A stretch of DNA of 64,000 bases from Ophelia neglecta (lineage: Eukaryota). Positions 1-64,000 of the stretch are shown here, one piece after another (positions within the stretch are counted from its first letter, which is position 1; the number at the start of each line of letters is the position of its first letter). The notes below the pieces were generated by a model that made no database searches, was not told the DNA's origin, and worked only from the letters and a program-made list of their open reading frames with translations. The position numbers and the translations under genes are program-made. The stretch lies in assembly GCA_965285935.1 (NCBI GenBank), contig OZ260667.1:50902001-50966000 (forward strand). Reading direction: 5' to 3'.

Positions 1-23
1 GTGTACTAGAACCAGGCCAATGG

Positions 24-356
24 TTGTTGTTGTTGTTGTTTGGGGTTTTACGTGGCTTTCAACACTTATCGGTCATATCGCCACTGTGTCTACTTGTGAC
101 AGTGGGCTCAATGCCCTCTTTAGAGTGCTGCCTCACTGGAGTACCTGCCGTAGACAGCAGACAGGGAGCCCCACCCAGTCACATTATACTGCTGACACCG
201 GGTTGACCAGTCCTAATACTACCCCCGAAATACCGAGCACCTGGCGGGGGAGCTATCAGTACCTATTTTTACGTCTTAGGTTTGACGCGATCGAGAAGCG
301 AACCCCGAACTCCCACTTGCGAGTCGGACACCCTAACCACTAGGCCACGCTTTGGT
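24..356 (-). mobile_element. tRNA-derived SINE, full length (Meta-SINE-like central domain)
   Basis: Minus strand has A-box GTGGCCTAGTGG (348-337), B-box GGTTCGCTTC (304-295), central GACTGGTCAACCCGGTGTCAGCAGTATAATGTGACTGGGTGGGG and an (AAC)n tail (40-24). 9-bp direct repeat GGCCAATGG at 15-23 and 357-365 is a TSD. Family name from recalled consensus, not searched. Confidence 0.85.
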
Positions 357-797
357 GGCCAATGGAGCAGGTCTACGTAATTTGCGAGCAAGACAGGAGT
401 GAATCCTAACTATAATATTATTTAAGGCGAAAGGGGCATTAATTAAAATGCGTCAGCTTCATAACTATATAATAAACCCACCTTTGGCAAATCCGAGTAC
501 ACTTGTCACGACTGACTTTTCTCTTTATGATTAATTTAGCGCGTCCTGTTCTTCCTGTTCAATTGACCGGTCAACAATCTGACATGCATGGTTCATGCTG
601 GCCGCAGTTAACATTCTCAAAAAACACACTTTTGTAAAAGTTGAAAAAAAAAACGCAGATGCTTCAACGAACCCTTTTTTCTTCAAGTAAACAAATAGTA
701 AGACTATATGAATTGAGTAACAGAGTGGCACAATGAACTTACTCGAATATAAATATTTATTTTCTTTGTCTTTTAGGCCATTTTCCAATTTTCAAAG

Positions 798-3679
798 ATG
801 GCGACTTCCGTCCAGTACCGGGTGATGTGGATTTCGCTCGTTGTTCTGTGTATCCTAGGGTGTATTACGTGTATGTATGCGTATTACGTGGAAGTTTCTA
901 AAGAAAATGATGCTAACTATCGCGCGGCTTGTGATATTAGTGAATACATTAGTTGCTCAAAGGTTTTTACTTCAAGGTAAATTAGGTACCCTAATTATCG
1001 CTCAAATATAAGCGTTCAATTCAATTAATTATCACACCTGACCACCCGGGCCACAGGTGACCTCACCTGACCCACCACACCTCACTATAGGGGGTGTTCG
1101 ACATACAGCCCCAGTGTAGTAGAGTTGCTGTGGAGTTTGAATAAAGAGACACAAATTAGACAACTCGAATAGATAATAAAGCTGCATTACTAGTATATTG
1201 TGATAGTTGGACATTTTGGTACGGGCCATAGACCTGTTGGTCCAAGGTAATTTGGTTCCGGACATATTGGTCCCACACTTTTTTGGTCCCAAGTGAAAAG
1301 GCGGCATTTTGGTCCAGAGAATTATTTTCTTTATAGTTAAAACAAAAATACTTTCGGATGTATATGATAAGAGAAACGTCTAATTGTTTGTTTTTTTGCT
1401 TGTCTTGGACTATTTTTTAAGGGCAAATTTGTCTCTTGACATAAACTTATATATACTTTCTGCAGTATATACATTTCTTTATGAAGCAATTAAATAATAA
1501 TAGTGTGGGAAGTGACAGTGTGCGACATCAAACTTTGTTCTTAGTACAGCCTTCAGGGTTCGCGCTTACGCCATACAACATACAAATTTACACAGCAAAA
1601 AAAATATCGACGCAAAAACAGAGGACCTGTTGCGTTCCTGGGACGCAGCAAGTTTGATGTCAAAGTCTAAATATTAAACTCCTATCTCCAGAACTCAATC
1701 TCCAACCTCCTCCTTTATAAAGGCCACATAGATATTTTATTTGGAATTTGTTAATTGTTACCTGGAAACCCTTTGATCTTTACCATGTATATTGGGATGC
1801 AAAGTTTATCATTAACTTATTTCAACCAAAGTTCATTTAGCCTTTATGCATTGGAGAGACGGAAACAAATAAATCAGGCTTCTACAAGGTAGAAGTAGTG
1901 AGGTAACATTGAGAAAGACACTATGTCCCTTCTCACAATATTAATATTTGAGGAATTCACACACAAAAAACATGTAAATACTGCAAACTGAAAATAACTG
2001 TCTTTGAAGCCAAGATACAAATTTGGCTTTAGTCATAAGTTGAACACTAGCAAAACATTTTTTTTCATTTACATATATCCCAAAATATCTTTTTGAATGA
2101 ATAAAAATAAAAATGAAAATCCCTTGGACCAAAAGGTTGGCTCCTACACTTGGGACCAAATGTCTAGGACCAAAATGTTCAGGACCAAAAATGCCAGGAA
2201 CAAAATGTTTTGGGATCAAAATGTCCGGCTACTCTTCTGATTGGTCCACATGCTGTAAGTTGCTACAACTCCAGACACTCTTTAAAATATGTGGTTTGTA
2301 CACACATTTTCCTATGAAAATAACAATAAATTGTTTTTGTACATTTATTCCCTACAATCCTTTCTCACTATTTATTTTAATTAATATGAGCTTGTAACAC
2401 CTAGGTTGGACTGCAAAAATTTTTCAGTAGGCAGGGTGCAGTATTTGCAACCTCAAACAGTGCTTACAATTTGCTCAAGTGTTAGCATAATTATAGTGTT
2501 AATGTGTTCCCTGACTTCCCTCTAAATAAAGATTTCACATTTTGCAATTTCTTTGTTGGGTGTTGTTGTATGTAAATTACTTGAATTCTTTCAGATATGG
2601 TAGAGGTTTTGGAATCATTGAGAACTTTGTTGGACAGAAACATTGGTTGAATCAGCCAAACAGTGTCTTTGGTTTGGCTTTTTACAGCTTACAAATGTAC
2701 CTTAGTGAGTATCAGTCAGTGTTCCAATACTAGTCTATACCTAAATCACCAGGAGATGTGTGTAGATGTACACCCTCCACCCCACCCCCCCCCCCCCAAA
2801 GGCAGGGGACCCCCCCCCCCACTCAATTCCCCTGATGGGGAACCGTCTACTCCCTATGTCCTACTCCATATATAAGAGAGTTTTTCTAGAGGATATGATG
2901 CGCAGTCCCTCCTGAGGGTCTGTTTGGGGGGGGGGGGGGGAGGGGGCAGCCTCCAGACCTTCCTCTATAAGGAAATACCTATTCTATCCCCTCCCCCAGT
3001 CCCCCCTCCACTCCTTTTATGAATCTGCCCCTGCTTAGGGATTGAGTAAATTATGTTTTTTTTGTGTAAATAAAATGAAGTATTGAATTAAGTGAATCTT
3101 TTAAATCTTTATTAATTCATTGAAAATATATTTTGCATTAATTTTGAGTGTTGTGATGAATCCAATAAGTCGTTCGGTTCTCCTCAATGGTTTTGTGCAA
3201 TTGTTTATTTCGAAAGTTGGCACCCTTGCTGTGTGCCCTGGCCCTCCACTATGATCCCTTGTCTCCTGGGTTCTATTGTAAGCAAACTATACATTAGAAT
3301 TACTTCTAATTAATGGGATGTGATGAGGAACAAGACTATTGGCTGAAAATCACTATATGTTTGTACCGCCATAGTAATTGTGCATTTAGATCCATATTAG
3401 GTGACAAAAATTTCCGGACTCATTTAATTTTCTTTCTTTGCAGGCATGAAGCCCACTCTCCAGTCAGCCAACATGCAAATTGCCATGTCGGTGATGGCAA
3501 ACTGTGGCTCCATCTACCTGGCGTGTATACTGTACTTTGTTCTAGGGGACTTTTGTGTGGTGTGCGTCACCATGTACGTGGTGAACTTCCTCATTCTCAT
3601 GACTAACATCATCAAAAAGAGGCAGATTGAGGAGATTATAGCCAGACGGCAGACACAGAAAACATCCAAACTAAAGTGA
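798..3679 (+). CDS. VKORC1: Vitamin K epoxide reductase (VKORC1/VKORC1L1-like), 3 exons: 798-976, 2595-2704, 3444-3679; 174 aa
   Basis: GT/AG-bounded exons of 179+110+236 = 525 nt join in frame. Loop cysteines [32 protein letters not shown] and active-site CxxC (FCVVCVTMY) are all present. Confidence 0.95.
1204..2231. mobile_element. Decayed non-autonomous DNA transposon/foldback element in VKOR intron 1
   Basis: Arrays of ~15-nt units ACATTTTGGTCC on the left (1204-1318) are mirrored by GGACCAAAATGT on the right (2124-2231). Ends TAGTTGGACATTTTG / CAAAATGTCCGGCTA are inverted, and an imperfect AT-rich inverted match continues inward (1320-1380 vs 2055-2115). Confidence 0.65.
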
Positions 3680-6600
3680 AATCCTCCAGTATTAGTCATT
3701 GATTGTCAACACTTGCTGTTGTTTATTTTTACCAAATTATATTTTTGTTTGTTCAAATTTTTCACCATGTTTCAAGAATACTGTATGCTATTCCTACATT
3801 AGAAATTGGCTACAACCAATTTAAGAATCATATAAAGGTAGAACAGGTAATATACTATAAGGCATTAAATTCTCCCAGCACCATATTTTCAAGGAACAGG
3901 CAACATTTAATTTGATTGACATGGTTTTTTCTTGTTTACTGAGTGCCACCATTAGATGATTATTGTGCGTTTAATTTTTTGAAAACATATCATCTTTCAC
4001 CGAATAATTTCAGAGAGTGTGATGATCATCCTTGAATAGTACATATTCCATATTTAATTTAATTATGAGGCATGGTACCCAGAAGAACTCTTTATAGCTT
4101 ATACTTTGATCTGTCGGATTAATAGTTTTCCTTAACATAAGCAATATTGATTTTATACTGTAAAGGCAGAAATGTTAGTGGGGAAGTTTTTAGCAATTTC
4201 GCAATTTTTATGTTCATTGCAACATTAATCCTGCATACTTTTCCAACTAACCAGTAGCCTCTGCTGAGATACTGTTACACTACATAATTCAATTCCGGTG
4301 AACACAGGATTTTCTAAGTTTCCCAAAAAATAATCCCGGCGAACATAATTCATACAACTAGACCCTACAGTAGTAGAGATTGATATTTTATTTAGTATCT
4401 GGCTGTCTAAAACTGTGTCAAGTGATAGTAAACATCATGTTAGTAGGAAATTATATCTTGAAATTCAGGGGATCACTTATTTCTCAATATAATAAGCCGC
4501 CCTTACAATTGTTTCCTCTAACAATTTCTCATTTCTAATCTGAAGTGTGGTCACTGGTAGTAGTATGTTCAGGGCATCTCAATAACACCCATTTTAGTTT
4601 GAACCATGTTATCTTGCCTCAACTGCAAATGGAATTGTTATCTGGAACCCTGTTTGTGTGCTACATGCATTTGTATAAATGTGTCTATAATGTATGAAGC
4701 CATCTTTTCTATGAAGGATCTTTTTTACTGTGAGACTCTGAGAGGGTCACATGGTTTTGGCATGCAAACTGTTTTGCTGTCCTTTTATTTTGCATTTGAG
4801 AGGCTCCCACAATAGGTCCTCACTGGGCCTCTAATTATTGTGAGCCTTTTAATTTCACAGTTTGATCTTATCAAAAAATAAGAGGGGCTCCCAAAATATA
4901 AAGGTTATACAATATCACCAAGCCTGTACCTACTGTATTAGTAGTGCTTGAAGTTCAATGCTGAATATCAACCAAAGGTTTCTCTGTTTATGTTGGTGGA
5001 TGATATATATATCACAGGCCTGTAGAGTGGCTGAGATATTATTGTCACCATGTGAAATTGGAATGTTCACTAGCAACTGGGCATGCACAGGCGAAATAAT
5101 TAGATAGTTAATAAAGAGGCTCTTGTGGGAGGAAAAACACTGTTTGACATCAGGAATGTCTGATATCAGAGGGGAGTTTGACATGATGAGAATATTGGGT
5201 TACACACTCAGGGCCCTTATTCCCGAAGGGAATCTCACTCAAGAAAAATAGCATTATTATTCATCAGTGTATAACAAGTCAGTCACATATCATCAGTGTA
5301 CCGGTATTTGTTAAACAGTCCTTCCGCCAAATTTTGTAGACATGTTTTACATCGACTTATTATACAGCCAGTATAATGGTGTTATGCTGTGAATACACAG
5401 CTATTAGCAAGTTAGGATACATATCCTGAGCACAGCCAAGGGTAGATTCAGATATGACTTGAATTCCAAATAGGAAGGAGTGCTGTATTATATGCTGACA
5501 GTGTTTCTAAGATAAACTTCTTTGTCTGCTTGTGTTAGGCATTTTTTTCGGTTGTATGCCTAATACTTTCTTATGTAGCAACCCAAATAGCACAGAAAAT
5601 CATTTAGATTATCTCATTTGAGAAGCTGAATGCGTGAGAGCAGAAGGGTTGAAATCGAAAAGAGTATATAAAGTATTATATATAATTTTCTTCATATACC
5701 ACTCTTACGTTAAAATCTCAAGACAATACATTTTAGGTAAATTGTTCTGTTCTGTCAGGCCATTTATGTGTTGTTTGTTATTTCTGGTATAACATAAAAA
5801 GCTCAATTAGTATGTATGCCTGGGATCTTGTACTTCTGTACTGTGGGTAATTTATTCTCAGTTAATTTACATATAAATACAAGTACGTATAGCTAGGTAA
5901 TTATATCATTATTGATATATATATATATTACACATGTACAAGTTGTTATGTAAGTAATGTTACCCAGGATGTTTTAAAGTGATACTACTTATTGTATCAG
6001 CAATTCTCAAGGATGATTCTGTGTTTTATTTTGTTTTCTTCAGAGTATGTGACCATACACTGTATGAAAAACACTAACCAAAAGTAACTGGTAAACCATT
6101 GAAAACAATCACCTGGACGGGTAATATTCAGTCTTGTGACTGGGTTATTGCTGGGTTATTGCTCAACATGCAATTTAGCTTACTGTTCATAATTGCACAG
6201 CTGTACACTGTACACCGGCTCCCATACTTTGCTATTAATGGAATACAATTTAAGTGCTTAATGCAAGGACCCAATGTTTTGCCCAGGAATGAATTTTATA
6301 GTGTTTAGCCTGAAAATAATGGTTGATTTTATTGCTACAATTAGTAGTATGAACATTACCAATAAGATTAAAGTTGATAACAGTCACTGATTACATCAGG
6401 TGGATCAATAAAAAATAATCACAAATGCTATGCTCAATATTTTCCATGCGTTTAATTTTAATGATGGCCTCATTTTGTAAGTTTAAAATGTACACAAAAA
6501 TTGTCAACATAATTGTTTCTAATAAAAGGATAGTTTCTGAAAAAAATATTCCAAAATGAAAGAGTCAACAAAATTATGAAATACCCTAAACAGTGAACAC

Positions 6601-7084
6601 TTCATGCAACATAAATATTGTGCTTAAAGTGTCGATTTTTTTTATAACTTGATGCGTCTTCTGGAATCTAATTGCAATGAGATGTTGGTTTTTATTACTG
6701 GTGGCTGGAACAAAATGGTTTTTTAAATATATGATGGGTGTTTGAAAAAGTAATAGGAACCAGAACAGGGCAGCATGTAAATAAGAAAAAAACATTAATG
6801 TAAGAAATGCAAGCAGGTTACCGAAAGTGCAGTAATACAAGTGATCACATGTTCACACTAGGAACAATACTTGGTATAAGAGAGACAAGAAATAAAACTA
6901 TCAAAAATGAGTTTAAAAAAAAGTAAACCATTTGGCACAGGATTGAAAAGATAAGATGTGGGAAAAATTAAAGCAAATTGCACTTGGTGGGAAATATTTT
7001 ACCAATCACAAAACTGTAAAAGAATCACTAGAGACAAGTATTTATTAAAGTGCAAACAAAGGAATTTGTAGACTACTAGAAGGA

Positions 7085-7310
7085 TTAAGCACCACCGCGT
7101 TTTAGACTATGTGTTGAAGAAATAGGAGACAATCAATAAAAAACATACAGTAGGAATCAAAATACGAAACAAAAATCCCAGCGACCTTTCTTTGCAGATG
7201 ACATTGTGATTATGGTGGAAACAGGAGAAGATACAACTAACCTGCTAAAAACACTCACAGATCCATAAAATACAACTGGAAATTAACATAGACAATATGA
7301 AAATAATAAA
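7085..7310 (+). pseudogene. Degenerate non-LTR retrotransposon RT fragment
   Basis: Frameshifted translations give VLDYVLKK, FADDIVIMVETGEDTTNLLKTL and LEINID, matching the RT catalytic xADD region and its neighbours. Confidence 0.55.
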
Positions 7311-8024
7311 ACTGACAATAAGACCCGTGTGGAGTCTGGTAATCCCTGGTGGATGAAAAAATTGATGAATATTAGAAATAATACCAGGAGAAACGGGAGT
7401 GGATACCTATCAGAGTAGGGTTATATGTATCAGGAACGGTCCATTAAATCAATACGAAATAATCACAAGCCACAGACCAACATAAATCATTCCCCAGCTC
7501 CAAAACAGTAAATACACGTGTAATGCCAATACAAAAGTGTCAAAATAAAAATTGACTTCAGTGCAATGAGTTGCAGACAAAAGTTTCGATGATGTGAGTC
7601 AGAACTGAAAAACAAACCGAGTCAACGTAAAACGGAGATGAAAATGCGTGAAACAGACATGAAATATGCCTTTAGATGATCTATGGTGGTCTAATCCCAT
7701 CAAAATTTAGAAACTAAAAATGAAATTGTCACAATAAACACACGATCAAAGAAAGGTGTAACAGGACCCTGCCTACAAAAGAGGAATATAGATAACATAG
7801 TATTAAATCTCCAGGATAAAATGTTGCCTATAGTAAAGTGGACTAGTCACGCTTTTATGGTGATTGAACACGTGCACCTGCACCATACGATGTTATATCA
7901 GTATGAAACCGATGCACATGACCTCAAGAAAAAAAAATCACTCTTGAGACTGATATATGCCGGAAAAAAATGAAGAAAAAAAATCTCACTTTGCTATTAT
8001 TTTGTGTCATATATTCATTACTCT

Positions 8025-8160
8025 TTAGGTACACATTTGACTTTTGGACAGCTGTAACTTCAATACACTTTTTAGGTACACATTTGACTTTAGGACAGCA
8101 GTAACTTAGATACACTTTGTAGGTACACTTTTCTTATTTTCCGTTGTACATTCGGTACAC
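8025..8160. repeat. Short tandem repeat (~47-nt unit TTAGGTACACATTTGACTTT..GGACAGC.GTAACTT..ATACACTTT, ~2.5 copies)
   Basis: Direct reading of the repeated GGTACACATTTGACTTT units. Confidence 0.7.
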
Positions 8161-11100
8161 ATTAGCTACATTTTTTGGAACCTTTTTATCATAAGCGAAG
8201 CCTAAACCGCCCCCGCAAGCCAAAACACACGCTCAAGCGCGACGAAGACCCGTCGACATCGTTTGGTGGCGTGTCTTTCTCCAGGACTTCAATGGGAGAC
8301 GAAACGCTCACGCCATCAACCGTGAACAGAAGGCCATCGAGGTCCACAGTTGCACCCCGGCATCGGGCAAAATCTTCGAGAGTGACTGGCTGTTCCCTAC
8401 TGAGGCCACTGACCTCCCAGCTGCTCAGAATCACCACATCAACTACAAGGAGGCGTTGTCAGTTTTTATCGCTGCCCGTCGGATGGGACACTTCTGGGCT
8501 GGCTGAGAGGTGACGATCTTCACGGACAACCAAGCAGCCAGATGTATGATCAACAACGCCAACACCAGCATGCCTTGACGTCGCCACAATTTAGATAACA
8601 TTGTCCTTAGCCTGCATCACCATAACTCTCTGGTTTTAATCCTCCAACAGGTTGCAGCTCTCGGGAGGCAAAGAGGCACCTCGCGCAAAGCCTACAGGTC
8701 ACAGATGAAAGCCTATCTATACGTCAGTGACTCTTTCGCATATAGACCTGTGCCCTCCCGAGTCGGCGCCAAGTCCCAATTCACGGAGGCCCTGCCCTCC
8801 ACTACCACCTAATAACTGGCTTTGGAACTTATGTATCATGTTACCTGCTGATTAATCTGATGGATTTCGTGCTTACTATGTCATTGACCAAGTTAGTTTT
8901 GCCAGTAAGCCATGACTTTTTATTGAGTAACGTGAGGTTAAACAGACACTAATAGTATTACTACGAGATGTCGGCGCTGCGAGTAATGTTATATAGCTGA
9001 CCCTGCAACAGGAAGTTGTCTCAGAAATGAATAGTTTAGGCGCCTTGGTATACTTTGACAAGAACCAACTGTATCGTATTTCTTCTTTAATAAATTTATA
9101 CTTAATTAATTTTAACTGTTGAACATTGAAAGTCCGTTAGCCTTTCAAATTCATGCCTAAATATGCCCGTATAATTCACCTCCTTCTCTATTAGGCCTAT
9201 GTTATAAATAAGGCCACTTTGATATTTTACTGCATTCTGGCCTTGAACCGAAATCAAATTAAAATCTTCTCCTCCTAATACACTGCTTATATCTTGTTAT
9301 TTTTACCACAAAGACTATGGCGACCGACCCTTTACCAAATTTCTACAAAACCTAGTGAGTGGACGTAAATTGACAAATCGGAGTCTAATCATAATTTTCT
9401 ATAGTGTATGATATTTGCTAATTACCAACTAATAGCTTAACCGTCCAAGATGGCTACATCGTATGTTTTGACCACCAATAGTAAATCATAAATGAGGGGT
9501 CTTATGTCACTTAATTTTGACGTGACTTATTTGCTACATCATATTCAGTAAACAGCTTTTGGTGTTTGTACAGTGTAAGACAGACACACCAAGTTTATTA
9601 ACAACTACATGTATACAGGATAAGGAATAAATTAAAGGTTAGGGGTGGCATAATTTGGTCTTTGACAAATCTGACTTGTCTATTAAATTATTCGTGGCAG
9701 AAATTATGATAAAAAGATAGTAGACTGGGGGAAAATGTTTGATCAATATACACATGATGAAACATATATGCAAAGCGTATTAATCGATTAATTTAATTAT
9801 GAGTTTAGGCAACATACTTTGGTGGTGGTGGCCAAGCCGAGATGATCAGACAGCATTGGCCTTAGCGACTGGTATTATTGGCGGCCATGTGTTCCCAAAT
9901 CCTCGACAAACCGATAAACGACGCGTCTAGACTCTAATAAAAAATACGTTCTATTCAAACTTCAAACAGAAATAATTTAAAATAATATAAGTTTGATCCT
10001 AAGTACTTGTACCTTGTATTCCAATTTTGTAATTTATTGTTTCCCAATGAGTTCAACTAGCACTTTAGTTATTAACTTATGATTGCCACAAATGGCTTCA
10101 TTTGTTTAACAAATTGAAAGACAAACGTTTTACTCTTTTTTTTTACATAACAGGGTGACAACGCACAAAATGAAATAAATACTACAATCATATCAATACA
10201 GAGTATAGTTTATTGCTGTTTTGTAAACCCAAATATACAGGTGGGATTCTTTAAAAACACTATATCTGAACATACATTGTAGGTGTAATTGAATACAAAA
10301 ATAGAATGACTATAATAGGGTGACAATTTCATGGAAAATGATTCAAATGATGCTCATATCTATTCCAGTAATGTACGTACCATGAGAGTGGATCACTCAA
10401 GCTTGTTATGTGTCCTTTGGCAATAGGATTTTAATCTTATTTTAGTATGAAAACTCAAAATTCTAAACATAAGACATAAACCCTTTTTATATTTTGCCAG
10501 TGGACTTGATGGGTTTTTTTCAATGGTGCATGGTGGGGAATATTTCACAACTTGAGTGCATATGCTCCTGACACATTTTAAGGAGAAAGCATGAATAATA
10601 ATGGTATATATGCTTATGTGGCACAGAAGTTAACTAAAAGCTAATTTGTAAAGTGAATGATAATAGGCATGATCATATCAAATAAATGTGGTTACCGCAC
10701 ATGGTTGAATGATACAAATGAAAGTCATATATATATATCGTACCAGACTTTCCCCTTAGCAGTACTTGAACATTGATAGGAACTGATAAAATCTCATAGT
10801 TAATACAATGAAATTATAAACATCTGGAAAACATTTTCAACTAAAAGTATCTGAATGATACCCATGATCTGAAAATGTGATGAAATCAAAGTGTCCCATG
10901 CGAAGAAAACATTGGCAGTTTATATAAGAATGACACAAAGTACTTGTACAATTAATCAAAAATAGTTAAAAATTTAAAATATCAAGATCAAAAGTTGATC
11001 AGATATAAGAAATTATATAATTTGTTTTAACAGGAAAGACACAAACTAGTGGTACAGTTGTTAAAAAATAATTGAACATTTACAATATCTTGATAAAAAT

Positions 11101-12082
11101 GGACCATGTATATGAAATTATGTAATTTGTCAAAACTATATAATTAAAAAGAAAAATAATATTCGCCCGTATGATGTGTACATTGTCCTATAATCTACAA
11201 TTTAGCTAAAAAATATTAACTATTAATCAAGGTGGATTAACGATTTATCACATTACTTAAGCAAGCATTATATAATATATATATCTGTACAATAATTAAG
11301 TCAGTTTGTTACAAAAATATCAACGTTTAGCACCTGATTGGTTTTATGAAGTTTGAAAATATCTTACATTTCTCCCTGTAATAATTTGCTAAAATAAAGT
11401 TTGTCAAAAGGCGCATTATTTTGGTCCGTATCAATGTATACATCACTTGAATACATTGTAACTCAAAAATGCATTGTTCCCGTTAAGCCTATGTACGTTT
11501 ACATTGCAAAATAGCAATATTCACACTTCTACTGTTATACTTTGCGAAATTATTCATATATCTTTGCAAGTATTGAATAAAGCATGTAAGTGAAGTCATC
11601 TGGTGTTTGTAATAAATTGAAATCTTTGACACAACATACTTCCAGAGCGATGCAGATGATGGGTTTCTCTTGGAAAGTCTGAAACATGCCACTTTTCCCA
11701 ATTTAAAAAGAAAATAATATTGATATTATTTCAGGTGTACTTGCCCTTCTGGATACACTTTTTTTTAAATAAAATTCGTCGTTGTAATCATAACCGTGCT
11801 GTCTTATATGGTCCTATAATGTATATTTTTTGTACCAGCCAGTCTCCTAATTAATGAGCACGTTTGACAAGAATTTATAATCTGAAACAGACTCAATTGC
11901 ATGCCCCATACACGGGGTTGACGATATGGCACTAAAACACTTTTTTGAAAAGAGGTAATTGAACTTAACTCCGTCATAGCCAATTGTTGATGTTAATATA
12001 AATTTGAGAAGTAGCTGTTTCTAGAAGCTTTAGATTTTTGCTACATTAGAATTCGGGACTTGAGATTAATCCTAGACTCATT

Positions 12083-12297
12083 CTACGCAAAGAACCCCCA
12101 GACGAAAGCGGCTACGACCATCAAAATAACAGCGTTTATGTTGGCGAGTTTTCTGTGGAGGGGGACTTCATCCAAGGAGCAGTGTTTTGCTTCCATTGCC
12201 AATTGTTCCTCCTCAGTGATATCTAGCTCGGGGTGCTTCTCAATTCCACAGATCCATTGAATGGCTGTTTTGTACCATGGAAGCTTCCTCTCAGGTT
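12083..12297 (-). CDS. SLC5A last coding exon ([18 protein letters not shown]...AAFVWGFFA*)
   Basis: 215 nt, TTTCAG acceptor, TAG stop at 12085-12083. Confidence 0.93.
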
Positions 12298-15200
12298 CTG
12301 AAAGGAATCCGAAACAAACATGAACGTACAATTATCGGTTTCAAGTTATCACTCAAACAAAAAAATACCAAATTGATGTGAAAAGCCCTTTTGAGCCATG
12401 AATCTCTTTCAGTGGTTAAATCTTGGTGGTTCTTGAAGGAAGGTCCCGGGGGTAAGCAACCCCTTTAGAGGGGGACAAGGAATCAGAGCTCCGCTTTCTA
12501 TTCATAAATTGCTCATTATCAGCTTCTAGAATGAGGGGGACGGTTTTTTAACAAACCCAACCCTTTGGAAATTATATGGGTATTTAACAAAAAATATTAC
12601 ACCAAACACTAAAATGTTTGTTTCCTTATCGTACCTGGCTCTACGTTGACAGAGCTGGCCGTACGAGCCTCACTGAGATCCTGACTACCAGCGTTGTATG
12701 CCCGGTTGTCCCTGCCATTCTCTGCCATCTCCAGGCTGTTACTACCTTTTTTCGCTCTACTGTCCTCCTCAAGGTCCACGCGCTCGGCAGTGTTGTAGCG
12801 GTCAAGGTATGTCAAACGTACCAGCTAAAAAACAAAACATGCGTGTCAGACCAACGTTAAGAGCCCTTAACCAATCAGACATAATATATGTGTGTCTCCG
12901 TGGATAAACAAGGTCTCAACCAATCATATACGTGTATCATATTTGACTAAAGATAGATGATTGTTAATATATTATGTCTGGGCGTAATTTTGAATAATAA
13001 ATTTTGTTGACAGAGAAACGATAATGTTGCAACATTTTAAAATCTCTGATAAACTTTCTCATGTATACAACTTCTGCATGTATATTTGCGGTTCGCTATT
13101 TGTCATACTATGTCCTGAAATATGGGTTATATATCCGCCACGATTCTGAAGTATTTAGAAGCTTTGTACGTGGGCATATTTCAACCTAGCACATGTCATT
13201 TTGCAATTTTTTGCAACATCATCAAGGAATACAAGGGATATATGAGGTAAGCAAACTAAATAAATGCAATCCTTTCCCATGGGTTTAACGGAAGTTGAAT
13301 ATTTCTCTTTCATACTAGTAACCATTCAAGTATAAATTGTCTACGCCGGTACTTACATATTTCTCATCAATTGGTTTGGTCAATAAACTGATGACAATGG
13401 TACATATGGTTGTTATACCCCACAGGAGTATTCCAAAGTGCAGGTAGTGAACCTAGAAACAAAACATAATATCAATTAAACACTTTAAACTAACATTATA
13501 TATAAGCATTGTAAATTACAGTAGGCTTGATGAATGTATGTATTACAAAAAAAAATGTGTCGTACATGACTGTCTGGCTCAGAGTTATTCTTTGTACCAT
13601 GTTAATATATATATAGAGGGAGCTTATTCTGCAGTTTTATTTGTGTTATACTGTTACCTTAGAGATGATAGCGGGTCGCGTGTCCTCCTCGCCACAGGCC
13701 GCGGCGGGGTAGGCAGACTCCCAGGCAAACCTGACAATGCCCACCAACAGACCGATCATTAATCCCCAGAAAGCTCCCTGGAATGTACAATCAACTCAAA
13801 CGATGATAAGATGCTACAAATGCACTGTCAAGATTCAAGACAAAGAATTTGTCATAGTTGGTGACTTTAATGTTTACTGACATTTTACCTGTTCCCGATG
13901 AAGAAAATAATTAGATAATAGATAGAAGATATTATATATGCAAAATATTTCAACAACAGTATTGACCTTCTCATTGGTTCTCTTCCAGAGCACAGCCAAT
14001 AGATACACAGCACATATGGGCGGGGCTAGGAAACTGGTCACTGATTGGATGTAATGGAAGAGCTCGCTGAAGTTCTTTACGATTGGAATCCATGCGATGC
14101 CGATTCCCACCATTACCAAAACAAAAACTCTACGAAATGAAGATTAATGCAGAATCATTAGTTATTGACTTCAATACCTTCATACATAAATTATAGTTAA
14201 CTTTTAGTTAAAATTAAGATGCTGGAAAAGCCTACTTCATTTGGCCAACTTGAAGGATAGTATGTAGATTTTATTATTTGCACTACAAGTCTATTAACTG
14301 TTAGGGGGCTGGAGATTTGTGTATTGGTGTGTGTTGAGTAATGGCTGTTGGTTCCCTATGATTTCGGACTGATTTAATTGTCTGCTCTCAATAACTGATT
14401 AGGCACTGTCTGTCTGTCGTCCTCTCCCGACTTATAGCCTAGCTTTTCTCAACGAACGCTCATACAGCAGTTGCAAAAATCACCCACCTGCCAACAATCA
14501 TAATCTCTGTGTCGCTAGCGTTCTTTCTAATTCGGGTCCAGATGTCCAGAGTGAAGATGGTGGACGAGGAGTTGAAGATTGACGTCAGGGAAGACATCAG
14601 CGCCGACATCATCACGGCCAACATCAGGCCTCTGGCTCCTGAAAAACAAAGATATATATTACAATTACACTATACATTTCGGCACTATATTTAGCTCTGC
14701 ACTTTTAGGCGCTGCGCTGTTAGAGAACATTAGCATGTCCCTACCTTAACCCACGTGACAACCTGCTCGCAATGCAGAACCAAAGCAAAAGCGCCGAATC
14801 ACACCGCGCAACGCCGAATACAACACCCAAGACATGGTTGCTGTTCAAAATTACAGACAAGCAACAAGCCTCAATTTTTCAGGGGACACAATAACATAAT
14901 CCATTAATAAAAATACACGCAAACAGTAGACCTGCATTATTAGTGGGAAGGACTTCGGAGATAAACTTCTGAATTGATTGTGTTCAATTAATATAAACCG
15001 GTTATGCTAATTTGGAGATTCGGGAGTAATTTCTCTACCCCTAATTTTCAGCAGCCTCCTCCCCAGGTATAAAGAAGCTAAGGATTACAAGGTGTGTGGT
15101 TTTTCGGTCTATGAAAAATCCCGAAATTATATGGATGTAGTTATAAGTTAATTATATGTTATTAGAGAGAATGTCCACAGCTGGCTTACCAGAAGGTAGT

Positions 15201-18200
15201 AGTTCTATGACCAGCGTGGGGTAGGCAATGTTGGTACAACCAGATCTGATGCCACACACTGCATCGCAAACATCCGGTTCAGCGCACGCAATAGTATCTG
15301 TAATATAAAAACCCAAATAAAAACATGAAATTTGTTAGAATGTAATAGGCTTGTTATCAAAAATATCATACTGGAAAAATATTTCAGACTGATAAAGATG
15401 AAAATTCACTCGGGACTAAGAAAAGGTCCTTTATAATAATGCATCGAGTTTCATCTCATCTAACCTTCCCCAACCCCGAGCTGGAAATTATTTCTGGACA
15501 ATACCCCTAAAATAACTTTATCTTAGTTCGTGTTTTCCCTATGCTAGACCACAGTCCATTGTTCCATTTTAAGAGAGTTCAAGAATTTACAGAAGTGTCC
15601 GTCCACAAACCGTGGTGCCCAGCCCACGGGACCAAACTGACTCTTTACGTAGATGGCTGGGCCCCACGTGCGGCTTACGAACACGTCAGAAAAATCTAGA
15701 ACTCTCTATCCTTCTAAGTCTCGTCACCTGGGAAGAGGATTCTGCTGATCATTCCTGGTACCACAATGAGCCACATGGGCAATATTTTAAGGTATCCGGC
15801 CAGAACACATCCTCCCTTGGCGTGGGACAGATCTTTAGAGGCAAGCGCTCGCTGGACTATCACCTATACGAAACACGTAAATAGTCAAAACCGTAGTCTG
15901 ATAAACTTATAGGTCTATATGCTATCAAAAGTAGTATATTTTAATATGTGCGTACATTTGGTAGAATTAATGAATATGTATAAAATATTAATTACCAACA
16001 GAAAATGAAAACATAGCTAGTTAGATAGTAATATGGCTCATAGATATTTACATGTTGAGTACTACCCCTTAATATATGTATATAAATATATAAAGAATAC
16101 GGAATACATATAATATTTTAAGTTGGAAAATATCTTAACAATTCATCCCAAGGATATTTTTATAATAAAAACATCAGGCCACTGAATATTTACTTGTATA
16201 CAATAAGAGTTCCAGTGGCCAATGCATACACTATTTGTTGAGGTGAACTTTTAACAGAGCAAAGAAAAAATACGAAGACTAAAGTGGCCGCAAGAGAAGA
16301 AGAGGCTTGGTATCACAGCGGCCTGTAGCAACACTGATACACAGTTACTAGCGGTTAGAACCCGTGAACAACTTAATAATTCAATTGTACAGTCAGAGAA
16401 AAAAAGTTAAGAACCTCACAAATGAATGGATAGATTATAAGAAGCGGTAAAGTAAGCCTAGTCCCTAAGACATCTTACAGTGTTAAACAGCAAAGAAGTT
16501 AACTTGAGTAGGTACCCATTCCCTTAAAAAGTGCCCTCCAAAAAAAATAACCCCGTGGTAGTTAGAAAGCAGTAGACACTAGCTGTAACAGGACTAGTTT
16601 ACTTATACTTATATTAAACAAAACCAAGCTGATAAGACTCCTTTGAATTCAGAAACCGAACACTATATACTATTATACATCGATGTAGGCAGATAAAAGC
16701 AAGCAGGCATTGACATATTCACTTTTCAGGACTGCCTATATTCGGCGCTGCTTAAAAACGCTGCGATATAGTACCTAGTTATATAGACACGCCCTATGTT
16801 CTCAATCACGTGACCGGCCAATCCCACGCGAGAACAACAGTCATACAGACAGCAGTGCGCACCCAGCGTAGGTTACAATTAATTAAACCAGTCCGCTCCT
16901 GTGCTTTCATAAGACGCGTTTGTTTTACAACTCTAGTGCACCCGAGTTCCAACTAGACCCAAATAAATGGCTAGATTTACACCCCGCGTCCTTCTTATTA
17001 TGTCAAGGGCATATGGCGCCTTTCGGGGACCAAACTAGATTTTCAACAACTTGCAGCTTGTTAACCAATAAGAAAACGGTTTGGTTGAATCTAGCCGTGT
17101 TGTTTCCTTTCGAAAGTTTTTCTTTAAACTAACCCAGGGGCATGCGCTCAGACCCCTACTGAACTCTACTCGCGTTGACTGAAGTTCAACGGTGAATGGA
17201 ACACGCCCCTGGGCTGAATGCCATCTGAACCGATGAACCAACATGGCGATATTTTACGTTTCATTTTTAGGCATTTGTTGCAATAAAGACTTGTAGATTC
17301 CAAATAAGCCTTATGATATTTTAGTTACGATGTTATTTGATAGTAGTAAGAGCACCTGGTCGGTACACCAGTACCAGACTCCGGACACGGTGAGGCCGAA
17401 GATCACTCCAGGCCAGGGCAGAGCGTCGTCGACGGGCCGGAGGAGGTGGAAGGCCTGGTCTGAGGGCTTGGCGCAGTGCTCGGGCGTGCTCGAGTTCTCA
17501 GATATGGTGACAGACGCCAGGGGCCAGGCATGTTTGAGCGCCTCGTAGCCGCCCACCCGCATTGTGGCTAAAATGAGCCAACAGGGGGAGGTAATGTTTC
17601 ATTTTGTGATGTTTCATTCTATATGGCTATTCGGTGGAATCGATGTGTCTAACTTCTCTGTCACAATGATTCCTTTACGCATTACCTTGAAATCAATGTA
17701 ATCGAGATTGCGAGGACTTCAGAGTAATCTTGCTGAGGTGTTTTTGCATGCCCATGATATGGCATTGAGTATTTGTCAATGTTAACATGCAGAATATGGT
17801 GTGGGATCTTCATGCGGGTGGTACTTTGATTAATGGTGAATGGTAAATTTGATGAATTGCATTCATCTAGTGCGTCTAATTAGAGACCGAAATGTGAAAA
17901 GCATTTGATTTATTTTAAATGCGCATATTTATATGAAACAAATAATCACAAAATATCCACATCCCTATTATGGTTTCATTTCAATAAACCAGTGCATAAA
18001 CAACATCGTGTGGCAAACTTTCTTCCTGATTTGTATTTTAGCAGTTCCTGATTTGCATTTTAGCAGTTCCTGATTTGTATTTTACCAGTTCCGGGATAAT
18101 CATTAATGCCAAGTTCTAGCTGCCACCCAATGAAGGCCTATCCTTACTCGAACAAATAGAACACTAGGTACAGCTGTCTATAATAGGTTGACAACATCGA

Positions 18201-21200
18201 TGTCTTGGGAGAATACTTCAGGTCTTCCGATTGAATATGTTTCGAATTTTGCCACTGGTGTTAACTTAGCCTACACCATAATAGGCGTATTTGACCTAAT
18301 GAGTTGAGCATTATATTTATGCTGTGCGCTTTTCAGAAAGCTTGTTTGTATACATAGGCCTATATGTGCGCGAGACTGTTATATAAGCAAATATAATAGG
18401 CTACTATAGTCACAGCACACATTTGACAAAAGACAGTGCCTCCTGTCTCTCTTTCTACAGCGAGGCCAGCATATTTTCGTCAAGTATTTCTACGTACTGG
18501 TTCTCCATGAAAGCAAATTCTAACTTAATTATGCGACTGTTTATGAGGCCATCATAGCTCTTTTCAATGCTAAAGCAAAGGCCCGTTTAGCCCCCTACTT
18601 GGTCAGTGCACCAATACCAGATGCTGCTGATGGTGAGGCCGAAGACGACTCCCGTCCAAGGAAAGTCTGGGTCTGAAGCCGGACGGACCAGGTGCATGGA
18701 GCGCTCCGGGGGTATACCACAGTAGTCGGTCCACGGGTCGGGGTACGTATAATTCTGGATGGTGTAGTTAGAAGCCGCCCTCACATAGGTGTGACTAAGG
18801 TTCTCGTAGTTGCCTACCTCTATGAGGCCTTGATTTTTAGTAAGGGTTAGAAGTGAAAATTAGTGTTAGGCAAATAGATACTTGAATACTGAAGCGGGGG
18901 GGGGGGGGGGGGGGAGGGGGTAGCAATATTTTCTTTAAAAGTTCAGGTGTTCAGCAATCGAATGATGACTTTATAGTTGAAATGTTTAGTCATATTTTCC
19001 ACAGACGGGCAGTGCCAAGTTATATATCCATGAACGTTATTTTGGCAAATAAAATACGCATGCGCAGTTGAATAAAAGCACGTTAGTTTAGGCACAATTG
19101 AGCTTCCATGGTTAAGATATAGACAAGTTCAAGCAAACAAAACGTTATCAAAAAACAGGTATATAGTTATACATGCGTTAATGTTAATGGTAGGAGAGTG
19201 AAAATTAGTATTAGGCTTCCTAGCGTTAGTCAACACCTCAGCAAAACATGCATGAATCATAGGCCTATTTGTAATATATATAAACATAAATAAACACTAT
19301 AAAGAGTGAAAAGAAAAGTAAGAGAATATATTAATTTCCTTCCGATGACTGAAATAGAAAGCTCAAAGAAGAAAACCGGTTATTGAAGACCAAGTTTGGT
19401 ACACGTATGGAACCTATAGGCCTACTGTTAGAATGCCGAAGCTGAAATAACCTGAAAGCGAAGGTGTGTATCACTGGGTTAGGACAAAGAATAGCAGAAA
19501 ATAATGTTAGTTGTGAACACAAGAAAATTGAGTTTTGTATACAGGTCAATATAGTTATAAAAGCAAAAATATAGTTGGACAAAGTGTGTTAGTTAATTTG
19601 TTGGCAAGTCAACATCAGTGAAAATTGGAGAAACTTGTCACGCATAGATGTCCCCAATTTCTAAAAATGGAGAAAGCGAAGGCTACCAGTTTACTGAAGA
19701 AGTCAGAAAGGCAAAAGTAAGGCGGAAACACCAACCAATCAGACAGTGTTAGAGTTCGGACGTCCGTCCACTAGGAGGAGGCATTGGCAGTCATCCAATA
19801 ACCTAGAATGTCACACAATGAGCTCAGCCAATCACGACTGGAGTCACATAATCACCTGATCGGAGCACCAATACCAGATTGAGGAGATGGTCAAACCGAA
19901 CATGATACCGGGCCATGGCAGTCCTGGGTCTTCGGCCGATCGAAACAGGTGGAAGGAATTCCCTGGGGGCGTACCGCAATCTTTGTACGAATAGTTCTCA
20001 TATCTAGGGGCATCTGCGTTTTCTTGGTACAACCTAGTCTCGTTGGAGACGGCGCCTAAATACTTCTGTGTAACTCCTTGATAGCCGCCTACCTTCAGAA
20101 GACCTACATAAAATGGCGGACATCACAAATATCAGAAAACCATGCAGTGCATCATACAATACAATCCATTCAATTTGGTAATTTATTTGACCACGGTATA
20201 CAGATTTACAATTGTCATGATTTTCCAGATACGTTGTTAATAGTGTGCAAAGGTATATGCATGCATTAGGTCTAGTGAACAGTTCATCTATGTACAGTCA
20301 TTCTGCTCAAGAGAATGGTTCGAATTAGACATTTCTGAAGTTTTTCTAAAAGAAACAACGTTAAAAATTAACGATAGGCACTTTCGGCTGCTGCATTTAT
20401 CTTCTTTGTTTTTTTTCTCAATTGGTTTCAATCACTGGAACTAGACATTCATATAAAGTGATATACGGTCGGATTCTCTGACAGTGTTGTGAAAGAAGAA
20501 TATTATTTTGTTATATCATCTTCTGACATTAAATGAATTAAATATTTGTGTGCATCGCACAATTATTCCCTTTTCTCGTTTGTACATCAGTATAGGAGAT
20601 AAAGAGTACTACATAAAATAATAATATACTCAAGAATATCTAGGATCTCGAGAGAAAAAATGTGGTCCATTATAATGGTGTATGTGAAATGAGTGCCTCC
20701 AATAGGTGGGTTATGAGGCTCCAGGGGCTGGTCCCAGAACCCCACCCCCCTGAGTGGAGGGTGGGAATGATTGTTTCCTCCGGACGGGGTGGGGTGTTAG
20801 GGGGGGGGGAGGGTCCGGAATCAGATTCCAGCCCCTCCCCCTCCTCCGGTAGAGGAGAGACACTCATCTCACATCCTCTATACATGATTTTATACGCGAA
20901 TCTTGGGAAGAAAGGGGTTGTGACCGCCTTGTTCCCAGCATCTGCTGCCAGCCCCAGCCACCCACCACCCACCACCCTCGCCCATGAGATAATATTGGCT
21001 TACTTGCTATCATGAGGTAGATACCGCCTATCAGCATGATGACAGTCTGAATGAAATCGGTCCATATGACAGCAGTCAAACCACCTGGTAAATCACAGAC
21101 AAACACACACTATAATTACTTATATTGATATTTAAGAACAGAGACCCGAACACTTATCATAAGGGCCAACTTGACAAACAACTAGGCTCATGATTATATT

Positions 21201-24200
21201 GTCATATATCACGTTATTATACTTTTCACTTTGTTCTCTCATATTGTACGGAAAATAAAAATCATTGCATTATTACAATTTGAGATAATTCACTGGTACA
21301 CGACCAATACTTTCCTCATAGCCTATATTAATCAATATAGGTACTTAATTTCTAGTTAAAAACGCAAGACATATTAATAGCTATCAACCAGGTGGAGCCG
21401 CCAAAGGCCTGCTATATGCAGGGATATCTTGGACTTTTTGCCTTGCGCAAGGATTAAAATAGATAATTTATGAAGTTCACTTTATCTTCATTTGATTACA
21501 ATTTTATCATGCCAGGAAAAATTAATAAATCAAATATAAATAAAAATGATTGACTAAGTGTAAGTAAATGTCTTGGACTCACCAGCGATTGTAAAGAGAG
21601 CGGCGATGGCGAGGAGAAGCAGGATGGACCAGTAGAGGTTCCAGCCCACAGCGGCCTCAATAAAGACGGCGCCGGCGTATAGATCGGCCTGCAACACCGG
21701 CAAATTATTGTTCAAATACCATAAAAAACATAGGCCCTTATGCTATTGTTCAGACGTGTGCTGGTTCTCTACACACAACAATTATTCGCCACTTCAATGT
21801 TTCTTTAATAGCTGTAGATTTCTTCGGGTAAAGACTACCAATTTTTGTCATTATACATGAAAGAAAAATTCAGTTGAGTTTGAAGAAAAAAAGAGACAAC
21901 TAGACTTAAATCGTGTCACTACTTACGGATACTTTGGTGAAGATGGAAAGTAGTACGGCCAGCACAGCCAGGTAAACTCGGATTCTTTGGCCTCCAAACC
22001 GTTTTTTCATGTACTCTGGCATGGTGTACACCTAGATGGCAGAAGTAGTATACTATTAAATTTGATCATCTTTGAACCATGTATATTGAAACGCACGTGA
22101 ATACAAACCACTCTTCGAAGGGACTTTCAAATACTTATCAGATCGGGGAGGTTTTCTATATAATCAGGCTATATGTCATTAAAAATATACATTATCTTAT
22201 TCGTATAAGTGTTATGATTAAAACAATTGGTCTGAATATAGAAGTGGTCCTCAAGCAGGTTTCACTGTACACGTATATGCCTAAAAGCTGTACAGGCGAG
22301 TGTACATGTATAGGGGCCTTAAAAAGGGGTACAGGAATATGAATACAGGGCAAAGTTGATGTGAGAAATGGAAGACAATCAATTTTTTTGCGCTTCAACT
22401 GCTTACATGTGTTTCCCTTCTTTAAAGAATGCGACAAGCGTTACTTTTATAAATAAATGTGTTATAAATGTATGTCAACATTATTTGTTTTCTCGGCATC
22501 TCCCGGAAAATGGGTTGCCTCTTTCCTAGTTGTTGATAATACGTTCAACACATCTATAGCTGATATTTTTTAAATAATGCAAGTCACAGTGTCCTGTTGG
22601 TCCAATTACCAGTGTATAAATTCAATAATTAAATCACCTTTACGCAAACAACGTACGAGATGATTCGATTTTTACCAGACATTAAGTGTTTAGTATGTCC
22701 CTTAGACCGTAGTAAATTATCCCTGAGTAGTGTAATGTCACGTTCATAAACACGCTTGTCGTATGTTGTTAATTTTATTGGATGGGGAAGAAAACTAGAT
22801 CATGGCTGAGTATAGATGATAAAGTGAAAAAGATAGGATTAACTTGATGTTAAACATGGGAAAGACTAAGTTTCAGTTGATTTGAAATGTTTTCTCAGCT
22901 GAATAATGAGACATTGAACTAGGAAACATTTTTACACACAGTTAAAAGACGATTTCCTAAAAGGTGATCCCGAGACCTCAGTTTTTCCTGTAGCAATCAT
23001 TTTGTGATTTACAAAGTTCATATTAAGGTATATAGGCCTGTAATATACCTGTAATAATGTTATTAATACAATTACATTTGGTACTCACCCCGGAAGCGAT
23101 ATAGACAGGCACGAACACCCATCCCAGTATCATCAGAATAAAAATGGCCTGGAAGAAAAAACAACAACACTATGTTAAGGCTATTTCTGAATTATATGTA
23201 TGGTTTTCTCTGTATACTTATACGTTATACATATATATATATGACGATTAAAAAGTGTTTATATATAATATATATCTAGTAGTAACATAATATATATCCA
23301 GGAATGTGTTTTTGATAAGGAAAAGCAGTCTTTCGTATCTTGCTGGGTCAACCATGACACATTTGGAGCGAGGGTCATAGGTCAGCCCTTGCTGACTTCG
23401 TGTAACTGTTTGTATAAGTACTTCAACATACAAAGGAGAGATACGAGTATAGACATATATACAGTTATTTATCATGCTCCCTTCATGCCAAAAACTGCTT
23501 AACCATGTCCTCGTTTTGAATAGAACAACACCGACCTATACTGTAACACATATGTTAATCGCCAACACTGTTTTGCGGACTAGCAGAATTTTTTGTTTAC
23601 CCCCAAAAAGCCCCCGACCCCCATCCCCACCCGCCGGGCCCACACAGACCGAGTTTAAATTTACCCATACCTTTTCATCTTGAACTGTTAGCACACTTCA
23701 AATTATTTGGCTGATAACAATCAACATTACATGAAAAAAAACCATTTAGTTGGGGTAAAGTGTACCGTAAGTCGCTGACAACATAGCTGGGACTCCCACT
23801 TAATGTATATATATACATCTTCTTTAATTACATTATTAATTTATAACAGCAATCTAGTTTTTTTTAAACTTAACGCAATTTATTTGATTTGTAACCGTAT
23901 CAGATAAATTTACAGATAACTTTTCACGTATTTTCTAAAATGTTGTTTAATTGCTTTTAATTGGGCCTCAATTGATACTACAGAATAATAAGAGTCTGTG
24001 ATTTGAGACCGTTGTGACAATTCATGCCAACAGAACGTCATATCAAATATACCCAGCGTGACCCAGCTACAGTCACTGTCGGAATTTAAAATAACATCAT
24101 CTCTGTCAGAAGGTATTTTTTTGCCTTTATAAGTGGCTTCGTAATTCGAGAGAACTTAAGACAGAAGTTTTTTTTTTTATTATTATTTTTTTGTAAAGAA

Positions 24201-27200
24201 TCAATAAAGTTTCAAGGCGTGTTTATAAAATATGCTTAATTAGCCTATCCAATGAATAAGCCCAGGGTGTAGTAAGTATTTATTATGTTTCTGTCTGTCA
24301 CAGGCCTTGATATTGACTTTTTTCAAACACGGGGTCGGCAAGCTTGGGGAGGGTGTGCGATGGGTGTCTCTTTCCAAAGGGGGCCCTGGGGAATCAGCTC
24401 CTGGGTACCGGCCATCCAGGGGATCGAGGGTGTGTGGTGGCTGTCCCCTCCCGGCGGGGGAGGGGGCGTAATTTAAGATGCACGAACTGCTTGCCCTTTT
24501 ACCATGCGCGGACTAAGCCTTCGGACTGCGCGAAATAAGCCTACATGTGGACGGTATGAAAGGATGCGTGATATTATACGAGTTAGCGAACCGACTGTAA
24601 TATACTTACGTTAAGTTCAAATACGGAGATGCCTATTCCACTAGCGGCTCCCGAGCCCGCCAAACCGATAAAATGGCCGCTGCCAATGTTACTAGCGAAC
24701 AGGGAGGCACCGATCTGGAAGAATATGAAAAATGTAAATTTTAATGAGTATCTAAACGTCCTTATTGATCTCTGCTCACTCACAGCCATGACAACATTAC
24801 ATATTATAGGAACCCAAGGAACTGGAAAATACTGGTCTAATTATGAAGATGATCTGTTTCGACAGGTTAGTGTACAGGGACAGTATGCAGAATGGTCTTC
24901 ATTTAGAGGTCAGAATTGCCGGGTGGTCTTGATAACCAGGAGACCTTTAGTCAGATTTCACAGTATTAATTTTAGGAAATTAAACAGATTTATCTAGGTC
25001 AGGCATCCATATATTGTATGATTGTAAGACTGTTGACCTGAAAAATGAGCCATTGGCATTATCAACTGTCGCCATTATACCTGCAGAATGTAATCAACCA
25101 TCAGCCACCGAGTTTTGTCGAGTAGGCCACTGACAAGATATTGGTGTCAAGTAGACCACTGAAGACAAGATACTGGTGTCGAGTAGACCACTGAAAAGAT
25201 AGGGATGTCAAGTAGACCACTGAGAACAAGATAGTGGTGTCGAGTAGGCCACTGACGACAAGATAGTGGTGTCGAGTGGGCAACCGGCGACAAGATAGTG
25301 ATGTCGAGTAGGCCACTGGCGACAAAGTACTTGACAACAACGAGTAGCGTCGAGTAGGCCACTAGCTGCCGACAAGATACATGTTTACCAAGTGTTGAAA
25401 AAAAAGAAAAAATTAATATTCGACTGATGGCCATGGGCGGTTGTTACAAACTTATTTGAAGTAGGTCCAAACGTCATGGCAGGGCAGAGATAAAAAAGTG
25501 CTCAATTCGCAAGTAAATTCTTAAAATGCGCTCAGTTATCACTACCCTTGGCCCCTGCTTATTTTACTGTTTATTAGAGAGGCGTTCCTGTCAGGCAGCA
25601 CGCCAGTTATTGGCACAGTAGCTTTTGGCAGGGTATGCTAAAACTGTCTTTTTTTGTGGTCGATAACTTTGAAAAAACACGTGCTTTTATCTGATGCTAA
25701 TTGTTGACATAGGATCGACCCCCAACCGAGAAGCATGGCCTTGACAAGTAAGAAATTGATGAAGCATTTTATCTGAACTAAATTGAGAACGACTTAAAAG
25801 AAAACGATATTGGAATAAGTAAAATTATACTAAATTAAATGTAAGACGCATTTATTAGCTGATTATAATCTAAAACACGATATTTTGTTTCTCCATAAGA
25901 GCCTGTAACAGTAAACTTGTAAGTTGTGTAGAGCTAGGCCGCATATAAACTTATTTAATGCGTATGAATATTTGTATTCGATGTGAAAAGTGCCTCGGTG
26001 CTGTGTACTGGGTGAACTAGTGAACATGTTGAGCGACATTATAGACCGAGATCGTATAAGTTTGGGTCTTGTAGACAGTCATCGCCTATTTTTTGCTCTA
26101 TCTCATCAGAACTTTGTTAAAAAGAGGTTTAACCATTACAGGTATTGCGTGGATATATTTGTGGACGCCTTCTTCAGCGGAAAACATTTAAATTGTAATC
26201 CATCTATTTTCTTGACAATCAATGGTCGATATTGGTACACCCTCAGACATTATGTAACAAATGACATACTTTATAACTATAGTATTGAGTAGTTGCAGAT
26301 GGTCTGTGGACCGAAATACAGTGAAATGAAGAATCATTTATCAGTCACGTCCACGTATATATACATGAGTATGAATTTATAACATTGAAATATTTGTTGT
26401 ACTCTCCAAATATGGGGGAATAAAAGGTTAACAACAACAATGTATGTTACAACATGGCTAAGCCTTTGTGTAGTGCTAGATATTCAGTGTAACCTGTGAA
26501 TTAAGACCACCCAATCCATGGACTGGAAAATACCAGTCTGATTTGGTAGATCGCCTTCTGTACAGGGTAGTTTCATTGAACCCGAACAGTATGGTCTTCA
26601 CTTTGGTCGTCTGAATTGACGGGCGGTCTGAATATAAAGGTGGCTTTAAGGCAGGTTTCATTGTATGTTTGTTAGCTCTTTTTATATAGCATCTTCTGTG
26701 CTGTAAAAGCTGTGTTTTGCAATATCTGATTCATTTCGAAATATGACAGCTTGGTACTCAGCCATCGTGCAGTCCATTATCTACTGAACATGTTTCAGTA
26801 AGCTCGGGGATGGGGGGGGGGGGGGTCGCTGGGGGGAGCCAGAGGCAACATGAAATGTAAGCAGAGTACAACTTGACTGTGACCGTGTGATGGTTTAATC
26901 AATTAGGTCCATACCTCCGGTCTAGATATATATATATATAGAGTGTTTGGCAGGGCCACATCGAAGGAGAAATGTCTCTGCTGTTTGTGACACTGCAGAG
27001 CATTGGTCGAATTCAGTGACGATAGGCGTATTTAAAAGGTACTTAGGGGGAGGATAAATTGTAACAGCCTCCAGCCCTTGTCACTGGTAGGACACGATCT
27101 GAGTAACGTTTTGTTACTCAGATCATAAAATGGCGGACGCCAAATAAACTCTTGTTGGTAACTAGGCTTTTATCAATATTTATACAGCTTATATGATGGC

Positions 27201-30200
27201 AGTTGTTTGCTAATAGTTGTACAACAATGTCTAGATAATAGTGACACAATGTCAGAATTTATAAGAATGCATTCGGGGAGTTTTCTGCGCATGAAGATTA
27301 ACTAGGTGATCTGAGTAACAAAAAAGGAATGATCTGAGTAACGACTTTTTAAAATATCACTGCTACATTGATCAAGGTTTAATTGTCAGTTAAATCTCGC
27401 ACAATAGTAAAAAATACAGTGTAAGTGAACAGAATTTTAGTTTATATTTTTACACAAGTCCATCAAGGAACAAACTAACTAATTTGCACTAAACTGATAT
27501 CCAGGAATTTTCACAAAGGGTAGATATTCAGACCTGTACAGAGTAAAAAGAACCTGACCTAATAAATTTGTTTGAGTTGTATTTATAATGTGCAGATCAT
27601 AATCAAGTATCATATGACCATATTTTTGCAAAACTCATGCATACCAAACAAAGTCTGATTAATCCCCAACCTGGACAACCTTGTAATGGGAAATTCCCCT
27701 ATTTTAGAATTGCCTTATTTTTCACCCTCTTCAATATTTCCCCTTTACCTCAGGGTAAAATTTTCCCCTCATAATAGGGGAATTTCACCATATGTCTAGT
27801 GGGTTAATTCGGTATATCAGGTAGGGAATTTCCCCTTTTATAGAAATGTGAAATTCCCTAATTTGATCTATATGGAACTGTTGGCCTATTTGTGCAAACC
27901 TTGAACACTATTGGGACATTGACTCCAATGGTAAATTATGTTTACAGGCAGTGAAAAAGCAGGAAGTTCAGAAAGGGACTTAAGTATGGTGATCGAGTAT
28001 ATTATCATTCATTCATGAATTTGTATACATGTTATCCTGTGGAAAATGAGTCTATGTTGGATGTGCATTTTAGATGATCAGATGGGCCAGTGGGAGTAAA
28101 CTATAAGGGTGCTGATACAAAATGTAAATATCATATTTTGTCAATACATTTAGACATTGATGCCATGTACACTTGCAGGGTAGTGAGACACTCTGAGTTT
28201 ATGAGAAAGGTCCCCTGCAAAATATGTCACATTTAAAATGATAAGGTTATATAGACTATATTATTGAGCATGTTACTCTTTCCCATTTTTTTCAGTTTAA
28301 GTTCTGCACCTCCCTGGCATGTTTTGTTTACAAACCTTCACATTTTTATAAGACATGTTCTATCTTTCTGTTTTAAATTCTATTCAGTTGTATACTAGCA
28401 ATTCATTACTTGTTCTACAAATTTTAAACTCGGTTCAGGTGTATACTAGCAATTCACTGTTTGTTCTAGGAAAGGCCTGGGGAGGGGGGGGGGTTGTTAA
28501 GCAAATAAAAACAACAACAATGTGCAGGGTTGGCACACCTGTACTTTCCATTTATTAATTTTATTCCCTGCCAAATTCAGCTATATAATGTATTTTGGTG
28601 CTTTGGTAATCACAAAAATAGCACCTGGCGACTTTGTCCACACTGCCTGAAAATGTTAGAAAAGAATGCCTGGTGACATGTGGTTAAATTTGTAACTGTG
28701 CCATCAAAGAATAAGAAGTGTGCTTTCCAAATTAAATAGGGAGGGGGGGGGTCATTTACTAGGTGGGGGGAGGCTGGCATCCCCATCCCCCTTCAGAGAC
28801 CCTGCTGATTTCTGACACCCCCTCCCCCCCCCCCCCCCCATCCTCTCCACCAGGTTAAATTAGATAATGGACTGCCTATTTTTACCCACACACGCACATG
28901 CAATGCCTAACATACACTGACTGCATGAGCTTATACTGTTTGATAAATGTAGCAGTGATATTTTAAAAAGTCGTTACTCAGATCATGCCTTTTTTGTTAC
29001 TCAGATCCCCTAGCAAATCTTCATGCGCAGAAAACTCCCCAAATGCATTCTTATAAATTCTGACATTGTGTCACTATTATCTAGACATTGTTGTACAACT
29101 ATTAGCAAATGACTGCAATCATATAAGCTGTATAAATATTGATAAAAGCCTAGTTACCAACAAGAGTTAATTTGGCGTCCGCCATTTTATGATCTGAGTA
29201 ACAAAACGTTACTCAGATCGTGTCCTACCAGTGCCTTGTGTCCCGCTCACTTACACATTTGTTACGTTGTTTCTTCAAACTAACAATTCTTAAATAATTT
29301 CAAATTGAATGCACCCATAATCTGTTAAACAAGAGACATTGCGTTAAGATCTAGAGAGTGTTTTTAGTGCGTCCTATAACAGCTAATACCGCTGCTGACT
29401 AAACGACATTCGTCATTGTCTAAAGCAGAGTGAACAGTGATAGGCTATAAATTATCAATATAAGCAGGATGGTCATGAAACAGAGACAAAGTCTTGGCGT
29501 GCAGCCTACATGACAAGCATGCCGGGCTCTCTCTCCGGGACACGTGCTCGCCTCAAGTTGTCACAAGGGTAAGGGCACAAGTTAGTCGTTTTTTCACACT
29601 CGAATAATCTTTGCAATCGAATTATACCAATTAATGCAAATCAAGTGGACTTTGAAATCGGATTCAAGCTCACTTGTCCTAATCATGGCTCTATTTTCAG
29701 ATGTGATCGCACCTTGTATTCTCCCAATAAAATGTTGTCGAAATGTGGGCGAATTAACTTCAGGGAATTTATTTAGCATTAAATTGCTTTAAATTTACAT
29801 TTCATGCATATTGACACTGGGACAATGGGGTTGTTTTTTAATGGCATGACCAACTTGAATTGCAAATTAATATTATTCGAATAGATAGTTAGGTTATGAG
29901 CATAGGCTGATACTGGAGAAGGCCATTTACCCCTGTAAACTAATTCAGTCGCGGACACTTTGATCTTACAGAACATTGCGCATCGGCCTAGCTTTGATCA
30001 AGACCGGAGTCCTGGTTTAAGGACACTCCATTTCCCAATCTAATAGATTAATAATTATATTCGAGTTTAAAGAGCGCGCTTTCAACACTGCTTCTACATT
30101 GCAGATTGGTCAAGTAAACGCAGAAAGCGACGGAATTTCAAATAATTTTTTGTGCCATGCATAGCATTATACATATGGGCGTTTGGCTGTTGTTTAGAAA

Positions 30201-33200
30201 AGTTCATTATTTTGAGTAATTAACATGGATGAAGATAAATGTTCTTACTACGGAAGAAGATAACAACCATATAGATTAAACCCGCTTGACTAATCCTAAG
30301 CTGTACTCAATGTTTAGAGCTTGTTGCAAAAAAACAGGGCTCGCGTTCATATTTCGTCTTTTACACGCCAGTAACAATCTTATTCCTAAACGAAAATACA
30401 AATTCTTTCTTGACAAATTTGAAACTACTCACCAATATAAAGTTCATGTTTCTTCCCGCTAAGAAGTAGCCGCCCACACTTCCTCTGTTCTTACACGACG
30501 ACTGAAAGACAACGATGAATGAAATTATACAAACGAAACAAGGTTTATAATAGATGAAATCAATGCAACGAAAGGTGCGTGGAATAGTGTGGATTTACTG
30601 TCGAAAGCAATAAGAAAAGCTGCTGGTGAATTTAAGGGAACAAAAATGTGATCACTGCAATCATGTTGTGGGAATTAAGAACCCATGATGAGAGAACACT
30701 GGGACACAAGAAAGTTTCTTCATCCCAGGAGAACACCAGAAAACTGTCATAATTTTCTTCAAAACAACCAAATTCCTCCATCGTATTTGAACCTCTGATG
30801 GGAGACCACCCTTCATGTAAGACCGGTTATATGGTGGTCTCTCTTAGGGGTTCCGCTCTCTCTCTATATATAAGTCGTTCACTGCTTTGTTACCTTGGTG
30901 AACAATGACACCAATATTCTTAACAAAGATCCCAAAATTATTTACTTGTTCCTAATTTCTTTCTTTTTTTGTCGCCTGTTCTGAATTTTGAGTTTATTTT
31001 CTTGCCGGGGCCAGATTTAAATGTGAGGGTTTTTTGGCGAAATATGGGTTGGCTATCAAGTGGCCAGTTTTTATTATGCTATATGAATCTCATTTATTGC
31101 GCTGGGCACTCGCTTTGAGACTTAAACACTTCGTTTTCATCGCGGATGGATTTCGAGCATAAGCCGCAATGTTATATTCAAATCAAATCAAAATATTTTA
31201 TTGAGCAGTTGAGTCTGCTGATATACAAGCTATATACAATGCTCATATAATGTTGCAGATTTCTGCTTTTTATTGCCTTTTATTGAAAGAAGGCATGTGT
31301 CTTTCTTATTTTCTAGCTGATAATTTAGACCCGAGCGGACCTTTCTTTTTTACATAAGCCCCATTTACCTTTACACCATTAACCGCTGGCCCTTTTTTCA
31401 TTTAAAAGTATTTGTGAACCAAGAATTAAACAATTGGCACCTTAGGAAAATATTATGCATTTGTACGGGTTTATTATAGTAACTTAACATAAGAATAGCA
31501 ATACTACAACGGATGGACCATGTGAGAACAACTTAATTTTCTATATCCATGTATAAAAACCTAACTTGTTTCAAAAGTATTCTCCCCCCCCCCCCTTCCC
31601 CCATTAGGCTACTGCATTGTGCATTCCTAAACGCGTACACGGGGCAATGTCTACCCCATATGGGACTTTTATGGCGTCCTCTCTATACCTAGACCTACTT
31701 ATTAAAGTCGAGAGGATGATCTACGGGTACTCAGTGCATGGTTCGATTGTAAACTGGCTCTCGAAGATCGAAGTCTATGTCAAGTATTGCCGGGGGTAGG
31801 TTTCGATAAGTCTAATGTTAAATGCTCAATTTTCAATTTTGGGACCTTTCAGTTTATAACTGATAGTACACACACGTGAAGTTCAGGCTTGCACTTCTTC
31901 CCGCATGTAACAATCACTGGCCATGAACACACCTCCACCGCAAACCACTTTGATTTCGATACAACGGTTTTATTTGAAAAAAGATAACGATAATCAACTA
32001 AAAAAAACGGGAGTGGATACCCGGCAGATATAATAAAATCATTTATCAAGAATAGTCGATTAAATCTGATATAAACAGGAACCATCATTGACAGGCCCGC
32101 ATACATCACTCCGCAATGTGAAGTACATGGTTATGTGCTACTAGCAGGGATACCCGTGAAACAGTGTTAGTTTTGCAACACAATTTTCATAACATCTTTC
32201 ATCAAAGCACCCCGCCTTCCCCACCCTCATTTGATGCCACGCTTCTCATTCCTGTTAATTATCTTGTGATTTGGCGCCTCCCCCCCCCCCTCCCCCCCCC
32301 ACACACACTGACTGGGCTTTTAGCCCTTGGCAAGTATTGGCCCAGAGGCAAATTTATTTTCGTATTCAGAATGTCTTTAATTCGGAGACGATCTATTAAA
32401 TACAGGTGAGAACACCATTGTGGCCTAACATGCCGAGATTCTGTCCTCATCCAAGTGCCATTTATCCCCGTCCATTATGCCGAAAATCTTTTCATCATTC
32501 TCTGGAAGTGTTTGGAAGTTGTTAATAGCGGAAATATGACACCTGGCAAAGGGGCACTGGAAAACCAGATGTACTTGCGTCGTCCCCTAACGATCTACAT
32601 TATAATATTTACTGTCGTATCACGTGATTAAAATGGTCGATGTCTTCAGCAGTGAATTCGACTCATAACAACCCACCAAAAAAGGGGTAAATATGAGGTA
32701 GGGTAAGGTTTAGGGTGGGGGTTAATAGGACCTAGGATAGTGTCACGGTCTTCAAGGGCCGTGATCTTTTGGAGTCGAATTCATCTGTTGTGCTGTCCCA
32801 GTCCCCCAAAATGCGATTTTTATACTAGTCAATAATCTGGTTTCCCAGTCCTTCATATTAATGTTCTACTGCTCACAATTGGCGGAACATACCCAGAAAA
32901 TCCCCCCCCCCCCCCCGGACATCCGCTAAGTTTTGCTGGCTATATAAGGGGGCACTATATGAAGTTATCCTGGCTATATAAGGGGGCACGAATGGATGCG
33001 GACGGTGTCCTCTAAATATACAAGCTGGTCCGGAGGGGGTCTTGAGGGTGGGTGGTGGGAGGGTTGGGGGGGGGGGAGGCGGAGGTCGTTTATCTTCCAG
33101 ACAGCCCTCTAGGGACAACCCTTTTGCTGATCAACCAAGTGAAAGCTGCAGACCATCTTTATTTTAATACCGCAAAACGCGCCCTTGACCCCCCCCCCCC

Positions 33201-36200
33201 CCCCCCAGGACCCCTTCCACGGGGATATGACCATATATATACATATATGTCTAGTCATTAAAATTTGTGTGGAACTTGCATGCAAAAAGTCCATTACATA
33301 TTATGTTGTTTACTTATTTCGAGCTTTATAACAGCTTTTCGAAGCTGCAGTTTGAAAATTTTCGGTCGCTCCAGGTATACCTTGGAGGAGAAAAGAGAGC
33401 CAAGCTGACATGTAATGTTGAATCCTTGCCAGCAAGCCCGCCAAACATGCCAATGGCATTCGAACACGGAATAGACCGTATAGTTATGTTATTCAATCCG
33501 AGAAAGAAAGCATACTAAGGACACATGGCCATGCCATTATCATAAACAGAGAAAACAACGCATAGCAGGTTACAATCAGGTTAATTTATACACTCGTCAA
33601 GTCAAAAGCTTTGTTCAAGGCAAAACAGCGCCATAACTTGTCCGTATATAGATATATAGCCAATGCGTGTAATACTTCATAGATTTATTTTTATTCTTAG
33701 ATATATGGATACTTCCGACTCAGAATTATACGATGGCGTTACATTACCCGATTTTATTTTATAGCTTTTAATTTTAATGATGTCTGCATATTATCTTCAT
33801 TTTTTATCTATATAAATACACTGTCGCGCCAGACTGTGTTCAAAATAGAAGAAGAATACTACTTTGTCTTTTTCGAGAGCCGTAATGACATTCCTGTATA
33901 TAGGACATGAACATGACCTGCCCAGACGACTTTTTTTTCATTGCCACTTAGTGAGGCAGGTCGTTTATGGGTAAATCATAAGTAGGTCACCATGAAGCAC
34001 CTCAGCTAACCTTTAAGCATTCCGCAGTGGGTAAAAAGCCTTGATAGCTAACCCCGTGGATTAAACATTACATTACACCATGTATCCCTCCCTCCCCCCC
34101 CCCCCCCCCGCTTCTTCTTACAGGCGTCTCTAAGTACAGTGGAGGCCGTGTCAGCCCCCACCCACCCCCTCTCTGTCCCTCTCTCTTAATTATTTTTCTT
34201 TCCTTTTTTGTTCTTCTATAATATAATTTACTCATTGTTCTCCGAAAACGACTCCTGGATGTGTTCGGCGGGTGTCCCCTCCCAATTAAGAGTCTATAGG
34301 ATAATTCCCCAGACCCTCATTGTGGAGTTCCCCCCCCCCCCCCCCCACTCGAGGGGCATGTATAACAACATGCCCGGATGACCATCTAGGTTTTAGAACT
34401 TATTACATATGATCATTTCTGTACATAGGAATCGGTATGGTTATTGTATTGAGGAAATATATGCCTTTTTAAGAATACATGATTATACAAGTTTGGGATT
34501 TATAAAACAATTGTAAGTGCACAGTGCCGAACTTTTTAAATTTATAATGTTGTGTGTTTTAGCGCACAATAGCGATATATGACATCTCTAAGTTCATAAA
34601 ATAATTAATTCGATCATAAATCTGGTGATAGTTCACAGCAGACTGCTCTTTTCTACAGTTTTATGTCTTCGTTTACCGGATACAGGTTGTGCTTGTTTAC
34701 CTGGTACGGTTCAGTCGGAGGTCACACCACTTGACCCTGAATAGGCGCATCAAAAGTGTGCACGGGGCCAGTCAATCTGGGGCGTACACCTTCTACCTGC
34801 CTGAACGGATCTCGTATTTGTCCAAAAGCAGAGGTTGGTTTCGTCCCCCCCCCCCCCCTACCACCACCACCACCCACCCTACACACACAGACCCTCACCG
34901 CCCCGCCCCCTCCCTCTCTATAATATACCATTGAGCTAGACGGGGTTTATATATATCTATAGATGACCGCGACCTTAAGTTAGTTACCTGTGTATTGAAA
35001 AGACTGAATTCTCGTGCAAGCGCGAGGTATATAAACAGGTGTGAAAAGTGAAGCTTGTTGACTAGTTTGCTCAAGATGTTTGCCACACAGCGATGTTAAC
35101 AAGTTAAAGTAAATTTACATAGGTTTTATGAACGTACTTGGAGGTGTAACCTAGGTCACAGTAACCGTGTACAATAAAATAAAAAAGTTGTGTAATAAAT
35201 ATACATTTAGCTCCTGTTTTAAATGACTATCAGTTTAAAGATTTTTGCACAAAAGTTGTATTAAAATCGTTGGCGTTTTGTTACCTACATTTTTTGGATA
35301 AAATAAACACGCTTTTTAAAGGCTCTATAAAAATATAGGCAATTTGCCCACTATCAAGAATAACACGTATAAGACATTGTCAACTTAAAAGGAAAGTTTA
35401 TAAGGTGCTGTATTGTCAATATGAAGCTTGGCTTTAGGGGAAAATCGTGTGCAAAAGGTTAAAGGTTAGGCAATCGGTCGATTTATTAGAGGAAAAGAGC
35501 TGAACATCGGCCCTGATATTAAGCATGCCGTGATTTGTGATTTGAGTGTTCTTGTCCCATCCTGGCATTGCCCTTTGGGCATTCCGCACATTCATAATTA
35601 AGTGTTAAAATATGTTAAAACTATTCTCAAAACGCTAGTTGGCCAAGAGCCACGAGACAACCGAAAATTGCAGCATTTCAGGAGACCTAAAGAATTTATG
35701 GTAATACGTGCAAATCAAGAAATGGTATCTAGTACGCTGGCTGTCGGGAGTAGGGTGGGGGAGGGGGCGGCTCTCATGTCTCCCTTATTAGCTTACACTT
35801 ATAAGATGGCATAGCTATTTTCATATAATGGACCCCCCCCCCCCTCCATCCCCTCCACTTACCCCCTACCCCGCCCAGTGCCTCCCAGCTCCTCGTCAAG
35901 ATTAACTGGCTATTCTTGCCTGCTTTACTATAGGACTGGGGTCATGCAGGTAAAGAGGAAAAATGCCTCACGCAACGAGTACTTTTGAGAGATAGTTGAC
36001 CAAACTAGATAGCCACATTAGTATAAAAATTGGAAGCTACTGATAATGTCATTAGTAAAATATATAAAGCGAACTTGATTATGCAGAATTTGATTCATAA
36101 ACAAGTCTCTGTGTTACAGAATGCGTCCTCTTAAAAGAAGTTATCATATATACCCTGTACATGAGTGGAGGATCCATAGGCCTATATTATTGTCGAATAG

Positions 36201-39200
36201 GCCCTACTAATAGGCCTATATACAGGGCAGTTTAAACGTGCGAGCGTATAGAATGGGTTTCTCCGACCAGAGATGGGGCTTTGGGGTTCCATAAGCTCTC
36301 CTGGGACACACATCTAACACCTTGAAATCGCTCTTTGGATAAAGTTCTAAAATAGTAGCGGCGTGCAGACCGGGGGGGGGGGGGTCGGGGGGGGGGGGGG
36401 CAGACAGACCATCAAACTCGAGTTAAATCAAGACTAGGGCTGGGACATAATAGCTCCTTGAAACTGTTTGTTTGCATGTCCTGTTCCCAGCTGGAAGGTT
36501 GGAGACTTAAGCTTTCTACTTAAACCGGTGAATAATATTGGTTTTAGACACGATCCCGCCTCAGGCTCAAGGGTTAGACAGGAACTCGTCCAAAACCCAT
36601 TGTTAATTACCAACTTGAATAGAAAATTTAAGTATCCAAGCTTCCGTATATATATATGCTATATATTTCTGTCTATATCTGTACCCGTAACGCATTTCAA
36701 GATATTTCACCTGAGCAGGAGTCTTGTGTAAAGTGTGGGCGTGCGATACAAGCAGAACCTAAATCATATAGGCCTACATGTTAGTCGGCCGAGTCGTATT
36801 TGTTGACGTAATTTTGTGGTTAAGTTCTGAGAACAGAACATTGGCCCACTATATAGGTCTCCGTTCAAGCATGACATCAAATTGTTTACCTGTCAACTCG
36901 GGATTATGGAACTTTCAAACAGAAGGAAACCGTCATGCTTATGTTACTCTCCCTCTCTCTCGGCAGCCAAGATTTAGCCCAACGGACTCCATACAATACA
37001 ATTTTAATAACAATATAGTATGATTTATTAATTAGAAATCGTCCGGCAAGAATTGTAAACAAATAAATATCAATACGGATCTTGTATTTGTTTTTGATGT
37101 TGATATTATCGGAGTCCGGTCGGGCAGACTCGGGCTACCAAGCTTTCAACCAGTAACCAAGAGTTAGTCTTTTAATAGCCCCCACCACATCCCAGCTCTC
37201 CAAATCCGCTGGAGGCACGCCAACCCCCAACCCCACCCACAGCCCCATCGACACCTCCACCACCACCCCACTTTACCCGGGCCTAATAAAACTCCTTGTT
37301 TTCGCTTTGGGCTCTGAAAAAAAAACTAACTTTCGACCACATGATGAGATTTCAAAAGACGTGAAATCCCCCCGAATTATCCGGTATAAAAATTGGAAGC
37401 TCTGGTAATATCCCCAGCTCCACTGACTCTCAGCCCCACTGACTCCCAGCCCCACTGGAGTGGAAGAGATAGGTTAGGACCCCCCCCCCCTTCCATTTAT
37501 CATATGCACATCATAGAAACCTCATAACCTACCCTGACCGACCCCGAGGACACTATAACTGACTCCACGCTCGGGGACAGGTTGGCCAATGAAAACATAA
37601 TGGATATGACATCTTTATGACGTGTTAAACAGTCTCAACCTTGGGGCTACAAATTTAAACATGAATCTGGGTGAGGTAGAGACTAAATATATAATGCCTT
37701 TGCGTGCGCAATGAGGGGGGGGGGGCGGATATGGTGATTCATAAAGCCTGTGAATTCATAATACGGTATATGGAGATATGGTAACGATAGTTAATATGAG
37801 TAATAATGAGGTAACAAAAGACCCGGATATGTGTATTAGAATTGATTTAGTTTAGCTGTCTCGTGAAATCAACCCGAGACGCTGCGAGTAAACTATCGGG
37901 TCTGTTTGGTGTTATTCGTAACGTGATGACTTTGTCCAGTGTAATGTCAGATATTAAGTCTGTTTTCAAGTACTACATAATTTCATATCATGCACCAGCA
38001 ACCCTGGGGGGGGGGGGGGGAGGTTACGGGTTATAGGGAAATCTGACCAAGATAATATCTTTGGTTTGGGAAATCAGAAAAAAAAAACCTAGCCTTAGTC
38101 GGAAGGCTTTGAAAAAAAAAATCAGGACTTATAAATACTTTATGCATAAAAGAGAGCACAGCGTTTTAGCGCGATTTGTGAGGACAAAAACTCTAAATTC
38201 TAACCTAGTTTAGACCATTGCATGGTTAGGGAAAATTGGTAGAGATTGGTCATTGCTTGGGCCCTAGATTGAACTAAAAAAACGACCCTTGCAATCGGCA
38301 CACTCGTCACCCCTCCCCCCACACCCACCCCCCTTCGTATCCCGGGCAGGAAGCTGCCCCCCCCCCCCCTCTTCGTATCCCGGGCCATCCTGCCAGCAAT
38401 GTCCGCAGGTATATATATGTATAATGAATTAGTACAGTAGGCATCATGTATTTCCAAACCATTTTAGTACCTTAATTGTTGGCAAGCACTTGTTGAAGTT
38501 TATTTATGATGTGTACATGCCTCGGTATTGTGACTATATAGTAACAACAATGAGCCTATATATATGCGCTCAATCATAGGTAGCAACTCGTGAAATTTTC
38601 ATGATTTTGGACGGATCACGTGGAGATTTATTTATTAGTAAATCAAATAATACACCTTTCCATCTGTGTAAAGTCGCATAATATTCCAATTCCCATATTC
38701 CTGCAGAACTACCAAGACAAATGTCATGTATAACCCTGTACTATCTATACAGTCCACTAGACCCCCGGGCTAGACCCACCTGTGTAGGCGCTTAACAGAA
38801 TTTCTTCCAAATTATCAATATGTTCCTATCTTACATTGCATATGTGTCACACCACTTACTATATGTAGTGCACTAGTGTACATACATATATACATGATAT
38901 AGTGCGTAGGGTGATGCATGTGTATACGGCTACAGGAACATATATTGATAACTTTGGAGGAAATCAATTTTTTCCGGTAGTTTCTTGCCTCGTCAAATTC
39001 CGCGCAGCAATTTAGCTTTATGCAACCCAGGCAGTGCGTGGAATAAGGCTATAAAATGCACGGATTTAGCCGGCCTACTGCGCGGAATACAACAATGTGC
39101 GCGACCTTGTTCTATATACATGCTTGAGTTAAGACATATTTTGCGTGTCCTCGATTGTGTTGTATGCAGACGACATTACTTTGGCGGCGGCGGATTCATA

Positions 39201-40508
39201 ATGACGTGCCCTCGTACACAAGTATGTTTGGGGCCAATTTTGTTACATTCACAGATTCACGGGTGAATGGGTCAGAAACGACGCCGGTGATAAAAACAGT
39301 CTTTTCATTAACACAACAGCGGGTGTATGCTATTATGAAAAATACTCTACTTTAGGAAATAAATTGACTAAGCAATGAGGTGACTTTATTAATTAAAGCA
39401 ACGAAACGCCAGTGCAAAAAAATTGTATCTTGAAACAGTTATTTATAAGCCTATTGTGTTTCGAGGCTTCAATAAATATATGGGACAAAGGTGTGTTTAT
39501 TTTTATCACAACTTATAAAAAAGGACGTAAACATCTGCAGATGCTGTGCTACAAAGCGGAACGATGCCCAGGTGTATTCAAATAACCTCAATGTACAGCA
39601 GTCGCCAATGTATGTAACCATAGAATATGGAGTCAGTATAGGCCTGGATACATATACATGTACATACAAATAGACACCGGCCGTATTTACTGAAAAGATG
39701 ACCCGCGTCTACTTGTATCTTGTCTACTCGTATGGGCTTTAATTCATACATCTGCATACAGTCTTCATTATATAAAAAACCCTATGAAGGATGTCTTTGT
39801 GGTATCAGATAGTCATAACGCTGGATTTTATTATCGAAAATGTTGTACAACAGGGCTTGTGTCACAATAAAAAGTGTCCGTGCGTGCATGGAATTTCTGT
39901 CGTCTGCTTACGTACACCCACATACTTCTACGTGTATATACTTGTATATACTTAAAGGTGTTGTATACCGCATTGAGCCCTTGTAATTACCTTTCTCTGA
40001 TATCATCTGCTAATTAATCACGACTTAAAGCTACTTGAGTAATTAACGGGTAAGTTTTCCTTTTGCTGGGGAAGGCTTCTTGACAAAAGAAAATACTTTG
40101 GGCTAATCGGTAGTGTAAAAAACCTCTCCAATGAAATGTTCCTTGAGCTCTGTTTGCTATCATTGACATGACAGCATTATTGGCAAACCTGTGAATTATG
40201 ACACTGCATGGGTGTTTGTACTCAAGACACGAGAGTTAAGAAAGTTGCAATTGTACACCATTAACATTGCTAGTTATAAACTTTTTTACCAAAAGAAAAG
40301 ATTTCTTTTTCATTATAGCATTTTGGAAACTTAAGTTTTCTTTAGATCACCCCCGATTTATAACTGAGACATTTTGAATTATGTAGAAATATGTTTAACA
40401 GTGGGAACATATTTGACTTACCCATATTCCGAATGCCATGACAACTGCGAAGTAGGCCACGATGACGCCAATATCCGCACCCGTGATGCTCACCTCGTTC
40501 TTAGCCAT
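12083..40508 (-). CDS. SLC5A sodium/glucose (SGLT-type) cotransporter; 16 exons per mRNA, exon 8 chosen from three alternatives; 679/673/667 aa
   Basis: All exons have GT/AG boundaries and consistent phases. Constant CDS 613+1179 nt plus exon 8 gives 2040/2022/2004 nt. Hallmarks: [52 protein letters not shown], WYWCxDQVIVQR, [10 protein letters not shown]-terminal WICG...FVWGFFA. The specific paralogue (SLC5A1/2/9/10) cannot be assigned by eye. Confidence 0.95.
12635..12824 (-). CDS. SLC5A exon 15 ([21 protein letters not shown]...VNVEP)
   Basis: 190 nt, TTTTAG/GTACGA; cytoplasmic loop with RLT...ERVDL motif. Confidence 0.85.
13357..13452 (-). CDS. SLC5A exon 14 ([32 protein letters not shown])
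   Basis: 96 nt, TAG/GTAAGT. Confidence 0.93.
13658..13777 (-). CDS. SLC5A exon 13 ([40 protein letters not shown])
   Basis: 120 nt, CAG/GTAACA. Confidence 0.93.
13967..14129 (-). CDS. SLC5A exon 12 ([17 protein letters not shown]...[29 protein letters not shown])
   Basis: 163 nt, TAG/GTCAAT. Confidence 0.93.
14488..14638 (-). CDS. SLC5A exon 11 ([34 protein letters not shown]...)
   Basis: 151 nt, CAG/GTGGGT. Confidence 0.95.
15190..15297 (-). CDS. SLC5A exon 10 ([36 protein letters not shown])
   Basis: 108 nt, CAG/GTAAGC. Confidence 0.95.
15728..15863 (-). CDS. SLC5A exon 9 ([45 protein letters not shown])
   Basis: 136 nt, begins in phase 0, TAG/GTGACG. Confidence 0.95.
17356..17567 (-). 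CDS. SLC5A alternative exon 8c (TTMRVGGYE...[42 protein letters not shown])
   Basis: 212 nt (3n+2), TTTTAG acceptor, GTGCTC donor, open frame. Confidence 0.9.
18023..18092. repeat. 22-nt tandem repeat (TTCCTGATTTGTATTTTAGCAG) x3
   Basis: Seen directly in the intron between exons 8b and 8c. Confidence 0.85.
18599..18828 (-). CDS. SLC5A alternative exon 8b (SLIEVGNYE...[43 protein letters not shown])
   Basis: 230 nt (3n+2), AAG acceptor preceded by CTAAC branch-point-like motifs, GTAGGG donor, open frame. Confidence 0.88.
19225..19252 (-). promoter_or_regulatory. Candidate intronic splicing element: UGCAUG + 13-nt stem arm + ACUAAC
   Basis: Sense RNA reads UGCAUG-UU-UUGCUGAGGUGUU-G-ACUAAC; the 13-mer is the exact reverse complement of the sense sequence at 17742-17730. 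Confidence 0.5.
19856..20103 (-). CDS. SLC5A alternative exon 8a (SLLKVGGYQ...[43 protein letters not shown])
   Basis: 248 nt (3n+2), TAG acceptor, GTGATT donor, open frame. Confidence 0.92.
21004..21084 (-). CDS. SLC5A exon 7 ([27 protein letters not shown])
   Basis: 81 nt, CAG/GTAAGC, ends in phase 1. Confidence 0.95.
21583..21688 (-). CDS. SLC5A exon 6 ([35 protein letters not shown])
   Basis: 106 nt, CAG/GTGAGT. Confidence 0.95.
21927..22031 (-). CDS. SLC5A exon 5 ([35 protein letters not shown])
   Basis: 105 nt, TAG/GTAAGT. Confidence 0.95.
23089..23148 (-). CDS. SLC5A exon 4 ([20 protein letters not shown])
   Basis: 60 nt, CAG/GTGAGT. Confidence 0.93.
24610..24714 (-). CDS. SLC5A exon 3 ([35 protein letters not shown])
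   Basis: 105 nt, CAG/GTAAGT. Confidence 0.95.
25117..25380. repeat. Minisatellite, ~8 copies of a 29-32-nt unit (GTCGAGTAGGCCACTGA..ACAAGATAGTGGT)
   Basis: Direct tandem copies with scattered substitutions and no unique spacers. Confidence 0.9.
26485..26663. mobile_element. ~180-bp MITE (CAGTG...CACTG ends, Tc1/mariner-like), dispersed family
   Basis: Ends CAGTGTAACCTG / CAGGTTTCATTG with internal GACCACC/GGTGGTC motifs; homologous to the copies at ~41625-41802 and 52441-54556. Confidence 0.7.
27082..29233. mobile_element. Non-autonomous DNA transposon, 2152 bp, 294-bp TIRs, 6-bp TSD
   Basis: 27082-27375 and 28940-29233 are near-perfect inverted repeats starting CACTGGTAGGACACGATCTGAG. CCTTGT flanks both sides (27076-27081, 29234-29239). 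No transposase ORF. Confidence 0.95.
30433..30501 (-). CDS. SLC5A exon 2 ([23 protein letters not shown])
   Basis: 69 nt, TTTCAG acceptor, GTGAGT donor. Confidence 0.93.
31177..31247 (-). mobile_element. Extremely 5'-truncated LINE 3' end (same family as 52558-54480)
   Basis: AAATCAAAATATTTTATTGAG.AGTTGAGTCTGCTGATATACAAGCTATATACAATGCTCAT is nearly identical to 52567-52626. Confidence 0.85.
40422..40508 (-). CDS. SLC5A exon 1 ([29 protein letters not shown])
   Basis: ATG at 40508, 87 nt, donor GTAAGT; aligns with the SGLT first TM helix (DI.VIV.YF). Confidence 0.88.
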
Positions 40509-41624
40509 CTTTCTTTCCTAACAGATTTCTAATAAATATATATTTTAGTCCTGCGGCTTCTATGAAGTATGATTAACTCAAAGTTTTCCACTGGGATTGT
40601 CTTAAATCCCAAAGCTTCTGGTCTATCTAGCCAGTTGCTTCCTTAGTTGTTCTATGCTCTGCGCTTGTGAAAAGAGCACCTTTTAAGGATACTTTGCCAA
40701 TGCGCTTGTCAACCCGGACTTTTGAATCACAGTGAGTGAGTGGGTGTTGCCGTCGGCGAATCGTTGTCACCTCAGCCTCAGTCCGTCCGCCAGTCTACCT
40801 GTTGACAGTCACGCAGGCCTGACCTGTGTATAGGTATTGTCTCTTAACGCGCTAACCGCCGAATGTTACCTGACCCCAGCGATTTTCAGCCCAGGTGTAA
40901 ATGCCTTGGTAGAGGAGAAATTTGACGCTTCCGTAGCCGTCACATGTTAAGAGAGTGATCTTAAACAAACGATGGTTTACTTGTCATACTTGAATAATCC
41001 TCCGTTCAGCCAGCTTTCTATAACGCTACCTTAATGTAGGTTTATTAGAAATGGGGTCAATAACCCACAATGATATCAAATGGGTCCCTTTTTCATAACA
41101 ATGCTTTCAAAAGGGGCCCTTTTTTTAATAAATTATGATATCAAATGGGTCATCACATATGAAGACATCAAAATGGCTTATTTTCCAAAATACCCCCCCC
41201 CCCCCCCGCCGGCTACCAGGAATCGATATTTATATTAATGAGTTGCCGAATGACATGCGGAGATCGAGTCGTTGATTCGCATTGAACGAGCGATTGTATC
41301 ACCTCTTGAATAATAAGCAGTCTTCCTCTATTTGTGAGTTTTTGCCTTGGAGAGTTCAAGTGTCGTTTACTAGTTTTAACATGAATGTACTATATTAGTG
41401 TTCAGCCGCGCTCAGGTAAACTTCAAAGGCATGCCAAGCTCCTCACCTGTCTGATTCCAAGGCTTAACGCCTGCGTGAAGAGCCTAGACGAGAAACGGCG
41501 CCATCTACCGAATGGAAATAATAGAAAACACTGCGGCACCAGTAAAGGCAAAAAAGGCGGGAATTAAGGACACACACATCACATCCAGTCCCTGATAAAA
41601 GTGAACTAAGCAACTGATTGATGT

Positions 41625-41802
41625 ACCGTGAGACCTGCCATAAAGACCACCTCTATAATCAGATCGCCTGCAATTCAGACCACTAATATAAGGACCATGG
41701 TTTATACTTTCAATGTTGAATAACCTGTCAAAACAGACCACCTCTGAAATCAGATCAGTATTTTCCAGTCTCTTGGGCGGTTTTAATTCACAGGTTTCAC
41801 TG
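41625..41802. mobile_element. ~180-bp MITE, intact copy of the CAGTG...CACTG family
   Basis: Its reverse complement aligns with 52441-52557 joined to 54488-54545, and with 26485-26663. Confidence 0.75.
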
Positions 41803-44628
41803 TTTATGTCTATTAGTCAATAGTTGGGCTCGTTACATATCTACCTTGCCGCCTTAACCTAGGTTCTTAAGAATCATGAAATTTTTGCTGCCACTCTGTA
41901 TTTAGACCAGCCACGTGTTTTTTTTTAATTTGAAATGAAATTTTATTTCTATTTGTCTAATGCTTAAGGCAATAAAGATGTGGTTTTAGCGGACACACTT
42001 TGTATGACACTGAAAGGATATATGCATATCGCCTGATCACATGTCAATTTGCAGATGTAGCTAGATGTATCAATCTCCTAGTTGTCTAACTGCACCAACT
42101 CCCGCCCGGAAAGAGCTTCGACATGTGCCGCGACCCGGAGGTGTAGTGGTTTGATTGGACTTAAGCCTTGTACACTCCGGACCCTACATGAAGTTATATA
42201 CACGTGTACTATTTCGTACACGGTGCCGTATGAGAATAGCCCTGCAATGCGAGCTAATGTACACTTTATGCCATATTTTGTTATAGGTTTGTTTAAAAAG
42301 ACGACCCTGGTCACTTTTTTTTATAGTTTGGATAAAATAAAACTGTAAATTGCTACATTTTTTTAGCAGTGGCAATAAAATAAAATTGTAAATTGCTCAT
42401 GTTATTATTATTCCCTGCCTGAAAACAGATCTTACAATTTGAATTATTACTTGTCATGTTTTTCTGTTGAGTATTTGAACACTTCTGACTACCATTTTGG
42501 CAAGTTCCTTCACTTTTTAAAAATACTTTTCCCCCTTGCGATAATCTATTCAATCTTGTTTATTATTTTTTCCCTTTCTTCTTTGTCAATGATCTGTTTA
42601 AAAAATGTAAACAAACTCATAAAAAATAGATAGCCTTAATAATAGTGTGTGATGGGGGGGGGGTGCGTTGGGAGGGGGGGGGGTAGTGCCCTGACCGGCC
42701 GTGCAGGATACCCCTCCGATCCCATAGTAAGTGACCACCCTCTAACAATTTTCTGATTTACCCCACTCCCTATACCTAAATAATAAACGCTTCCTTAATT
42801 GACCTACATGCATGTTGATTGATTTGTTAACTGAAAACCCCTTGAAACATGTCTTTGTTTCATATAGGCCTATTTAATAGAGCATGGTCGTTAAAAGATA
42901 AACTAAATGGTAAGCATTGATATATTAAAATGAATTCTAGCATTGTCCTAAGTTAGCGCACACACGTGATAAATTTTTACGATAAAGGGACCAGTTATCG
43001 TTATAGATGTGGTGAAATATACAATATTGCCTATTGATTAGGTATTTGTAATAATTCAATTTAGATAGATAATAAATAATGCGCGAATAAAGGCTCTCTC
43101 AGTGGGCGAAGTAAGAAGAACATATCCAAACATATCTATTGCCATCATGCGTCCGTTGATTGTAATAAAAATATATACATAGCCTACATGGAACAATAGG
43201 ATAGATAATCATATAGATCAGAGCTACCAATGCATCTATACCTGGAGCAGTTCATGGTTATATCCTAAGGGAGTCTCCGAAATTTATGCGCAGGGGGCTG
43301 GGATGGGAGGAAATTGGAAAAATGCAAAGTACAGAATTTACAGCGCCTCCGCCCCCGAGAGTTCGAGAGTTCGGGTGTTTTGGTCGGGGCTACTAACAAG
43401 TTAGAAACAATCTAAACTAGGATTGTGTTGGCAAAAATTAAATTGTAAATCCGTTTCAGCCGAGCGCGTGTGCCAGCTAGCCATGGTAATAAACAGGTAG
43501 TGGCTCGTCAATGAAGAGGGTGAGTGATAGCGGCAATGTTGTAATGGGGGGGGGGGGGGGGGGGGGTTGTGAATTGGGCGGTCTCGGGGAACAAGGAACA
43601 GAGTGGACGTTGAAAAATTGAAACGGGGCGCACATGCAGCGCCAAAAAAGGGGCTTGCAAGTTTTGAGTAGGGTAGGCAGGCCGGTATTCATTGCTGGAG
43701 AATTGTGAGGACGGGGGGGGGGGGGGGGGGGGACGGTCAAATTCATCTCACTCCATTTCCTCATAAAATTTCGGAAAAGTTACCGTCCCCTTTTCATTAT
43801 GGAACAAAATTCATGTCCCCACACCCTCCCCCCGTCGGGACCAATGCCAAAATTCTTGGCCCCATGAAACTCTGAAACTCCTCACCCACCCCCACCAACC
43901 CCCGTCCCATAAATTATAGATGCTTCGTGAGGGAGGGTAAGCTTAGGGCCTACGGGGATTCAATTTAGGCCTACATTAGGTGGACGAAGTTAGGTGGTCC
44001 TCCCCTACGCCTATTAGGCCTATGCATACTGAAAAGACTCATTTGGGCATGAATCGCGGCGTTGTTTTTATCAACAGAGTAATTATATTGCCTCTTCTGC
44101 ATTAAAACTGGGCGGCCTGTTTATTACTGATATTGTAATGGAGTAGTTTTTGCACCATACTACTAAAGCTGAGTCATTGTGGAAAGTAGTGCTTTGTGCG
44201 CGGCTTCTTGAATCCGAGACTAAGCAACATGTAAATCGCTTCCGCGTGCTGATTTCCTGCAGAATAAGGGACCTGTAATTGTTGGGATAGAAATTTTATC
44301 AGAATTCAAGAAAGTATGAGGTCATATCCTATCAAATTGCTAATCCGGAACTTTCATGTGAATTTTGGATATATAGGCTAATTGTATTTTTCCTCACGCT
44401 AACTTTTAGTGTATCGGAACGGCCAAGTTCTAAAATTCCTTTATCAAATAAGTGGTCCCTCCCTGAAATAGTTCAACTACAACGACTACCCGTTGCAAAG
44501 AACGTTGATTTGCGCTTAAAACTTGTCTCTAAATGTCGCTTGAATATTTGCCGTGAGATATGAACTTAGTACGAACAACCTAAATAAGTGTGAACCTCAA
44601 GTTCCAGAGAAGATAATTCTTCAAGAAG

Positions 44629-47600
44629 ATGACGGTTTTCGGTCGCGTGACTGCCCATTTGGTGCCGGAAATTGTAGCACATATCCCAGGCGAAAATTGC
44701 TCGGAAAAAATTAATTTCCTGAAAGAGAATATCATAATTGAAGGTATCCAAGGTGAGAAAGAATCATGGAATCAATACCTAAGTCAGTCACATCAGTTGA
44801 CAATCGGTGTGACAGCCACGCTAGAGATAGTCAATGTTTTAGATACCGCCATTGCAGAGATGACATCTGCATTGTTAGCCATGAAGGGAGATACTGGCGG
44901 GGTCATGATAGATTCATCAGAAGTTTATCAGGAAGCGGAAACACCTGATGATGTTCCCGACGTACCAGAGAGTCAAGCTTCTACTGATCATGGTGGAACT
45001 GTTCAGTTGACTCCTGAAGGACCTGCGAGCTCTGAACTTCCAGAACCTGTTAAGGGTACTGTGCTCGGTGAGACAAGCTCCGGAAACAAGGAAAGTGGCG
45101 TGAAAACAGATATAGTAGATTCAACACAGCAGAATGATGATGATGAACGTAAAGAGGCCCCAGAGACGGATAAAACGGCTGAAACGGAGGTGTCACTTCC
45201 TCAAAACCCTGAACAAGCCGAACTTTTTGAAACACTTGCCCTGATACCCGTGAATGAACGGCCAGAGAAAGCTGGGAATATCAATACTACGGAAAGTAGT
45301 GATGAGGAGCCGATGGAAGAGGCGGCCGAGGAGGGCGAAGTTATGTATAAAATCAAACAAACCCCTCCACAAAAGTCTGTCCATGATGGGTTGATGTCAC
45401 CTTCTCGTAGATCAGCAAGGATAAAAGCAAGGATGGACAGAAAACAACTAAAGAGAAAGAAAAAGAAAATAGAGAATATTGTTGTCATAGAAATGCCTTC
45501 AAATCTGGATCAAGATGAAAATTTGCCAGGGAAGGGGATTACTAAAAATGTCCCTGAAAATTACAACACAATCATAGAAGAAAAAAGTGTGCCATTGAAA
45601 AAGGCGGTAACAGGCCACATAAGGAGGGTGAACAAAGACGAGATGGTGTTTGAGGATGATACCTACACCTGTCAGGTTTGTTTTTACTCCTCCATGAAAG
45701 AAAGATCAGTGCGCGAACATATATTAAACCAACATCGACCAAAGCAGTATGACTGCAATCTATGTGAGAAAAATTTCATAACACGTGGTGCATTAAACAA
45801 GCATTTGGTCACCCATGGAAATTTTTGTAAACTATGCAAACAAAATTTTGACTCTGAAGAATTGCTGGAAGAACACACTCCTACTTGTGAACCTGGAAAA
45901 AACAGAGAAGGATTAGACGGCTCAGGTGAAGAACAATTTACGTGTAGTTTATGTGCTAAAAGCCTATCATCTAGGGGAAAACTAAACCGGCATGTACGAG
46001 AAGTGCACTATGGAATGAATAAGAAGAAGAAAAAGAATAATACATCCACAAAACAAGATGGCGAGAAGAGTCCTGCGAAAAGATATAACTGTAGTGTTTG
46101 CAGCATGGGGTTTACCGATGCTTCAAACAGAAATAGACACATGAGAGAAACTCACCGCAACCTGAGAAACAAGCCAGGAGACAAGAACAGAGTCCACCAG
46201 TGTAATATATGTGGCCATCTGTGTAACTCGGAAGGTCAGCTGAAATCACACACCAGGATGAAACACGATCTTCAGAAGCCAGACGGCACTGCGATTGACC
46301 TGGCCGAAGTCATGATGCTAAAATGTGTACAGTGTACCTATAGTTCAAGTTCTATAAGATGTATAAATGAGCACATTGACCGAAAGCACGGAACAGAGAC
46401 CTTGAAATGCCCTGAATGCCCCAAGCAGTTTAACTCCAAGAGAGCTTTATATTGTCATAGGAGAGTCCATGAAGAGGGCGCCCCGAAATCAGATGTTGTC
46501 GAAACTCATGTCTTATGCAAGTATTGTGGAATGGCTTATATGAACACTGAACAGCTGAGAACACATATGGTTCATGATCACCTGGAGGGCGAAAAGGTAA
46601 ACAATTCTGAAGACAAGGAGGTGAAAAAAGAAATGACAGATGAAGAGAGAGCAGTTGTCAGTGCTATTAAGTTGTCGGCCATCATTATTAAAGAGGTGAG
46701 GTTGAAAAGTGTGGGAAATATTGACACCCATGCAATTATCCACGTGGGCTCCACGATTCAGTGCATGTGGTGTCTATTCATCGGAAATAGTCGAACCTCT
46801 CTGAACCAGCATGTTAAGAACAATCATACCGTGGAGGGGAGACTGCAGATGCAAAGGGAAAGACCCAGTCATCTGGGACCTGATAAAGTGACAAGGCATA
46901 CAATGACAAAGGAGAAGGTGTATTGTAGTATTTGTGGTATATCTAGTGCCAGCAAGGGTTTGCTGAGAAGGCATATGAAAGATATTCATCGAGAAGTGGT
47001 GATGAAAGAAAACGATCGCGATCCAAAGAGACCCATTGCTCTGCTGTGCATGCTCTGCTCCAAAGCCTATGGACGACGCAACCTGATTATATCACATCTC
47101 GGCCATGCCCATCCCCAGATATTCAGCGATAACATCACCAGTTCAGACATTGATGGGTACATAGTCGAGCACTTCTCTACTCCTTTCTCCTGTCTAAAAT
47201 GTAACTTTATGGGCAAAAACGAAAGAAGTCTAAATGAACATGTACAGCGGTCCCATACTGACAAAATTTTCATGTGTGAAGAATGCGGTAAGGGATTTGG
47301 TGTGAAGAAGGACTTGGTTTCACACGGCAAGGTTCATTCAAGGGCAGACTGGCCTACCTGTGAACACTGTGGTGTTCAAAAAGCCTCCGACCACACCCTT
47401 AAAAATCACATTCTCAGAGAACACTTAGGCATCAAGGTGCCTTATAAATATGAGCCCAGGAAAACCGTCTGCCCTATTTGTGGACAGAATGTGTATAGGA
47501 CCTTGTATGAGGGCCATCTCAATGCTCACTCCGGCCACCAGCCCTACAAGTGCAATCTCTGTAATAAATCCTTCTTTTGTAAGATGAAGATGAATCGTCA

Positions 47601-47964
47601 TATGAAGATACATGCAGGCACTGAGTTTCCATGTCACTTTTGCTCCAAAGTGTTCCCCACCCGCGAGCAATGGAAGCGACACATTAAACGGCATGCAAAA
47701 TCAAGGGCCACCAAAATCAAAGTAGAAAATTCTCAGGCTCAGCTCGCCACTGTGGTAACCGAGGCTGAATTGGCAACACAAGAAGTGGAACAAAGTGCAC
47801 ATAATCTGGTTGTGAGGATTAAAGAGGAGCATCAGGGGGAAGGTCTGGGAGAACATGTACTGGTCGATGCTGACGGGATGACCCTGCCGGAGAATGTGGT
47901 CATCTGTACGGCCTATGATCCTAACACACAGGAAATCGTCATCCAGTCACTTGACACCCTGTAA
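44629..47964 (+). CDS. Multi-C2H2 zinc-finger protein (~18 fingers, acidic N-terminal region, basic NLS-like tracts), 1111 aa
   Basis: 3.3-kb uninterrupted ORF. 17 CxxC...HxxxH/HxxxxH fingers and one C2HC counted by eye; near-canonical linker HSGHQPYKC; KRKKKK and KKKKK tracts. Upstream exons cannot be excluded. Confidence 0.93.
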   Translation: MTVFGRVTAHLVPEIVAHIPGENCSEKINFLKENIIIEGIQGEKESWNQYLSQSHQLTIGVTATLEIVNVLDTAIAEMTSALLAMKGDTGGVMIDSSEVYQEAETPDDVPDVPESQASTDHGGTVQLTPEGPASSELPEPVKGTVLGETSSGNKESGVKTDIVDSTQQNDDDERKEAPETDKTAETEVSLPQNPEQAELFETLALIPVNERPEKAGNINTTESSDEEPMEEAAEEGEVMYKIKQTPPQKSVHDGLMSPSRRSARIKARMDRKQLKRKKKKIENIVVIEMPSNLDQDENLPGKGITKNVPENYNTIIEEKSVPLKKAVTGHIRRVNKDEMVFEDDTYTCQVCFYSSMKERSVREHILNQHRPKQYDCNLCEKNFITRGALNKHLVTHGNFCKLCKQNFDSEELLEEHTPTCEPGKNREGLDGSGEEQFTCSLCAKSLSSRGKLNRHVREVHYGMNKKKKKNNTSTKQDGEKSPAKRYNCSVCSMGFTDASNRNRHMRETHRNLRNKPGDKNRVHQCNICGHLCNSEGQLKSHTRMKHDLQKPDGTAIDLAEVMMLKCVQCTYSSSSIRCINEHIDRKHGTETLKCPECPKQFNSKRALYCHRRVHEEGAPKSDVVETHVLCKYCGMAYMNTEQLRTHMVHDHLEGEKVNNSEDKEVKKEMTDEERAVVSAIKLSAIIIKEVRLKSVGNIDTHAIIHVGSTIQCMWCLFIGNSRTSLNQHVKNNHTVEGRLQMQRERPSHLGPDKVTRHTMTKEKVYCSICGISSASKGLLRRHMKDIHREVVMKENDRDPKRPIALLCMLCSKAYGRRNLIISHLGHAHPQIFSDNITSSDIDGYIVEHFSTPFSCLKCNFMGKNERSLNEHVQRSHTDKIFMCEECGKGFGVKKDLVSHGKVHSRADWPTCEHCGVQKASDHTLKNHILREHLGIKVPYKYEPRKTVCPICGQNVYRTLYEGHLNAHSGHQPYKCNLCNKSFFCKMKMNRHMKIHAGTEFPCHFCSKVFPTREQWKRHIKRHAKSRATKIKVENSQAQLATVVTEAELATQEVEQSAHNLVVRIKEEHQGEGLGEHVLVDADGMTLPENVVICTAYDPNTQEIVIQSLDTL

Positions 47965-50900
47965 TCATCATCTCGTTACTGGACACCCTGTAAATATAAT
48001 CCAGTGATTTCACACCCTGTAATGGCATTTAGCAAACTATACCAGCACTTATATAAACTTGGCAGCCAAACTGACAACCATAAGCATGTCTTGGGACAAA
48101 AAGTAAAACGGTTATTTTGCTTAAAAAATGTATGTTTACTATCATTCAGTTGATTGAATTCATGTTAGGGACGACAAGTAGTGTTTGTAAAGTACTAGGG
48201 TATTGAATAACTAGTAGTGTTTATGTGTGTGTAATATGTTCAACTTGCTGAATACCAAAGTAGTTAGGTTATTATGAAATCAAATTATACTTTACTATAT
48301 AAAATCAGCAATCTCTTGGTTGGTACTCCCTTCAGTCAGGCCAATGATGCCATGGAAACTGTATATCAATATATAACTGAACCTGTATATATACTGTATA
48401 TTAGCTAGGTCTTGAACACTTCATTATATTATGATGAATAGTATAAATGGTACTTTTTCTTGCAATGTGTAGGCCCTAAGTTAAAATTAAGGAACAATTT
48501 TAATTGTGAGTATTTGCTTAATAGATACATGAATAACTAGTAGGCTGATTGAAATTTCCTTTCTGATTTCCAGAACTCAGCAAATTGATAATTTTTCGGC
48601 TGCAGAAATGTTTTATTTTCTGATTCTGTCTTAAATTGATGAAAATACACCATTGGAAATTTTTGTTCAAGTCTGTCAGCTATACAAATTGTTACTGTGT
48701 GAACCCTGGTTACTGAAGGATAGTAGTATACATGTATTTCCAGTGAAACCTCTCACAGATTAAAAAATATCTCATGAAATCTTCGACGATGGAGACTCTT
48801 AATCAATCAAATTAAAGCCTTGGACCAAATTTTCCATGTAAGATACAAGTATATATTTAAGGCTCGATTTATTGGTCTTAAGGCTTGATTTAATGGTCTT
48901 AAGGCCTGATTGTATATCAGACTGTAAACCAAGTTACTATAAGGCTCTAAACCTAACAATGTTTGTGGACATAAAAGTTTCTATTGTTAGTTGACATTTA
49001 TATATTGGGACATTAATGTATTTGGACATTCATGGTTGGGATATTCATGTTTTTGTACATACATGTTTTGTATAATTATTTAATTTTTATTTTAGAGATT
49101 TTGCCTTATTTTAGGATAAGATTGCATGTGTTCAAAATGTATTTAATATTGGGTAGTGTTTTATCTATAGGATATTGAAATAATTTCTGAATACAATGTA
49201 CATGAAAGATTAGGTCTTCTAGGTTCACAGAATACAGCTAGGACTTGCTGTCAGTGGAAAAACAAATTCCAAGTGGGAACTAAATCTAGCATTCCGGTAG
49301 AATTTCTGTTTCACCCTATCAGTGTTATGTGGGCACAATTTGATTACAGTGTTAGGGAATAAACCAAATTGAAATTTACCGATTAAACCCATATGGGAAA
49401 TTAGTGACAGTGTGGAGGTGTTCTAGTTAATTGTACCTGTTTGATTACATAAGGTTCAAGTGTAAAGATATTGTTAAGATCTAGATCTGTATACCGGTAT
49501 TAATGACACGTAGTTAGGACACAATTGGAATTATTGTATGAAGATGGTTTGTATTAAAGTTAACGTGGAACAGTGATCAACGTCTTTCATTGTCGTTTGT
49601 GATAACCTCTGATATTTTAAACATGAACCATTTTTCAAGTCTTACATATTGGAGTGGTAGTCACTTTGACATGAATCTGTTAGTTACAAGATTAAATTCC
49701 CACAAAACTTTATACTACGATTTGGCAATGAAATTTCAGTGAAAAAATATCTATTTCTACAGTAAAAAGGTCAAAATTGTATGGGGTGATAATTTTCTAC
49801 ATTCAATGTAGGTCACTCATTTGCTTTTTAGGGAATTGAATTTAGTAAAGTAGTATTGGTTGATGTATGTGATACTCCATCAGGATACTACTGACCAAGA
49901 AATCGCTCCATAGCTGATAGAAACCGCAAAAATTGACCAGTAAATTGCTCTTGTGTCATGCACAACTCAGTCTTTGCACAGTGGTCTTTACAGTATTATA
50001 AATCCCTTTATAGTTGCTGTTAATTTTGCTGTTTGTGAACACCATTTATTTTGCTGTCCTCTAATTTCGCGTTATGGAGGAATCTAAAATAGAACCAGCC
50101 TTATTTTTGCGAGCTTATTAATTTTGCCGTATTGTCCATTCTCGTGAAGAAAAGGGCTCGCAAAATAGGCCTAGGGCCTATATACTACGGTTTTTACAGC
50201 ACCTTTGAATAGTGAAATCAAGTGGGATTCTAAATAGTGATTCCAGAAATGGAATATTTAAATAGCCGTGGAATTAATGTTACCACAGAGAGTGTATTGA
50301 ATATGCATCCTACTGTGGTTCACATGCAGTTGCAGTAGTATATTGTCACAAGCCGCAGTTCCCGATAAACGGTATGGGGGGGGGGGGGGGGGAGGGGGCA
50401 TACAACCCCACCCATCCCCAGCTAAAGCCCACAACATTGTATCCCTCTAACTTTCGAAAAATTATGCTTTATTCATCATTTACACATAAATAATTAAAAT
50501 GTATTAAATTATAGCCTACCTGCCATGGGGGTATTTGGCTGGAGGCCGCCTGGGGGTGGGGGGAGGGGTGTTCTGGGGCTTATCCCCCCCCCCCCCCCTG
50601 TAGAAGCGAACCCCCACCCGCACCCTTTGACTCATTGATCCACTTATGCAGTAAAACGGTATACAAATCTTTAATGCAAAAAAAAACCCAACCAATGGGA
50701 AACTGGGTTAAGAGTTAAATTTCAAAAAAGGCATTCTTATCTAAAAGAAAAGTATTTATTTATACAAGTTACATCTAGGCCCATATATGGGCTAGGGGAT
50801 GTAGAGCCCGGAGAGCATCAATATCTTCAAATTTGCGTGATTGTCAATGTAACTGATTTATTTCTAAACGCGACCATGCCATAGGCCTATAAAAAGTAAC

Positions 50901-51268
50901 TCATGGTCGTGGTTAAGGCAGAGGAATCTCGGACTAAAATACAGTGTGATGTACTAGGCCTATATAGAACTCGGATCGAAAGCGATCGTACATCGCATCC
51001 GGAAAAAACTTCGCAAAATCAATGCTAGCACGGTTATGCCAATGCTGCTAGAATTTGAAATTAAAAGTGTGAGTATCCTTGGCAACCGTGCTGGGTGGTA
51101 GTTGGTGTTGTGATATCGTCCCAACACTGGTGAATACATTATTTTCATTGGCTATCGTAGTGTTAGTGCTGTCAAGGGTCACAGTTGTCAAGGCGTATCC
51201 GCACCGTTGCTTTGGGAGTTTCCATGGTAACCGTAATGTTTATATTGTGTTGTTAAGGGTTACCGTTG

Positions 51269-52077
51269 TTAGAGCGTCACAGCGCTGGTTGCCTGTGGGG
51301 TCCTCCTACGTTGACGTTCGAAGGGTTTGTAGTACACCCTCTCCGTTATTTCCTGGGTGTTTTGTGAACGCGGCATTCCGCTCACTAGAGGGAGTCCCCG
51401 GCGTTTGGCCATCTCCGTGGCAAGGCTGTCCTTGCGGCGTTTGCACCGCCCCGTTTTCCCGCCCTCGCTAGCGATGGTGGGGCTGGTCAACCGTTTTAAT
51501 ATCTCGTCAAGCCGGTCTTGTGACACTATGTCATCGTCTGTCCAATCAACATCGTGCCACTCCTCCAACTCGGGATCGTTGCAGTAAGTACAAAACGACC
51601 TCGTTTTCGTGGCAGTAGTAGGGCGCGTGATTCTGCGCAGAAACTTCTTATCCTCGTCTGCCGAGCGAAGTGTATGGTCGTCAGGGTGTTTTTCGCCCAA
51701 CGAGTGAAGTGGGGTAATCTCGCCGCGAGCTGCGCGAAAGCTGAGTGTCGGTGTGCGCATGCGCCGGAATATGCGCTCTATCTCCTTGGACGACTTTCGC
51801 TCACGCTTTACAGCATTTCCGTCGGAATCGGGATGAGGAGTCGCTCGACGACATGGGGCGCTCGGTGCGCGCATGGAAGACAATGGACGCTGGTGGGAGT
51901 AGTCATGGTGCAGGGTGGTGTTGTACGTTTTTCTCTGCAGACGATCTACTATTGATTTGACTTCCACGTCGGACACTTTTTGAAAGCCATACATCTTCAG
52001 AGGTGGCGGCCTGGGTATCACCCGAGAGTAGCTGGAACTCATTGTCTCCAGGGGTAACTGGTCGACAGGAACAGGGA
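51269..52077 (-). CDS. Uncharacterised basic protein (257 aa from ATG 52042); terminal exon with acceptor at 52078
   Basis: GC-elevated ORF with repeated (I/L)xxR(L/M/I)xxPT motifs. TTTTTGTTGACATTTCAG acceptor lies 35 nt upstream of the ATG with the frame open; AATAAA on the minus strand at 50760-50755. Confidence 0.75.
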
Positions 52078-52440
52078 CTGAAATGTCAACAAAAAATCGT
52101 ATTCATATATTAATAAGACGTATTTGATGGGTTTGAATGAAACCGTTGGTAGGCCTAGGCTCTATATATGAAAATTTAAAAGTTAAATTGTGTTCACATA
52201 CCCAGACGCCCGTTCAACTTCCCCAAGAAAAGTGTCGGTTTTCGACACTGGCTCTTTGTTATCATGAAAGAAAGCTGTGTTATTAACCGAGGGTGTCCGG
52301 TGGGGAAGCTGGAGAGAATGGGTATAGTCAGAAGGTATATTACAAAAACATAGCTATACCCCTGGCTAATTTCACGATCACTGCCTTGCATGAATACATC
52401 GCTTGTTCCGAAGCCTAAATTTCACCGGGTAAACGGTTAT

Positions 52441-54556
52441 ACAGTGAAACCTGCAAATTGAGACCACCCAAGGGACTGTAAAATGTTGGTCTGATTATAG
52501 AGGTGGTCTGTTTAGACAGGTAATTTCAGATTGAAAGTGTACAGTAGGGTCTTTATAAAATCAAAAATCAAAATATTTTATTGAGTAGTTGAGTCTGCTG
52601 ATATACAAGCTATATACAATGCTCATTTCCAATCGTTCAAAACTAACTGTCATACAAATTGTCCGTAAAGGTTACAATTCTGACTACATAGAGACATGAC
52701 GATATTAATGTTAAGTTACAGTACGAAGATGCTAAGAAAGTACAAGCACAATATCATTTGGGCATTACACACTATAACAGATCAGAAGTAACAATCAAGG
52801 GCGCGCGTGGTGGGTAAACAACAGTCATTCATATGATAATTACATTAGTTAGGTGTTGACCATATTATGTACATTATTTGTGTGTATAGACTGAAAATAT
52901 TTGTACGTTTCCCTCTTAATGTCCTCGGCCTTCCTGAGGTAGGTTGCCAAGCCGTTCAAGGTATTAACATCCTCCGACAAAAATAGCTCCAGTAATACAA
53001 CTTCCGTCCTAATCGTCCTGTAATAGATATTTATGAATTTGTTTCTTAGAAAGTCAAACTGCGGACATTCGAGGACAAAATGAAGGGGTGTATCTGGTAC
53101 ACCACAGACTTCACGGTTTATACCATCTATATTATAACCACTGCTCCACCTTGATGTTTCAGTAGCTGTATATGTGTTAGCCAGTCTGAATTTTGTTAAA
53201 GCAATGCTGTTTTTGATGCTTAGTTGATAAAAGTGATTCGCACCCACAAGATAACCAACATACTGAGCAAGGTTTTTATACAAATCGCCTTTGGAGCTTT
53301 TCAAGACAGAGTCATAACACTTTAACATGTGCTGAAAAACTGACTTTTCTTTGAACTGTTCTACAAACCACTCTTTCGATTTGATTTGCTCGGAGTCATA
53401 GTATTCACAAAACCCATACAGCTCTAGTACTCGCTTTACTCCCTTGCACCAATCATTTGTACCTTGTTGTTTTGCTTGCCTATAATACAGGTAGGAGAGC
53501 TTATTTTGTGGCCTATAGTCACAGAGCGAGGCCCAGAAGCTGATTAGCCTATGATGCCTTTTGACTTCCAGAGGGACAAAAGCCACCTCCGGGGTTAACC
53601 AATCTGTAGGGGTGGATATATTGAGTCTGAGGTGGCGCTTTATATAGCTCAACTGGAATACATCTAACTGATCACACCTTTCATGCCCCCAGAGTTCTGA
53701 ACCATACAATAGCACAGACTCGACACATGTTTCAAAGAGCTTGTACCTATCTCGGAAGGGCATGTTCAAATAATAAATTTTCTTATCCAATAAAATTGAG
53801 CCTTTTTAGCCTTCTGAAGATTATACTCCTTTGTATTTTTCCATGATGCATTGGGGACAAGAACCGATCCTAAATAAGTTATGTTGTTCACCACTTCCAG
53901 TGTGTACCATCAAAAGAGAATTCGGTATGACACGGGACACAATCTGATTTAAAAATTAATACCTTGGTTTTTAACGTGTTCACTCTCAAAGACCATTCCT
54001 CACAATAATGTTTGAGGGTATCTAGCTGCTGCTGCAGACCCTCTGGTGATTCGGATATCAATACGAGGTCATCTGCGTACAGTAAAACCATGGTGCTGAG
54101 AGTGTCCCACGTCACACCTCCATCCGGAGCGTGATCTCTGAATACAGGTCAAATTCATTCACCAAGAAGGCAAATATTATAGGAGATGCGCGCTCGCCTT
54201 GTCTGACACCTAGTTCGCAATCGAATTGAGTTCCTCGCCTACCCAAGCTATCCTTTACAACAGATTTGACAGACTCGTACATTGACCCAAGGATTTCAAT
54301 CACCCTGCCACGGATGCCCATCCTAATCATCTTTGCCCAAGCATTGTCGTGGACCACGCTGTCAAACGCTCGGGAAAATCCACCAGACACGTATAGGCCT
54401 ATAGTGGACGGCGCTTACGCCTCCATTTCTCCCCCAGCATGCGCAAAATATACAAATTGTCCATGGTGCTATGCCCTGGCCTTTATATTAGTGGTCTGAA
54501 GTGTCATGTGGTCTGAATATAGTGGTGGTCTTTAAGTTTTTCACTTTTTTCACTGT
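52441..54556. mobile_element. MITE split by the LINE insertion (halves 52441-52557 and 54481-54556)
   Basis: Joining the halves restores GGTC(C/T)TTATATTAGTGGTCTG as seen in the intact copy at 41625-41802. Confidence 0.8.
52558..54480 (-). mobile_element. 5'-truncated, frameshifted LINE (CR1/L2-group-like RT and C-terminal domain)
   Basis: Successive frames give PGHSTMDNLYIL, SRAFDSV, GVRQG, LLYADDLVL, VNTLKTKV, TYLGSV, LLYGSELWG and HFVLECP. 3' end has AATAAA followed by an (ATTTTG)n-like tail; TSD CTTTATA at 52551-52557 and 54481-54487. Confidence 0.92.
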
Positions 54557-56384
54557 ATATATGATGTGGTAATAGGTCAACTGATACGGGAAGGCCTAAC
54601 TCGAAATAGCGACCATTTTATAAGGGAATGTTTATTACTAATTATCGTGGGGAGGGGTGGGAGGGGGGTTTAAGGGGGATTGGAATTCTTTTAGGGGGGT
54701 CACAATAGTTTGAAGATGGGCAAGAAAAGCGTGGGGGGGATGTTTCTTGTCTCCCACACTCACCGCAGCACAGTGTCCACTGCCATAATTAAGTTTTTTT
54801 TTTCATTCAATACGCTCAGACCCCTGCTTTATACTTTTTCCTTCTCTCTGCTGTGTACAGTCCGAAATTCATTCCGGTCATCTGTGTGCTGTTTCACCAG
54901 GGCCCTTAAATTTGGCTCACTCTCAGAGCACTGCAGCTTCCCTATACAAGTCTATATGTTTCGCTTTTCTGTTAGCACACTTCGGGACTCTCACTGTGCG
55001 CATTACGGAAATACGCATGCACCTAACTGCGCGATGCGCGCGAATCACCACACTTTATTTTGCGACACTCCCTATTCACTTCGAGATGCGCGCTGTTTAC
55101 TTGATGGTCGCTTTTCAATTGGCGAAATGCTAGCTTTTTCGTGAATGCTCTATGTGATGTGTTCGGAGTGACGCGCGCTTCGCTATGAAGGCTGCAAATA
55201 AAACACCATCGAAAATTAGACCGCCAGGCAAGAGGATGGTTGTATTTGAGGGTGAGTGGGGGGGGGGGGGGGAGGTCAATATTTTGACTGTGTTGAGAGG
55301 TGTGTTCCGAAATGTTTCCACAATTCGGCTCCAAATTTGCCGACCCTCCCCTCGAGTGTCTACCCGGCCGGAGCGTTTACCCTGGAGACACTATTCTTCA
55401 GAAATCCACTGAGATCAATGTTTACCGCCGATATTTTGTACATGTTTTAAAAACTGATCTTTTGTGTGAAAAAAAAAAATTTCATGAATAAAGGAGTTGT
55501 GGATTAAAAAAATGCCATTATATTCCTGAGGCCGGATAATGTGTATTCTACTTTTACCGTAATGACGGCCGTTCATTTCTGAGACCATTTCTGAGCGATA
55601 AATGAAGGCTCTTCGAACCCATTCGGGGGAGAGGCGGAGAGCTCTCCGCGAAGACCAATTGGTATATACCTCATGAAACCCAGCGGCGCAGGAAATGTTT
55701 TCAAGGAAACCTCCAGATATTACATGCCCGAACTTTAAGCAGACGACCAGATATCGATCCTTGTGGGATGACACACACACACACACATATTATAGCGGTT
55801 TAATGAAGGGATTTATACACTTGAAGTTCAATCTTATCGGGAATCATTGGTACTTAAAACGCTATCATATACAAGTGTGATACACTTCAAGCGGCCATTA
55901 TAAAAAAGTACATATGGTTGAATGCCAAGTGTCATGCACAAAAGATCATTTGGGGGTGGGGGTGGGGGGTGGGGGGTGGGGGTGAGAACCAACCCGTTTT
56001 TCTTTCCATATTTGTATCTTTTCCGGAGATCGCGCCACGAGGGTGTTTGATGTGTGAGCCCTCCCACAGCCCCCCCCCCCCCCCCCGCCTGGACACCCTC
56101 TGACAAAATCCTAAACCCATTGTCGATAAACTTAAATCCGCCCCCTGCGGCCATGCCATACCCCCAATAGAGTGTCTAACATTCATGAGTGAAGTATCAT
56201 GATAGTTTGCTAACGTCAGGTGGAATCTGAAATCTAGAGAGCCCTTCAACCTGCAATAAAAAAGTATCCTGGTAGATTTTTAGACGTGCGTGCCTCTGTG
56301 TAGATATATGTTAATTCTTATTTCTGGGCAACGTCATGCATCACACTTTTTATTAGGTGTGTTGACTTAATTTTGGCCTCTCGA

Positions 56385-57260
56385 ATAACTTTAAAACTCT
56401 GGCTCCCTGTAAATGAATTATATTATATTATATATCAATAGGGTATATTTGGTATTACTACGCCACGCAAGACTAGAAACCATATTGTAGTACATATAAT
56501 TAACATCAGCAGTACCTCGCTCATAGCAAATTAACATTATGAATAGGCCCCTTATATAATGTATATATTTTACCTCGCTGTACTTGGCTTATTGAGTATT
56601 GCAAACCTTCCGCGTTGTTAGAAATGTGTATAGACCTAGCCGGTTACAAAATCTCCAGACCAACTGATTATGGTAATGAGCTTTGCTTCCAACCTCGAGC
56701 GTCCGACACATTCTATAGTCGATTATTGGCACCTAATAGGCCTATATGGGTCAATACCAAATATTTATGAATGATATAGATCTATGGGGCCTATATCAAG
56801 TGTCGATATGACATAACTGTGCGGCTTTTAAAACGAAATTTCGCGTGCGTTATACCCAAGGTGTAGGCTGCCAAATAAGTCAAATAACATAGATCATTTC
56901 ATTATATTTTACCACTTAATTTTACGTCAGACTTGTAAAGTGGCCAGTCGGACTACAAATGTCATGTTTGTGACACGCCAGTACAGACTACAGTCTGACT
57001 TAATATCAGTAATGTCATTGAGCATAAGTCCTATATATCTGGTAAACGAAAAAGGTATACCTTAGTTCGTATATATATATACATGTATATATATAACTAT
57101 GTAATTTATTAGCGCACACTTGACCGTTTGCCTATAGTCAATACACTCGAAAAAAAATTTGTTGTTGTCGTCAATATAATTTTTTTCAATCGGTTAGACT
57201 CTATGTCCCTGATAAGATAAACTACACATATAAGAGAGTTGAAGTTTTTTCTTTTGTTTG
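56385..57260 (+). repeat. Dispersed direct repeat, copy 1 (with ~385-bp extra segment at ~56733-57117)
   Basis: Starts ACTTTAAAACTCTGGCTCCCTGTAAATGAATTATATTATT and is colinear with 61847-62335. Confidence 0.85.
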
Positions 57261-57829
57261 TTCAGATTGAGAGATCATATCAAGGACTTCTCCTTTTAAG
57301 CTTAAGTGCAAGAAAAACATATTATAGGTCTATATGCCCCTATAAATTCCCTTTTCTATTCTTTAATTAAATAGAATAATCCAAAGAAGAAAATAAAAGT
57401 TTAAAAACCATCGGAATATTCAAGTGACCTTGAAGTTAATTGCTAATCACCATTAATGATATCTTATGATGTACACGGTTTCTCTGATTGTGTTTCCTTG
57501 CATGGCAATGCGAACGGCAAATGTTTAATGCAATAGCCTATATAGGCCTATATTTTGGTCAGCTTTCGGTCAGTCGTTTAGTCCAGTAGGTCTTTATTAA
57601 CTGTACGATTGGGGTCTGACAGTTAAACATAAAAGAGAACATTTAATCATCTGTATACAGTGGGTTTCAACGACAAGTTGGTAACTAACAAGATTTTCGA
57701 TTGGATTCACCTATATATATATATGCCTATATCGTTATACCCTGGTCGCACACCCTGACGTACTACCCCGAAAAAGAACAAACGACAGAAGGACATGAAT
57801 AGGGTGGACCCAATATCTTTTACAGGTAC

Positions 57830-58008
57830 AGTGAACTCTGTGTTTGCGGTCACCTGTGTAATAAGACCAACTGCCCACTAAGGTCACTAAATAATAGCCC
57901 ACCCCCATTTATGCCTGTGTTAACTGACCTGCCTATTAAGGGCACCTAAACAATATAGTCAGGCTTTTTCAGTCCCTTGACTGACCTGATTAGACAAGTT
58001 TCCTAGTA
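57830..58008. mobile_element. Decayed ~180-bp CAGTG-type MITE (related family)
   Basis: TACAGTGAACTCTG start, internal GGTCACCTG/GACCTG motifs and a degenerate inverted end. Confidence 0.5.
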
Positions 58009-59563
58009 GCTACTATATATATAACTAGTAAAATATCATATAGTCCTTACCGTTTGTAATGATGTAAGCGTGCTGAATTCACCCTTCAAAATAATTCCGT
58101 CAACTTTAAGCTTGTTTAAATTAGGAACTTGACCACTGCGAAATTTTGCTGACCAGGAAACAATTATAGTTCTGAGTCTTTTCCTCGCAAATTATGCATC
58201 CTTTTACCGAGAGAAAGTCACATTCCATGAATTAACATTAAAGTCCAATGTTTTTGATAAATTAGGCCTATCATCATTACATGCCTAGGTGAATGTACCT
58301 GGTGATATCCAGACAGTCGCAGACGACATTTATAAGTGTATTTATTCAATTGGAAACTTCATTACTCTCGTAGTTAAGGACCAGGGGGCGGACTATGTTC
58401 ACGTCACCCCGTGGTGTGTGTTATCCGGCAGTAATCCGTCGGTCTACACTACACACTCAGCAAGAGGATTGTATTAAAGCTTTCCGCTTGTGTTGTGTTC
58501 GAGAGCAGGGCCCTCATAACCCCCAAAACGCCTGACTTCATGAACTCTGCTGACTTGTCGCTTATTATTCAACCTGCGATCTCAATCCGATGGAGCCTAG
58601 ATTTGGCACCAGTCAAATACTGGTGTTTACTCACGACTGGCGGTGTTTTTATAAAGCTTTTGACTGCAAACTGTGGGTAATTTTGACATAGGAGTAGACC
58701 GATTGAAAATCAACTAATCGCGACATGCCTCAACCCGGCGACCAAGCAGTAACCAATAAATATACATGGACGAGGTGAACCACACTATTTGAAACTTTAA
58801 AGGGTTCATGCAAGAGCAGACGATAAGCAATTGATTGCCCTGTGATTCTAATACCTACTGTAAACGGAGATAATGTTTGTGTTAATTCGTTATTATTTCA
58901 CCTTTCTTTGGGGGTTTCGTATCTCCTTGAATTTCGAAATGAATTGCCGCTCAACTGGCATAATAGTGTCTTGCGCTGAAACACCGCGAAATTAGATACC
59001 GGAGTAAATTTCAAATTAAAATAGGCTGAAGCTGCCACGCGAACATAAAGCATTACTATTATTGTTTCATCGTAGCTACGACGTCAGTAGTCAGTAGTAG
59101 CTAACCTTCATTTGGAATAATTTAAACTTTATTCTTGATGCTTACCTTAAACCGATCTTTATATTTCAAAACGTGACAACTCAGTTGTCAAATTCTACGA
59201 CTACGTGGATACAGTATAGCTTCTGTCAATTTTTGCATCTTTTTTGTTTTATGTTGGCATATTAATAATTAACGTTATTTAAGTTCTCACAACATTAAAC
59301 CCACACTAGGCCTTTATTTTTCATATCTATGAACTCGGTAAGAGATTTCCTATGGCGTTAGTTAGTAGGGCCTATACGTTATAGGTTTTTTTCGGAACAC
59401 TAGCTGTAATCTCCTCATTACATTTACACAGGATATTATTATCATATTCATATCGATTTTTTACGACGCACTATAATCGTGATCCCATGTTGCTTTGACA
59501 AGATCAAACGATTTGTTTACCCTGCTATCTATAGGGGGATCATCCCGTAGTCGGGTAAGGTAA

Positions 59564-59945
59564 GGGAGCGTTCATTATTTATGGCCGGGGGGGGGGGTGG
59601 TAATTTTTTGAAATGAGTACGTCAAAAAAAAATTGCCCCCCCCCCTGGAAATAGGTGGGAAAAAAATTGCCCCCCCCCTCAGAAATAGGTGGAAAAAAAT
59701 TGCCCCCCCCCCCCATCAAAGACAGAATTTGGCTAAGTTTTATCAGTTTCACTACACACTTTTGTACAATATATATTTCTAAATAAAATTGCGCACCCTG
59801 TGAATAGACTAAAAAAAAACTGTCCCCCCCCCCATGGAAATGGGTTGAAAAAAAACTGTCCCCCTCATGGAAATGGGTTGAAAAAAAACTGTCCCCCCCC
59901 CAAAATTACCACCCCCCCCCCCGGCCATAAATAATGAACGCTCCC
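59564..59945. mobile_element. PIF/Harbinger (Tourist-like) MITE, 382 bp
   Basis: ~45-bp TIRs GGGAGCGTTCATTATTTATGGCCGGGG...GGTGGTAATTTT; TAA TSD at 59561-59563 and 59946-59948; internal ~32-nt subterminal tandem units. Confidence 0.92.
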
Positions 59946-60454
59946 TAAGGGATATACTTAACCCGGCTGGGAGTGGCACATTTCCTTTTAATATCAAACT
60001 GTCTTACATTGAGGTATTCACAATCTATATATTCTGGATTGGAAGGTTCTACTCATGTTAAAATGAAGACAGACATTTTTTTTATAATGATGTCTATATG
60101 GATAAGCCTTTCGATGTACGCAGTTCATATACGGCAAAGGGAACACAAAATAGATCTAGCGTTTCTACGCTATACATACGTATGGATCACAAACATGGTC
60201 AAGCTTGGGTTCACGTTCACATAGATAATAATAAAAACATCAGTGATATTGGTATTCAAATGTGCATTAGTGCAATAAGTGCATAATCAAATAAAAGAGG
60301 TCTTTCAATGTTGAAGGGCAGAACATGTAGAGCGTTTTAAGATGTAGGATCGAAGGACAAAAAAATAGATGTTCGTCACTCGTTAATCTCCTTATATGCA
60401 GTGTAGTTTGGAGGAGTCATAGATGTTATTATATATATATATAAGACATATATA

Positions 60455-61470
60455 AGAAAGTACCCCATGGACCTGATAGAAAATGGCTGCAATAAAGCTA
60501 AAAGGCATAGCATCGAAGAACTGAGAACAACCAGGGAAAAAGAACCGGACAAAGGAGTAATCACTTTTGTTAGCACGCACAATCCAAACAACCTCAATTT
60601 ATTTAGCTTCACCAGTTCTACGATAAATGTACTAGAAAGGGACCCTAGGTGCAAACTGATACTAGAGAAAAACAAAATCATTAGCAGCAAACGCCAAGCA
60701 CCTAGCCTAAAGAAAATACTCACTAGGGCTGCATTTCATGGAAATGTCGACACAAACCCGATTGTGACAAAATGTAATGAAAGCCGATGTGGTACCTGTA
60801 AGCATATAATCGAGGGCAACTCGTTTATATTTAACCCCAGCAATACAACGTTTAAGGTGAAGCATTCCATGACTTGTAAAACCGAAAATTTATTGTACGT
60901 ATTGCAATGTGAAGGCTGTGATAAACAATACATAGGACAAACAAAGAATTCCCTAAGAAAAAGACTCACACTACATCGTCAAGGAATAAATGATCCAACC
61001 TATAGAACTCTCCCAGTCTCAGAACATATCGCGACCTGTGCGGCACATTTAGACAAAAATTTTAAAATTTACCCGTTCTACAAAATATGCAATCCCCAGA
61101 AAGCCTTCATTGATTCCAAGGAAATGTACTTCATTAACATGTTCAAACCCACGCTCAACGCAAAGTAAATTTACGGCGGATTAGAGGTCAATTATTGAAT
61201 GCAATCATGTTGGAGTCTGTATGTGTATGGGGCTGGAACGTGCCCAAACAGCGAGGCCGAAACCGAGAAACCGAGAACAACGACTTGCATGTAATTGCGT
61301 GAAAAACAACATGTTATAACACACTATCACTGTACTATATATACACTGGAAGACGTGTATATAGCAATCATTATGTACCAATTTTTCTGAAGAGACAGGA
61401 GTACTGTCGAAACTAGTAAAGAAACCATTTATGATTCAACAGGTGTCTCAACTTCTTTTTTACTACATTT
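60455..61470 (+). mobile_element. 5'-truncated Penelope-like retroelement: linker, GIY-YIG endonuclease (ORF 60467-61168) and 3' UTR
   Basis: KYPMDLI..., TFVSTHNP, KRQAPSLKKIL, CNESRCGTCKH, NLLYVLQC..C.KQYIGQT..SL.KR..LHR, EMYFI..F.PTLN; no RT domain upstream. Confidence 0.92.
61382..61423 (+). ncRNA. Minimal type I hammerhead ribozyme
   Basis: UUUUU-CUGAAGA-GACAG-GAGUA-CUGUC-GAAA-CUAG-UA^AAGAA: intact core CUGANGA/GAAA, perfect 5-bp stem II, palindromic ACUAGU stem III, GUA cleavage triplet, stem I UUUUU/AAGAA. Confidence 0.85.
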
Positions 61471-61846
61471 ACACTGCATATGCCCGCACAACTCATTTTG
61501 GATATATATATTTATATATATAAACCCGGTTCCACACAGAATGAGGGGCATCTGCTATAGAGGTGGGGGGGGGGGGGGGGGCACATATCCTATAAAGTGG
61601 ATGGAGGGGGGGGGGGGAGGGGTTACAAGAATCAGCGCGGTCTCTGATGGGGGCAGTCATTCCGGATCTAATCGCATGGAGGGGTGGGTCTACCCGATGA
61701 GTTTTCGCAGGAGTCACCAGTATCCAGAAATTCGGTGGAATGTACACCGCCGATATTTTGCCTCCGATTTTTCGAAATGCTTTAGTAAATTGGTCTGTCA
61801 TGTGGAAACTAACTTTTATGAATTAATAAATTTATTTCTGATGACA

Positions 61847-62335
61847 ATAAACTTTAAAACTCTGGCTCCCTGTAAATGAATTATATTATTATATATAACA
61901 ATATGGTATGTTTGGTATTACTACGCCACGCAAGACTAGAAACTATATTGTAGTAATTAACATCAGCGGTACATTGCTCTCAGCAAATTAACATTATGAA
62001 TAGGCCCTATATACTACATACATTTTTTATTACACTGTACTCGGCCCATTGAGCGTTACAAACCTTTGCATTGTAAGAAATATGTAAAGATCTAACAGGT
62101 AACAAAATCTCTAGACCAACTGATTATGGTTATGAGCTTCCTTCCGACATCGAGCTTCCGTCACATTCTTTTTTTGATTATTGGCACTTGACCTTTTTTG
62201 ACCATTTTTCTATAGTTAATACACTGGAATTGTTTTCTGTTGTTGCCAATATAATTTTTACCAAAGGGTAGACTCTATTTCCCTGATAAGAAAATATACA
62301 TATATTTAAAGAGTGAACGTTTTTGGTTTTGTTGG
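61847..62335 (+). repeat. Dispersed direct repeat, copy 2
   Basis: Colinear with 56385-57260 apart from the extra segment in copy 1. Confidence 0.85.
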
Positions 62336-63022
62336 TTTTTATTTATTGAAGTTAAGGATGGTGTAGGGAAGGGGGGTTATATGTGATTTACGGTAATGGT
62401 CTGCCTAACAGCTGATTGGTCTTAAGCACTCAGAATGAATACGTTTTAATTCCGTTATAAGGGATTGTTACAACCTTTTCCCACATTATTTTATTCTGGT
62501 GTTTTATCATATTTACCGCCCTCCCCCTTCCTTTCTCCATATAGATGCTCAGCCGTCCTGCTCAATGCGATCATACTGACCTTATTTTTGTTTACAGGAG
62601 CCTTTGAAGGATTTAGAGAAGGTCAGCCCGACCTCCTCTCTCATGTCTGTCTTTACGAGAGTGTAATAAGGATGTGTTCCCTCCCCTAGGGGTTAGTACC
62701 CCATTCTGGAGGAAGGACACTTATCCAATACCATTCTCGTAAACACGTACTACCTCCATGTACAAGTTCGATAGGACTGACAATGCATATAATATGTAAC
62801 TATTTACTTTCACAAGAGACCTAAGACAAAATGTTGTACTGCTAGTAGTAAGTATTCGAGATTGAAAGGAGTAATTATCTTCGAAGTATTGATAGAACCT
62901 TTCACTCTATTGAAATCTGCATATATTTCCAGCTCAATTAACACGAGCTGATGTACACGTACCTAAACATGCATGACTACACATACCTGGTTCCGTATAG
63001 GAGAATTGACAAGGAGCGGTAT

Positions 63023-63080
63023 ATTCGTGCAGTCGAATCACCTCGGCACTATCGCGCCTCGGTGATTCGATCTCACGAAT
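63023..63080. repeat. Stem-loop/palindromic element, probably part of a non-autonomous repeat
   Basis: ATTCGTG...TCGAATCACC-[18-nt loop]-GGTGATTCGA...CACGAAT. Confidence 0.6.
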
Positions 63081-64000
63081 CTATCTAGATGGATAATTAT
63101 TGGTCTAATATGGTTTCAAACTGTGATGATCTTTTTACTGTGCAAAGCTTTTTTTACTCATGTTGCCGGTGAGAGTGAGGAAGAAATCCAGATGGAAGTA
63201 TTTTACCCCTAAAAAACCTGCCATTGGATGTTTGAAAACAAAGCCAGAATTCAACCAATTTGTCCAGACATATCCGAGGAAGAACTGAACAAATGTGAAC
63301 ATATCAAAGCAGTCAATTATTAGTGTAAGACCAGCAAGCTGAAAAGTGGCGGGTCACGTTGATTTTTTTTTTCTTTTTACTATTGAGCAATATGGAAATG
63401 GACACATATGAAAAAATAACACATACAGTATACCCCTTATATTAAAGTAGGCCTATATTTTCCTGCTTTTTTTAGTGTCGCCAAATCTACGATGGACAAT
63501 CCAAGATGGGCTAGTGCTGCCACACTGCGGAGTTTTAGCACGGAAAATTATTTGTACACCCATTTGAGGAAGTGGCTTTACTCTCATGTGGATGATAATG
63601 TTGAGCTACAGAAGTATGGTACGGTCCAATACCAATAAAAAGTAGGCCGATGCGTTTAATATATACAGTGGTGGTATATTTGATATGTAGGTCTATATAT
63701 ACGGTATCTATATAGTTTTTACAAATAGTCACTGCAATAATAAAACATGCTTTATAATATCGGTAATTGCTTAACAGGCATATTTACACAATGAGCGATC
63801 TGCAGTTAATCACTTATATACGTATTCACGTACTACATAGGTATATCAATAATGTGAAAAATACTTAGATCAGACAAATAAGTTTACAGAAGAGCGAAGT
63901 AGATCTCACGACACAATAAAGTTATAATGATACATTATGATCAGTGTCTACCTTTCTGTACTTCATGAGAATTAAAAGTATATATGAGCTTTTCAATTAC

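Follow-up and report, generated by a model that had tools for sequence, protein, structure and literature searches.

The window analyzed here, a 64,000-nt stretch of the Ophelia neglecta genome, contains a gene of about 16 exons. These run in order along the minus strand from position 30501, or possibly from 40487, to a stop codon at 12086, as mapped by tblastn with the full-length flatworm (Fasciola) SGLT P0172 as the query (Table 1). Exons 9, 11 and 12 matched the Pfam SSF profile (PF00474) with 26.8, 58.7 and 42.6 bits, respectively, all above the curated cut-off of 22.8 bits; the copies of exon 8 described below gave no Pfam match when searched alone. By profile and by SGLT-specific similarity, the gene is assigned to the SLC5A, or sodium:solute symporter, family and within it to the SGLT branch, and its product is predicted to carry out Na+-coupled transport of sugar or inositol.

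Table 1. Positions of the SGLT-like gene and of the exons in and around the exon 8 cluster, numbered along the window.
Feature	Position	Strand	Evidence
SLC5A/SGLT-like gene, from the exon with the GGYFLAGR motif through the stop codon	12086..30501	-	tblastn with Fasciola SGLT P0172; Pfam
Candidate first exon of the gene (possible only)	40401-40487	-	tblastn
Exon 7, single copy; phase 1 end, donor GTAAGC	21004..21084	-	tblastn; splice-site reading
Exon 8a, 248 nt; first putative alternative copy, longest loop	19856..20103	-	AG/GT ends; open frame; alignment
Exon 8b, 230 nt; second putative alternative copy	18599..18828	-	AG/GT ends; open frame
Exon 8c, 212 nt; third putative alternative copy	17356..17567	-	AG/GT ends; open frame
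Exon 9, single copy; phase 0 start	15728..15863	-	tblastn; splice-site reading; Pfam

Exon 8 was matched three times by P0172 and all remaining exons once, in agreement with an earlier note on this DNA, which had placed three homologous exons between single-copy exons 7 and 9. Exon 7 leaves one base of a split codon at its end, exon 9 starts behind an acceptor AG, and each of the intervening copies (8a, 8b and 8c) is preceded by AG, followed by GT and free of stops in the frame that begins at its third base. The lengths of the copies are all of the form 3n+2, with inter-copy indels that are multiples of 3 nt throughout, and they translate into steps of six amino acids between predicted isoforms of 679, 673 and 667 aa. 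When re-read, the coordinates, splice-site dinucleotides, open frames, phases and lengths that had been reported for the three exons were all found to be correct.

An alignment of the three encoded proteins (A1) contained 25 invariant columns, and these are the positions of a conserved motif that the earlier note had listed. Protein identity among the copies was only 40-58%, depending on the alignment, and identity at third codon positions was just 43-45%. The introns flanking the three copies gave no alignment to one another.

Reading frame and predicted exon choice

Because every copy is 3n+2 nt long, a transcript with two copies of exon 8, or with none, would run into a premature stop. Read in phase 0 behind another copy, 8b has a stop at its codon 3 and 8c has one at codon 55, and a direct junction of exon 7 with exon 9 gives a stop at codon 10, after nine codons. 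The proposal that one copy keeps the frame and that skipping or chaining of copies breaks it is thus borne out by early stops in every such combination. The products of double inclusion or skipping would presumably be removed by nonsense-mediated decay.

Published criteria for the prediction of mutually exclusive exons (MXEs) call for neighbouring exons that are similar, share the same frame, differ in length by steps of 3 nt, carry GT-AG ends and are free of stops (PMC5740500), and 8a, 8b and 8c have all of these properties. The architecture of an MXE cluster, which had been recognized before, therefore holds at each of the sequence-level criteria. MXE events are also known to be over-represented among channels and transporters (PMC9741552).

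Our preferred reading, which we consider quite probable, is that the exon 8 cluster provides three mutually exclusive alternatives, one per mRNA between exons 7 and 9. Each mRNA would take exactly one of 8a, 8b and 8c, and the three resulting transporters would differ solely in the stretch that aligns to residues ~222-295 of human SGLT1/2, with other exon combinations being eliminated by frame loss and, presumably, nonsense-mediated decay. That the copies are spliced in this manner, that the choice among them is regulated and that the isoforms differ in function are points that we infer.

Several ways in which such a choice could be controlled were considered. All donors are ordinary GT sites that lack the U12 TATCC consensus, and control by steric hindrance or by U2/U12 incompatibility is unsupported, the inter-copy introns being 1027 and 1031 nt long here and ~240 nt long in another species with three copies (L101, see below). 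Docking/selector RNA pairing was not found in the introns, where inverted repeats occurred at chance level, in a search that short or G-U-rich pairs could escape. A perfect 13-nt inverted pair around 8b was considered as a selector and was rejected, being equalled in 25% of shuffles. Comparison with L017, a further three-copy locus, revealed no conserved intronic sequence. The one form of splicing control that finds support at this locus would be frame incompatibility.

Exon 8 in other species and the origin of the cluster

Apparently orthologous genes were identified by flanking exons that are 73-88% identical in protein, and many public assemblies contained copy-like open frames, in every case as genomic exon frames and never as spliced products. 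Three copies lie between exons 7 and 9 in L017 (200, 215 and 215 nt) and three, ~240 nt apart, in L101 (236, 224 and 230 nt); two are present in L019 (236 and 221 nt). All of these have AG/GT ends and lengths of 3n+2. Exon 7 of L100 is followed by an a-like copy with an undefined start and then by a c-like copy of 215 nt, the latter likewise with AG/GT ends and a 3n+2 length. A c-like copy lies directly upstream of exon 9 in L002, on a contig that ends before further upstream DNA, and the unplaced open frame P0029 holds an a-like copy followed by a second copy. The apparent orthologues L001, L099, L020 and L022 have a single exon 8. The conserved triplet for which the earlier note had proposed a search in relatives was present in L017 and L101, and two copies were present in L019 and L100; the existence of the four single-copy orthologues implies that clusters have been gained or lost. 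Queried with 8b and 8c, a protein word index returned few or no matches. The Tubulanus isoforms X1 and X2 were also considered as possible exon 8 variants and were rejected, as they differ at the N-terminus only and belong to another paralogue.

The relationships among the copies were examined in an exon 8 tree of 34 rows. One clade of this tree (support 87/84) united the last-position copies from the window and from L017, L101, L100, L002 and L018, and a one-residue deletion is common to these six and absent from the other 28 rows. A larger tree contained a narrower c-type clade, made up of 8c, the third copy of L017, L018, P0073 and P0078 (98/81). The sister of 8b was the second L017 copy (95/80), and 8a was nearest to the first or only copies of other species. 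At the DNA level, 8c matches the third copy of L017 over its final 42 nt with 90% identity, a value that no other pairing approaches. The decisive evidence is this presence of multi-copy clusters in other species, together with the last-position clade, and it indicates that the cluster is old and that all of its copies are under selection.

A different history would be one in which recurrent tandem duplication or gene conversion produced the clusters separately in every lineage, the triplet being younger and the positional similarity convergent. AU tests, which had little power on 76 columns, did not reject species-wise monophyly of the copies (p 0.09, 0.11 and 0.30), yet the constrained trees were worse by 9-36 lnL units. 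The first copy of L017 also falls closer to the c-type clade than to the a-type, and copy number ranges from 1 to 3 among species, both of which fit repeated duplication; convergence would nevertheless have to account for the last-position clade and the narrower c-type clade at the support values given above, for a deletion found in six last-position sequences and in none elsewhere, and for a dS between copies that has already reached 1.3-1.5 within this genome. We regard separate origins as improbable, and an old cluster with position-matched copies as the better account. The issue concerns how the cluster originated and not whether its copies are used.

Selection on the copies and integrity of the locus

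Between copies, dS is 1.3-1.5, close to saturation, against a dN of 0.37-0.49; omega is 0.24-0.39, with values of ~0.2-0.26 in the TM6 half. Along with the low identity at third codon positions, the dS values confirm that synonymous sites are strongly diverged, as had been claimed, and the loops differ in length as well. A noisy decomposition of the three distances by hand gave branch omegas of ~0.3 for 8a, ~0.2 for 8b and ~0.5 for 8c, the highest. Synonymous sites were also saturated across species, with pS of 0.66-0.94 versus pN of 0.28-0.38. Neutral evolution of the copies, for which the earlier note had proposed a dN/dS check, is contradicted by the ratios both within the genome and across species. 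These values indicate that purifying selection acts on every copy, and saturated dS, omega below 1 and the multi-copy clusters of other species jointly uphold the claim of an old duplication maintained by selection.

Five SNPs were found inside the copies. Two in 8a and two in 8b are synonymous, and the sole SNP in 8c is non-synonymous (D47N) and alters an otherwise invariant Asp.

An alternative reading holds that 8a is the sole real, constitutive exon and that 8b and 8c are pseudo-exons, relics that old duplications left behind unused. The D47N polymorphism in 8c would be in line with this reading, but both SNPs in 8b are synonymous, and 8b and 8c alike are open, bounded by AG and GT, 3n+2 long and well below 1 in omega. 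While 8a has the shortest branch in the tree and, of the three copies, most resembles the lone exon 8 of other species, and several relatives make do with one copy, position-matched copies have been retained in L017, L101, L100 and L019. At such saturation of synonymous sites, decay of the reading frame, splice sites and motifs would be expected in unused copies, and 8b and 8c show no such decay. Thus, it is very unlikely that 8b and 8c are relics, and the reading of all three copies as alternative exons is retained.

The assembly itself was checked against independent contigs built from the short reads of three runs on a single sample, apparently of genomic DNA. One of these contigs (run X2, record 12) covers positions 16420-21100 and therefore all three copies and exon 7. 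That the triplet is an assembly artefact of collapsed or expanded paralogues or haplotypes has a negligible probability, since short-read contigs cross all copies with ~0.5% differences from the window and no joints, the copies are just 40-58% identical in protein and the same layout recurs in other species. Mis-assembly, which had been named earlier as a finding that would count against the triplet, is ruled out by these contigs. Elsewhere in the 762-Mb genome, an SGLT-like exon 8 occurs at ~14 further loci; their identity to 8a does not exceed 48%, and no copies spaced ~1 kb apart were found among them. Judged by its exons and their divergence, the locus is a real, old and selected three-way cluster of alternative exons.

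The putatively exchanged region and related systems

Each of 8a, 8b and 8c aligns to the solved chains of human SGLT1 and SGLT2 at residues 222/225-295 (E 1e-10 to 1e-15), a stretch made up of the glycosylated extracellular loop that follows TM5 and of the outer half of TM6. In hSGLT1, T287, Y290 and W291 are TM6 residues of the sugar site (PMC5699082). The W-Y-W core, which corresponds to hSGLT1 Y290/W291, and the surrounding WYWC.DQ are retained in all three copies. Differences among the copies concern the length of the loop, the N-glycosylation sequons and the TM6 residues immediately ahead of the W-Y-W core; where residue 287 of human SGLT1/2 aligns, 8a and 8b have Ser and 8c has Gly.

The cluster resembles MXE clusters of other transporters and channels, such as those of SLC25A3, CACNA1C and insect MRP1, in phase, in length steps of 3 nt, in GT-AG ends and in joins that are incompatible in frame. 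It is also similar to them in its old origin and in the exchange of a transmembrane or ligand-facing segment with core residues kept. It differs in having three copies instead of the usual two, in being known from genomic sequence alone and in its host family, SLC5A/SGLT, which is absent from the MXE papers searched. A literature search for MXEs in SLC5/SGLT genes likewise found no description of such a cluster, as the earlier note had supposed. With Dscam, 14-3-3zeta and MRP1, the locus shares a row of more than two variants, of which one is chosen per transcript (predicted here); those clusters use docking-site/selector RNA pairing, whereas no such set was detected in the window.

SGLTs, which are drug targets, belong to the best-studied transporters, and gene duplication is the usual explanation of their diversity. 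In vertebrates, diversity within this family comes from the paralogues SGLT1, SGLT2, SGLT3-5 and SMIT (SLC5A1, 2, 4, 9, 10, 3 and 11), which vary whole genes, whereas the gene described here varies nothing but the loop and outer TM6. A tentative proposal, which we consider possible though rather unlikely, is that switching between the copies adjusts substrate choice or affinity through outer TM6 and the extracellular lid, and that it is an ancient, position-conserved three-way switch across a large invertebrate clade. If so, a single invertebrate gene would fill the role that belongs to separate SGLT paralogues in vertebrates. In the preferred reading, the locus is a natural three-way swap limited to the extracellular loop and the outer part of the sugar-site helix TM6, retained by several species, and it can serve as a ready-made set of chimeras for the residues that govern substrate selectivity and gating. 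SLC5A also joins the transporter families with tandem exon duplication. The exon 8/9 boundary after the residues DQ is also present in the vertebrate-like locus L023.

G/C tracts, a repeat and a polymorphism around the exon 8 copies

A hairpin with G-rich and C-rich arms was observed inside intron 7, which precedes the three exon 8 copies (8a, 8b and 8c), and a run of about 20 C (RNA sense) precedes the 8b acceptor by 60-90 nt. Additionally, 22 nt within exon 8c were 86% complementary to the G-rich arm of this hairpin. Since G/C homopolymer tracts of this sort are spread throughout the window, the hairpin, the C run and the 8c complementarity may be due to chance. The 8b-8c intron carries a 22-nt unit in three tandem copies, and independent short-read contigs revealed an Asp to Asn polymorphism in 8c at an otherwise invariant Asp.

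Coordinates of the features discussed
Feature	Sequence	Position
Intron 7 hairpin	window	20802-20849
C run	window	18890-18919
Complementary stretch in 8c	window	17437-17458
Tandem 22-nt repeat	window	18023-18092
Asp to Asn polymorphism	window	17427
Intronic open frames	L001	11007-12644; 13844-16820
SGLT-like exon 8 matches, spaced 10-19 kb	G000 C9	22577931-22597462; 41244628-41268489

Exon 8 at other loci and in other organisms

The G000 C9 matches, which belong to other SGLT-like exon 8 sequences, look like whole-gene paralogues in tandem rather than exon clusters. In L001, the apparently orthologous locus of another species, with a single exon 8 copy, the introns contain large open frames (209-461 aa) called as genes, which may reflect transposon insertion.

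Exon 8 segments are also repeated in two other sequences. P0029 (MetaClust, 207 aa) holds two exon 8 copies within a single open frame, separated by 22 residues, with no GT-encoded Val after the first, and may come from a species in which the intron between the copies is very short. P0033, a 313-aa predicted protein of another organism, has exon 7 and exon 8 segments that are repeated nearly exactly; the repeat looks like a duplication introduced by assembly or annotation rather than an old exon cluster.

Follow-up and report, generated by a model that had tools for sequence, protein, structure and literature searches.

Three tandem versions of a pocket-helix exon in an SGLT-type gene of Ophelia neglecta, with a possible role in sugar recognition

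SLC7A2, with its CAT-2A and CAT-2B forms, is a classic case of mutually exclusive exons that alter the substrate affinity of a transporter. In SLC12A1 (NKCC2), three tandem mutually exclusive exons (A, B and F) encode a pathway-lining helix, and the resulting variants differ in ion affinity and nephron location. The portion of PMC4209874 available holds no description of the SLC7A2 exon swap. Few pocket positions vary between SGLT paralogues that prefer different sugars, and residue 287 is among them. The C4 hydroxyl of the sugar interacts with T287 and W291 in human SGLT1 (PMC9616851); the C4 substituent is hydrogen-bonded by S287 in human SGLT2, and human SGLT3 has A287, going with its low affinity for 4FDG (both PMC12322204, discussion). 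Section 7 of the Results of the same paper assigns the hydrogen bond with C4-F to W291 rather than to S287. Because S287T-type mutants of human SGLT2 are inactive (PMC12322204), this structural work failed to test residue 287, and selectivity is not assignable to it there. In human SGLT1, T287N reverses the sugar preference, so that galactose is bound better than glucose (PMC11061222), and T287C leaves the kinetics nearly unchanged (K0.5 1.4 versus 0.9 mM), suggesting that a small-residue swap at 287 may matter little. Also in human SGLT1, D268H, in the TM5-TM6 loop, alters the Ki of dapagliflozin about 13-fold (Table 1 of PMC6286348). L274 is a listed inhibitor contact.

Here we describe three intact tandem versions of coding exon 8 (8a, 8b and 8c) in an SLC5/SGLT-like gene on the minus strand of the window, the whole stretch of 64,000 nucleotides of Ophelia neglecta DNA that was analysed (Table 1). 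A literature search found no paper on this exon array. All three copies have AG/GT splice sites, share one phase and are 2 mod 3 in length, with gaps of 1027 and 1031 nt between them. Among public runs, none recorded as RNA contains the stretch; contigs from three runs are DNA with no exon joints, and such contigs span all three copies. Two copies in series lead to a stop codon in each wrong-phase reading, and zero copies lead to a stop in exon 9; the only frame-compatible option is exactly one copy. By anatomy and frame logic, the array appears to be a mutually exclusive cluster. The interval 17356-19915 extends between the 3' end of 8c and the codon that opens the 8a helix.

Table 1. Positions in the window of the gene, its exon 8 copies and the constant exons discussed (a slash marks an exon boundary)
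Feature	Position	Strand	Length	Description
Whole SLC5/SGLT-like gene	12086-40496, approximate	(-)		About 16 coding exons; tblastn with database orthologues
Last exon	12086-12298	(-)		tblastn mapping, exon by exon
Constant exon 12	13967-14131	(-)		F453, Y455, Q457, T460 equivalents; D454 = His; Pfam PF00474 match
Constant exon 9	15728-15863	(-)	136 nt	Phase 0 start, tatag/GTG ATA GTC = VIV; K321 equivalent
Exon 8c	17356-17567	(-)	212 nt	50-residue loop (one sequon, NSS) and helix with V285, G287, V288
Exon 8c helix	17356-17415	(-)		Position 287 = Gly, GGA, 17380-17382
Exon 8b	18599-18828	(-)	230 nt	Donor CAA/gtaggg; acceptor tract weak, purine-rich; 56-residue loop (sequons NLS, NYT, NYT) and helix; 277 = Thr, 274 = Phe
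Exon 8b helix	18599-18658	(-)		Position 287 = Ser, AGC, 18623-18625
Exon 8a	19856-20103	(-)	248 nt	tatgtag/GT..CAG/gtgatt; 62-residue extracellular loop (sequons NET, NYS; one loop Cys) and TM6 helix
Exon 8a helix	19856-19915	(-)		Position 287 = Ser, TCA, 19880-19882
Constant exon 7	21004-21084	(-)	81 nt	Ends phase 1, ..GCA A/gtaagc; gives first base of junction codon
Constant exon 3	24610-24714	(-)		N78, H83, F101, E102 equivalents; Pfam PF00474 match

Sequence comparison places the gene in the SLC5 / sodium:solute symporter family, in an SGLT-type branch of protostomes with the NCBI name "SGLT4-like"; this name and "sodium:myo-inositol cotransporter" are given in databases by similarity only. 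Each of the five constant exons tested passes the cut-off of Pfam PF00474, the SSF domain (27-59 bits versus 22.8). None of the three exon 8 copies matches this profile at E<=0.01, because the region is variable across the family; each does match the human SGLT1 and SGLT2 chains (phmmer, PDB; E 1e-10 to 1e-15). The Na2-site residues listed in section 7 of PMC12322204, there in hSGLT2 numbering, are kept in exons 3 and 11 (A76, I79, A389, S392 and S393 in hSGLT1 numbering). Of the three, exon 8a most resembles the canonical exon found in orthologues from annelids and molluscs, with 60-64% identity to Lamellibrachia. In the exon-8 tree, Tupaia SGLT2, Anolis SGLT4 and frog SMIT2 share a starred clade with other annelid genes (Capitella_b, Owenia) and echinoderm genes, and 8a-8c stand apart, which argues, weakly for an exon-8-only tree on a short alignment, against orthology with SGLT1 or SGLT2.

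The exon 8 copies are much more alike than chance allows: when the species' own genome is searched in six frames with 8a, 8b is recovered at E 5e-17 and 8c at E 2e-12. Their identity is 45-58% overall, with the divergence mostly in the loop. The flanking introns are no longer alignable, the direct repeat being limited to the 65 nt that code for the helix, and even the Ser286-Ser287 codons differ (TCC TCA in 8a versus AGC AGC in 8b). Synonymous divergence between the copies is saturated (dS 1.2-1.5), and dN/dS, in rough pairwise estimates over 69-71 codons, is 0.25-0.42 overall and 0.12-0.19 in the helix; on these estimates, each copy is under purifying selection. The sample carries one nonsynonymous variant in 8c (Asp to Asn) and two variants in 8b, both synonymous. 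Elsewhere in the genome, all exon-8-like matches (14/14) pair 1:1 with an exon-9-like match, and a 3:1 ratio is seen at this locus only.

A sequence-only reading of this DNA had given three helix peptides, which we recovered letter for letter, all on the minus strand, and had placed Ser, Ser and Gly at the equivalent of SGLT1 Thr287. Indeed, the helices of 8a, 8b and 8c give gapless alignments with human SGLT1 (7wmv) and SGLT2 (7vsi) that end at Q295 (phmmer, PDB chains), so that position 287 is Ser in 8a, Ser in 8b and Gly in 8c. The variable residue is thus the one that, according to the structure papers, is in contact with the C4 substituent of the sugar. The human SGLT1 residues M283 and T287, named in that reading, are present in 7wmv (7vsi has L283 and S287), and its statement that 287 varies among paralogues agrees with Thr in SGLT1 (7wmv), Ser in SGLT2 (7vsi) and Ala in the "SGLT4" of Anolis. 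It was also right that the equivalents of N78, H83, E102, K321 and Q457 lie in constant exons and are conserved: in an ungapped alignment to 7wmv these sugar-coordinating residues are all kept, together with Y290 and W291. F101, F453, Y455 and T460, in constant exons, are kept as well; W103 is Leu and D454 is His. A change in the pocket lining is found in 8c only. Exons 8a and 8b encode the same residues at 283-288 and at 290-291; what distinguishes them is the extracellular loop, the sequons for glycosylation, and residue 274 in the vestibule. The 8c helix departs from both by I285V, S287G and I288V, and its R267-to-P275 linker is shorter by one residue. From the side-chain sizes at these three helix positions it follows that the pocket of 8c should be roomier. 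Gly at 287 is nothing unusual among natural sequences: 12 of 123 related fragments have it, as do 9 of 141 full-length relatives.

We newly recognise a switch of the same exon in the nemertean Tubulanus polymorphus, and tandem copies in Lingula and in decapod crabs. The RefSeq proteins X1 (XP_074640671.1) and X2 (XP_074640673.1) of Tubulanus, both "sodium/glucose cotransporter 4-like", are identical outside the homologue of exon 8, where ..GLTISSV.. stands against ..GLTVSGV.., one form reading GVIFGLTISSVWYWC; their helices differ at three positions and no more. In this gene of orthologous type, I-S-S versus V-S-G is the identical switch at 285 and 287 that separates 8a and 8b from 8c, although two versions are annotated there, in predicted RefSeq models, versus three exons here. 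In Lingula, a single ORF contains two copies in tandem, one with Ser and one with Ala at 287, and a gene model of the crab Chionoecetes contains two copies, ISGI and IGST; for each type there is a starred clade of several decapod species. In all four lineages seen, the residue at 287 differs between the alternative copies. Exon 8c belongs to a starred clade (99/87) of six rows, itself and five fragments from other sources, with a one-residue deletion common to the clade. Neither common descent of the Gly-type version of Tubulanus with 8c (AU p 0.144) nor monophyly of 8a+8b+8c (AU p 0.197 and 0.119) is rejected, and the tree is compatible with a Ser/Gly pair that was inherited as well as with a convergent one (AU p 0.12-0.20). 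Current gene models (Chionoecetes, Lingula, Aplysia) mishandle the exon 8 array.

We therefore suggest, with about even confidence, that these are three old tandem exons that would be spliced in singly, and that isoforms with 8c may have an altered sugar affinity or epimer selectivity. At the level of sequence, the anatomy, the frame logic, the purifying selection, the residue placement and the annotated swap in a relative are established. One of three exons coding for the TM5-TM6 loop and TM6 would be chosen per transcript, giving three isoforms identical elsewhere. The 8a isoform would be the canonical version; that with 8b would have the same sugar contacts, another loop, three sequons where 8a has two, and Phe in place of Leu at position 274 of the vestibule; in that with 8c, Gly would replace the Ser287 equivalent and Val would replace Ile285 and Ile288. 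Since 8c would lack the side-chain hydroxyl through which human SGLT1 and SGLT2 contact the C4 substituent, its affinity or epimer selectivity should differ. The Ser-to-Gly swap in 8c, together with the same swap in the nemertean isoforms, suggests that splicing probably retunes the sugar pocket, and we infer that the exon swap changes transport. The earlier proposal that exon choice may retune substrate selectivity or affinity thus holds for 8c in part: pocket residue 287 changes, T287N shifts preference and the nemertean has the same switch, but 8a and 8b are identical in the pocket and T287C is near-neutral. A wider generalisation, which we consider doubtful, is that protostome SGLT-type genes possess, at the residue which senses the C4 hydroxyl, a splice switch that is ancient or has arisen repeatedly, with Ser287 versus Gly/Ala287 forms of different hexose (epimer) or polyol selectivity, the third version here altering the extracellular lid only.

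Other explanations share some of this evidence. The exons could be mutually exclusive with the functional difference lying in the extracellular loop and outer vestibule, Ser or Gly at 287 being nearly neutral: the loop length (62/56/50), the sequons (2/3/1) and residues 268-274 could affect lid gating, trafficking, stability, or inhibitor or partner access. That the copies diverge chiefly in the loop, that 8a and 8b differ outside the pocket only, that 8b has Phe at the inhibitor contact 274, and that D268H and T287C in human SGLT1 behave as they do all agree with this explanation. We regard it as possible, if on the unlikely side, given that Tubulanus repeats the change from I-S-S to V-S-G exactly, in helices that differ at only three positions, that 287 differs between alternative copies in every lineage seen, and that T287N alters selectivity.

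It is improbable, in our judgement, that the isoforms are functionally equivalent and the copies kept for tissue- or stage-specific splicing control: copies serving regulation alone need no distinct, conserved protein differences, and 8c-type exons from different sources group in a supported clade of their own, marked by a common deletion of one residue. The canonical type of 8a, the weak acceptor tract and CAA/gt donor of 8b, and the nonsynonymous variant in 8c might point to 8b, 8c or both as unused relics of duplication, with 8a alone spliced in. This we consider very improbable, as 8b and 8c are open over 70-76 codons and retain their splice sites, the Cys of the loop and all helix residues that are invariant, despite saturated synonymous divergence and with dN/dS well below 1; moreover, both variants in 8b are silent, and a Gly-type exon is used in the annotation of a relative. 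All three copies are probably used in Ophelia neglecta.

Read as three singly spliced exons, the array would extend to a sugar symporter the use of mutually exclusive exons in diversifying transporters. Like NKCC2, it concerns a cation-coupled transporter, but NKCC2 belongs to the CCC family and fold rather than the LeuT-fold SSS proteins, its exons tune ion and not sugar binding, and its isoforms were shown experimentally, whereas those here are predicted from genomic sequence; SLC7A2 is likewise of another family. The closest parallel in position is that of the vertebrate SGLT paralogues (Thr in SGLT1, Ser in SGLT2, Ala in SGLT3 and in lizard SGLT4) and of human SGLT1 T287N, in which the same pocket position is varied among small residues and the variation is tied to recognition of the sugar C4 position. 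The versions 8a, 8b and 8c, with X1 and X2 of Tubulanus, are natural, evolution-tested chimeras for the role of residues 285-288 and the TM5-TM6 lid in selectivity. Vertebrates vary 287 across separate genes, whereas here and in Tubulanus it varies within one gene, by exon choice, which, if our suggestion is true, would do what vertebrates do with separate SGLT1, 2, 3 and 4 genes.

We mapped an SLC5/SGLT-like gene exon by exon with tblastn, using orthologues of Fasciola, turbot SGLT1, Lingula and Lamellibrachia as queries. The gene lies on the minus strand of the window, from ~40496 down to 12086; the five constant exons examined all score over the cut-off of Pfam PF00474, and by its residues the gene appears to be an SGLT-type SSF symporter. 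Coding exon 8, which encodes the extracellular loop between TM5 and TM6 (the lid) and the sugar-binding helix TM6, is present in three tandem versions, 8a, 8b and 8c, separated by introns of 1027 and 1031 nt. The splice sites are AG (acceptor) and GT (donor) in all three, and the first two bases of each finish the codon that exon 7 opens with its final base. The window sequence holds no N.

Coordinates of exons and intron features in the window
Feature	Position	Strand	Length	Remark
exon 7	21004-21084	minus		ends ..GCA A/gtaagc
exon 8a	19856-20103	minus	248 nt
exon 8b	18599-18828	minus	230 nt
exon 8c	17356-17567	minus	212 nt
exon 9	15728-15863	minus		8a, 8b and 8c each end on a codon boundary ahead of it
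C-terminal exon set	12086-12298			the only set in the window
inverted pair I7	17730-17742 and 19232-19244		13 nt	perfect; flanks 8b on both sides
inverted pair I2	17437-17458 and 20828-20849		22-nt arms	within 8c and in the exon 7-8a intron; 86% complementary
repeated unit	18023-18092		22-nt unit	8b-8c intron; three head-to-tail copies
long G run	18886-18928			between 8a and 8b

The reading frame restricts how these copies can be combined. If one copy is read after another, the shifted phase brings a stop within three codons in 8a and 8b, and near the end in 8c; skipping all three leads to a stop in exon 9. The frame would be kept only by transcripts with exactly one copy. We searched the species' own 762-Mb genome with 8a and obtained 17 exon-8-like matches (25 candidates scored), three of them at the present locus; exon 9 gave 20 matches, one of them here. 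Each of the 14 exon-8 matches elsewhere has one exon-9 match 300-1600 nt downstream, and these are therefore ordinary paralogues, some of them in tandem gene arrays. A 3:1 ratio of exon 8 to exon 9 is found only at this gene. Two of the arrays consist of three (G000 C9:41244628-41268862) and two (G000 C9:22577931-22597753) SLC5 paralogue genes, with a single exon 8 and exon 9 in each gene. The three public runs found, all of them DNA and from one sample, give contigs that cover the region and show no joints, and a single contig (16420-21200) spans 8a, 8b and 8c. The variants in that sample are two synonymous ones in 8b (18659, 18662) and one in 8c (17427 C>T on the plus strand) that changes a loop Asp to Asn. 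We consider it very probable that 8a, 8b and 8c are used in a mutually exclusive manner, with splicing predicted from the genome.

The copies are old. They share 45-58% amino-acid identity, and a repeat at the DNA level is detectable only across 65 nt of the helix-coding part (family D1). Short pairwise estimates give a synonymous divergence of 1.2-1.5, which is saturated, and a dN/dS of 0.25-0.42, falling to 0.12-0.19 when the helix is taken alone. The Ser286-Ser287 codons are TCC TCA in 8a (19880-19885) and AGC AGC in 8b (18623-18628); both sites thus use different classes of serine codon in the two copies, which suggests that selection has maintained Ser over a long time. Gly287 of 8c is encoded by GGA.

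Several features of the introns are recorded here as observations. By rough arithmetic, chance alone would give ~0.2 pairs such as the 13-nt pair I7 in 5.1 kb; pairing of its arms could loop out 8b. The arms of I2 are G/C-rich and of low complexity, and this pair could be due to chance or represent docking/selector-type pairing. The 22-nt unit (TTCCTGATTTGTATTTTAGCAG-like) repeated between 8b and 8c holds an acceptor-like TTTTAG motif in every copy, and short-read contigs break at the long G run.

The helix peptides are, letter for letter, those of the sequence-only reading. In phmmer searches of PDB sequences, the three copies align to human SGLT1 (7wmv, 7sl8, 7sla) and SGLT2 (7vsi, 8hb0) with E values of 1e-10 to 1e-15. 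The helix alignment is ungapped and ends at Q295, and it places Ser, Ser and Gly at position 287, as had been read without a search. The solved human chains have M283 and T287 in SGLT1, and L283, S287 and G288 in SGLT2. The claim that the other pocket residues (N78, H83, E102, K321, Q457) are conserved in the constant exons also holds, and F101, F453, Y455 and T460 are kept there too, with replacements at W103 (Leu) and D454 (His); at the Na2 site, A389, S392 and S393 are retained.

Helix residues encoded by the three copies, in human SGLT1/SGLT2 numbering
Position	8a	8b	8c
283	Leu	Leu	Leu
284	Thr	Thr	Thr
285	Ile	Ile	Val
286	Ser	Ser	Ser
287	Ser	Ser	Gly
288	Ile	Ile	Val
290-291	Tyr-Trp	Tyr-Trp	Tyr-Trp
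293	Ser	Thr	Thr

Outside the helix, the part preceding it measures 62, 56 and 50 residues in 8a, 8b and 8c, with 2, 3 and 1 N-glycosylation sequons, respectively, and one conserved Cys per copy at the C255 position. Within the stretch aligned to hSGLT1 268-275, position 274 is Phe in 8b and Leu in 8a and 8c, and 8c is one residue shorter. This shorter linker fails as a clean marker. It is shared by 12 of 139 segments, and a distant paralogue clade is among them. Published work reports that D268H, in the same stretch, alters the dapagliflozin Ki of hSGLT1 (PMC6286348), and lists L274 as an inhibitor contact. The differences between 8a and 8b are thus confined to lid and vestibule, and 8c is the one copy in which pocket-lining positions are changed as well. 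For this reason the proposal that exon choice may retune the sugar pocket is partly supported.

Exon 8a retrieved 759 proteins at E<=0.001 in a full HMMER scan, the best being short single-exon ORFs of 55-62% identity, none of them identical. Word-based searches gave zero candidates for 8c and six fragments for 8b (45-58% identity), with no clear orthologue among them. Position 287 is variable among relatives: Ser 74, Ala 32, Gly 12, Asn 2 and Cys, Asp and Thr 1 each in 123 related segments with the helix motif, and Ser 84, Ala 41, Gly 9 and Asn 7 in 141 full-length relatives. Cluster look-ups from the best 120 of 7987 matches to a Fasciola orthologue query led to named isoforms. Two of these, the RefSeq 'sodium/glucose cotransporter 4-like' isoforms X1 (XP_074640671.1) and X2 (XP_074640673.1) of the nemertean Tubulanus polymorphus, differ solely in one block of 68 alignment columns, homologous to exon 8, and their helices change from Ile285/Ser287 to Val285/Gly287, the same switch as that from 8a/8b to 8c. 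This Tubulanus swap is already present in public annotation.

Tandem copies were seen in other phyla as well. An ORF of the brachiopod Lingula in UniParc (P0001) reads through two tandem exon-8 copies with 22 residues between them. The first matches exactly the exon of Lingula anatina X1 and X2, and the second has Ala at 287. A gene model of the crab Chionoecetes opilio (P0243) reads two consecutive copies in-frame, ..ISGI.. then ..IGST..; among other decapods, the second type is that of Portunus 'isoform X2', and Cherax, Procambarus and Scylla use the first. Each type forms one starred clade. The alternative copies differ at 287 in all four lineages seen, with only 3-6 helix differences per pair, which is suggestive and no more. 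No clean exon-8 swap beyond Tubulanus was found in seven isoform pairs (Tubulanus included), nor in the five non-Tubulanus pairs of a further six. The sole difference between Lingula anatina X1 and X2 (P0195, P0185) is a homologous C-terminal block of ~135 columns, a second alternative region in this orthologue; a second, Lingula-like C-terminal exon set was sought in our window and not found. The Physella pair differs by a 4-residue indel and the Babylonia pair at the N-terminus. The three pairs of Haliotis rufescens X1-X3 (P0290-P0292) differ in numerous blocks spread across half of the protein, and suggest gene models that are chimeras of tandem paralogues instead of an exon swap. We also discarded P0149, a 1592-residue bacterial repeat protein with six matched stretches (a low-complexity false lead), and P0049, whose two identical copies look like an assembly or annotation artefact. 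Public gene models of Chionoecetes, Lingula and Aplysia mishandle the exon-8 array; the Aplysia models P0006 and P0154 end in the intron after the 8a-type exon.

Identity to the siboglinid annelid Lamellibrachia is 75-92% for the constant exons, 60-64% for 8a and about 46% for 8b and 8c, and 8a is the canonical type. In an exon-8 tree of 65 segments, with columns 285-288 removed, 8c groups with five fragments (starred clade, 99/87), which share the linker shorter by one residue and whose residues at 287 are Ala, Gly, Cys, Ala and Ser; 8b has no resolved position in this tree. AU tests fail to reject monophyly of 8a, 8b and 8c (p 0.197 with 158 rows, p 0.119 with 65 rows), nor do they reject a grouping of 8c and the Gly exon of Tubulanus (p 0.144), which was named after the tree had been viewed. 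All three AU tests are non-significant, and the trees do not date the duplication. Whether the Ser/Gly pair was inherited or arose by convergence, it would argue in either case that the difference matters. Vertebrate SGLT sequences fall together with other genes of annelids and echinoderms in the exon-8 tree, on which basis the present gene and vertebrate SGLT1 or SGLT2 are probably not orthologous; the database names 'SGLT4-like' and 'sodium:myo-inositol cotransporter' reflect similarity alone.

The literature on human SGLTs bears on residue 287 in both directions. The sugar site on TM6 includes T287, Y290 and W291 (PMC5699082), and the structure of hSGLT1 with LX2761 shows the sugar C4-OH interacting with the T287 and W291 side chains, and the C5 substituent lined by M283 and L286 (PMC9616851). 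For hSGLT2, the discussion of the structure paper has S287 hydrogen-bonding the C4 fluorine of 4FDG, relates the low 4FDG affinity of hSGLT3 to its A287, and names L283(M) and S287(T) as pocket differences of SGLT2 from SGLT1 (PMC12322204). Asn at 287 is the residue of the Vibrio galactose symporter, and hSGLT1 T287N binds galactose (68 mM) more tightly than glucose (230 mM) (PMC11061222). On the other side, T287C leaves hSGLT1 kinetics nearly unaltered (K0.5 1.4 versus 0.9 mM; PMC5699082, PMC6286348), and section 7 of the hSGLT2 paper gives W291, not S287, as the C4-F partner (PMC12322204); this near-neutrality and this partner list count against a large effect of small substitutions at 287. 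All four hSGLT2 mutants with S287T were inactive (PMC12322204) and are therefore uninformative on this residue. That residue 287 causes a transport difference between the copies seems to us possible, the arguments falling just short of an even balance.

A full-text literature search turned up no report of duplicated or alternative exons for any gene of the SLC5/SGLT family, though the supplementary gene lists of exon surveys (PMC9741552, PMC8373072, PMC5740500, PMC4165533) may contain an SLC5 entry. PMC9741552 has no occurrence of 'SLC5' in its main text, and describes three mutually exclusive tandem exons in SLC12A1. The three versions of exon 8 amount to natural chimeras that vary a pocket residue linked to selectivity. 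Retuning of a transporter helix by mutually exclusive tandem exons is a known kind of system, of which SLC12A1 is one example, and SLC7A2 is presumably a further case of mutually exclusive exons retuning a transporter.
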